A stretch of 64,000 bases of DNA from Phoronis australis (lineage: Eukaryota > Animalia > Phoronida), in assembly GCA_002633005.1 (NCBI GenBank), contig NMRA01000038.1, positions 386,786 through 450,785 on the forward strand, in the 5' to 3' direction. Both the position numbers and the translations under genes were made by a program. Positions 1 through 64,000 of the stretch are shown in pieces. Below the pieces are notes generated by a model that searched no databases, was not told the DNA's origin, and was given only the letters and a program-made list of their open reading frames with translations. How positions within the stretch are numbered: position 1 is the first letter of the stretch; each line of letters starts with the position of its first letter.

Positions 1-402
1 ATCTCTAACATGACCTTTCGTGTATCTTAGGAGAATAATCAAAAATATCAGGTTAATGTGACCATTTATCAAATAGGGAGGTGAAGCGCGTTCAGAGAGT
101 TGTGTGGAAACGTCTTTCCAAAAGGCATGGCTGATTGTTTTGTTGTTGTTGTTTTTGAACAAGTTGACGCACATTTAGGTTCAGCAGCAGAGATGTAACA
201 ATTCATGGCGGTGTGTTTTGCGTGGTGGTTGAATTTAGTATTTGTTAAGATACAATGGAGACACGGCAGACAGGCTCAACGGGATTCAATTTATTAGTGT
301 TTATTATTCCGAGTTATTGACATTTACTCTTTAATAATCTAGCGCGTATGATCTTACTGAGGCACGAAAAGAGCCGTACGTTGACACCCTACCCGGTCAG
401 TT

Positions 403-514
403 TGAGCACCACAGAATGAACACCACAGAATGAGCACCACAGAATGAGCACCACAGAATGAGCACCACAGAATGAGCACCACAGAATGAGCACCACAGAA
501 TGAGCACCACAGAA
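403..514. repeat. 14-bp minisatellite (TGAGCACCACAGAA) x8
   Basis: Eight consecutive units read directly; the second has one substitution (TGAACACC...). Confidence 0.95.
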
Positions 515-3499
515 TTTGCTGGTTCAGATCGAAGACACCACTCTGTTGTGGTTACATTGAATCGTCTCAAGCTGCTGATGTTATCGTTCTCTAGATAATG
601 ACATCATCATAAACACATTAGGGTCGACAATAGTATTTTCGAATTTTCGTTTTGAAATTGTGTAGGATATAGCATATTTGAATGGTTCGTGAAAAGGCCA
701 CGTGATTAGGTTTCGGTTTTTGAATTTTGAAAATTGGACAAGGAATGTGACTTTTACAACCTAAACCTAATATGTTCCTCATTAATCTTGCTGGGTGTGC
801 AACATCATTGGGCGAATTACCAAACCACCAGGCAGCAGTTGGATTTTGAGGTAAGCCAAGTGTAATTATAAATTCTTGGCATGAACTGTCCACATCCGGT
901 ATTTTCAGACGAAAAACCATGACACTCTTTTGTATGTCGAGCAGCTGGTCAAAACGAATGCTAAGTGACCATATATGTAGGCTTCATTTCTTCTAATTCC
1001 CATTCTCGTAAATTGTCTCTCTGCGGAATTATTTTTGAGCGGACTCACGACTGAATTGTTGTCGAGTTCGCAACATGTTATGTGACAGTTTTAGGTGAGC
1101 CGTCTCGACAACACGATTTCGCTGACTTGGTGGTCGGACTGGAGCTATTGTTCATCTACAACGTACCAGTTATAGGCACTATCGCAATGTTCAGTTTTTA
1201 GTCAGACTGATAGGTAGGTTTCAAAAACAATATTTAGAAACCCCAACACAACATTGTTGTTAACAGCTGTACTGATGAAGTTCAATTCATCAGTAGTGTA
1301 AGTTTTTGGTGATGTTGTGACGTTTTACGTGTGATTTCTTCATTAAAAAACAATTGCAGAGTTCCACAGTAAGACCATTTGTAGTGCTTGTTAAAGTGGC
1401 TATCGAGGTAGCGGTATATTCAGCTCATCGTACTAGAGATCCGATTATTGAGATGCGACTTATGTGGTTGGGGTCTACCTATCATTTGCGAAAAGGGTCG
1501 CCACTAGTTCTGCGCAATATTTAAGATCGTCTCGTAAATGAGACCTGCCCGAAGGGCAAACGTCCTTTTAGCACATTTTTTTTCCTAGTCTCGGCACAGT
1601 GCCTCAGGAGGTTACAAATAGTGTATCCCGGCTTTCCGTCAGTGCCGCGGCATTTAACACGCTTCCGAAAATACCTGTTTCCACGCACATCTCTCCAACT
1701 GCAACGAAGTTGTATTTGGGAAATTAGACTAAATTACATGTCCAGTACCGCCAGTGTTGGGCCACACTTCAGTGGTTTTAGTGATAAAGTGAGCACTTCC
1801 GGTGTCTTCAGTTTCACACAATCATCGGATCACAATGGGAACATTAAACGTGAACACGTTTAATGCGATGCTGAACTCCCAGGATGTACCCACTCCTTGA
1901 CAGTAGGCCTATTCTGGGAACCGTTCGCCCGCTGGAACATAGACGCCAAACACTTAAACTGCGAAAAAGTAAGATCCGCAAATCTTCGCGAAATATCGCC
2001 ATAGTATCACGTGATGGCACTAGCTTTGCTAGCGAGATTCTTACATCTTCGTAAGCCAACATTAACTAGTAGATTCGGTCAAATTATCTCCTCATGGCAT
2101 GCAGTATCACACGAAAACTAAAAGCGTGATCAGTCTCGCAATATCGAGCATGAAAACCATTAGTCCAGTAATTCTACGCATGACCCGGAAATAATTGCAA
2201 AAGCTTTAATGACATAAATCGTATCGTTTCACCTTTGCCAATGACCGTTTTTCGTAAAAGATCTCTTACGCCAAACTATTTTCATCTGACTCACGAAATG
2301 TCCTCGATCTCCACGTGGTGTTGTTTTTGAGATCTAACTGCCGTGGACGAGACGGTATCGTTACGTGTGACTGCGTTTTGGATAAAGTTTATTTTATATC
2401 GGATATGGGGTACAAAAAAAATAACAGGAATATGAACAACGAAAGCAAGGCAAAATATAGTCAGATAGAGGACATAAAACAAATCCAGAAATAAGGATTT
2501 ATACAAGTGACTGTAACGAGAAAATCGTTCTAACCGGACATATCTACTAAAGCATAATTTACAGGAATCACAATTATTGCTAGTACTCACACTGACATTC
2601 AAAATGTTTTTACAAGTATTATTCAAACTCCTCAAAATGTTTCTACAAGTGTTATTCAAACTTCTCAAAATTCGAAGCTGCTTACAAGGAAGTATTTCCA
2701 TATTTGACCACTTCATAGTTTAAGCCGTTGCAACCATACCTTTCATTGAACTGGGGAATTAAGAGAGAGTTTACATTTCGGAAACTGTACAAGCAAGGCT
2801 TTATCTTAAGAGGCGTTTCTCAGATTACATGGTCCAATTGGGTGACTGTAAACTACGGTAATAATTATCCCGTTTGGGACACTGAAAAATTATTTGTTTT
2901 GCTAAAAGTCGGAAAAATCTGTTGTCAGTTATTCTTGACGTTATTATAGACCTTGTCTCTACAAATCCAGCGTCCAATATTTTAGAAATATTATGAACGC
3001 CAAAATTGCCCCTGTCCCAATCTTTATAATCAAGAAAATTCAATTTGGCTTGAATTTCAGTGTCTCAAATTTTAGAGACCGGCCCAAACTGGAGATTTTT
3101 TACCGTAACAGTTCTATTATGGCAAACAGTGTGCTCTGGTTAATATATTAGAATATGAATATACCGAGTTATTGAAGGGCATGCACTGAACTTTCCTATT
3201 TGAGCTCTGGTTAAGTAGGAGGCAAGTGAACAACGGTTGAAATGTGACGTAATTGATACACTACAAACTAACAGCGAGTGCGAGAAGGTTTCGAAGGCGA
3301 AATAAAGTATTTACTTGCTTGAAGCTTTCTTACGTGCGACTGAGGCATACTCTTGAAAAGCGAGTTCATCGTCAATCTGCACTCCTAGTAGTTCCACTGA
3401 GTGACCTGAAATTAAGTTAGTATCATTTACATACAATAGCTTTCAAATTCACGTACATCATTTCGAGAACAAAACAATTCCTTGAAATTCGTCAGGATT

Positions 3500-3900
3500 T
3501 CCAACGATGTTGTTAGAGGTGAGCCATTTCATAGCCTTTGTAGCCGAGTTATTTAGGGCACTACACGCTATGGTTCAGTCGTTGTCCATAAAACTTAGAA
3601 TGTTCTCATCACCATAATTATAGACATAGCATAGGTGTGAGAGATGTTAAAAATGTCTTTTATAAAAAATATTGAATCAGCATGGACCCAAGCACTGAGC
3701 CTTGTGGAACGCTCCTAACAAGTTGTGGGACACCTCTAGCAACAAGTCTTCATTCACTTCAGGGGTCATCTATTTCGAAACGTTGTTTTCTTTGACATGA
3801 ATACGACTTCATTATGAGGTGAGATAAGTCTGTCACACCTGCGCTCATTTGATACAACTCGGCATTTTCCATAACAAGATATGCTGCACACATTTAACTT
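3500..3900 (-). mobile_element. Decayed non-LTR retrotransposon (CR1/L2-like) reverse transcriptase fragment
   Basis: Minus strand at ~3715-3600 reads SVPQGSVLGSML followed, after frameshifts, by NYGDENIL, matching RT motifs GVPQGSVLGP and YADD; stops and frameshifts present. Boundaries approximate. Confidence 0.65.
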
Positions 3901-4214
3901 ACTATACGTAGTAATATAAATGTCACACGGAAATGGACGAAATTTGCATCGAATACGAGCATGGTCACACCATACTCTTTCATGTTAACAATTTATGCAG
4001 CAAGCAGTCAAATGTCCTCGACAAGTCTAACAGAATGAAACCGACGAATATACCCGCGTCTAATTAACCTTCTCGCATGCCCTTGATCACTCTAATAACA
4101 TCCAGTTATGAATAATTTTTGAAAGCACAGTTTTTTATGAAATTTTGTTGAGTGTTTTCTCAAGAAATTGGTTTGTGGAAGAGGAGTGCATTCAGATGGG
4201 ATCTACTTCTTTTT

Positions 4215-4458
4215 TATAAATAAATAATTGTAGGCGGTCACGTGGTATCAGACGTGCGCAAGCCGCTTAGGTGGGTCCATAGCACTGATCACCCGAAATC
4301 ACTTTTATGCTTTATGAGATATATAGATATATAGATAAAACTGAGCTGTGGAGCTAGAGACCTCACTCCAAGGTCTAGCAATGTGTCCCAGTGGGACTCG
4401 AACTTACGACCTTGAGTATAGGAAGCGGACACCAATCACACTAGGCTACACTGCCCTC
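4215..4458 (-). mobile_element. tRNA-derived SINE, family A
   Basis: Minus strand begins GGCAGTGTAGCCTAGTG (A box) ... GTTCGAGTCCC (B box); the body aligns by eye along its length with the plus-strand copy at 23221-23457. Confidence 0.8.
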
Positions 4459-5821
4459 TCTGGGGATATTTCCTTTTCCTTCAGGATAGAGGGTGGCTGG
4501 ATTCGTAAACTGCCTTCTTCTAGAGGGAAGGGGTTAATGTTACAAATATACCTGTAGTTCTTTTGGAAAGGTTTTCAGAAACTTGGGAGGAATCCTGTCA
4601 AAGTCCCTTTCTTTGCTGAAATATGTCGATTTCAATTTCTTCAAGACGACACCTTTTACGTCGTTGAGCTTAGTATGGTTATTTGTCGGATCACTTTTCG
4701 TTTTTAAAGAGAAAAGCGTTTTACAGTAAAAAGGTTTACCTAATTTCAAAAGTTTAGTAAAGCAATGGGTCTCCAATTTTTATAACACACAGGGGTCATA
4801 TGAACAACAGAATGGCAATTTATCTGACTCCGCTGTGCCTCTAAGGTTGTAGACAGGGTTATCCCTTCAGTCTCCTCATAGATTTTTTGTGCAGAAATAC
4901 TTGCCTGTATAATTACAAATGAAGTGTGTGGGGCCAATAATTCCTCGAAGCGTATGTATGCTGTCAAATAATTGTTCAACAAACCGGGGTTTCCATATAG
5001 TTGATAATGCATAGAAAAAATACTATTTAATTCCATTTAAGTGTACATAAGACTCTTTATAACGGTGGCTGAAATACAGAATATTACACAGGATTTTGGT
5101 TACCCAATTCGTTCTTGTTTAAAATATTGTTGCAGTGTAAAAATTTTATTTACAGTGTTCTTTAAATATAAACACTTTCTGCAGTCTGTAGAACACGAGC
5201 TGAATATTCAGAAATACATACTTCTGAAAAATAGTAGGTTTATGGAAATCCTAGTTGGCCATTTTTGGCTATCAACTATTTTGTTGATACAGCTTGCCGG
5301 TAAACTTGTCACGAAAAAGCTTTAATAACACCCATGTGTGTGCGTGTGTGCGGAGTGTCGATTGTGCGTCCTCGTCTTTCTAATTGCATGAATGTTACTA
5401 TGCAAAAAGCAAATGAATAATTGGAAAAAAGGAATTACGGAACTACTCCCAGTCAAGTTCTGTAAAAGATGAAATTGAAAGCTAATTTATTCTCAAGAGT
5501 GGTATTAAAGATGACTCTAGTGATGACAGGTCATGATTATTGCTAACAGAAAGACGGTTTTCAGTGTTAACTACAAAATATTTTATTTGTTATTTGTGTC
5601 TGAATTTTGTTTTATCATGTATTTTTAGCGTTAGTGAGCTTGCATGTGTAGAATTAGTATAACCTGGTTAACTGTTTTTATGCTCGCTTTATAACACCAT
5701 GCCCGAGTCATCACCAATCCGTCGGAGTTGCCAACAGGTGGCAGTGATAGTTTCCACTTCCTCTGTTTTGCTAGGAACATGTGAAATAAAACGACGACAG
5801 AAGTTAATAACCAAATTCAAT

Positions 5822-8800
5822 ATGGGAAAGAAGAAACATGGTCTTGGACGTTCTCTTGTAAAGGATCGATTTGGAGGACCCAAGCGAGGGAAATCTAACG
5901 AGTCATTTGTAAGCCCTTTGGTTTAATCAATGAAGAGAATTTGTTTAGGTACTTTAGCCAGCTACGCTGTCGTTGTGCCTGTAGCTGCCTGTGTATGTTC
6001 AGACAACACGTAGCCCCTCGGTTGGCCGGTTAGGCGCTATAATACTTCCCATCATTTTCTGTACGAATTTCGTCCCGTGTATTTTATTGGCAATAAGCCA
6101 AATCCGGTCACCAATTAAAGAGTTTTCACCTCGTCAAAAATACATTCCACACTTAAAAATATCACTCAATATGAATAAGCGTTGCTTTCTTTAGTGGTCC
6201 TTTCTACTTCTACACATATCGTTGATGAAACTTAAATACGAGAATCAAGGTGACTTTGGCGAAGAATTCCAACTCCACTTTTTTGGACACTGTTTGACTT
6301 TTTCACCACGCACGTGATAACCACAAAGTATTTTAACCGAGTCACGTGAGTTTGGCAAAGGTTAGCACAAGACTGAACAAAGCATGTGACGCTGGCGCGT
6401 GACACTTGCAAAATAGCATGGGAAGGTATCAGGTGAAATTTGTAAGATTTGTGCCTCTGGGACTTTTTATTCGTCAACATGCGTGATTTTACGTACTTCC
6501 TCAAAATGGCACCCAGTAAGAGAAACTCCAGCAAAGCGCGACAGATTTTCAACGATTTGTTCAAAGACTTATGGTATGTGTTAATTATGACTCCATGTGC
6601 ATATATGCATGCTTCATTTGATTTTATTTCCTGTATTTTGAAATGAGTAACTTATTGTGAGGATGTACTATTGCCCCTGTATGCCTGCAGCATCCAGGGT
6701 GATGTAATTATCTACGTGTATGTTATGTTATGAAGCCTAGTGAGTAGTGTCAATGCAGGAAATTTTATTTGGGCCTTGAAATTTCTAACCGCCCTGGTAG
6801 TTCTGTTTGTCACCTCATTGTGAAACATTTATCAACATGTAGTTGGTGGTGGCAATTCCCAATCCATGCTTTACGCATCAAAAAGATAACAAATCTGCAA
6901 ATGACAATTGGCCACAGACGTCTTCAGCTTCTCTGTCTGTTCTGATTGTCCCCAATACACTATATATGTACTACAAGGTATGACACTCGAGATTAGGAAT
7001 CCCACAGGTGCTCCACTTCAGCTGTTCGTATCAAACACAAATCTCAATAAATTTACGCAAAACGAGTTCAACAAGCCATGAGCAATTGTTCTTTCTTCTG
7101 ATAGTATAAACAGCATCCTGCTCCAGTGATTGCAACAAATTAGTGCTCAAAACACAAAAATCCGATGCGTCACATTAATCACAATGGATATGGTAAGTTC
7201 TTCTGGAAGTCTCACTGAAGATTTTTCAGATAAATGACAGTTCAAATATCACTCAATCCTGGCAATAGAGACGCAGTCGCCACCTAAAATTTTCCTGTAG
7301 AGGACTGTCTGGGTCTGTGATGTCCTCGTATTTACCAACAAATTCACTGTAGCATTCCTTCATCATGTCTCTGTCTTTTCAAGTTGCACACCAGCGAACT
7401 GGAGGATGGCTATGATTGGGGCAGACTCAACTTACAGTCAGTCACTGAACAAAGTCAACTGGATGAATTTCTGTCCACAGCAGAATTGGCTGGCACAGAA
7501 TTTACAGCCGGTGAGGATTTCACACGTTTACTGTATTGCCGCGCCATTAGGCTCATGGGCTTCTGTGCAAAACTGCAATTTTATGCGAAATTTAGGCACA
7601 TATGCCAATATGTGAACCACTTGGTTAAAAAAAGGCTGCGAAGAATGAATTTTTACGGATATAGGCCCATGGGCGTTAAGTTACGATAATATGGAGTACA
7701 TAACTATTTACCAAAAAAATGTCAAAAATCAAATTATGTAGACTTTTTACTTTCAGAAATATATACTTCTTACTGACTTAAAATCTATAGTTTTTATAGA
7801 TATTTGGCTATATATACAGAGTCTGACTTGTTGACAAGCTCCTACGTAAGATGAATACTTCTCTTTTCACCAGACATAAGCTTAAGTGTACTTTGTGATT
7901 GTCAGCTTGCATTGCTCAAAGTTGAACGTAACAATTTTCAGTGCGCAGTGAGTTGATCGGGTGATGTAGCCATCTTATGTTCGATAGTTCAGTTGTTCTC
8001 TCATTATTCCTCTAAGTTTGCTGGGAGATGAGAACGGTTAGCATTCAGCAGCTCTACAATTTCGCACATTCGTGCACCTGTGATTATTTGCTTTCATCTA
8101 TATTTTACCCTCCTTTTAATGCGCGCATCATTTGATGAAGGACATTTTGACTTTCCGTTTTCATTTCGCACATCACAGGCGAATTTATATCTTTAATTAT
8201 CATGTGTATGCATTCAGCAACAGTCAATTTTGTTGTTGGCAGATTAAACTCATAAAATAACGATTAACGAAAATTCTGATCTTGAATAGCTAATCACATC
8301 CATGACTACATCTCATCTCACTGGGTTCTCTGTCAGTCATCCTTCTTCACGCCGATGCCCTCTATTAGTGTATTTTTTTACTTTACAGAGAAGCTGAATG
8401 TGACCTTTGTGAACCCTGAAGTTGGTGCGGGACTGTTGTCGTCAGAGGAGCTGAAACATGTTGAAAAGCTGCATGAGGAGCACAGAGACCTACTTTGTAT
8501 ACCGAGGCGGTAAGTCAACATTGCATTTTGAATAGAGTCTTTTTATATTCATAACATACATGCCCAGAAGCATGCAAAGTTGGCATGAGCACACGAGACC
8601 TAGCGTGGGTGTAGTCGAAGGAGCATTGATTGCTATGGGTCCGTGTACTTAGATGAAAGTGACTGCTTGTATGACAAAATATCTGTAAAATTCTCCTGAC
8701 TACTGGGTGGGTGGGCGGGACTTTTGTTGTGTGTTTGTGTGCAGATGTCGACTTGAAAATGTGTGTGGGGGTTTTACGCAACACCATAGCGTCTGGCACA

Positions 8801-11800
8801 CAACACGGCCGGACCCTGCCTTGCAGTCAAATGGCACCACAACAATATTATGGTTAGAAACTTGTGACTACATTAATGTTAACAAGTGATTTGAAAAGAA
8901 AGGTTCAGTTTTCTTTGCAACCGAAATATCACCAATCAAAATAATTATCTCTCTTTAAAACAAATTCAAATTATTTATTCAGCTGATAACACCATTGTTT
9001 GATGATAAATAAAAACCCAACTCATTTTTCCCTTGGCCGTAGACTATGAAATAAGTGTGCAATTGTTTTACAAATCTTTCCAAACGCTAAAGAAAAATAG
9101 ATGTGTGAATCTCTTTGGCTGACCGTGGTATGACCCAATTGCTTGTTTTGTTTTTGTCTGTTGAGCTATGTTCTGTGAAAAAAGTAAAAACATATTTCTG
9201 GCTTTAAGCATCTTGCCCTGTTGCAAAGATATGCACTGTATTATTTTTGCTGATATACATTTTTGACTTCCGAGATACAAACAACACATAACAAGGCTCA
9301 TGTCTGCTGATTGTGAAGTTTGAATTTGCACCGTATATATTGAAGCATTTTGTTTTCAGGCCAGTGTGGGATGACAGCACTTCAGCATCGGAACTCGACA
9401 GAATGGAACGAGACTCCTTCCTTGAATGGCGAAGGGGCTTGTCCGAGTAAGTATAAGCGATCGTCGATCTTGACAACATAGCATTTTATATAATAATATA
9501 ACACAACTACTGTTTATTGAATTCAGTTTACAGTTCTAAGCTAAATGTCACATGCTATATTTTCTCCCTCATATAATAATGGGTTGGTGTCAGTAAGTTG
9601 TTGTTCATGACTGAAATTTAAGCGTCCCAAAACTCAATTGACATAAAAGATACTAAGCTTTTTGCAATGAAACTAAAAATTTAGATAACTAATTTTGTTT
9701 ATAAACCATACTGTTGTCTGTCTGTTTGATAGGTTACAAGAAGACAAAGGGATTATTATGACACCGTTTGAGAAGAATTTGGACTTTTGGCGACAGTTGT
9801 GGAGAGTTATTGAGAGGAGGTGAATATACATAGCTGTAATACAAATTGAATCCACTTTTTCAGAAACGTTGGGTAAAATCATGTCAAACTTTGTTAAATA
9901 TTGCGTAATGAAGAATGAAATAATTGGAAACTAGTAGAAATTGCTTTGAAAATATTGGCAGAAGCAGTCTTTGAACTGTTCTTTGATTCTCAACTATTAT
10001 GCTGCTCCTATCTAAAGGCACTTTTTGGTAAAATCTTCTAACAATGAGTTGTCTAGCTTTGTCGAGAATTATGGAAATTGTGACACTGAAAATGAGAAGG
10101 GTGTCTTGAAGGTCATTTGGTGTGCAATTATGCATTGATTTAAGACTTTTGCCTCAAGTACTCAGGACTAGGAATTTTCCTCTTTTAAGAGGATTTCCTC
10201 TTTTTTGGTTTCATTTCCTCTTATTTAATTTCCCGTTTTTTCTTTTTCTGTCTCTTTTTATCATTATTTTGACTTTATTCATGCAAAAATGTTTATTTCA
10301 GTTAAATTCTACAACACACAAAATGTTTCTATCACACAAGTCCATTTGTGGAACTATCCAAATTTTCTCATTGGTCATTCCAAGCCCTGAGTACCTCATC
10401 TGATGAATGACAAGGACAATCATCTTCTCAAATTGCTTGAAAAGTTCAATTTTGAAAGTTTTCTGAAAATGTTTGCAGCAGAAACTTACTGAAGACATTT
10501 TGTGCTTAGCTATTACCAATTAAACCTGTTTTTCTCCAAAAATACCGACAATTATTTTGTAAGATTAATTACTTAAAAATAATGGAAATGGGAAAAAATT
10601 GCTTGCCAATGTTTTTTGAAAACGTCTTGCAAATTTTGACACAAACAGAATGTTATAATTATTGTAAATGTGAAGGGTCATACGGTCACCTTAGGTGTAA
10701 ACATTGAAGGTGGTGGTAAAAATTAGAATTGAACCTATTGTTATAACTATTATATGGCAGCTAGGTGGCAGCAGGGGTCAATTAATCAGAAGTATAACCA
10801 AATTTTTTTTGGTTGAACGAAATGATTTTTTTGGAACTTGTTTTGGTGACTATTTTTACTTTTTTTTCTTCCAGTGACATCGTAGTTCAGATTGTTGATG
10901 CTAGAAACCCAGAACTGTTCAGATGCGAAGATCTTGAAAAATATGTCAAGGAGGTTGGAGCTGACAAGACCAACTTGATTCTGATCAACAAAGCTGACCT
11001 GCTGACACAGGTGCAAAGGTGAGTCTGTGAACCTCTGGGGTGTTTCATAAAGTGACTTTGGACAGAATTTTGGCGTTACTCTCCCTCTTCACAGTGCCTG
11101 AAAAAAGTTAATCATAATAATTATGAACACATCACAGGCTAGAAATAATTAATGAACAGTTTCTCAGTGACTGGCAATTATGAATATATTCTCAGATACT
11201 TGTACTTTTGCTAAGGTGAATTTTAATTAATTTTAAAAAAATGGTTATGTGGAGCGTCAGACCCAGTATCATGGAACAGTCCCCAGGCTACAATTGAATA
11301 CTAATGTTGTGTTGTGAATGAAACTTCTGTTTTGCATGACTTTGACATTGTCCTTCAGTGACTAAATTGTATATTTCATCACTTGGTGTTTGAACTTCGA
11401 CTGAAAACAAGTAAATTTGAATAAGGATTTGTGTAATAAGTGTTACATTATTACATGTGAATTTTGGAAACTGGTGACACTGGTGCATTCTGTTCGATGT
11501 TTGGGAGAAAATAGTTAGTATTGACGTAAAGAACTTACTTTGCAGGCATATTGTTCTTCTTGTTTGGATTGAAATAAGTTGAATAAAACACCTTAAATTC
11601 CTGTAAAACTCGAAGTGCTTTTAGCTGGTAAAGTTAACAACTGTGACAGTCAATGGGCTGCTCTGAAGCAACAGTTCTTCTCAAGCCGAGAAATCATTTT
11701 TAAACTGAGTAAGGAATACGACGAGATCGATTTTTTTACGGTAATTGGCCTAAATCATCCTTTCCAATCCCAGAAACCACGTCCAAGCACTTCATTGTGC

Positions 11801-14800
11801 TAGGATTTGTTTGAATAGGAAAAGCAATAGAATCACATGTGAACGTGTAGATAATTCTGTAAGTACTGAATGCTCAATGTCAACTCCATTTGAGTTGCAT
11901 TATGTTGTTTATTCATAGTCATTTTATCTGTTTAGAATCCTTAAGAATCCAACGTGTTTTTCACTATTTAAGGGACAAGTGGGCTCAACATTATTCCACT
12001 CTGGGCGTACGTGTTGCCTTCTGGTCGGCTGTTTTAGAAACAGAACGGATTGAGTCTCGCGACTCGAATACTGTAAACAAATTAAACCGTAGTGACAATA
12101 ACAAAGATATTGGTAATGAAAGTGGTGACGATGATGATGGTGAGGATGACAGTGAAGTTGGTGATAATGACAGGAACAGCATACTAGAAAGTAGGCCTGT
12201 GAAAGTTTCGAGCCAAACAGCACTTTCGGAATTAAAGACTGGCAAAAATGTCATGATGGAGAACTTGTGTCTTGAAGAGGATGATCGAGCTAACTGTGCA
12301 AGTGCAAAAGTAGAGAGTGTTGGTGAAACTGTTGAAACTGTGGGTGATGGGGCGGTCGTTAACAGCTCTGGCTTACTGAATGGAGACCAGTTGTTGAAAC
12401 TATTCAAAAGTTTACACTCAGGGAACATAGTGCAAGGGAACCACGTCGTCACAGTGGGCATGGTAAGTTTGTAGCAGACAATGTTCAAAGATAGCTAGCA
12501 CATGCCTACTAACCGTTTTTGCATTTCGTTGGGGACTGAGTTCCACAGACGTAAGAATCGTGCGAGTAAATTTAGTGTGGTCATGTGCTCCACTTGCAAT
12601 GTATGGCGAGATCTCGGCAAGTCTCGCGTGATCTTGCAGTTTTGCAAGGTTCTCACGCCCTGGGTTTTCATTCACTGTCTTACGTCCATCTACATTTCAG
12701 GACCTAAGTATGAACCAGTTACTTTCACTAAATAACACCAGTTATTCAAGAGGAATAACTGATTCTCATTCAGGGTGCATAACATCGAGTTGTTTCTCAA
12801 ATGTCTACTGGCGTAGCCAAGGGCTGCTGTGACAGGAACCCTGGAGCTGGAATTATTGGGAAATCCTGGTTAGTGGCGTTTACCACAAACCTGCTTCTCA
12901 CAGTACATTAATTACCAATTGTCAATATGTCAATTAACCTGTCGCTGTTTTTTGTCAGCAATGAAAAACTGCAGTCGCTTATCTTTTATATTAATGTTTG
13001 TGAGACAACTACCTTAGTTTCGACCTCTCTGTTATCATTCAGGTCAGTACTGTCTAGCATTACACCCAGCTCAGAATTTTAAAGGATTTCCGTTTTAAGT
13101 GTCTTAATTTTTCTTGAGTTCGGTTTTACCCCCTGTTTTGGGATTTTTGTTTCTTTATTTAAGTGCTAGGCCTAGTATATAATAAGGCCCCTTGGTGACT
13201 GAAAAAGTCTCTTTTGTGGTTACATATTTTGTCCGTCTTTCGAAAACTGGTCTATTCTGTTGTTACCACCTTCACACAGAAGATGGGTTGAAACCATTTG
13301 TTGGTTTTAATTTCAGGTTGGTTACCCCAACGTTGGTAAAAGCTCCACCATCAATGCCATACTACAGTCAAAGAAAGTACCAGTGTCTGCCACACCAGGT
13401 CGAACAAAGCATTTCCAGGTAATTACATTAGTGCCTGGCAGTTTTGAAAAATGCACTCCAAGCACAACGTGTAAACTGTTGGTAATAGAAAGCTGGATGC
13501 CTGTCTAATGCTGTCCAATGTGTTTTGTAAATTTTTGTAATTTTGAAAAAAAGTTGGAAGTGTCGCTGTGGCAAAATTCTGCAGAATGTGGTCACTTAGT
13601 TCGTGCTCAACGTGGGTTATCAATGACACATGACCAGTCACTGAAGTATCACTGGGAAATAGAGGGCAGCCATTTGTGGTAAAGTCAATGTTAGTCGTGA
13701 AAGCTGAAAGCAGCATGAATTGTTTAAGTTAGAAAGTTTATGTTGTTTCCTGTCCTTACCACAAATTGTAATCAGAGCAAGCCACCTTTCCTGATTAAGC
13801 AATGGCTGACTCCAAGTCATTAGTAATCATGTAACTTGGACATTTCATTACCACTACAGTACAATTGCAACTGTACATTACATTTACGTTAAATAGAAAA
13901 TAAATCTGAAACTTAATAAGGTGATCCAGATACTCTGAAGGATACTATTGTAGGATGAAACGTAGGATATGTATCAAAATAAAACAACAATAATAGGTCA
14001 ACTGAAATTTTTGGATGTAATTAGACAATAACCCACGAATGTCCGTCTGAAACATACAAAATAACTATATAAATACTGTGAAGTGAACTCTCTATAAACA
14101 ATGAATGATAATTAATATTAATACATGTATGCCCCAGAAAATAGATAAATAAAAGAACTCACCAGCACTTATCTGGTTTTGTGTATAAATGTTATGTACA
14201 AACGTGAGGGCGCCTTAATGGCTGACGTAACATGAGATCGCAATCGCGTGTCACGTAAACAATTCTCTAATAATCAAACAGAAACAGAACTAACTGTAAA
14301 ATCAAACACAATATGACACATGACACGTGATATGTGGCGTAATGAAACTGTATCAGATCTGACACATTTTCATTACGCCACATATCATGTGTCATATTGT
14401 GCTTGATTTTACTATTATTTTTGTTTCATCTGTTGAGATAGGATTTGATTATATCCAAAAATTTCAGTCGGTCCATTATTGTTGTTACGTGTAATGCACT
14501 ACAGTGCTACATCACTAAGTTGGATCTTTGTTGTTAGACACTGTATGTGGACCAGTCTCTGATGCTGTGTGATTGTCCCGGACTCGTCATGCCAACGTTC
14601 GTGTCAACCAAAGCTGAGATGGTCGTCAATGGTATTCTTCCGATAGACCAGATGCGAGACCACGTGCCTCCTGTCAACCTCATATCCTTTTGTCACTGTG
14701 TCCATTTCTAGAGTTCACTTGGCAGCCGTTGAAAGTTCTCAGTTATAAGTTCTGTCTTTGTCTGACTGTGGCTCAATGCTTTGAATCCTGATTGGCTCAT

Positions 14801-17800
14801 ACTCAGCACCATTTCCATTAGCTTAGCCTTCTCCTCTTGTTATAGGCCATCCCTACGCCTTACACTGTGCTTGTGATGCGGTAACAATTTTTCAATTTGG
14901 GACAAAAATAATTGCTAAAATTGCCATATTTCTACTTTTGGAGACTTACCACATTATTACAAATGCTCAAAATATTACCTAATATTTTCTGTTATACAAT
15001 CCATGATAAAAGCAACGTAAATTTTTCTGAAAAGTTATCTTTGTTGAGAAATTTGACAAAATGAAAATTCGCCTATTGAAGAATTTTTACCATAAGTTGT
15101 GTCTATTCAACGCCTGCTTGGAAGATGTTACTTTACAGCAACCTAGGTTGATTAGTGTTGAAAAGTTCGCTCATTTAAAATGAATAAATTGTTCTGATTG
15201 TGGTTGTTAAAACTATTTCACACTTCTAGAATGCAAGTACATTTTAAATGAAACTCGTTTGTTGTCACTTGGTAGCGTAAATATCTGTGTTCAGTTAAGT
15301 GAAAGTTAACAACAAGTAAGACACTTCTGCTGGCCTTCATATTGACGATGCAATTTTTGAAGTGGTGGAGGCTAGAATTTCTTTATTCAAATTTAAAATT
15401 TTTATTTGGCAAAAAAGATTTGAATATAGATCTTTGCATTGTTTTTTCAAAGTTAAATTCCTTAACTGACAGTTACGTTTGCCAAAGAATACCTCGGAGA
15501 ACTTTGGAAGTTGTATACGGCATCAATATCCCCAAGCCTCTGGAAGGAGAAGACGGGAGTCGACCGCCAACTGCAAATGAGCTTCTTAATACCTATGGCT
15601 GTAAGTATCCGAAGTCATGAAGTTAGAAAGACTAATGTGAAGTTTCTTGAGAGTCGACTGTGTCTGTGTTGTTTATGTTGTGAAGCGTGACTTCCGGTTG
15701 TGACGAAACGTACAGTCAGATAAAGCCTCTCTAAGTCACTTGCCAAGTGGCAATTGCCTCTTGGTCGAATGGTTTAGATGCTTGAGTGTCGCTCGTGCAA
15801 CGTGGGTTCGAGTCTCACGGGAGACGGAAATTTTCTACATTGGCGCCCAATGTTTCACCGTGTTTGAGGGTAAAGGTGTGATAAAACTCACCACATTAGA
15901 CAATTTGACTGCTTTTCGCCTCTTTCTGGGCTAAGCTTCATTACTCGTAAATTATACTTTCTAAAATGAAATTCGAAATATAATTTATAAAAATTGAATG
16001 CGTGTATTATTTTATTGTCATTGTCCTTATTGTGTTATGTCATTAATCCTGTTTAAAGTAATCTTTGTTTTGAAAAATTTTCGAAATAATCTTAGAGACA
16101 CATCTCATTATCCAGGTTTTTTACTTTAAGTTTGTTTCCTCATGTTATAGATATGCGGGGCTACATGACAGCTCGTGGCGTTCCTGACTGCCCTAGAACT
16201 GCACGTTACATTCTGAAAGACTACGTCAATGTAAGTTTGAGGGATTTAAAAGAAAACTGTTCATCAGTTCTTATCTGTGCTCGGAACCTGATTCATCATT
16301 AAGCTAGTGTATTTTGAATGAGATGTAGGTCTCTGTGAGATGATAATCTTTTAGTATGCCTTGAAAACGGAATACGTAACGTTTATCACTTTGGCTCTCA
16401 CAAGAAAATAATTGGAATGTTGATAAAGATCTCTACCTAAACAGACTTTATTGTTGCTGTGACGCTATATTTTTTGATCCAGCAAAGTTGTGACTCAACA
16501 CAGAGTTGAATCCCGGTTACTTCGGTTATCTGCAATTCCAAAAATGTATACAAAATATTTGCATTTGTCCAAAATATGCTTTTTCAGGGCAAGTTGCTGT
16601 TCTGCAACCCGCCACCTGGTGTTTCAGAACAGGAGTTCCAGTCTGTGCAAGTGCTGCTGCCTAGGCGACCAGTACAAAAGAAACAAAAACAGCAGACGTC
16701 AGTCCCAGAACAGATGGAACCTCTAACAAGCTCTATAGATGAAGAATTCTTCAGCCAGGTGCTTATTGTCCCTGTGGATCTGGATGTCTCTCGTCTAATC
16801 ATTAACTAGTTGCCACGTGAACACGTAGTTTTCGTTCGGTTACGTTGGTTACATTTTGCTCTCGGTTGTTGGAGATCTTCCTGTTCTCTGTATTCATACA
16901 TGACCTGGGGATTGGTATTTCATTGTGTAAAACAAAAAGGCTGACTAGACTACTGAACGCTGATCTGAAAAAATTGATATGGCATTTCGCGACTGAAATG
17001 ACAGTTTGTGATTTGTGAGTTGTTATCAAATTTTATTCAGTTTCAGTAAAATGCTCTGCTTGGGGTAAACATGGAACAATTGGCCTTTGCAATGTTCTCA
17101 ATCAATACATACATTATCAACTCATTAACATACATTATTAAAATTCTTAATGCTTGCGTAATCAAAACGTGTATGACAATGATGTAGCCGTGTTCTGAAT
17201 TAGAGCCGAGTTCTTGGTCCTGTTAAAAGTTCATGGCAGGAAATCCCTTGATAGTGACTAACAGAATAATAAAACCAAATTTTCAACTTCCATGCTAAGA
17301 ACGCGCATCTGTATGAGTTACAGTGGTCTCTGAAAAAAATCAGTTTTGTGGAAAAATTGTTCAAATGTCTACAAATGGATTAGGGTTATTTTTTGTGCAC
17401 ATGATATGTGTCATTGATCATAAGAATGTTAAAGAGGCACGTTTTCTTGGGTTGAAAATTAGACACAAAGTGTTTAAAAACAAGTCAAAAATATTTGTTT
17501 CTTGGTAACGGAGGTTGTTGGTTACTTTGAAATTCCGTTTGTCAATTGAGATCTATGTTCAGTTGCTGAATACTGCCTGAACTTCAATTGTTATTCATTG
17601 CCACACATTGAGTTAATTAAGCAGTGGAAATCTGTCCAATTTCCTTTTCATTCAATGCTTATTATGACTAGCAAAATGGCTGCCACGAAAATGATTGGGC
17701 GACCATGATGGAATGTTGAACTGTGGGAGACAATTTTTTATTTCTGTTCCCTAAACCAAGATTTCTCGCAGTATGTGTCTCATATTGCCAGCAGTGTCAC

Positions 17801-18042
17801 AGGACTTCAATAGCGTTATGACTGGCACTGCTTCATGCTATCAAAATCAGTTTTCATGCCAGTTGGCATTTTGTATATAGAATGCTATCTCTTTGCAGTC
17901 ATCTTCTAAAGTTCACAAAAAGGGCGCACAGCCTGGCCCCGCACATAGTGGAGTTAGTGGAAATCCTGACAAACCTTGGAAAAAACATGGCAACAAGAAT
18001 AAGAAGGAAAAACTGAAGAGGATTCATGGCGGATGTGACTGA
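5822..18042 (+). CDS. LSG1: Large subunit GTPase 1 homolog (circularly permuted GTPase, 60S maturation), 635 aa, 13 coding exons
   Basis: Exons 5822-5908, 7384-7510, 8389-8509, 9360-9446, 9733-9819, 10875-11018, 11973-12462, 13317-13418, 14538-14681, 15477-15600, 16151-16230, 16588-16758, 17899-18042 join in frame (1908 nt). Motifs: LHTSELEDGYDWGRLNLQSVTEQS, TPFEKNLDFWRQLWRVIERSDIVVQIVDARNP, G4 NKADLL preceding G1 GYPNVGKSST, G2 PGRTKHFQT, G3 DCPG, C-terminal KPWKKHGNKNKKEKL. All introns GT-AG except one AT-AC. Confidence 0.97.
10163..10389. mobile_element. Non-autonomous hAT-like DNA transposon (CAGGGCTTGGAAT-terminus family)
   Basis: Ends CAGGACTAGGAAT...ATTCCAAGCCCTG; flanks AGTACT / AGTACC (6-bp duplication, 1 mismatch); body matches the reverse complement of ~30160-30400. 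Confidence 0.7.
13983..14487. repeat. Palindromic/fold-back element in LSG1 intron 8
   Basis: Outer arms 13983-14030 and ~14440-14487 are inverted (ACTGAAATTTTTGGAT core); inner hairpin 14297-14412 has a perfect 20-bp stem 14328-14347/14368-14387 around the palindrome TCAGATCTGA. Confidence 0.8.
14682..15476 (+). other. U12-type (minor spliceosome) AT-AC intron of LSG1
   Basis: 5' site ATATCCTTT at 14682; branch point TTCCTTAAC at 15458-15466; terminal AC at 15475-15476. Removal joins HVPPVNL to VCQRIPRR in frame, restoring the conserved LSG1 sequence. Confidence 0.95.
15756..15950 (+). mobile_element. tRNA-derived SINE, family B
   Basis: A box TGGTCGAATGG and B box GGTTCGAGTC at tRNA-like spacing, followed by a non-tRNA body; no complete cloverleaf or T-run terminator. 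Confidence 0.6.
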
Positions 18043-18316
18043 GCACTGAGCTGGCGTCTGTCTCCAACAGCCGATGACAAAAAGCGCAGTATTTTAAAGC
18101 GTTGCACAGGGCACCTGGTTAAAATGCATTTTGCTTTTGTTTGTCACAATCTTTTTAATCTAGTACTCTTAATATCACACAATTACACAATCAATGAATT
18201 GAAGTTCATTGATTTCATCTGGACCTCGGTGTGCCTACACTATAAAGTGAAGGTCTTCAATATTTAAAAAAAAAATTGTCTTGCTGGATAACTAATGTGT
18301 CATGGAAGTGATGCCA

Positions 18317-18322
18317 AATAAA
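18317..18322 (+). terminator. Candidate LSG1 polyadenylation signal AATAAA
   Basis: AATAAA ~275 nt after the LSG1 stop, followed by GT/T-rich sequence (TGTGGTGCTGTGTTATTTTT). Confidence 0.55.
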
Positions 18323-19750
18323 GTTGTGAACTATGTGGTGCTGTGTTATTTTTGAGCTGAAGTCAAATGTAACAATGGCTGCCAAGCCAACGACGCTTAT
18401 AATGATGGATACTGTGTGTAATGAATTCTGTGACGTGCATGTGTCGAAATTAATGATGAGAGTGGGCATGATTTATTTGTCTTTTACATTTAATTTAGCT
18501 TATTGCCGTCCAGCGTTCAAGTTACATTCAGCAAGATTGCTGGGGGAAACCAAATCATGTGATCAGAGCTTCAAAGTATTAAGAATTTTCAATATGATCT
18601 GATATTGGAATAATTAAATAACTGATATGCTATAATGGAATGTTTGCCGATTCCTCCAAAATGTATGAAAATAAGTATTAACTAATGTGAGCTTTGTGTG
18701 TTTGCAAAACTGAGATTCCTCAAACTTCACAGAAATTTTTGTTCATAACCCCATGGTGACATTCACTATCACGGGCTCGAGATGAAACACGACAATGTCC
18801 TGGAAATGGGCTGAATACCAGTTACCAACACAATTCTTTAACAAACTTGAAGATATTATGTTCATACTTCATGAAGCAGAATTTGCCAGCCAGCGACAAG
18901 AAAACCAGGAGACTTCCAAAAACATCTTGAGTTGAGAATAAACCAAAGTTGCGATATCTATGTTAAGTTGCTTTGTGGAATAGTCCCCAGTGCGGAGTTG
19001 TATGGTACAGTCCCAAATAGGGACTCGACTAAGTTCCCTAAACCTTTTGCCTATTTGTAAACTTTGTCTATCGTTTCATCTTTATTAAGAACTCCTCTGG
19101 CTAATGACATTTTCTAATAATATAACTAAAAACTGAGCCCTAAATTCAATGAAAATAGAGACTTCGTCATTAAGTTAGGACCGTTGCATGAAGAGATTCC
19201 TATATATTTTCGTTGATATTAACGATGTGGACTTTTTGCTGACAAAAAAACGGGAGGACTAAAACAAAAACGGGTACCACCTTCGTCTCCACCTTTTAGT
19301 GGACTTTGGTCTCATTTTTTTGGACTTTTCGTTTCTCAGAGGCAGACTTTTTGCCCACTTCGCCAAATGGGGGGGGGGCTCATTTGAGCCTCCTGATTCC
19401 CCCCTCCTCGCTGGGTGTGCGCATGCGAGTTCACTCTCAATTTATATCAAAGCCAAAATTTGACTTGCTAATGAAACTAAAACAGCATAAAAAAGGACAA
19501 TCTGTGTTTTCACAAGTACGCAATTACGCAGCAGAGATAGGGAACTTAGTAGAGTCTCTATTAGAGACTGTTTCATGCAACCGGGCACAGTACTCTTCCT
19601 ATTGGTATTTTAGCAGTGCACATTTCCCAAAGTGCAACTGACGTACCACTATTTGAGCATGCAATATTTTTGGAGACCTGAAAAGGGGACGGTCATTTTT
19701 TGGTCACTTTGTAACAATACGTGACAAAACCAATCAGCCAAATGTCGTTT

Positions 19751-19812
19751 CCTCTTGGTTGTGGTCAATTCCTCTTGGTTGTGGTCAATTCCTCTTGGTT
19801 GTGTTCAATTCC
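19751..19812. repeat. 20-bp tandem repeat (CCTCTTGGTTGTGGTCAATT) x3
   Basis: Three units read directly, one substitution in the third. Confidence 0.9.
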
Positions 19813-20098
19813 TTTCGCAACAAAAATTACTGATTATGATTCCTCATTTCAGCAAACTTCTAAGTACAGAGTAGTGTTTTCACCTTAACTTTCCAGTTAC
19901 TTTCTTGTCATTTTGAATGACAGACAATGACCTTGGCCAATGAATTTCACTTGCTCTAAGCTGTACTGATGAGGAATTCTAGGTTGTTTTGTCTAGTTAC
20001 ATGTACTAACGCTATGATTAAGTACTAAGATAACAGCAAAGGCAAACATTAGTTGTAAGTAACTGTGTAACAGACTGGACAGTTGCATCACAGATAAG

Positions 20099-20104
20099 TT
20101 TATT
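20099..20104 (-). terminator. Candidate polyadenylation signal of the minus-strand (SSU72) transcript
   Basis: TTTATT on + (AATAAA on -), preceded on the minus strand by several TGTA motifs and AU-rich 3'UTR-like sequence. Confidence 0.45.
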
Positions 20105-22124
20105 CCAATTATAAAATGTACAATAAATATAATTACCATAATCTATACATTATTTACATGCAGATACAATGCTATATTAAAAGCCAGCCCCTACAATGTA
20201 CATTTTGGCTTTCAAATCTTCTCAAAATTACTACATAAGAAGTTCCGTCATAGGTGATTTTCATTGTCAATAAGGGTGTGCTTAACATGGAAACTTCTTT
20301 GAGCCTTAAGGTTTTCAGAAACCAAAAACATGGGACACAGTTTGTACTTATTCTAATAATGTAGAACAAATTCGTGGATACCATAAAATGAGATAGTTGT
20401 TCTGACTATAGAAACTTTTTTGCCGCACTGAACAAAGACAGGATGCTGTTTTTGGTCTTTTGCAGCAAATCATTCACACTACCCGTCAGATATAGCTGAA
20501 AAACAACTTATTCATTAACATTTCCATACATTATTAATTACATCACTTAAGCTTATACGCTGTGGATGACACACAACAAAAGAAGCTGAACTGTCAACTC
20601 CCTAGGATGTATACATACCTAATCGGGGAAAGAAAGACTAGTCCAGACAATAACGCCACATAGTGGATGAACAGAGTAAACAAAACCGAGAGTTGTAGAA
20701 AAATTTCGACATTATTCCACCATTTTAGGTATAACAGTTTAGCTTCTAGTGTTATTACTTAATAAGTTTATCAAAAATGCTGGTATTGGCAAGAGGCCTC
20801 TTGGTATATCTCTTCTATAACTAATTACAGCAAATTCTTAACTTCGATTAACATTGACCTTGCAAGACTGAACTTCTGCATACAAGTTCTTAACACTCAC
20901 ACGAATGAGAGTTGTGTATTCTGTGTATTTATACAGCCTAACTCAGAACAGGTAACCCCTTTTACCTGGATAACAAACAATAATAAACTAAATAATGAAT
21001 TCAATAATATGCAGCAATGAATGAAGAGACTATGGTTTTCCCTTTTTAAAAACAGAATTCCGTTTTAGCCAACATGAAATTCCATTTTTCTATTTTGTAA
21101 ATTATCAAGTTCCGCAATACTATTTGAAATCGACAAACAATATAAAAATCATCTGATAGGGAATTCCAATGATTGTTCCGCTAAATTATGCTGCAGCTGT
21201 GTTTTACCATTAACTCTATACACACCATGTTAAGTGTTTCTCAAAGTCAAAAAAGAACAGTACCAACTTCAGAAAAAATCAACAGTTACTTAAACATGTT
21301 GGCTGCAAAATGTCCGGTGATCGATTTGAAGACAAAATATGTTTGAGTTTGATGACTCATATTCTTAACTTATCGGTGATAAAAACAATTAGAATGATGG
21401 CATCTGCTACTGAAATATGGACATTCCGTTCGAAATCTTTAAGTCCCTAAAAGATGTCAGATTCTGTCAATTCCATCGATTTCCGTCATCGTAGAAAACC
21501 AGGGTCTCAACGTATGAAATAACTGCTGCCGAAATAATTACGTAAAGCTACCTTGCTATACCAGTCAACTGTTCTTGCAGCAGAAAGCAAAACAATGAGT
21601 ATAAAAATCAACATTCCTGAACTTTCTCCAAGCTCATTAAGCCATTTAATCTTAACCAACGAACATGCATGCTAATACTATCACTTAGAACTGATGCAGT
21701 CATTATTTACGAAACAACTAGACTGCACTTGCTTTTTGATTATTTCCTCTGTCATTGCATAACACGAGACATTAATCAATGATACGTAACAAATAATTTT
21801 CGAATCACATTCTACAGCACAAAGAGCACTCTTGACTTGCAGGTCTCATTCTTTAAATACATCCTATTGAATGTAGCAACAATACACTTATTCAGATTGC
21901 AGTAAAGTTGAGACCATGACAAAGGTAAGACAAGTCTGTAGCACAATGAGAAAAAATATGCCAGGATAACACAATATATCAAAAAATTGCACAAAATATG
22001 AAACATTCTTATTCCCATTTTTAGAAATACCAATAAGAAGCTGACATTACGGTCTCGTCACAAAGTATGACAAATGCGAATTAAGCAGATTACTAACACA
22101 GATTACTTATTAAATGTTCAAATA

Positions 22125-22442
22125 GGCCAAAAAAGCAACGTTGGTTCTGGTCTTTACCCCAACTCATTTTGAGACCAGTGGTCACCAACTAAAAAACAAA
22201 AAACATATCAATTTCAGCCAATGTTTCGTGCTTTTTTGAAAAGGTGCACAAAGGCACGTATTTAAACAAGAGTAAGCAAGGTTTTGAAACGTCATGATTT
22301 GACAAACGACGTGTAAAAAATCCTGCATTATCTTATAGCTCATCTCATGTATTCTTTTTGAAGAAATCCACAACGAAACACCACACCACCAACTCCATTT
22401 GCAAAAAAAAACAGCAACCAGGGCTCATTGTGCTTTTTGGCC
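22125..22442. mobile_element. MITE, PIF/Harbinger-like
   Basis: Terminal inverted repeats GGCCAAAAA(A)GCA / TGCTTTTTGGCC with TA-rich flanks (ATA / TTA). Confidence 0.55.
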
Positions 22443-22683
22443 TTAGGCTGCATCCCCATCAATCCACTTTGACAAACAGCAAAGTATGTATGTAGTTAAC
22501 ACACACTTAAAGCTCCAGTTTCTTGATACAATAAGAGCCATCACTATTAGCAATAAGTGAGCCCTTCGCAAGCACAGTGGCTCAAGGCACAGCAATGTGT
22601 TGATTCACCCAACATGTCTCTGTGTGTAGCATCTACACCAGCAGTAGAGTGATCCACACAGAGTGGACCGCTCATCATGTGTC

Positions 22684-25600
22684 TCAGTAAAATGTAGTGT
22701 AATGTAGTAACGGTCTTTCGAATGTGTGTTCCATCTCATGTAAGATCTCATCAATGTCATTGTCAAGGTCATCCGATTCTTTGAACTGCAATAACGACAA
22801 AAGTTTAAACTGTAGTACATTTTGGTTATGTAGGACCCTAGGAACTTGTCCAAATTTGGTTAACTTCAAAAAATTTTAGAAATAGCTCATTGGATTCATA
22901 TGACAGAGATTCTGTGCTTTATGCATTTTTCTCTAAAACACCATTAGGAATTGTTGTTAAAATGTTCCACTTCTCCACAAGTGGTTAACAAGAACAGGAC
23001 TTGTATGATTTTTATGAAAGAATTCGAAATTTGCATAAACAAAATGACAACTTAGAAAACTGTTACAGAGTTTTTGAGATTCCACCTTAAACAATTTTAT
23101 CAAACAAAATTTGGTCATGTTATTGATACTATTATTTTGCTAAGAATGTACCTTTCTTTTTCCTAAATTTCATTAAAACATTTAAAGGGTTTTCTCTTTT
23201 ACCAAGTTAAAGTCTCTCAAGGAGGCAGTGTGGCCTGGTTGATAAGTGCCCGCTTTCTTTACTTGAGGTCGTGGGATCGAGTCCCACTGGGCACACTGCT
23301 AGACCCCTGAGTCAGGTTTCTAGCTCCTCAGCTCGGTTTTAACTATATATTAATAAAGCACAAAAATAGTTCCAGGTGATTAGTGCAATGGGTCCACATG
23401 TGCGACCTGCGCACCTCTGGTACAACATGTATCAGAATGCCGGCAATTACTTTTATTGTTAAGTTAAAATCTATAATTTTGTTGATATCTACCTGTCAGT
23501 AAGGTCCTACATAACTTTCAAAATGAAAAAAATAGTTTCAACTACTTTATGTCAGTGACAGTACCTCTTCGAAAATAACACAATTCACAACTGAAAATGT
23601 TCAATTGACAAGCTTACTCCACAATAAAAATCATGGGCGACGGTTGTGTTTTAACTCACGGGAGGTTTGAAAACAAGTTTGCTCCATATACTGCGTCTTA
23701 TGTTATCTTGGTCGACTCCAGCACCTCCCACATATGTTAAACTGTGTACAAAGATAACATTAATATAACACCCAACCTATAATGCTAAGCTACCACTAAG
23801 AATCTCAGACAAACAGTTCTACATACAAGAAAAACAATTTTGATAAGAAAAAGCTCTCTGCACAGATCAGCTGTTGAAATGTCACTTCACAAGCAGCTTG
23901 CCCCATCATCACATTTACAATAGGAATATACCTTAGTGCACAATTCCCGGATGAAGACCGCTCCTAAAGTGGCATCCTCATGGTTATCCTTGATGTCCAC
24001 ATTGACTATGTGTACAGACTGGATGATATCCTTGTCACGCGCTTCTAAGCCTGTTGGCAGATTAGCAATGAAGAAGCTTTTCGTGTATACAATAACTTTG
24101 TATCAAGCATTTTAAAGAACTTTTTATCTCCTCATTCCCATTCTTGGTCGAAAATTCTGAAAAGAGCTCACCAAACACATGGTCCTCAAGTTCTATAAAT
24201 GCTCAGGATAACCATCATTGTGGCACAGGTGTCAGGTGCTGAGATTGGCATCATCCCAAGTTTGAACATGGTCAGTACAGTTCTCGGATGCTCAGGCTAG
24301 TATCACTAGATTCAATATGGTCAGGCTAGTATCACTAGATTCAATATGGTCAGGCTAGTATCACTAGATTCAATATGGTCAGGCTAGTATCACTAGATTC
24401 AATATGGTCAGGCTAGTATCACTAGATTCAATATGGTCAGGCTAGTATCACTAGATTCAATATGGTCAGTACAATCACACGGGCATCACGATGTGTATCT
24501 AGGAATTAAGCCCCTCCCACAAGACCAAAGCAACTGCAATTAAAGCTGCCACAAACCACCTTCTGTCAGATTTAGACCACTCACTGTCAATTGGTCTCAA
24601 TATGTTCCTTAATGGAATGGAATCTTGATTTGTGGTCTTGGGATTAACACACCATGCTCAATGCATAAAAAGTCCCGTCATGTCAAGACGACCCTTAACC
24701 TGCAATAGGTGAGGTCAGCCAACATGCCAATTATCCTATTACAATTGGTTGGGTGTACTCAATCGACTATAACAAGCTGCAGCTGGGCTGCGCTAGGAGA
24801 GTGCACTCACCCCAGGACACTTGTGATTTTCATTCAGAAATTGTAAGAGTCCTAGAATGTTGTTTAAATATGTGAGCATGGGCATTGCATAGTTCACAGT
24901 TTCCTCTACATTTCTTTGATTTAAACCATATGGCTGTGATTACTAGTTTGGGAGATATTGGCAGGTTTATGTGAGTGTAGACATATAGTTTCATTATATG
25001 GCTGAAGCCAGAGGTCACAGGAAGACAATGGATCAGTTTACTTTTACTTTCGCTAAGGCTATGATGAAGATTTACATATGGTGAAAATCTCCATTAAATT
25101 CTGGAAAACTTTTATGTTGGCTTCTTTTATGTGAAATTAACATTTCCCCTTCAAATTTCCAATTTAAAATTGTTAGGTCGTTAGTCTGGGTGACCTTCAT
25201 AACAGCTTACTGTACAGCAGTAGTGGTGACCTACTTTAGCTCAGCACACAGGGAAAGTAGTCTGAATAGAAGCTCAACAGAACAAGGGTTCATGACCTTG
25301 CGGTCAAGCAACAGCCCATCAAGACCCAATTAAAGACCAGTTTTCATAACAGTAAATGTTGTATTATATATATATATTGAAAGACATTCCTTAACGGCAG
25401 GTGAGTTTAATGTAGCCTTAATAACAGACGTTACAGTGAGCAATTCAGAAAAATCTACACTTACATTCAACAACTTGATCGTAGACACGCTCTTCGCAGG
25501 TGATAATAATGTTGAACCTGTCTTTGCAGCTCTGGAACCTCTCCGGCCTCAACTTGATTCTTTTATTGCGCTCCAACATATGTAGTATACCATTTTGTGT

Positions 25601-28600
25601 ATATCTGATCAATTTAGGTCAAGGAGTATTGTCATTTGCAAACACAACTTTACAAACAATGAGATAGTATACCATTTTGTGTATATCTGATCAATTTAGG
25701 TCAAGGAGTATTGTCATTTGTAAACACAACTTTACAAACAATGAGACTGATAACGATGCTGGTGATGAAGAAAATGAACAAATGAACATCACACTTTTCC
25801 CATCCAACACTCACCAATCTGTGTAGCCTATACATATTACTCATAAACATTCTGTTGACACAATGTGTAGTACCCTCATGTGTAATGCTGTACAAAATAT
25901 GGAACATTAAAACTGCTATAACCATGACCTGAAGTCAAAATCACCTTCCAACACATCATTGTCTGTGTTTCAATTGAATGTGGTTACAGAAAATCGCCTG
26001 GAGTAATTAATCGCCTGCATGGATTCCCCCGACAGCTATACTGCCTCAATGACTGAAAGTGCCTGATCTGAAAAAATCATGTGATACGTCCTAGGTTACA
26101 GTAGAGACATGAGTTCGCAATAAAACTCACTTTAACTTACATCATATCTTAACTAACTCTTACTCTGGACAAGCCAATGAGCTATCACAGCTGTTGTTAG
26201 CAAGTTAAACAAGACTCCTGTTTAATGCTTACTTGCTTACTTTAATTGGGCGACCAAATGTTGAACAGAGCACCCAAATGCTGAATAGGGTACACTAGCT
26301 AGGATGACTAAATTTGAGTCAGGGTGTGCATTTGGATGCCTGCACGCCCTCTAAATGAAGGCCTTCACCTCCAATTCATAATTATCTAAGGCAGTGATTA
26401 TAGCTTTGTGAAGCCTTTGAAATAAAAAGATAAAACATTTGGCAAAACATCATGCATGTGCTTTTTCTATTTTTACAACTTCTAAAATGAGTGTACAGAC
26501 CAAAGCTCAGTATGCTTTTTAGCCTAACCTGAGCAAGGAACAAATTGAAATCATTGTTTTTCAACTATAATGAAAGTGAACTAAATCAAAAGTTACCAAT
26601 GATCAAACTTCTTAAGGGCTGTTCCAGTAAAATCCGTGTGGGAGGGGGGGACGGCAGTAGAAATAAAAATTCATGGGTGGTGGTCTTCAGAAAAAAACTC
26701 AAATTATGGGTGGTCGTTCCTGTAATAAGTGATGCATTAAAAATGGGTGGTATTTTTGACCTGTTAATGTTGATAGGTTGGTTACTTCAGCCCTAAAAAC
26801 TCAAAAATAAATGCAATTGTCCAAATACAAAAAAGCCCATATTGCCAGTGAACAGAGTGCAATATGTTCACTAAGCCATTAATCAAGTCATGGGCAACTC
26901 GATTTGAGCCAACTGTTTGTCTGCAGTCCTATTGAATTGAAAAGTTATGCAACACTGAACTGGTGTTAACACATATAAGAAAATTGATGATTTTTAAATA
27001 ATAAGTATGAGGAGTAAGATAAACAAGTTCCAATATTCACTTGACATAGAAGTATAGAAGAGTTCGTGGAGACAGTTTGAGATTCATAGATCCTTATAAA
27101 TGAAAAAAATGTTCATTGAAATTATAGACACATGGTGAACAGAGACACCTGGTGGCTGCCAAAAGTATTGCTCACAGGCAACTTTAGTTTTTGACAATAT
27201 TGGACAAGACAACTAGTTCTTGTCTGTCAGTCATATAAGTTCTTAATAGGTCCTCCTGGAGGCAATTTGTTTGCAAGTGTTGGATTTTATATTTTAACCT
27301 ATTAAAAATAATTAAAAAATTATGGGTCATGGGTTGGAGAAATAAATGAAAAATACGGGCGGTGGGTATGAAATAAAAGTGCCTTCCCCCCCTCCCATAC
27401 AGATTTTGCTGGAACAGCCCTAAATGACTTTTGAAGTTTTAAAGCCTATCTTCAATGGTAACACCTGAAAATTTGGTTCCTAGAGTATGTTAAGAGCATC
27501 CCTCTGAGCCCACTAGTGCTATAAATTGTCAAATGTAACAAACTGTTAGGCATATTGGCTTGCTTTTGTCTACAAAATTCTGTTGAAGTTAGGCTTTAAT
27601 AGTAGACTTACACAACTCTAAATTTTTAAAATCCTTGATGATTACGGAATTTCATTATGTGCACATGTCCATAATGATCACAGAATCTCGTTTTAAGCAC
27701 GGAAACAATGCCTAGATCACGAAAGCATTTTTTTAAAAATGTGATTTTTAACAGAGATTGTCGTAATTTTCCAAAAACACATTTTATTTGCACAGAACTT
27801 ATTTTATTAAATACAAAAGTGTGTCAGGGATTTTCTTTAAGGCTTTCTAGCCTGAGACCTCTGCTGTCAAAAATGAAGACGGTGTGAATGGGGATTAAGA
27901 CGGTGTGAATGGGGCATGTATGGTATTAAAATACACTTGTGTATTTACAACCTGGCTGCAGGGGCAATGTTTATAACATGCATCCCCTCTTTCTTATGTA
28001 AGCTATGGTTGTGAATAGCATAAACGTGGTTTCTGGGCTCAGAAATCAATATTTCGTTATTGCTTGTGACTATGCAGTGCATAAAATGACTCACTGTGAT
28101 AATCCAAATTGTGGAGTCTGGTCTCGAGCAGTAACAAACTGTCAATTCTTTTCAAGCACTATGACAACACACGATTTTTGTTATCGTTCGATTCTGCCTA
28201 TCGTTCTAAGTCCAAAATTATATGAATGTGTCCCCTACTGCATTTCCTCACTATTTTATCGTCAAATTTATGTTCGCACTCTTTCCCAGTTGACACCGCC
28301 ATGTTTGGTTAACTCAAGATTACAGCGACACCTGTTGCTAGTGAATGAAACAGCGTCAGCGATTCTGGTGTTTGCGTGCGAGGTTCCCCCTAAAGTTCTT
28401 TTGAGATAACATGGAGCAACAAGGAGCAGCATTCCACCCTTTTCCATAAATTTTTAGAATTGTTATCATTTGACCCATTTTCCACGAAATTCTCTACAGG
28501 GATACCCTTTTCACCGATTTGGACCTCGAAAACAACCTTTTTTTGCAAATTCTTGTTGGCGGATGTGTACCAGGGTCACCATAGGAATTCGAGTCCTTAG

Positions 28601-31600
28601 AACCGTAGTTCAGACTCGGCTCAACAGGTCTCCGTCAGTTTAAACTTATGAAGAGTGGCGCTCTGCACTGGGTGTCTGTAGACAAGTAGTTTTTGGCCGC
28701 CAGATGACTCCTTCCATTCAACATGGCGGTATCACTACCGGGAAATAGTGTGAGCAAAAATTTAGTGATAAAATACTAAGGGAATGGGGTAGATGTTTTT
28801 ATATTTTTGGAATAACAAAGCAAGGAATCGAACGATGCCAAAATCATGAGTGTAGGTCATCATATTGTAAACAATTACCCACAGAAATTACCATTAATTA
28901 GACTCTCAAAAGAAACAACTTTTTCAGAACTGTAAGTAGCCTATTTAAAATTGAGTTATTGTGACAGACAGCTGGTTTGTAGCTGCTTCAAGCTTTCTTA
29001 GCATAATGGTAGATCCACAACAGCACCCAGAGATTAGCCCTACTGGCAAACAGGATGGGACCTTATCGCAAAAATACATCACTGTTAACAGTCAAAACTG
29101 ACAATACCTTTTTCTTCTAACAACCATCTTCAACTTTATTCCATTCTTCGTTTTTTACTTGGCTTCCAACTTGTGTCTTTCAGCTACACTTGATCTTGTG
29201 GGTTAAAATAGCCACAAAGTATTTGCTGGTGTTCAACAAAACCGTGCATGATTTTAACAATGGCGCATAAGCCAAAACGCAATTAGTGCATATGAGCGTT
29301 CACGATTGACAAAACTCAACACTTTCCTGGATATGCGAGGATAAAAGCGCTTTCATAAATGATATGAAACTTTTATAGTGTCCCAATATGCTAACAAATA
29401 TGAAAAATAATACCAGAAATTTTTTCTAGGAATAAATGGCAATTTTTTAATTCCAGGTGTTCCCAAGTTTCTGTTGAAATGCATAGAAGCTATGGAAAAT
29501 ACCACAGTCGACTCTTAATTGCAGAGAAACGACGAATGAATTTTATTCAGACTCTGTACAGCTGAGTCAGCACGCAGAGAGTGAAAGCGAGTCGCTTTCA
29601 CTCTCTGCGTGCTCCACAGAAAAGTACTTTTCATTCAAATATTGCATTCTGTGTTCAAATGCAACAAAAATTTTACAGCGAAAAAAAAACAGTTCTCCTA
29701 ATTTTTTCTCTGCCTTGGCGCACCAACTTCAGTGAAAAATCCTCAATATCTGCCCTGGAGCAACACAACAGTTCGCATTCTCTACAATTAAGAGAGAACA
29801 GTGGTATATTTTTCTAACTTCAGCACACTGTGAAACAAAATTCCATATTCCTGCAATAAAAATGCCATTAGTTCCCAGTGAAACCATCAAGATTTTGGGA
29901 ATAGCCTGTATATTAATGGGCTATGTTATTCTTCCTCATAATTGTAAAACCATCACGAGAACTTATATCAACCATTTATCTTCACACTTCCAATTTCATT
30001 GTTCTTAAGCCTATAATCAGAATATAATTCATAATCTCCAATAATTTATCTCGTCTTTTGTGACGGATGCACGGGCAACAGTCCACACTCTGTTGTCATC
30101 TGTAGGAAAAGATCAGCTTAGATAGCCTGGTGGATTTTTATGCTTTGACAGGGTATTTAAGGCTTGGAATGAGCCATGACAAAAAAAGAAGAAAATTTTC
30201 CAAGTGATGCATCGTTCTACAGATAAATAGGCTTATGTGACAGAAATATTTTTGTGTTGTAAAATTTAACTGCAAGAAACGTTTTTGCTTGAATGAAGTC
30301 AAAATAATAAAGAGATGGAATAAGGAAGAAACTGGAAATCAAATAAGAGGAAATTGAAACCAAAAAAGAAGAAATTCTCTTAAAAGAGGAAAATTCCAAT
30401 TTAACATCACCAAAAAATATTTTGAAAGGACTGCCTGCTCTACTCAAAGAACACCAGATATATGTAACACACATACGCAGCGTGACGATTTTTTTTCCAA
30501 AAACATAAACAAGTTTAAACGAAGAAAACTGCCAGTTCTTTGCAAAAAATCTGTCCATAAAACCATGCTACTTGCGGACAGGCAGAATACACTGCCAGTT
30601 TATGTTACACTCATTGAAGGTGCGAGTTACTAAGATTTCACTAGCATTACTGTATGCACCCAGTCCAGTATTCGCCAGCGACCAACCCCACGTTATCAGT
30701 CTTCTGTGCCCCTATCACGCAAACTTGTGGCACGAAAAAACTCTACATTAATCACAACTGGCAGAAGTTGAAATTCAATGTAACGGGTTACACTCTGCGA
30801 AATTAAGGAAGAATATGTCTATCTTCAAAATGCAAGAAAAAATATAATGACAAGTCGTTCTCATGCATTTGGGTCCCAACAAAAAAGCCAGTGAGCACTT
30901 AACACCAACAGAATTACAAGCGTATGTGAACGATGACAAAATTGGTTAATTTCTGTGTTCTCGTAAGCCACCAGAATATTCTTAACAGAATATGTTCCTG
31001 TCCCACAAAATCATAACTTTCACTTTATTTCACGATTACTTTTTAAACTGAACGTCTTTGCATCCACATTAATGCTCAATCAAAAACAAACAAAATGTGT
31101 ATGAGCCCATTAAGGCGATTGGCCATCTTCGTTACCAAACAAGAAATTTCCTATATAACGATTTTATAATAAGTAATAATTGAAGACCTTTTATTAAAGA
31201 GCCAAATATCTTACTATGTGCCCAAAAATAATGCCCAAATGTTTGTAATCATGACTGTTTTCCCCAAAAAATTTTTTCACGGAAATCACCACATTATCCA
31301 AAACCATAAATTTTTCGCACAAAAATACTGTTTCGTTATTCTATTTGCTACAAAATGGTATTTTCTTTTAAGGTCTTTTAGCCCAAGAACTCTGCAGCCA
31401 AAATAAAGTGGAGTCATGTGATTACACCATCTCGGCATTCCTTTTGTGCACACAAGATTCTGTGATCATCAAGGATTTAGTTTTATAGGACTACTGTTAA
31501 AACTCATTAAAAAGTTATTAACAAAGGCAGCAATTTACTTTGAGACTATCAAACTGGTCTTAAAATATTACATTTCGAAAGTAATGGCCAGCCCTATGGT

Positions 31601-34600
31601 TTCTGTGATGTACTTTCCTATCAAGACTTCTGAATCCTATGGATACTGTGTGTGGCATTGGACATGAAGTGATTGCATTTAAATCAGCAACGCGTTTTCA
31701 GAAATCATAAATAAGTGACGTGATTGGAAAACTGAAATATTTCTATTTGATATCAAGCCTCAGGACCCTCCCTCACCGAGGGGAAATGTACCTGAGCCTT
31801 ATTAGGGGAATTGTTTTGGGCAAGGGAAATATGCTCTCCCCTTCCACTGGCCACCATCAATTCCACCACCACCTCCCCATCCCTCACCGGCTCTGCCTCA
31901 AGCAGCTAAAACTAATGTTTAAGCCGATTCCAATCCTGGCCTTTTACACTGTTTAGAGCAGACCAAAGAAATGTTTTTCTTGGAAATGTATTAGCCCAAG
32001 TAGTAGGGGTGTAAGACAATAAGTGTGGACTCCTGCAAGTGACTTTCTTGCTCAATATTATATGATCACCCCTGCACTTGCAATAATCTAATCCAGAGTT
32101 CTCTACATACAAGCTGTAAACAAGACAGAAAGGTATGTCTGCGAAGTGAGGATTTTCCCAGTTAATAAAACTTTCTGAGGCTGAGGGTAACTTTTGGGCC
32201 CCATGAGGGGACTTTTTGAGCCTGACGAGGATAATTTCATGTGATTTTTCAGAATGAAATGAACCCGATATTCCGCTCCAAAATCGAGACATGAAAGGCC
32301 CTGAGCATTTGGAACTTGGTTACATCAACACTTTCAGAACTAAAGCAAAACTTTCCAGCAACAAAAATTATGGATTATCTAACAGTAAGAGGTATTTTTT
32401 TAAATACCAATAAACAGCTTTAAAGCTCATACAAGACCATAATCACTAGTCACTGGAAACTCAACCGAAAAATTAAGTCAACAAGGTTCACAACCCTTGT
32501 TCAAATAATAAATGGTACTCGCAGACAAAACTGTCAAGAGAACCAGCCAAGTTTCAATCGTCGGCACCAGACAAATAAGGCAAGCAACACTCACTCAGCA
32601 CAATACATCACGCTGAGTAACTACGGTATTCAGACAAGCAATCACAAACATACTTTAATTTTTTATTTCCCTTCTGAGTAAACCGTACACGAAGACATGA
32701 GAAGTTGACAATATCAACCCATTGAAAACAAACTTACACGAGTTACAAACCTTACTCGATACCAAAGTCAGCTGCATGGCATTCGCTGAAGCTGCAAAAT
32801 GATAAACAAAAGGTTATACAATGAAAAGGACTTGGGATAATGAGGTCAATATGTCAATCTGCTCAAATACGACAGTTAAGGTTATGTACAACACTACAAA
32901 AATTCCAAATTTGGCCAACTTCGAAACATGTCTCACAAAAAGTTGACTGCATTCAAATGTAACTTTCTTATACTGTGATTTATCCACTGTTTTCCATAGT
33001 CATCAGAAATTGTTTCTAAACTGCCTGATTTTTTGCACGAGGGGCTTGTAATAATACGCATTCAGGATTACTGGGTAGACTTAAAAATTCATGAAACAAA
33101 ATGATAATTTAGAAAAGTCTAACTGCATTTTAGATATTTTATCTAAGAACACTTACATCAAAAGGGTTTCATTAAGCTTTTGATACTGCTGTTTTACTAC
33201 GAAAGTGTTTTTCTTTAATAAAAAGACAGGGTCAAAAGACCTAATCAGTGGCAGATTAGCATAAAAAATGAAATTCTACAAGTATTCCATTTTAGAAAAT
33301 ATACTTTTACTTTACAGTTTTAAATTCAATGGAACTGTTCATGTTTGGCTAAAACCACAAACTTGCCAACAAGGTTACTCATAGCCTTAAGTGGGATTCA
33401 ATTTTTCAAGCCATTTGACATGTCCTTAACCAGTCAGCCATGACGCGCTCATCATATTTTGCACATTTGGGATGATTTACTGATGCATGATGAAAGCTGG
33501 CAATGTTGGATCAAACAGTCACTACCTAACAACATAGATACATTAGGAGCACTACGGAGCCTTATGTGGTCATGTCATGTGACCAAGCAAATACAGGCCT
33601 TCTACAATCCATGCACACGTGTCTACTGAACCATCGTCACCACCGGTCAAACATGGAAATCCAATCAAACTTATGCTTTGAAGAACTTCAAATCCCTGTT
33701 GTCAGTAAATTTGACAAATCATTGCAGACTCTGGTTCTGTGAACACATGGAGTACGCACCCTACAGAGTCATATGTGGTCACATCATATCGCAGCAATCC
33801 TTTCACAATGTAATTACCATACGATGTGGCCATGTATGACTGTAGTGAACAGTGTACATACTCTCTGCATGCACAGAAGTGGAGTCTGCGACCAGCATTC
33901 ATATTTACAAATGCCTTCCAATATGCATGTTGCAAACCACAAGTTTTCATTTTTCACATATTGGCACATGGTCTTTTCCTCCATAGGACATTTAGAACAC
34001 ACAATCAGAATCAGGAGCCAACTACTTACCATTGGTCACTCTCCTAAGTCAACATGATACTGAAAAGTGAACACTTTCCCAACAAAGACAATTAACAAAA
34101 CATCCCTGACTTTTTAAGTGCTGACGTAAGACTAGCCTGCAACACAACAGCACATCTCTTGTCAAGTTACACATTAGAAGTACCTTTAGCCATTCTATTA
34201 CAATGGAAGGAGTCAAAAAAAAGTACAAAGCTACACCAGAGGGCACCACACTACAACACCATAACTGAATACCAAATAACAACTTTTAGTATAACTTGAA
34301 CTGCAATAAAGTCTGCAACGTGTGAACACATGAATTCAACATCAGAATAAAAACACTAAATGGATTCATTTCTTTCTAAGGAAACTGCTCAACAATATTG
34401 TAGCGAGACGAAATTCAAAAAATTATTTTTCATCAACACTCCCAGATCAGCTTGGATACAGATTGCGATCCCTGGCAACTAAGTCTCTGTACATCTCATC
34501 ATATGTTGTATTAAAGTCGTATACGTTGGGCTTATCAGGCGCTGATCCCGGCAACTTCACGTGCGTGCCAGTTCCAAAGGAGCGAACGTTGAAACCCTTT

Positions 34601-36814
34601 TTACTGAAAAATAAATACAGTAAAATGAAGTCAGTTCTCCACTACACGCCTTGAATGGCATGTGACGTGGATTGACGGGAAAAATTACAATTACAAGACA
34701 AAAGACTAAGTACGATATGGCGACTTGTAGGTTACCAATGCAAACTCAGATTTTGTTTGGCGACCTGGTCATCACGCACACATGCAAGCATGCACTCAAA
34801 TCGTTTGACAAAACCACAAGGGCCAGTTCACACGCTCTTGTATAGAAGATGTGCCCCAATCATCAGCTTCTCCCTACGTAAGCAGGCAAACCCGAGCGGG
34901 GATGTTGGAACAGAGAGGAAACCTGTTTGACCAAATGGCTGTCTTGATTAACCTGCTGGCAATTTGCTAGGTTCGACTGTTACTCAACTCAGGACTGTGG
35001 TTTCATAAAAAGTGACTTTAAGACTTGGTCCGAAATTTGGTCTCGCATTCCACACAACTGCGTTGCTGAGATAATTTCTAGAAATAATTTGAAGACTGTT
35101 ATGCACATACATTATATAATTACATGGCAAAATCTTTTTGTAGCAACTGTGAAGTGAGAGCGTAAGATCGAATTTCAGTCCCAAGTCTTCACAAAACAGA
35201 CTCCAGGTATCTATTTTTTATTGGCAGCTGTTGCCAACTATGTGTCGTTCATAGGTGCCAGCACTTTTCATAAACGGTTTTCTTGCTTTGGCTCCCTAAT
35301 TTCCTATTCGGCAACCTTGTTACCAGGGTACTTAATTCAAAATCACAGATGTCTGAACTTGAAATTGAATATTCAGTAAAAAAAAAACAGTGCAGGTGGT
35401 CTGATGTCATTTGCGGTGCATCAGAAGTGCGCAGGCCTCATGGTTGGGCCCATTGCACAAAACACCTGAGCAAAGGCACAAGACCCCAATGATGGCTCCT
35501 CGTGAAGAAAGCTTTCAAGTCTGCCAGTCTCCTTTAGGAAAACGGACAGACAATTCCATTTGTTGCCATGCACTATATGTTGTAGGCATGTAACAATGCC
35601 ATCCAGTAGGTTGCTCCTTAGCCTATAAAAAGCTGGGCAAGACTCTACCAGGTGTTTAGGAGATTCTACGTCAGTACCACACTCGGGACACACAGGGCTC
35701 CCCATATGCCCAGTAATGTGTCTGTGTCGGGCTAGGTTGCAGTGGCCCGTCAAAATTTGAATGACGTGTCTTATACCCAATTTCCTATTCGGCAACCTTG
35801 TTACCAGGGTACTTAATCTCAAAATCACGGATGTCTGAACTTGAAATTGAATATTCAGTAAGACAATCAGGTGAAATTTTTTGATCATTGAACAGAATAT
35901 TTGCAGTTATTAGCCTCATGATCACCAGTTTTCTCCAAAACCTTAATTTGTGTCACAGAATAAATGTTCTTGCTACTTTATTTTTTGTTTGATGAATAAG
36001 ATCACCAATAGTTGAAAAGAGGTTGATTAAAATTTACATTGTTTTATTAACAAGTAATTTGTTTTAGTGCAGTGCAAATATTTATCAATGTGAGCGGAAT
36101 TATTTGAGTGAACTTTCCAAATTTCATGGTGTATTCCAAATTCACACATACGTGATCTTGAGATTAAGCAGGATTCCAAGTTCACGCACAGCAATATGGC
36201 ACTGTTTACTTCCAAGGGCAAAGGCAGATAAACATGACAGGTAGCTGGTAGGTCACATGCACACTACTCAGCTACTCATACAACGGCCCTTCCGATTTTT
36301 GCCAAATGATTCCGACTACTGTCTGTTTACTTCCAGTATGCTGTAATATTTTAAATGTGTGCTCTGATCTGTGCATCAGTGAGTCAGTAATGTGAACGTG
36401 ATTGGAATTCAGGTTCCATGCCATGACCATGGTAACAGTAACGGGCATAATTGCAAAGTAAGAATTTTTGCAGTGTGTGGCAAGTTAGTTTCCACCTCCG
36501 TCCGCCACTAATTGAGCGTCATCTATGCAATCTCAGAATGTCAGATGAAAACGGCCTCACACTTGTCACGATTGACACATTAGAAAGCGCCCCCTCGTGT
36601 CAGTTTCAGATGTAAACAAAACATAATGACTTAAACGCCGGGAATAAGCTTACAAGTGAATTTGCAGTTTCTTGAACTCTGTTTCGTTACTAAGATCAGG
36701 TAACAGTGTATACCACTCTAAACCAAGAGACAACTACCTGAGAAAACTGTGGGCTTCCATACTTCTGTTTTGATTACTTGAGCAGATAACGGCAATCTTC
36801 AACTCGTCTGACAT
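22684..36814 (-). CDS. SSU72: RNA polymerase II CTD phosphatase SSU72, 193 aa, 5 coding exons
   Basis: Exons 36814-36738, 34603-34460, 25604-25465, 24050-23932, 22785-22684 (77+144+140+119+102=582 nt) give [45 protein letters not shown]...YTQNGILHMLERNKRIKLRPERFQ...ITCEERVYDQVVE...VHIVNVDIKDNHEDATLGA...ERPLLHYTTFY, with the catalytic CX5R motif (CSSNQNR) intact. Confidence 0.97.
22845..23185 (+). repeat. Dispersed repeat (old transposon fragment) with other copies at ~48375-48840 and ~7720-7810
   Basis: Shared blocks TGTCCAAATTTGG, GATTTTTATGAAA and ATCAAACAAAATTTGGTCATGT between 22845-23185 and 48375-48700; 48750-48840 matches 7720-7810 (TTAAAATCTATAGTTTT.TAGATATTTGGCT). Confidence 0.7.
23221..23457 (+). 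mobile_element. tRNA-derived SINE, family A (second copy)
   Basis: GGCAGTGTGGCCTGGTTG (A box) ... GGATCGAGTCCCACTGGG (B box); colinear with the copy at 4215-4458. Confidence 0.8.
24292..24469. repeat. 29-bp minisatellite (TCAGGCTAGTATCACTAGATTCAATATGG) x6
   Basis: Six identical units in SSU72 intron 3. Confidence 0.95.
25583..25746. repeat. 82-bp tandem duplication spanning the SSU72 intron 2 / exon 3 boundary
   Basis: 25583-25664 and 25665-25746 are identical except one base (TTTGCA vs TTTGTA). Confidence 0.95.
26616..27420. mobile_element. PIF/Harbinger-type MITE
   Basis: TIRs GGGCTGTTCCAGTAAAATCCGTGTGGGAGGGGGG / CCCCCCTCCCATACAGATTTTGCTGGAACAGCCC with a 3-bp TAA duplication on both sides. 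Confidence 0.85.
29300..30010. repeat. Old inverted-repeat element with a perfect central palindrome
   Basis: Perfect 22-bp arms 29569-29590/29592-29613; degenerate outer inverted matches (AATGGCAATTTTTTAATTCCAGG vs CCTGCAATAAAAATGCCATT). Outer limits approximate. Confidence 0.6.
30160..30400. mobile_element. hAT-like non-autonomous element copy (same family as 10163-10389)
   Basis: Starts AGGCTTGGAATGA; the reverse complement aligns with 10170-10389 (AAGAGGAAATTGAAACCAAAAAAGA.GAAAT..TCTTAAAAGAGGAAAATTCC). Confidence 0.7.
35298..35861 (-). mobile_element. 5'-truncated LINE (I/R1/LOA-like) 3' end with CCHC zinc knuckle, flanked by ~82-bp direct repeats
   Basis: Minus ORF reads ILTGHCNLARH...SPVCPECGTDVESPKHLVESCPAF (LTGH + CX2CX8HX4C of LINE ORF2 C-termini); direct repeats at 35298-35379 and 35779-35861. 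Confidence 0.85.
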
Positions 36815-38106
36815 TGTGATGAGAAGAGTTAAGTACTAAAATAAACTGCTCTTTAAATAGAGGTTGAATTGATTGACTGGATACAGTGCAATCAAAAGTA
36901 TGATGATCAAACCAACAACGTAATTTTAACTGATATTTCTTGGAGGCGAATTCATCGCACTGACATTCGTCTGAAAGGATTTCGGTATGAGAAAAGATTA
37001 ACGACAGATTTTTAAAAGTTACTTTTGCTAATGTCAACCAAAACTAAAAACTCATGCATTTAAAATAATTTATAAATGTTTATAATTTTTAATTTAAAAG
37101 TGAAGTATTATAATTAATTAATTTTATGTTATGATTTACTTATTTACGTCAATACATACAGTTTCCAATTTCGTACTTTGTAGTCAACCCGTGTGACCGC
37201 CATATTGAAAACACGCTTTGAGAAAATGGTCCCTGTCTTTTATTCCGTGAATGTGCTGTTGATTAGCTAACAGAAGCATGTTGACTTGACGGAAATATAT
37301 CTCAGTTGGTCGAGAACAGGGTAAAGTGGCAACTAGATAATTAGATCGCATTATATGTTGTGTAGGCCTATTCATCAGGGACATTTTGCCACTTTCCTCC
37401 GTCTGTTATCAAAATGTTCAGGCAGCTCGTCCTAACATTAACAATGCCTCGTCCCCGCTGATCGAAAACCCTTTTCAAAAGGCTCCCGAGATTTCAACTG
37501 CCAGTTACTTCTATACGTGATGTATCTGATAATTTGTTATCTTTTTATTTGAGCTCTGTTCTTGTTATTCAGTGAGAGTAATTGTTTCTCTAATCCGTTC
37601 TAATTTCTAATAACTTATTACTTAAATCATGGGCCCACATATCCGACCCTCACCAGCATTCTCACTGTGGTCCTGGGGATGACGAACAGTTCAACAGTGC
37701 TAGTCAATGATAACTGTCCCTGTTTTTGAATACCGGGTAATCTTTGAATAAGGCGCCAGTTTACTTGCTTTTCAATTCGGCACTGGTCGGATAAGGTGGT
37801 CCCTGATTTAGAGAACCACTGAAATCCAGTGGCAATGAATAATAAACTTCATTTTTGTAAAAAAACTCTGAAGTGTGGCCCATAAGTATTTTTAAAGAGG
37901 TCCTTAAGTCTGAGCAGGCGGTTTTCAAGACGGAAAAAGTTCAAAGGACCATAAGTCCGAAGGTTCACTAATTCAACAATAAATTGTGTTCATAAGTCTG
38001 AAGGTCCATTTCTTGAAAATTAGTTAGACAAAGTGGTTGATAGCAAAGAAAGCAGAAATATTTTTGGTGTGATTTGAAATTAAAAACACTGTTCGGAATA
38101 TTTTAA

Positions 38107-39530
38107 AGGTAAAGGCAACCTTTTTTCATGTCTTTATCAAAAATAAGGTTCTTTGGTTATCCCAGACACATTTTCCACTTAATTACAGCTTTTCGTAATT
38201 TAATTATTTATTCGTTGTCTACTCCAGAAGTGACGTTTTGGGAGGCAAGAATTTCCCGCCTATTTCTTTTCATATAGTCCAGGGCTTGGAATTTTCCGCG
38301 GAAACGCGGATTTCCGCTTTTTTCAAATGTGCTTTCCGCTTTTTTTATAATATTTCCGCGTAAAAAAATCGGATTTGATATAAAATTTCCGCGGCAAATT
38401 CCTTTCTTACCGCGGCGTTGCAGACGACGTTCACCTCGAAAAGCGGAAGTTGCCGTTGCTCTTTATGTTTTGGAGGAACGTAAATTGTCAACATTGCCAG
38501 GGCATTTGGGACAGCGTGGTGTGATTTTCAATGGCGTCCCGTGTTATTTGTAAGCGCGGCGACAAATACTGCCGCTCTGCAGCCAAAAATGTGTGGGTTG
38601 GGAGTGGACGGGCGAGCTAAAAGGACGCAGACGCATGCTTCTGATGGTGGTAACTTTTTTTTTTCTTTTTTTTTAGTCCTCCCGATTTTTTTTTTGTCGG
38701 GGGAAGATTCACATTGACCATGTCAAGGCTGGTTATCGGATTTGGGCCGTCAAAGTTTCCGCGTTTTTTGTCATTGGTCATTCCAAGCCCTGATAGTCTG
38801 ACTGTGAGAGCTGCCGAGTCAGTCATTGTTATATCTCGGTTTTGATAAGTTCGGTCATCGTGTGATTTTGTTTACGAGTCAGTCAACATGCCACACTGTT
38901 GTTGCGTACTGGTATGTGCTCATTATCGTCTCACGGACAGAGGAACAACTGTCCCACTTGCCCGAGTGTCCGCGACACACTCCCACTGATAGTGACCTGA
39001 GCACACAAACTGTTTACACCCCTGCATGTGACTCGCTCGCCACACACCTGGCACCTTCTAAATAGGTCTAATAATTTAGACAAGTCCACAATAAACTTAT
39101 CAAAGTTTGGCTCATTGATCTGTTTGTTGGACGACGAACTGTCCTCTTCACTGGGTGTCGAACTGGGCCTGTATTCACTCCCATAACTCAACATCGCAGC
39201 AGGGCTGCTTACAGGCTTTGGGCCAAAATGAGTACATCCCGGTACGCAGGAACAGTGTGTCATGTTCACTGACTCGTAAACAAAAGCAAACGACGACTGA
39301 ACGTGTGACAACCGAGTTAGATGAGTGACGGACTCGACAACGCTCATATAGTCAGACTATGGGAAAAGAAATTTGTGCGAAATCCTTGCCTCCCAAAACG
39401 TCATTTCCGGAGTAGAGAACGAGTAATTTATCAAATTACGAAAACCTGTAATTAAGTGGAAAATATGTCTGGGATATTCATCGAACCTTATTTTTGCTAA
39501 AAATGACATGAAAAAATGTTGCCTTCGCCT
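38107..39530. mobile_element. Non-autonomous Kolobok-type DNA transposon (internal deletion derivative)
   Basis: ~175-bp imperfect TIRs (38107-38279 / 39355-39530), AGG...CCT termini, TTAA on both sides. Internal minus-strand remnant MTHCSCVPGC (THAP-like start) and FIVDLSKLLDLFRRCQVCG..., continuing after a frameshift as CRGHSGKWDS (CxxC...CxxH-type zinc-finger remnant). Confidence 0.8.
38280..38792. mobile_element. hAT-like non-autonomous element nested in the Kolobok element
   Basis: Perfect TIR CAGGGCTTGGAAT / ATTCCAAGCCCTG; exact 6-bp target duplication ATAGTC on both sides. Confidence 0.85.
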
Positions 39531-40433
39531 TTAAGTAGCATTTGCTCACCTGAAAATTGTTTTCAGAAGAGCATGCCATATAAACTTTTGTTCAAAGTTA
39601 CTAATTGGAGTCTCGTCGAAAGAAATGCTTGGCAACATACGAGTGAACAATCTAGCCTAGTATATTCTCTTGTGAGCAGTGTTCCAGATATCCAACGTAC
39701 TTTTGCGCCCTGCACTCTGTGGAAAACTGCATGAGGCAAGGTAATGGTGATTTTGAACGAAAGTTTTCTTGATGTGAGGTTCCGAACAATAATTTTGAAC
39801 CTCAAGGCTTTTAATTCTCAGACTTATTTACCTAATTTGCACTTGTGGGCATAAGTTTTGAACCTTCAGACACATGAACACCTGTGATTTCAGACTGGTG
39901 GACCTTCCGACAATTTACCCAGCTCTTGATACTGTTGCATTTGATTGTCATTTAAAAGTTGTGGTTGACTTGTCTTTCACTTTTTGAAATTCTGGGTTTG
40001 GGAAGAAGTGACATTTCACCATTGCTTGAGCAGCTAAAACCAGACTTTCGTAACTGGCTCAGTCTGGTTATTATTTGCATGATATCGAGCAATAATGAAC
40101 TTTCAGTTCTCCAAGTCCGGAAAGGACGTCTGACTTGACAGAGTGCACAAATTGGTGTCTAGTTTTATGAAAACAAGCTGTCTTAATTGAAAGGGTTTTT
40201 TGATAGAAGACTTTCAGTTTGGTATTTGCTATTTTACTAGAGTGGCATCTGTTTTTAAAATTCTTCCTAAATATGTGAACGATTAACCCTCATGAATACC
40301 TCCTAAAAGCTTGCACTCAGGAACCTCCATGTTAAAGAAGTTTACAAAGTCCAAGTTAGAACTAGAATATTGTGATTGAATTCCTGCTTCCCAATTGATC
40401 TATCGCCAGGACTTTGAGTGACAGCTTAAGTGA

Positions 40434-40549
40434 CCAATCGGAAGGCAGCATTCTTGACACACTTTCGTTACCAAGCCACCATATTACCCGACAAACAACA
40501 CATTGCCGGTAAAACTTATTGTTTGTCGACATTTCGCAAGAGGGCGGAG
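40434..40549 (+). promoter_or_regulatory. Candidate WDR33 proximal promoter elements
   Basis: CCAAT at 40434-40438 and GC box GGGCGGAG at 40542-40549, 175-290 nt upstream of the ATG. The TSS cannot be determined; a 5'UTR acceptor-like TTTCAG ends at 40693. Confidence 0.35.
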
Positions 40550-40723
40550 CTTGCTATAGGTCAATTGTTTGTTACTTGGAACCAAAGAAACTATATCAGA
40601 AAGTCTTGATGTAATCAAAAAGTTATATCTGCCCTGATTCCTCAACCACTTCGTTACATCCTTTAGTTAAAGACAATTTATGCTCAATTTCAGAATCGGA
40701 AGCGTTGACAAAAGCCTGCTACA

Positions 40724-43700
40724 ATGGCGACGTCATTCAACGTCAACTATCAGCCGAGGCCGCGGTTCTTCTATACGCCTCAGTTCCAGCAAAACCAGCC
40801 ATTTCAGCCCCGCATGCCCATGGTGAACCGATTCCCTGGTTATATACCACGGCCGCGCTTCGCCCAACCCCCCATGCAGTCACAGCCCGGGGGCGAGGGA
40901 CTGGATGGTAAACGAATGCGCAAGTCGCTTCACAGAAAGACAGTAGATTACAACAGTTCTGTAATTAGGTATTTAGAAGTAAGTAAAATTGTCATTTGGC
41001 CAGTAGAGTGCTCCGTATGTGAAATATGTTATATGTTGTGTGTAAGTCGTCACATTCAGTCACCAGGTGGCAAGACCAGCTTGAGCACGAGTTTGCTTAC
41101 TAAAAACTGCCAAATAACATCGTGGAAATCGATTACATTTCTTGTGTCTGCCAAAAAGTAGTTTGGCAAAGAACCATTGTAAATCAAGATTAAAAACTTG
41201 TGAAACGTTCGATAGATTATTGGTAGTGAATGTTCCATTACGAAATGCGAAATTATCACGTGGGTGAATGCGACTAAGAACATAGAAATAATTTACTACA
41301 ATGGCATTGCTATTCACTACTTGCACACTTTGGTACTAGTGCTGTACAAATACTGTTGTGTTTTGTTTTTTAGGACACAATGCCTCTTTTCGTTTACAAT
41401 TTTAACAGCGCAAGCGTGAAAGTGCATATGTTCCAAACATAACCATTGCACACAACACCTCATCTTTCTTTATGTATCTTACTAAATTTCCATTTTCCTA
41501 TTGCATTTCTGCTCCCAAAATCAGGTTGCTTAAGTGACTGGTTAATCACTCATCACTATAACAGTTGACTGGGAAACTCTTGCCCAGGCTGGGAAACCCT
41601 AATGCTGGAAAAGCCCTCAAAATTCTTAGCTTATTGTATAAGGGAAGCAGCGGAAATGAAGCCCACTTATCAACATCATCAATGGACACTTTTGGTGTTT
41701 GATATTACAAGATGGCCTAACATTTTTTTAATGTAGTCACATTGTATGTTGTAACTGTGGAGATAACTCTATTACTAAGTTAATACATTGGTTCACGAAG
41801 TCAATGAAGTCACATTGGTTTTGACATGTGAGATTTGGGGCCACAACAGACTAATAGCTACGGCCTGAGCTGTCTCGTCTTGAGATGAGTGGTCAGCTCA
41901 GGTATGATTCACTTGAGGAATGTACTGCAGCTCGTGGCTATCTGTCTGCTGTGGCATATTTATTGGCAACGAGGAACATTCGATTTGTTGCTGTTCTCTT
42001 TTCTGATCTAGTTTGAGGCTTTCGTAACTTCTTTGTAATAGGCTAAAATTTGGATTTGTGTTATCAGTTATTAATGCTTTGTAGGTTTGTTTATAGAATG
42101 GACTTGACATGTTCTTTTATCTGTTTCAGAACCGTATTTGGCAGCGAGATTATAGGGATAAGCATGTCATTCAACCAGATCCTGTGTATATTCCTGAGGT
42201 GAGTATGTTTTGGTGTGGAGGATATCACAATTGAATGTAAAGTTCGTGTAATGGATTATTTATTGCCTGGAGAAGCATATTGCTGTCTCTGACCCAGCAT
42301 TTTAATTAGCGTTTTGCATTGTTTTTATCGAAAGTACAAATCACCAGTTTAAGCTGCGTTTCTTCCTGTTTGGCTGGATAAAAAACTACAAAATGGAATT
42401 AGGCTTGTTAGGCACATGAAATCTGTCTCGTATTCCTTACCGTGGTAGGATTCTCTTTCCGTTATCCTAAATGGCCCATGTGTGCACTGTCTGTAACTTG
42501 AATTGGTAATGCAAATAGAATACTTCTCGCAATTGATTCGATCCGTGTTTGTTTTCAGTTGGAGCCTCCAGCAGCTTATCGCCACAATGTCGTGAACTGT
42601 GTTCCAACCAAGTTTGTTCGACAGTCCACCAACAAAATGAGATGTCCCATATTTTGTCTTGCTGTAAGTAGAATGTTCTAGCACCTTTTGATGTGCTTGC
42701 TAGACGTTGTGTTCGCATATTGCTGTACGTCGGTCATTTTCTTTCCTTGTTTGTTGAAATTATCAGGACTCGCTGGGATGGATTTTAATGAAGCGTGACA
42801 ATACTTTATAGATGGGCTAGTTGATCACTGGACAGTTTATTTGTCGATTATTGTCAAAACAGCTTGACAGATTTTGATGAAACTTGAAAGGGTTAATGAC
42901 TGGAATGCACCAGCAGCAATTGATTTTCAGCTTTTGTATATCACATGTATAAACAATCCTATGGGCAGTTGTAGGTGCTCTTGTTATCTTTTTGTTTCAT
43001 CACATGTTACTTAAAATTTTCATGTGTTGAAGCAAAAAGTTCCATTGTGAAATATTTGCGGATGAAAGAAATTGATTTTGTCCAACAAATTTTGAGATTG
43101 AGTAAGTTATTTACTTCTCAAAACACTCCAAACCCTGCAATTTGTACAGAAATTTGATTTGCATCACTGAATTGTAAAGCCTGATGTTTGCTTCACTTTT
43201 GTATTCAACGGATCTCTTCATTTCCAGTGGACACCAGAGGGCAGACGTCTAGTCACTGGTGCGTCAAGTGGGGAGTTTACCTTGTGGAACGGGTTAACCT
43301 TTAACTTTGAAACTATATTACAGGTAATGGAATCTAAGTACAAAGTTCTTCTTTTTAACAATGGGCCTTTACTTGTACTTTTGGTGGTTTCATGGCTTTG
43401 TCATATACTATAGACAGGAAGTGTTTTTTATGGTTTCATGGCTTGGACATATACTATAGACAGGAAGTGCTTTTGATGGTTTCATGGCTGGGGCATATAC
43501 TATAGACAGGAAGTTGTGTGTTACATTATGTGCTTAAAGTAACATCACAGTAAATATAATAAAAACAGTAACGTTTCCTCAAATGTCGACAATTTTTTTT
43601 TCAAATTTTCAAAATGGTCAAAATTTCATGTGTTTGGTGTTAGTTTGTCTTAATCTTTATTTTTGGAGAAATTTAGCATTATAGATTGTCACGTGTCAAA

Positions 43701-46700
43701 AAATTTCTATGCCATACAGGGCTCGACATAAGCAAATAAATGTTCAAAAACACGGGTGGAAAAGGTAAAATACAAGTAGTAAATTGCCCTCAACTCCTTA
43801 AGATCATAGAGGGGTTTTTTTTATCGCCACTTTCCACAAGCCCAAACACAAGTGGCAAATGTGCCGTCGCGCGTATTTCACGCGGACATTCTCTCCTGCA
43901 TCGAGCACTGCCATATCTTTGGCTGAAGAAAGACCATTGTAGACTATGAGCTGAACTGCGTCTCTTTGTCTGCGTTACAGGCTCATGATAGTGCAATTCG
44001 TGCCATGGTGTGGGGCCACAGTGACCACTGGATGATCACGGGTGACCACAGCGGCTACCTCAAGTATTGGCAGTCAAATATGAACAACGTCAAAATGTTT
44101 CCTGCTCATCCCGAAGCGATCCGTGGCCTAAGGTGGGCATTGACCGACGACGACTACTTTGACCTCGGCGGTCAGCTGTGTAGAGTCGCTGCTCAGTTCG
44201 TTTGTATTGTTGTTTTACTTAATAGTACTTTGGTCTGTTCATTTATATTCACGTTCTATGGTATCAGATCTGGTTTTAGTCCCTGTTGGCTTTTCTAAGA
44301 ATTTTTCTGTGTACAATAAAGATGATTCGTTGGGTTACCTACAGACATAAAATATACGAAAATACACACTGTAACACACACAAGGAGTACAAATTGACCA
44401 TACATTTGTCATACACTATTGTTGCGCATTCGAACATCAAAAATGCGATGTTTTTCTGACTCGAGTGACATTGACAGTTATGCATTTAAATATGTCTAAG
44501 GTTATTTTAATCCTTTATTGACATAAGAAGCAGACAAATACCAAATGTATTTGTTTGAATGTGAAGAAAAATGGTGAGAAATGCAGGCTTCCACGAGACC
44601 CATTTCATTATTCATATTGAGGTCTACCCACATTCTTCATATCAATTGCATGCATCACACAAAAGCAACAATTATCCACTCCACATCATCAAGTCCATGC
44701 TTTCTTTGTGCTCGTCTCTGATAGTCAATGTTTTGTTAAAGTTGTTTTGTTATTTTTAGCTATTATGGTATTAAAGCTAGAGGCTTGAATAAATAAAAAC
44801 AGAAGCCTTGAAATCGGGTAGTGAAACTGTGATATATACATATTTTGTTTAATAAAGTAAAACTGTTTTAAAAGGAATGCATATATTTAAGGAGCAAAGT
44901 TAACAATATTTTTTAAAGATTTAACTCTTTAGTTGTTTGTTATTTGACTGGAGATGTTTCGCTACATCGAATAAATTTTATTGAAAAACAAAAATCTTGT
45001 TTTTCTTTAAAATTACTATAGCAACTTTTACTGGTAACGCTTTTAACATTAGAAATATGAAACAGATTTTTGTTTCCTGTTGTTGAATTAGCTTGCTATC
45101 CTTTATCCTTCAACAGTTTTTGCCCAAGTGATGCTAAATTTGCATCTTGCGGAGATGACGGCACAGTTCGTTTGTGGGATTTTGTTACATGTCAAGAAGA
45201 GAAAGTACTTAGAGGTATGAAATATTCCATAGTCTCTACTTGGGACACTTTTCATGCAATTTTTGCTTTTGTGGTGGTTGTAGTCTAGGTCACCAAGCAA
45301 GGCAAATCTGTGATAGTTTTAAAGCGAAGTAATAGTAAACAGTTTTAATAGCAGGTTGAAAATTCATTTTTGTAGCTCACCATTCCAGAGTCAGTGTTGC
45401 ACATTTTCTTTGACAAAATCTTTGCCGCACATAAACTGAATATTTTGTTAATAACTACTGTACCATTTTGCACCATCAAGCAGAGGTCAAATTTACGTGA
45501 CTTTTGTTGAAACATAAAACTTCATGGTAGAGATTAGTACATATGGGGTTTTATTTGAATGGGTGTGTTCTGTGATGCTACTCGTCAGTTAAGCCAATAG
45601 AATCGCATTCTTCACTTTAAGACATGGCAATATTTCACGAAAGGTGATTCTGACCAACTGTCAAGATACTTGCCTTGCCAAACACACCTATTGTTAACTC
45701 TCGTGAAGGCAAATTGTAAGAAATCAGATTGGTGGTGTTAGTTGCAGATAAACCCCATTTTGGGACCCATTTCAAGTAGTACACTGCTGAGCATGCGTGG
45801 TATTCGTCTTCTGGGCTTTGTTCCGTTGTATTTCGGATTTTTCTGGTTCTTTATGGCTCGTGAATATTTGAACTCTGACCGTGTTTTGATCGGTTGACTA
45901 CCCTACCCAGGTCACGGCGCGGACGTCAAGTGTGTCGACTGGCACCCCCACAAGGCTCTTTTGGCTTCAGGAAGCAAGGACAGCCAGCAACCCATTAAAC
46001 TGTGGGACCCCAAGTCTGGTCAGGGTCTGGCCACCATGTAAGTGTTAATTACTTGAACGGAATTGTAGATCAAAACAAATAAATTCTTTTCATTAAAATG
46101 CAGCAGATTTGCAAATTTTGTAAGCACATGCGGTAGGTCCGTCCTTGATTGAACTCGTCTAGTAGAGATTGAAAAGTACATTGCATGACTGACCAACTCT
46201 TTAAAATGTCAAGGACTCCCGAGTTAGTTAACACAGAAATACATTGTGTATGTAATATTATTTCATTGGTAAGCATACACTAACTAGTGCGTTTTATCTT
46301 AGATTCAGTCAGATTATCTTCACATGTAACCACATGCGGTATTTTCAGACAAATAAAGCATGGTATTATCTAGTAATACTGGGCATCAAAGTCAATGCAA
46401 AGCAACCATTTCAGATTGAGTTGGAAATTGCTATTTTTGAACGGACTCGCAAAGTGTCGATTTCGACAACGTATTGTATGGCAGTTCTAATTGAACCAAG
46501 TCGTGGGGGAGTCGATCTCGCTACCTAGTGACTATCCAATACTGATATTTGCCTTTTTTGCCAATTTCATGATGCAAGCATTGCAGTTGTAATACAAGTT
46601 TGCCAGCATTGAAACGATGAATCTCATAATATTAAGATATGAGATAATGACTATTGCATTACCATGTGAAAACAAGTGCTTGACACGTGTGTTGCATTGT

Positions 46701-49700
46701 GGGTAAATACCTAGGAATGAGAGTGGTGTTGTGCTATATCAGGACTGGCCTTTTTATGGATTTTTGATTTTCAGTAAATGCTAACTATTGGTCATGGAGT
46801 TAACCATTCCAAATTGCTGCGGGCATGATTCCAGTTTAAAAATTGGAGAGTTAAAGATATTTTTTCGTGCCTTTGACTTGTAAGTCAACCCCAGCTTTTT
46901 GTAGTAATTGGCTCAAGACCTCAGTCCTGTTTTGTCACCTGGAGAAGTCTTGACATTCTGTACAAGTCTTTTCAAAGGTTGTACACTCAGGTGTAGTTAA
47001 ATGATGAAAACACAATCTTGTATTGTTTGCAAGAATGAAACTGCAACTATCATAAATTTCACAGAGGTCAGTTTTCACCCTTTAAGACCACTGGTAAACT
47101 GAGCACCATTAAGATTTGAACCTACAATTGGCTTAGCAACTGGGTGTACAACTGCAAACTAAAAGAGGGCCCCTGGATCATAGAATCCAAAAAGCTGTGT
47201 CAAAACTCCTGTGCAGATAATCTGTTTTGCTATAAATCATTTTCTGTATTAAAGTAAAACATGTAAAGACATGGCTTAAAATGTAATTGGGAAGTGTAAT
47301 TTGCATTTTCATCACTCCAATCTGTTTTTATTTGGCCAAATGAATTTAAAATGCAATAGTTGCGACGATATGATTGTAAAATGGTGTGCAAGCTCCTAAA
47401 TGTTTTTAAGAACGATTTTTGTGGAGAAAAGGATCTGCACCACATCAAATGTCGAGTTAGTACCGTGGCATGATCCTGCTGAATAACGCTGCATGATGTG
47501 AGCTATTTGTGCCCATGATGTACGTCATGAGTGCAAAGATTGTCCATTGTTGAACTTTTTTTGAGTTCACAGTCATGTACAATTTATTAATGCAACTGCA
47601 GCTTGATACCGTTACCACAATAAAATAACATTAATCCTTAGTTTCTTGGCATGCAAATACCCCTTAAATGTGCTTGTATTGTTCAGACATGCTCACAAGA
47701 ACACTGTCATGCAACTCAAGTGGAGTCCCAATGGAAGTTGGTTACTGACGGCATCCAGGGACCATCTGATCAAACTATTTGACATCCGCAACATGAGAGA
47801 AGAGTTACAGACGTTTAAGGGGCATAAAAAGGAGGCTTCGGGTAAGAAAAATGAAGCAGGCGACGTTTCTTGCACCAGCTGGATATAATGCAAGACCATG
47901 CAAAATCACGCGTAACCTAGTTAAATGGCAGCCACTGATCGAAGTGATTTGTTGGTAAGGTTGAAATGTTGAGTTACGAGAATAAAATTCATGAATTATG
48001 CGATAGAATTTACCGTTTGCTCTCCATAAAATGTTTCTCGCTACAAGTGCGTAGCTAATGTCTTGTGTCTGCCTAACGCGGCTCACGTCATTGAAGTCAG
48101 TTGCAAGTAGTAACAGAGTTGTGTGACCGTCACTAGCAGTCTTGGTAGGCCTGTGAAGATTTTAAAAATAATTTTAAGTCAATGATTCTCCAACGGATAA
48201 GTCAAGTTTCTATCGATTATTTTTTGAAGACTTCTGCTCCTCAGTATGATTTTACTCTAGTGTTTCAAATTTAAGCTCATGCACCAAATTCAGGTGGAGC
48301 TTCACGTGCTAGTGTGTCGGCCTAAATGTGTGCATATACAGCAGTAAAGATGTGACAAGTCAGGGGACAGTATGTGTCCAAATTTGGCAAACTTTGGAAC
48401 ATCATTTCTTAGAAATGACTGATGGGATTTATTTAAAACTTTCAGATAATATGGTTTGTGCGCTGTTCTTCAAAACATTAAAAATTGTCCAGTTTTGCAG
48501 ACAGGGGCTACCAAAATATAGGACTTTTATGATTTTTATGAAAAAATGAAAAGTTGCATAGAACGAAAATGAAATGATGGTTTAGAAAACTAACAATTTT
48601 TGAGATTTCATCTTTAACATCTATATCAAACAAAATTTGGTCATGTGAGTGGTACCATTGTTTTGTTGTGGATGTACCTTCTTTTTTTGCTAAATTTTAC
48701 TAAAAAAGACTTGGTCACATGAGCCATTTCATAGCAGATTGATATAAAATCAAAAAACAAATTTTACAGGCTTTCTACTTTCAGAAAATTTATACCACTG
48801 TCAGAGTTAAAATCTATAGTTTTGTAGATATTTGGCTTAATAAGTCAACAAGTTGATACGGTCCCATGTAAGCTTTCAGCTACTTTAAAGCTGCCTACAA
48901 AAATGATTTATACAACACATCACTTCAGAACTGATCTCAGCTTATCTCTCACTAGAAGTTATTCCAGGACTCTGTTTCATGTAAAGTGACTCAAGACTTA
49001 AAGACAGACATTTTGTCTTACGCTCCCACCTCACAATTGCTAGATAAAGGTTTATCCAAGATATTCTCGGCACATCACAGTCTAGAAATAGTTCACAGAA
49101 AATTATCACAGTAGTTCCCAGTTGTGTGCGTATTCTCAGAGAGTTGCACTTTTGCTCAAGTGAGGTTTGATTATTTTTCAGAAATAGTTATGTGGAGCCT
49201 TAGACCAAATTAAGTCTGTTACTTAACACTTATGACTTTTTTCATGTAACCAACTGCTGGTCTTGGAGTGGGTTACTACACTGTATGTTTGCTTGTCACG
49301 TGTCATTTTATGCGCCATGATCTCAGGCAATGTCGAACTGTCAGTTTTTCGCTGATGACTGGGGACTATTTGTGTCCTTTTTATTCACTGCTATCAATGT
49401 CCTGAGTCTCATTTCTTTTGGCTTATTGTTTCAGCTATTGCCTGGCACCCACTCTACGAAGGTCTATTTGCCAGTGGTGGCGCTGAAGGTGCAATTATGT
49501 ACTGGATCGTGGGGTAAAGCATTTTTGACATAGCAACGACATAACTAAGTGTGTCTTCTCACTAGTTGGTTATATAGTGCATTGTGGACAATGTTCCGCG
49601 TTCTTGTATGCGTAGTTATGCAGTAGAATATTCCAGATTTTTTGTAAATTTTTTGTGGCCATCTTGTCAAATTGCCACTTTTGTGTGGTTGTATAATGAA

Positions 49701-52700
49701 GCATGTGTCACTCAAATGTCCAAATTCTCAAAACGTCCATGAATGAAAGAAATTCCTTTTTTTCACCGTCTTGCAAACCAGCTTTAGAAATTGGGTGACA
49801 TGTTAGAAACTTGCGCTCTCACAACACAAAGTTGTGTCACACGATTTCTGATGCAGCATTTGTTGTACAAATACAATATGAAGTCAGTGATGTTTTCTGC
49901 AGTGCTGGTCATTAGTGACGTGCTATTGACATTATATCTTGGGCTCTGCAGTGCAACAACTCATCATTGTCGGCATTGATGTGTATATGCTACAACACTC
50001 GGCACTAGCCTTCTTATCGCATTCAGGGGCTGTCGTTTTTTCTAACCATTCAGTTAATCCTGGTGTCATTAAGTACATGTACATAGTGAGAGTTAAGTTA
50101 CTATTCAGTCACTGATACCTATTTTAACCTGTGTTCCTGAACATTTACTGAGAGTTTTAATCACTTTTGTCGCATCTTACCGATTCTTGTTCAGTTAGCC
50201 ATTAGCAGACTATGCAAGTGTTTTGTGATTTCACTCAGCATTTAGCAATACCGTAATCTATTCTATGCCGATATTTTCTACTTGAACACTGTGGTGGCAA
50301 GACAATGATTGTTTTGCATTGTTGTTTAGGACACAATGCCTCAATTTAGCATCAGTTTAACAACAAAAATGTTCCAAACGTACAGAACCATAGTAGTTTG
50401 GGTGCAACATCTCGTTTTCAAGCAAAATCTGGAATTCATGCAAATAGTGAATTAACTGCGGTATGTCAAAGTTGGTATTCTGCTTAGAATGTCGAATCCA
50501 TTAAAAGTGATTAAAACGCCTGTTCACACTGTTATTGAGCCGGAGTTAAAACCAGACTTCTTTTGATCTTGTTGCAGAACTGACAAAGAACTGGGGTGTA
50601 TCGAAGAAGCCCATGAACACGTGATCTGGTGCCTGGACTGGCACCCTATGGGGCACATTCTTGTCTCAGGCTCAAATGATCACTCAACGTACGTCACTTG
50701 GTGGCCAGGGTGTGGCAGATTTAAAAATGATTAAAATTTGTAGATGACGCTTGGGAACTTGAGAATTAAAAGTGGAATGCAATGCCTACTTATGGGCCTT
50801 TGATCTAACCTTTGAACCCAAACTTCTGATTAATTACGATTTTTTCTTTAGTATGAACTTGAGCTAATTGTCTGTGACTGTGTGCTCCAGTATTTTACGG
50901 TTTACATAGATGGGTTTCTGAGTTTGTTCTGGATGGCTCCTTGATTTAGCAGAATGCCAAACCCAACTTTGACCTATTAACAGATATTAATAGCAACTTT
51001 CTCATCCAGTTCTCTGAACATAATAATACCCTGTAACCCTCGACAACCATCTAAAGTTAGGAGCAAAGTTTGAAAACTCCTTACAAAGTCTGCTAAACGA
51101 ATAAGCGTAACCTAAGCTTTAGGCGAGTGACAAGACACCCGCCGAGAACCACACTATCCAATCTTTGACACAGACAGTATGTGATTTTAGTTGAATCCTG
51201 TTTTTATCACTCAAGTGAGATGACAACGGTGCATTAGCAGGTGACAGAATGTGGATTGGTTAAAAATCACCAAAACGGGGTTACGGTCCTATTTAAGCTG
51301 CAAACTTTAGGTTTCAAGTCGAGTCCGAATTTATAATTTTATTACTGGGGTCATCAAGTGCAAAGTTGGATTAGACAGTCATTCATGTAAGCCATATTGT
51401 ACTCAAACTGCTTAATACACGCCTATTTTGTTAGTGAACATAAAATGTCAGAAATAAGTTTGGAGATCATAAATCAAGTCCAGGATTTGATGAGGCAATC
51501 ATACTCTGGAAAAAATGGAATACATCGATTACCTCGCAGCTTGTTTTTGTTCAGCAAATTTGACTTTTTTAATTTAAAGTTTCTCGAATTCTTGACTTGG
51601 TCTTGTCAATCAATGTTCGTGGCTTGACGGGATTAATGTAATCATTATCAGTACTGTGCTAGTATTTCTTTTTTCTGTAAAAATCGACAGTTTTCAGAGT
51701 AAAAGGTCAATATCTTCTAATAGAAGGTGAAAGTGTCGCGTTGTATTGATCCTTTGACTAGAAACAGTATTGCTGCAGAGGAACTAGAACCAATAACTGG
51801 ATGTAAATTGGTTGTCGTAGGAGGCAGTTTCACCTAGTGGTAACTGTAGGTATCACAGGTTCGACTGCCACCCGATTCCATTGCTCTTTCTGTGAATTTG
51901 GGCATGAAGTGATAAAAAATGTGACAACTGCTGTTAGTTTTCAATCATTATTGGTATGAATAATACAGCATAATAATTTAAAGCTGCGTGTCCGCTTCAG
52001 GAAATTTTGGACCAGGAATCGTCCAGGCGACAAAATGCACGATAAGTACAACCTGAACATCGCCTCAGGTGAAGAGGGTGGAGATGGTACAGAAGAGAGC
52101 ACAGCACCTCTGTCGGCGACCGTGAGTGTAACTCCCACTACTATACCTGGTATGGGGCTGACTGCTGCTGAAGAGGTCCAGATAGAAGGTATGTTGTGTG
52201 GTGTGGCCTAAAATGCTGGCTGTTTAAGTCTCTGGCAATGCTAAGTAAGTCCAACCGAAATTCTAGACTTCAAACTGTTGCAAATCAAGTTGGTAGGTGT
52301 GAATCTTTCCATTGAAGCGGTGAGCTCTGTTCGATCATGGTTTTATCACCTGTTATCAGTTAGTATAGTAATGCTAAATTCTTTGTATTAAAAACAAAAC
52401 AAAAAGATCCACCTCAAAATGTGAATCTAAATGATTTTCAGGCATGACATTCCATTGCGTAGGGCTTTAGTCGTTGGTTGTTATATAGTGAAGTGGAAGT
52501 TTCATTGTTTCGAGTTAAGTGTAAAATATCCGCTGTGTAGTTCAACAATGGCAATGTGATGACCATGGCTTCTGTTTTCAGCTACGTGTAGCTTTAGATG
52601 CCTCTGGGTTTTGTCTGATAATATTGCTCTTTTCTAAGTGGCTATATATCCGCCTCTTGTCATAAAAACCAGCTTTGGATTTAGACCACTTACTATTATG

Positions 52701-55700
52701 AAATTGGTCTTAAATTAATGGCTAATCAAATTCAATGATGTTCCTGGGCCTGGAAATAACTGATTGTTCATTATTACTCGAGGTCGGGTTCTACAAGTTG
52801 ACTTGTCACAGCGTGTCATCGATTTTACTTGGTATCGAGAAATAGCTTTGTGCAAGGCCATAAATGAGTTCTTAATTGAACAAAGAACACGTTGAGTCAA
52901 TTTTAGAGTGGTTAGAGGTCTTAATCGGAAGTTGGGTTTTTTTTAGGCGTATGAATACATTTATTACGTAAACACAATACAAATTATGGTAAAATACACA
53001 TAAACAACATACACATATATACACATACGCACACCTAAACACACATGCAGGCACAAGTTGCCCTTCTTATTTCTGTTATGGTTTACTTTCATACACTTCC
53101 CATTTTTCTTGAAAAGGCTGCAAACAGAGATTCTGTTTTGCCAAGTACTTTTGTGTTTCATAATAGTTAAATACCAGCGTGTTTAATGCTACAATGCTCA
53201 AATTTCCAAAATTTTGTTGATATAATTCTACTGACAATTCTTAACTGTAACGATCAGTTTTGTGTCCTTTCTCACACAATAAGTTGGTTTCTGCGAGGGA
53301 ACACGGGTATACTTAAGCCGCTTTAAGTTTCAACATTTTATGAAGATGACTAGTTGTTGTGTTGACATATTTCTGAAACACAATATTGATGCTATATGTG
53401 ATTTTGATGCAAACTTTGCAATTAAATTGATTTTAAAATATTATTTTCATTTAAATGTGACAGAGAGTATGAAGCCAATCAGCATCCCTGCGTTTTATCG
53501 TCATCATCTACAAAAATTATACATTTGGTTGTACTCAGCTCAGGAGACTGAATATGTTTGTTGTCAGCATAAATCAACTCGCATATTCAGTTTTAATGAG
53601 ATGGTCACTTGAACTCACACTCACTCACGTCGTTTCAGAGAAGGATAGTGCTGGATCCATACCCGGCCTGTCTTGGTCGGATGACGTACACGAACTGAAG
53701 CAGATTCAGGTGGAGAACATCAAGTCACGCATGAAGGTTCCCAAGGCCAAACCTGTACCCAAGTCATTCCAAGACGCCTGGTCCAGTGGCATCACCGTTG
53801 AACCAGGAAGTACGTAGACATCACTGTAGTTTTCGGTGGGGAGACAAACGCTTTCATATGGCAAAGTCTCTAGCCACCAAACCGTACTCATTCCACCTAG
53901 ATCTCAGTGCGAATCTATGTTTCAGATTTGTGAATGCAAAAGTATCAATGACGCCTAAATCACTTTTTTTACAAGAATGTGAAACCATTTTCAGAGCTGA
54001 AGTTCAAGCTGGTTGTGAAGTTGGTTTACAACAACTAATTAATTACCAAAGTATACTAATAGGAGTAAGTAAAGTCCTGTGTACGCTGACAAACTTGTAT
54101 GCTAACTCAATTCACAAGTTTTCAAGCAACTAGTTTTCCAATTTGCTTATGGCGTGTTTCTTGCGACTTTGATGAGGTCACATAAGTCAGGCAAAGATAT
54201 AAATGAAATCGTGTTCCAAGCAGTATGTGATTGAACTAGCTTTCACTTGTGACTGGCTATCATCAGTTAACACATGCTATGCTTGTGTCACTTGTGACTG
54301 GCTATCATCAGTTAACACATGCCATGCTTGTTTCACTTGTGACTGGCTATCATCAGTTAACACATGCCATGCTTGTGTCACTTGTGACTGGCTATCATCA
54401 GTTAACACATGCCATGCTTGTGTCACTTGTGACTGGCTATCATCAGTTAACACATGCCATGCTTGTGTCACTTGTGACTGGCTATCATCAGTTAACACAT
54501 GCCATGCTTGTGTCACTTGTGACTGGCTATCATCAGTTAACACATGCCATGCTTGTGTCACTTGTGACTGGCTATCATCAGTTAACACATGCCATGCTTG
54601 TGTCACTTGTGACTGGCTATCATCAGTTAACACATGCCATGCTTGTGTCACTTGTGACTGGCTATCATCAGTTAACACATGCCATGCTTGTGTCACTTGT
54701 GACTGGCTATCATCAGTTAACACATGCCATGCTTGTGTCACTTGTGACTGGCTATCATCAGTTAACACATGCCATGCTTGTGTCACTTGTGACTGGCTAT
54801 CATCAGTTAACACATGCCATGCTTGTGTCACTTGTGACTGGCTATCATCAGTTAACACATGCCATGCTTGTGTCACTTGTGACTGGCTATCATCAGTTAA
54901 CACATGCCATGCTTGTGTCACTTGTGACTGGCTATCATCAGTTAACACATGCCATGCTTGTGTCACTTGTGACTGGCTATCATCAGTTAACACATGCCAT
55001 GCTTGTGTCACTTGTGACTGGCTATCATCAGTTAACACATGCCATGCTTGTGTCACTTGTGACTGGCTATCATCAGTTAACACATGCCATGCTTGTGTCA
55101 CTTGTGACTGGCTATCATCAGTTAACACATGCCATGCTTGTGTCACTTGTGACTGGCTATCATCAGTTAACACATGCCATGCTTGTGTCACTTGTGACTG
55201 GCTATCATCAGTTAACACATGCCATGCTTGTGTCACTTGTGACTGGCTATCATCAGTTAACACATGCCATGCTTGTGTCACTTGTGACTGGCTATCATCA
55301 GTTAACACATGCCATGCTTGTGTCACTTGTGACTGGCTATCATCAGTTAACACATGCCATGCTTGTNCTGGTTATCGGGCATGATTTGGGCCGTAAAAGT
55401 TTCGGCGTTTTTTGTCATTGGTCATTCCAAGCCCTGAAGTCCTCTGAGCCCGAGATCTCTACTGTCAAAAATCACGACCTCAACTTTCCATGAAAAGTTC
55501 GGAAGTCTTGATTTTTGATAACCAAATTCTCAGGATCAAAGGCCTTAAAACATCCAAGACACCGTTTGTTGGCTAATGGACCAAATAAACAGAATTTATG
55601 AAAAAAACGACACATGTGGAAGTTAAAGCAAATCCAACTTATCTGATGGGCTAGAACAACTGTGCCACAGAATTTTGTACTTGTCTAGTTGAAGCAGCTT

Positions 55701-56796
55701 TAAACCACAAGTTCCGTCAATGAAAGTCACTTTTGATTCAGACCACTTATCGTTGTAAAATCAGCCTCAACTTGTTCCTTACTTGACTCTTTGTGATATC
55801 TAGTGATAGTTATCTGTAGTTTCACACTGCCACTATACTGTGAGATAACGTTTTTACTTTTCTTAACGTATGTATGCCTGTTACAATTGACCCATGTGAC
55901 TACCCGTAGGTTCAGTGTGCTGTACTCTTCTTTCTTTCTCAGGTGATCAACCTGAAGCGATGTCAGGACATAAGATGGGACCCCCTGGTGGGACAATGGG
56001 ACCCCCAGGTGGACCAAGGGGTCCACCTGGAGGACCACGGGGTCCCCCCGGTGGATCAAGGGGCCCTCCTGGTGGACCAAGAGGTCCCGGTCCTATGGGA
56101 ACCTCGGGTGGACTGATTCGTCCTCCTGGTGGACCTATGGGACACCCTGGTGGACCAATGCGTCCTCCTGGCCCCAGAGGGCCAGCTAACGGTCCAAGGA
56201 TATCGGGCCTGCTTGAAACTCCCATGAACCGGCAAGGCCCACCAAACAGTGCTACAGCCAGGCAAGGAGGTCTGCTAGGTGACAAGCCTACTGCTCACCA
56301 GGACAAGATGTCTCAGGATCAAGACTTCCGACAACAGGCGGTGCCACGAGATTATGAAGACGAGGATCTTAGAAACATGGACATAGATCAGGAGAATAGT
56401 CAGCCTAGAGACTCTGACTTCAGAGAGTACGAGAGTATGCACCACTCAGCAGATGCTGAGGATTACCAGCAAGGAAATATGATGGGCTACCCACCTCATA
56501 GCAATCAGTTCGACAGAGGCAGGGGTAGAGGCCGTGGAATGATGTCACGGGGGGGAATGATGCCCCGTGGCAGAGGCAGCCCCCGCGGTCGAGGTGGCTT
56601 CATACCAGGCCCAAACCCGATGGACAGTCGTAAGAGACCTTGGGACGGTGGGGTTCCTCCATTGATGCAAGGTTTCCATGGTGGATCAGCTGATTTTGAC
56701 GAGAGGGAACCCATGAGAGGTGGATTCAGAGGAGGTAGAGGGGGTGGTATGCCTCGTGGTGCCAGGGGTGGCAGAGGTGGAAATAGGGGTCATTAG
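40724..56796 (+). CDS. WDR33: Pre-mRNA 3'-end processing protein WDR33 (Pfs2/FY homolog), 819 aa, 13 coding exons
   Basis: Exons 40724-40978, 42130-42198, 42559-42663, 43228-43323, 43981-44132, 45117-45214, 45911-46037, 47687-47841, 49435-49513, 50578-50688, 52001-52188, 53639-53809, 55943-56796 join in frame (2460 nt). Motifs [96 protein letters not shown], then collagen-like GPP repeats and an RGG-rich tail. Confidence 0.97.
43385..43513. repeat. ~45-bp imperfect tandem repeat x3 (core TGGTTTCATGGCT...CATATACTATAGACAGGAAGT)
   Basis: Three diverged units read directly in WDR33 intron 4. Confidence 0.85.
43717..43910. mobile_element. Short hAT-like MITE with 5-bp target duplication
   Basis: TIR CAGGGCTCGA / TCGAGCACTG; CCATA directly on both sides. 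Confidence 0.7.
44310..44320 (+). terminator. Candidate intronic polyadenylation signal in WDR33 intron 5 (TGTA + AATAAA)
   Basis: TGTACAATAAA; the AATAAA (44315-44320) lies 16 nt after the stop of the exon-5 read-through frame. Confidence 0.55.
54243..55367. repeat. 45-bp minisatellite x25 in the last WDR33 intron, ending at an N (assembly gap)
   Basis: Unit TCACTTGTGACTGGCTATCATCAGTTAACACATGCCATGCTTGTG, near-identical copies; N at 55368. Confidence 0.97.
55369..55436. mobile_element. Right end of a CAGGGCTTGGAAT-family hAT-like element
   Basis: Nearly identical to 38729-38792 (CTGGTTATCGG...TTGTCATTGGTCATTCCAAGCCCTG); the rest is lost in the gap. Confidence 0.8.
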
Positions 56797-57601
56797 CAGT
56801 GATTCCGACACTGGTCATGTTTAGGTTCTCATGAAATTGTACATAATGGCTGTACATAACACTAGTGCACTGTATTTTAAGTGATCTTTTACAAATACTA
56901 CAGCAACGTGTTACTTTTTACTGTGCAAAAAAGTTTGGCCTGGCAGGGATTTTCATTTAAATCTTCTATTATTACAAAGGACTTACAGAGTGGGTTGCAT
57001 CAAATGCTACAGTTTTGTCAAGTGGAATATCCAAGGCATGGGTGCCGAGTTACAGAATCTACATTGGTTGAAAGAGCACGAGTCTTGTAATGTTTAGGCA
57101 GAACGTTTTTAAAAGCCTACTGAATGGACAGTTGTTCTGGTGCAAGTTGCAGAGATTCAAGTGAGACCCATTGCATTTCCGTGTAGTTGCTTCAAAAAGC
57201 TTATTGACTCTGCACTTGGGCAGATCATGGACTAAGGTATTCATAGAACACTGTACAGTTTCTTCTCAGTTTGAAGATTAAACAAGTTTTTGCGAAATTT
57301 TGTACAGCTGTTACATGAAGGTGCTTGGCCAGGTGGCACTGCTAGTGGGTTTGTGATCTCTGTTCCAGGTCAGTTCACTGAAGTTAGATTTTCATGTTAC
57401 TCTTTAAGGACGTTTTTTTAAGGTAAATTGCGTGACAAGACCTTTAGGTTTGCGTTGTTACCCCCCCCCCNCCCACTTCATTTTATTGTCTTGACAATTA
57501 CAGATGTAATTTTGGGAGGACACCCATTGCCGTAAAATAATTCCTTGCCATCTTAAAAGAAATCAGATAGATGTAAATATTTTTAAATTCTTTTTCTTTA
57601 G

Positions 57602-57607
57602 AATAAA
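57602..57607 (+). terminator. Candidate distal WDR33 polyadenylation signal AATAAA
   Basis: AATAAA ~800 nt after the stop, with upstream TGTA motifs and downstream TTTTGTGG / GTGTCTGTGT. Confidence 0.55.
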
Positions 57608-58170
57608 GAAAATTTCTAATTTTGTGGTAAACAGTGTCTGTGTAGGGAATATGTTTACCATGGTCCAAAAACTGCATTGTAAAAACCTGTCATTGAATGC
57701 ATATTTTCAATACAACTTTCACTAAGTGCCGTTTGTTATGTTTCCAAAGCAGGAAAGATGGTGTAGAATCTATATAGTTGTTGCGTACAAGTCCTACTCT
57801 TTCTTGGAAACTTCTGAGACACACAAGATAATCCGTTATAAAATTTCCAAATGGAAAACCTTGTGTGTGAAATTAATGATTTCATAGACCATAAGCACAT
57901 CCTGAAAATCGGAAACAAACTTGTAATATATCTAAGTTTACTGGCAATTCAAATCACATACAGCAGAAATATTAATATAGGGCAAAAAAATTTTGTGGCA
58001 TTTAGACGTACTGCAAATTATATGCACATAATAAAACCTGTGTAAACAGTATACTATATTCAAATGGTAATTAAAACTCGGACATAGTACTGAACCTTTG
58101 ACATTTCAAGTGGTAAAAGTTGCCTGCCTAAGCTACGAAAATAGTTACAGCTAAATAAAAAAAGTCTACG

Positions 58171-58433
58171 AATGAGGACGGGTCCCAATATCTACACAAG
58201 GCTCAACACCTCTCAAAATGGTAAATTTGTCAAGCTCACTGTTTACAAGGTGTGCACAATGAGGACGGATCCCCATATCTACACAAGGCTCAACACCTCT
58301 CAAAATGGTAAATTTGTCAAGCTCACTGTTTACAAGGTGTGCACAATGAGGACGGGTCCCCATATCTACACAAGGCTCAACACCTCTCAAAATGGTAAAT
58401 TTGTCAAGCTCACTGTTTACAAGGTGTGCACAA
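58171..58433. repeat. 87-bp tandem repeat x3
   Basis: Three near-identical units starting AATGAGGACGG at 58171, 58258 and 58345. Confidence 0.95.
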
Positions 58434-58927
58434 TATGACAAAATCATTAACACCAATAGTTATTGGAGCAAAACAAAATCTCATGAGAAGTTCAACAATG
58501 CAAAATATGACTTAGTCACCTGGAATTTACAAAGACTAGGTAAATTGAAGACACTGAGTATTAATTTAAATGCATTAATTTTCAATACACATGCCATTTC
58601 AATTTCACAACAACAGGTCAATAGATTAGTCACCAAATGGTGATAACATTTTGTATAAAAGGTTCCAAAACTACTGAACTTGGCAACAGAATGCAAAGCT
58701 CATTCGATACTTGAGCACTTGCCCAAAAACCTTGAAATTATTCACCTTCACAGCAATTCCTAGTTGAAAAAAACCTTTGATCTTGGTGACCTCACAAGAA
58801 GACAATAACATCGTACATCTTGCAGTCTTTACATCAGGGAATGGTTCGAAACAAAATACGGTAATGAGTGATTTGAGGAAAGAAACCTAGAATTGTCACA
58901 ATTGGAATGTTAACAATTAAGATAATC

Positions 58928-61900
58928 TCATTCAGTTAAAAGCATATCGCTTTCTCGAGTTTGGCGAGAATTTTCATTATGAGTACGAAACTTGTCCTTT
59001 CCAAAAGAGTCGTCAGTCACACCCTCGTCGTCAACATTGTGAGGCACCAGATAATCCTGTGGGAATGTGTTGGACAGACTCAACCGGCTTGTTGGCCGAC
59101 CCGTAGAACCATAAAGACCTGCAAAAAGATATTTATAGACTTAAAAGACTATAAACAAGTGTCCTGTCAAAGAAGTGAATTTTTGATTGAGACCACTGAA
59201 TCAGAAAATGGTTTTCGACTCAACTCCGATGAGAAGTGACTTCACGGCTTGCTAATAGCTTATAGTTTATTCCTCGTAACTCATTGGCACAAAAAAATGG
59301 CCCACTGTGACGAGCCAACTTGCCGAGCCTGGTCTTGAACACTCCCAAATTGTTGAGAATGGTCTTGAACACTAACAAACTGTCAGTTCCTAATAAGCCC
59401 TGATATCACCTTAAATTTGACTAAGGAACAATTTGAAACCAAATTCACAAACGCAAGTGGTAAACCATAACTCAAAAGTTGTTTTTTGTGATGAAAAGAT
59501 TTAACTCCACTAATTATAAGAAAAAAATATGGACTTTTTGCACATGATTGTCAATAACAACAGTTGTGTATGGCACCCTCAGCTAAATGTAGTCCTATTC
59601 AGTCATTAAAATATTAAATAGAAAACACCTACTGTTCCTGCTGGTACGGCCACTATAGTATCTATATCGAACATGATCACTCCTGCCTGACTGCTGAACA
59701 GTGTTCCGAGCATGGTCAGAGAGGCCCACCTCACTGTTGCTTGCCATTACTTGACTCAGTATAGAAGTAAAGTACATGAAACTCAACAACATCTGAAATA
59801 TGTCAAGACCTGATCTTAACAAAATGCTTGGGTGAATACCATTTTTCATCACAAACACCTCAGAACGGCTGTCAGACCTCAGATGTTCATCCAGTAATGT
59901 ATTTACAGTAAAAATTCTCCAAACTGGGACAGACTCCAACAGACTCTAAAACTTGGTAAGACCGAAATTCAATATGAAATAAAGTTTCCTTGATTCTGAA
60001 GATTTGTACATGGGTGATGATACGTTGTTCTCAAATTGCAGATACTGTATTGTGAATAGATATTCACAAAGTAGTCAAAATTAGCTGCCACATTTTCAAT
60101 ATCCATAGTGTGTAACGTCGCGATGAATGTCTATTGTTCATCGCAATTCTTGAATTTGGGTCGGTCAATGTTGCCTATTTCTAATTTTTTAAAACAAATT
60201 TTCTAAAATTTGATATTGTTCTGACATTGAGCAATTAATTTTTCACTCTTCTAAACTGGAAAATTTTCACCGTAGTAAGCTTCCCAACACTTCCAACATC
60301 AGGGTTTATTAATATAAAATATACAGTGTGAAGAAACTTTACAGTAATCAAGTTTCAGGAAATAGCATAATGCGCAGATTTACAAAATTTTCTTAATATT
60401 GATTTTACAAGTTGTTAAACCAGTCTACTGGAAGTCATACCTGTGCAGACATGCATAAATAGTTGTACCACTCTTTAGGACCAATTGAAGATGAACCTGA
60501 GAACAAATAAACAAAAACGTGTAGGTGAACAATATGGAGCTATTTGAGTTGCTAGACAGAAACAAAAATTGACAAAAGTTTCAATTTTTCAAAGGTTGAC
60601 TGGAATGTTGGAAGTAATCAAAAAATGAAACATTTTTAAATAATTACAAGTACCTACAGTTAAAATTCTACAATTCCGACATTCTCTAAAATTTGGGACG
60701 TTGAATTCAAACCGAGATTGTCATATTTATCAAACGTTCGTCACTGCATTTTGTATCAACAAAGTCGAAAACAGCTGCCAATGCAAAATGTGTCCATTTT
60801 GAATTCTTGGACAGTATTGACTATTTCTTAAATTTGGTACAAGCTTTGATCTTCAGCAAAATACTTAATTTTTCATTCTCCCAAATTGGAGAACTTTTAT
60901 CGTAAGTACAATAAATTGTTTCCTAAAGGTTCATTTGTGTAGATAAACTTGACAAAGTTTCTGTTTGGTTGACTTGTAATCATAATATCAGTCAATCAAA
61001 ACAGTAAAATCTCACCAATTTTGGACAAAAATAATTGCCAAAATTGTTTTCATTTTAAAGGCTACTACAATAATTGTGAACACCACAATTTCTCAAAATA
61101 TTGTCTACAACTTTCAAATTGGTGTAACTTATGTTTTTGTAGAACATGAAATTTCCATTCATGCTTGCTATAATGTGACTGTCCTAAATTGGCGAGATTT
61201 GTGGTAGAGACATCTCAGTAGAACAAAGCAGTTGACAGAGATGAATTTGCACAATTCAATTAAAGATCACCAAAAACAAGGTTTCAGCCACAAATGGCAA
61301 GAAAATTTAAATTAAAATAGTAAATTTCTTATTTCAACAGAGAGAACACAATAGATGTGGGTAAAATGTGTAAATGATCAGCGTGTACACATCAAACAAA
61401 TACAACAGCTGTGACTTTACTGTCTAGTAAGTGCAGAGTGCCTTACATAGTAAGAGTTTACTTGGAAAAAGCATTAGGTTGGTTATAGCTATAATCTATT
61501 GTATGGTAGTAATCTGAAAAAACATTAGTGGTGTAATGTTGAATTTAAAATCAACAGTGTGTGAAGTATGTGTGGAGGTTATGTAGCACTTTATTGACAA
61601 GTCTGCATGAGTGTTCAGCCGAGTACTTATGAAATGTAAAGATTAACTCAGTAAAAGGTAAAAGTACATATTTTATGAAAGCAGAAAGCTTGCAGAATTC
61701 GATTTTTGCCTTTACAGAAATGTGCTATTTAGTGCGTCACGTGACCATGTCTTTCAGCAAAAAAAATACATTCACACCTAAACCTAGCTACGGCAACATC
61801 AACGTGACGTTATTTCACTTGATATACATGTTCAAGATGGAATCTCAGTTTTCTGAATTATTGTTTTGTTTTCGTTTATGCAACCTTTTTTGCACCTCAT

Positions 61901-63153
61901 CTAAAAGTGGAACACTTAAAACAAAATTCTCAACCGTGTTTTTTGTAGAATAGAAGTATACACAATATCTGGAATCCAATCAGCCATTCCTGAGATGTTC
62001 CAAAGTTAATCAAATTTGCACATTTTTCTAGAGTTCAATATAACCTTAAAGAATAATACTCCTCAGCATTATGGTAAGGAAATAATACGTCTTTGGATGC
62101 TTTTTATAAGGAAATCTTACCACAAAGTGTTGCTGTGGATACTGAGAGGTACAACATCTTCATGTAAACATCAATGAGTAGAACAGGGTCGCTGTCATTA
62201 TGCGGAACTTCACCAATAAATGTCCAGCTCTTGCGCTGTAAACGAGTCATGAACAGTAAAATCTATGCGAACAAATATTGATACAAAAACTTTAAAAAAT
62301 GTTTGATGGCCAACATCAACGTGTCTGCCTGCAATGTTGAAATCTTTTTCAAGATTTTGGAAAATTTAAAAAACAAAATTGTACATTTCTGCTATACCAA
62401 CATATCTTAAATAGGTGAGATTTTCACACAAATAGAATTTACTTAAATTTCAGCACTTTTTTCGAAACAGTGGCACAACTTTACAAGGTCAGACAGTTTA
62501 CAGTACTGGTGCACAAAATTGTCGAAGATCACCTCAAGCAATTGGAAAAATGATGACCAACGAGGTGCATATTCACATTGAAGCATATTCTGAACTCCGC
62601 TCTAGAAGAAAACAAAAAAATCCAACCCTAAAATTACCGTAGGTAAATATAAAAATTGTACAATTTGGCCAAGCTTAATGCTGGTCTATTACTCTCACTG
62701 GTAAAGTGTCGACTGCTGAGAACAGTGTTTTATGTACACAAAATTATCTCTTCATTCAGTTTGCTCTGTATAAGTGAAGGCAGTTTTTAGGCACCAAATT
62801 GGAGGATAGTGGAGATTAGACCTTGGTCGAATTCATAAAATGAGATAAACAGCTTGCCACTAATAACCAGTGATTTCACTCCTGCATAAAAAATAACCAC
62901 TAATTTTTGAGAAAATAACATGGAACATTTATACAACAGGTGCATCAATACATATACAATATGGATAAGAAATAGTTACACCGCAGTAACAAAAGGAGTT
63001 TGATGAGTTAACAATTAAGTGAATATAAAGAACTAACCTCAAGTCTGTACGTCAAAGTGTACAACCCGGCGAATAAAAGCAAAGATGCAAAGTATGACTG
63101 TGCCAGAAGGATAGTGCTAACTTTGTGACTGACAAGCTGTTTGGTGAGTTTGG
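58928..63153 (-). CDS. Potassium-channel-like (KcsA / Ion_trans_2-type pore domain) membrane protein, 3' five exons, 5'-partial
   Basis: Exons 63153-63038, 62235-62121, 60496-60441, 59792-59633, 59118-58928 with GT-AG sites and compatible phases give KLTKQLVSHKVSTILLAQSYFASLLLFAGLYTLTYRLE|RKSWTFIGEVPHNDSDPVLLIDVYMKMLYLSVSTATLCG|SSSIGPKEWYNYLCMSAQ|MLLSFMYFTSILSQVMASNS...|LYGSTGRPTS...RESDMLLTE*: TM helix - turret - pore helix - P - TM helix architecture. Confidence 0.8.
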
Positions 63154-63394
63154 CTGAAAAATGCAACCTCAAAAATGTTCACAGGATGTAGGCCTTGGCC
63201 CGTTATACAATACCATTTTACAATGACAAAAGTTCAGCTCTCAGCACAGTTGCTCTTGAAATGTAGAATGCAGGCTTTTTAGTTCACAGAGATAGTGCCG
63301 GGCTTTGAAATAAGAGCTAACTACAACTCTTGCATTATCGTCAATAAATTTTGGCACACATCACTCAGGAAAGTGAAGTGACACAAAAAATGAA

Positions 63395-64000
63395 GACCAC
63401 TTGCTGTTATGAAATTGGGTCTCAACTTCGTCCTTAGTCAAAACAATGTTTCTAGACCACTTGTTGTTATGAAATTGGTCTCAAATTGGTCCTTAGTCAA
63501 AACAATGTTTGTAGACCACTTGCTGTTATGAAATCGGTCTCAAATTGGTCCTTAGTCAAAACAATGTTTCTAGACCACTTGCTATTGTGAAATTGGTCTC
63601 AAATTGGTCCTTAGTCAAAACAATGTTTCTAGACCACTTGTTATTATGAAATTGGTCTCAAATTGCCCTTAGTCAAAACAATGTTTCTAGACCACTTGCT
63701 GTTATGAAATTGGTCTCAAATTGCCCTTAGTCAAAACAATGTTTCTAGACCACTTGCTGTTATGAAATTGGTCTCAAATTGCCCTTAGTCAAAACAATGT
63801 TTCTAGACCACTTGCTATTATGAAATTGGTCTTAAATTGCCCTTAGTTAAAACAATGTTTATAGACCACTTGCTGCTATGAAATTGGTCTCAACTTGATC
63901 CTTAGTCAAAACAATGTTTCTAGACCACTTGCTGTTATGAAATTGGTCTCAAATTGCCCTTAGTCAAAACAATGTTTCTAGACCACTTGCTGTTATGAAA
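63395..64000. repeat. 58-bp satellite, >=10 copies, running off the window end
   Basis: Unit GACCACTTGCTGTTATGAAATTGGTCTCAAATTGCCCTTAGTCAAAACAATGTTTCTA with a few substitutions per copy. Confidence 0.95.

Follow-up and report, generated by a model that had tools for sequence, protein, structure and literature searches.

The window, a 64,000-nucleotide stretch of Phoronis australis DNA in which all positions below are numbered, carries the gene for WDR33, the protein that reads the mRNA end signal AAUAAA. The exon at 43981–44132 matched residues 159–217 of human WDR33 in solved structures (E 2.5e-23), and full-length WDR33 homologues aligned exon by exon across 40.8–53.8 kb of the window (tblastn). 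On the plus strand, coding exons 1 (40724–40978, opening with the ATG at 40724), 2 (42130–42198), 3 (42559–42663) and 4 (43228–43323, the first WD repeat) are common to a long and a short isoform; they were delimited by RNA joints and, for exon 1, by tblastn and the joint 40978–42130, seen in all four RNA data sets (X1–X4, described below). Exon 5 (43981–44132; human residues 159–208, from RNA joints and alignment) encodes the second WD repeat and the start of the third, and exon 6 (45117–45214), also bounded by RNA joints, belongs to the long form only. Four upstream introns confirmed by RNA joints make 43981–44132 coding exon 5. An acceptor-like site at 40693/40694, at which a piece of an X1 contig begins (40693–40723), suggests an upstream non-coding exon before 40724, in which case the intron after exon 5 (the focal intron) would be number 6, as in human.

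Elsewhere in the window, a later WDR33 intron holds an array in which a 45-bp unit is repeated 25 times with 99% likeness and three frames stay open (54243–55366), and further arrays lie at 43378–43514 (three copies of 46 bp), 58171–58434 (three of 87 bp), 24292–24469 and 63394–64000. Exon-like frames at 7321–7686 and 15303–15617 (+) presumably resemble the ribosome-export GTPase LSG1, and a 161-codon open frame at 35424–35906 (−) encodes what we take to resemble the C terminus of a protein from a non-LTR retrotransposon. No second copy of the focal intron was found within the window. An ESM Atlas lookup returned only generic WD40 fragments, with recognition below threshold.

Exon 5 ends at a phase-2 donor, AAG|GTGGGC (44130–44138), which is the splice site of the long form and matches the consensus at 5 of 9 positions, the lowest score among the seven WDR33 donors compared and in keeping with the weakness first ascribed to it. 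When this donor is read through, the frame stays open to a TAA at 44296–44298, giving an intron-encoded C-terminal tail of 55 codons including the junction codon (44131–44298). The coordinates of the original prediction all proved exact: the exon at 43981–44132, the AAG|GTGGGC donor, 54 open codons, the TAA, a TGTA at 44310 and an AATAAA at 44315. Counted from the start codon at 40724, the short form encodes 280 aa and, by exon alignment to human, keeps two WD repeats, as had been proposed for a product of about 280 residues with an incomplete propeller. The focal intron measures 984 nt; six other WDR33 introns range from 360 to 1649 nt.

RNA evidence came from a contig set (X1) and three stranded raw RNA-seq runs of one study (X2–X4), of which about 18–19% each was read; with 72–85 reads per run on the 1500 nt considered, counts are low. 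Seven GT..AG joints were present in RNA, including 44132–45117 of the long form (17 spliced reads; 4, 7 and 6 in the three raw runs). Sense reads also crossed the exon-5 donor, covered 44133–44350 in all three raw runs, the interval in which the original prediction called for reads, and continued to ~44870 in X4 and ~44955 in X2 and X3; depth was zero over 45001–45100 in X2, X3 and X4. Sense depth over 44151–44850 was 7.5, 6.9 and 11.4, compared with 6.0, 7.2 and 9.2 in exon 6, giving a short-form share of 0.56, 0.49 and 0.55 at these low counts. In X1, a 634-nt contig has four GT..AG introns spliced out and then continues to 44277, within the tail, and a 367-nt contig covers part of the intronic 3′ untranslated region, with a gap between the two. 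An early-ending, intron-extended WDR33 RNA exists and is abundant: the long and short forms occur in about equal amounts, and the short RNA ends inside the intron.

Full intron retention was ruled out by the zero depth over 45001–45100 and by the lack in X2–X4 of any unspliced read over 45051–45116 running through the acceptor into exon 6. The short form is a terminal exon extending into the intron, not whole-intron retention. The intronic reads might instead stem from RNA whose splicing was incomplete, or from oligo-dT that primed on an A-rich run (44983–44995) that lies directly beyond the end of coverage. Library selection is recorded as ‘unspecified’, a hairpin at 44974–45014 could hinder reverse transcription, and the ends listed for the four RNA sets include neither a loose end with poly(A) nor a read-end cluster. 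However, a precursor would yield reads over 45051–45116 into exon 6, and none is present; the libraries are stranded, and the other WDR33 introns are near zero depth except for short, low-identity repeat hits; coverage in X4 stops ~100 nt before the A-rich run; there are four AATAAA hexamers in the intron; and, across animals, transcripts or annotated isoforms show the same read-through. We therefore consider such an origin of the reads very improbable.

Those four AATAAA hexamers in 984 nt compare with five in the 5077 nt of six other introns. The original prediction had ended the short RNA at the proximal AATAAA (44310–44320 with its TGTA) and had missed AATAAA at 44788, 44851 and 44970 and ATTAAA at 44770. 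In this respect it did not hold, although its central idea, an intronic-polyadenylation isoform, agrees with an intron-extended RNA ending inside the intron. As the main poly(A) signal, 44315 was rejected: depth was 10.3, 3.4 and 11.2 before it (44151–44300) and 6.3, 7.6 and 11.8 after it (44351–44850), with no overall drop in the three raw runs. It is at most a minor end, for which a depth dip at 44400–44500 in X2 and X4, together with the gap between the X1 contigs, leaves room. Its TGTA stands one base from the hexamer; the available text of PMC11445923 calls a TGTA ~20 nt upstream of the hexamer ‘appropriately positioned’. The AATAAA at 44788, 44851 and 44970 fit the end of the short RNA better. 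Depth falls over 44751–44900, spanning the ATTAAA at 44770 and the AATAAA at 44788 and 44851 (44770–44856), where X4 ends, and reads in X2 and X3 end at ~44955, ahead of the last AATAAA (44970–44975), the likely distal signal. Because the listed ends include no poly(A) loose end or cluster, cleavage sites are placed by the positions of these hexamers. The 3′ untranslated region of the short form (44299–44955) was seen over ~570–660 nt, from sense depth in X2–X4 and the 367-nt contig in X1, and the 3′ end of the intron (45001–45116) is absent from the RNA.

The last 200 nt of the intron (44920–45116, +) fold at z −3.8, a value matched by none of 200 shuffles. The 16-bp AU-rich hairpin at 44974–45014 begins inside the last AATAAA, and a second hairpin, at ~45031–45098, stands directly ahead of the acceptor; these hairpins could affect cleavage or splicing. 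No array of hairpins with AUAAA loops was found, as none of six ATAAA sites in the intron folds beyond z −1.2.

The function of this arrangement could lie in the RNA event itself, with the weak donor and the poly(A) signals in the intron acting as a feedback brake on full-length WDR33 and the tail as a by-product, since T-rich intron sequence tends to read as hydrophobic residues once a frame is open. This is possible, but we think it the less probable account of the locus, and it can hold together with a membrane-protein reading, either as a rival or as an added layer. Frame length alone is unremarkable: across the nine other WDR33 introns, 129 of 6346 sense intronic starts have an open frame of at least 54 codons, and read-through into intron 1 stays open for 60. 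The Kyte–Doolittle peak of the tail is 2.32, but by-product tails would be expected to be hydrophobic too, and read-through after three of six other WDR33 donors gives 1.81, 2.0 and 1.92, so that Kyte–Doolittle hydrophobicity alone is weak evidence. The tail nevertheless makes a better insertion segment than chance gives. On a Hessa-type insertion scale it scores −0.54 (favourable) as against +2.7, +3.9 and +5.2 for those three other read-throughs; none of the 6346 overlapping intronic starts matched this score, and 56 of 20000 composition shuffles of 44134–44433 did. One transmembrane helix (44197–44253; 19-residue Kyte–Doolittle mean 2.32) is thus predicted on two hydrophobicity scales, in line with the membrane-spanning-like tail first proposed for the 280-aa product, and its predicted position, 14 residues before the C terminus, fits a tail anchor. 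Four sequence variants fall within the tail frame; none introduces a stop or indel, and three of the four change a residue. A homologue search with exon 1 gave 35 candidates, none at E 0.001 and so no close relative.

We compared the junction with that of other animals. Residue 1 of exon 5 aligns with human residue 159, so the tail starts at 209, and its junction codon is that of human WDR33v2, which reads into human intron 6. By this alignment, the focal intron is orthologous to human intron 6 and the short form is of the WDR33v2 type. Phoronid WDR33 is ~62–76% identical to every named animal group fetched. Of the 344 proteins compared, 163 depart from the canonical sequence at the junction codon, 156 splice on and 25 have no pattern match. 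The carriers include mammals (118-aa tails), a bird, a snake, a frog, fishes, Bactrocera, Lygus, Oryctes, Ranatra and Patella. Nearly all diverging proteins (159/163) begin the tail with R, as AG|G requires. With the four tails that do not start with R and two long gene models set aside, 157 R-starting tails of under 300 aa were left; the second residue was Y, F, W, C, L or S, those open to a T-initial codon, in 149, six tails end at R and two have another residue. RW, as in the phoronid tail, begins 33 tails and implies a GTGG donor. A 19-residue Kyte–Doolittle value of at least 1.6 was reached by 116 of the 163 tails and a Hessa-type score of 0 or better by only 35 of the 157, counts that favour long tails because each long tail forms its own cluster. 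Across species, the junction position and the weak donor are conserved, but not the tail sequence, which had no relative among fetched tails of more than 25 residues (best E 0.08).

Some mammalian tails bear on the by-product idea. In the v2 entries P0141, P0152 and P0155, compared with P0157, the distal tail is read in a shifted, also hydrophobic frame (frame-shift scores 38, 18 and 14, against a shuffled maximum of 8), a point in favour of that idea. These entries may, however, be sequence errors rather than real variants, and of the other pairs four have no clear shift and one is borderline.

The donor was further followed in a DNA scan that was not selected on the tail and so escapes most of the bias towards long tails, in which 477 pattern matches yielded 149 confirmed loci, the best 80 of which were kept. 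Within these best 80 of 149, 24 loci start an intron at the junction codon, and in 22 of the 24 the donor is none of GTAA, GTGA and GTAG. A paired control used loci with the upstream donor in view (L001, L002, L046, L064, L066, L077 and L080 were dropped), with two near-copy groups merged and the window added, to give 11 lineages. The consensus donors GTAA, GTGA or GTAG occurred in 2/11 lineages at the focal intron and in 9/11 at the preceding intron, non-consensus donors thus standing at 9/11 and 2/11, respectively (Fisher p 0.009, with lineages that are not independent, from the best 80 of 149 loci). Since the intron is in phase 2, donor bases +2 to +4 are read as the codon that follows, which a consensus donor turns into an instant stop; weakening at +3/+4 opens the frame, so weak splicing and an open frame are a single change. 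As judged from these sequences, the recurring non-consensus donor across animals is what the present comparison adds to published work.

This donor bias speaks for a brake on full-length WDR33, as do loci that combine a weak donor and intronic AATAAA with hardly any tail. L075 has a 507-nt intron (504–1011) with three AATAAA and a tail of only two residues, and the L061 group (L061, L062, L063, L070, L071, L073, L076 and L077) has a ten-residue tail and an AATAAA 167 nt into the intron. L058 does not suit so simple a story: its donor is non-consensus, but its intron is only 68 nt long and lacks AATAAA. In the same set of loci, L056 and L060 have a consensus donor and a 61–64-nt intron without AATAAA, and L022, L028, L031, L032 and L034 depart from the canonical frame nine codons before this point, apparently at another intron position. 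Further points against a brake are the size of the focal intron, which is not large, and the human data. As given in the available text of PMC11019558 (Liu and Manley 2024), human V2 requires its own tail for ER location and STING binding; and in that of PMC11445923 (Liu, Seimiya and Manley 2024), CFIm25 knockdown in HeLa cells lowered V2 by ~30% and left V1 unchanged, and V2 was unaffected by knockdown of FIP1 or CstF64.

On balance, we think it probable that slow splicing competes with intronic polyadenylation and that the outcome is a V2-type mRNA and, by extension, an ER tail-anchored protein with two WD repeats. WDR33 RNA would either splice at the weak exon-5 donor to give the long form or read on and end in the intron, likely through intronic polyadenylation at the AATAAA at 44788, 44851 or 44970. 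Slow U1 pairing at GTGGGC may let 3′-end processing win in about half of transcripts, along the lines of the competition model in the available text of PMC11445923. Translation of the short RNA would give the 280-residue WDR33v2-type protein with its predicted C-terminal membrane helix, presumably unable to close a seven-bladed propeller and anchored in the ER by its tail, the WD part facing the cytosol. Any role of this protein with STING or in autophagy would be by analogy with human work.

A conserved donor with an unconserved tail allows ‘membrane protein’ and ‘feedback brake’ to be tested against each other: animals keep the position and the weak donor but not the tail sequence, and two lineages retain the donor and poly(A) signals almost tailless. 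Tentatively, the ancient conserved element might be a two-base donor choice in a phase-2 intron that both weakens splicing and removes a stop, by which WDR33, itself the AAUAAA reader, would sense and cap its own level through intronic AAUAAA, unrelated membrane tails having arisen or been kept separately on top; were this so, the STING role would be a later co-option. We find this conceivable but would not favour it. As for the V2-type switch itself, reads confirm that its product is a major isoform in one more invertebrate; the comparison extends the range of V2 beyond the two published invertebrates, adding many insects, a limpet and chelicerate-like sequences.

The isoform is not new in kind, having been published in human, Drosophila and Nematostella vectensis. 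The available parts of PMC11019558 describe human WDR33v2 (rat NET14) as residues 1–208 plus a 118-aa tail from intron 6, located in the ER with a role involving STING, which agrees with the account of short human isoforms as ER-membrane proteins affecting STING in the original prediction. They also report V2 homologues in D. melanogaster and N. vectensis, not C. elegans (Results and Fig. S7 legend), so an invertebrate V2 is not new. In a search of the open literature, with subscription papers outside its scope, neither donor–stop coupling nor feedback acting at the intron of WDR33 itself was the subject of any paper. In the available text, ‘autoregulat’ is absent from PMC11019558, PMC11445923 and PMC11331416, ‘feedback’ occurs once in PMC11019558, and PMC10394034 and PMC10664987 contain nothing on WDR33's own intronic site.

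Among autoregulated 3′-end factor genes, the available text of PMC3708835 describes CstF-77 (CSTF3), with a very large intron 3, short RNAs without apparent protein and demonstrated feedback, and PCF11 is reportedly a further case (PMC6428223, PMC6458999). The phoronid locus resembles both in being a 3′-end factor gene with a conserved weak donor, a likely intronic poly(A) site and a composite terminal exon, but its intron, unlike that of CSTF3, is not unusually large (984 nt) and carries a tail frame. With the Drosophila and N. vectensis homologues it shares an invertebrate setting, an origin probably by alternative polyadenylation, a pair of WD repeats and a membrane domain predicted at the C terminus, and it differs in being another species, in which reads support the isoform and place its 3′ end approximately. 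The likeness to human WDR33v2 extends to the intron and junction codon, the two WD repeats, a hydrophobic intron-encoded tail, several poly(A) signals, inefficient splicing of the intron and a similar message share, the phoronid short form about equalling the long one and human V2 being reported as ~50% of V1. PMC11445923 reports inefficient splicing of human intron 6 and several weak poly(A) sites. The phoronid tail has 55 rather than 118 residues, is unrelated in sequence and has one helix near its C terminus; its 3′ untranslated region lies ~600 nt long inside the intron, and the phoronid RNA has no reads of a fully retained intron, a product of human PAS3 and PAS5. ER location and binding to STING and WIPI2 are features of the human protein; its phoronid counterpart is known from RNA and prediction.
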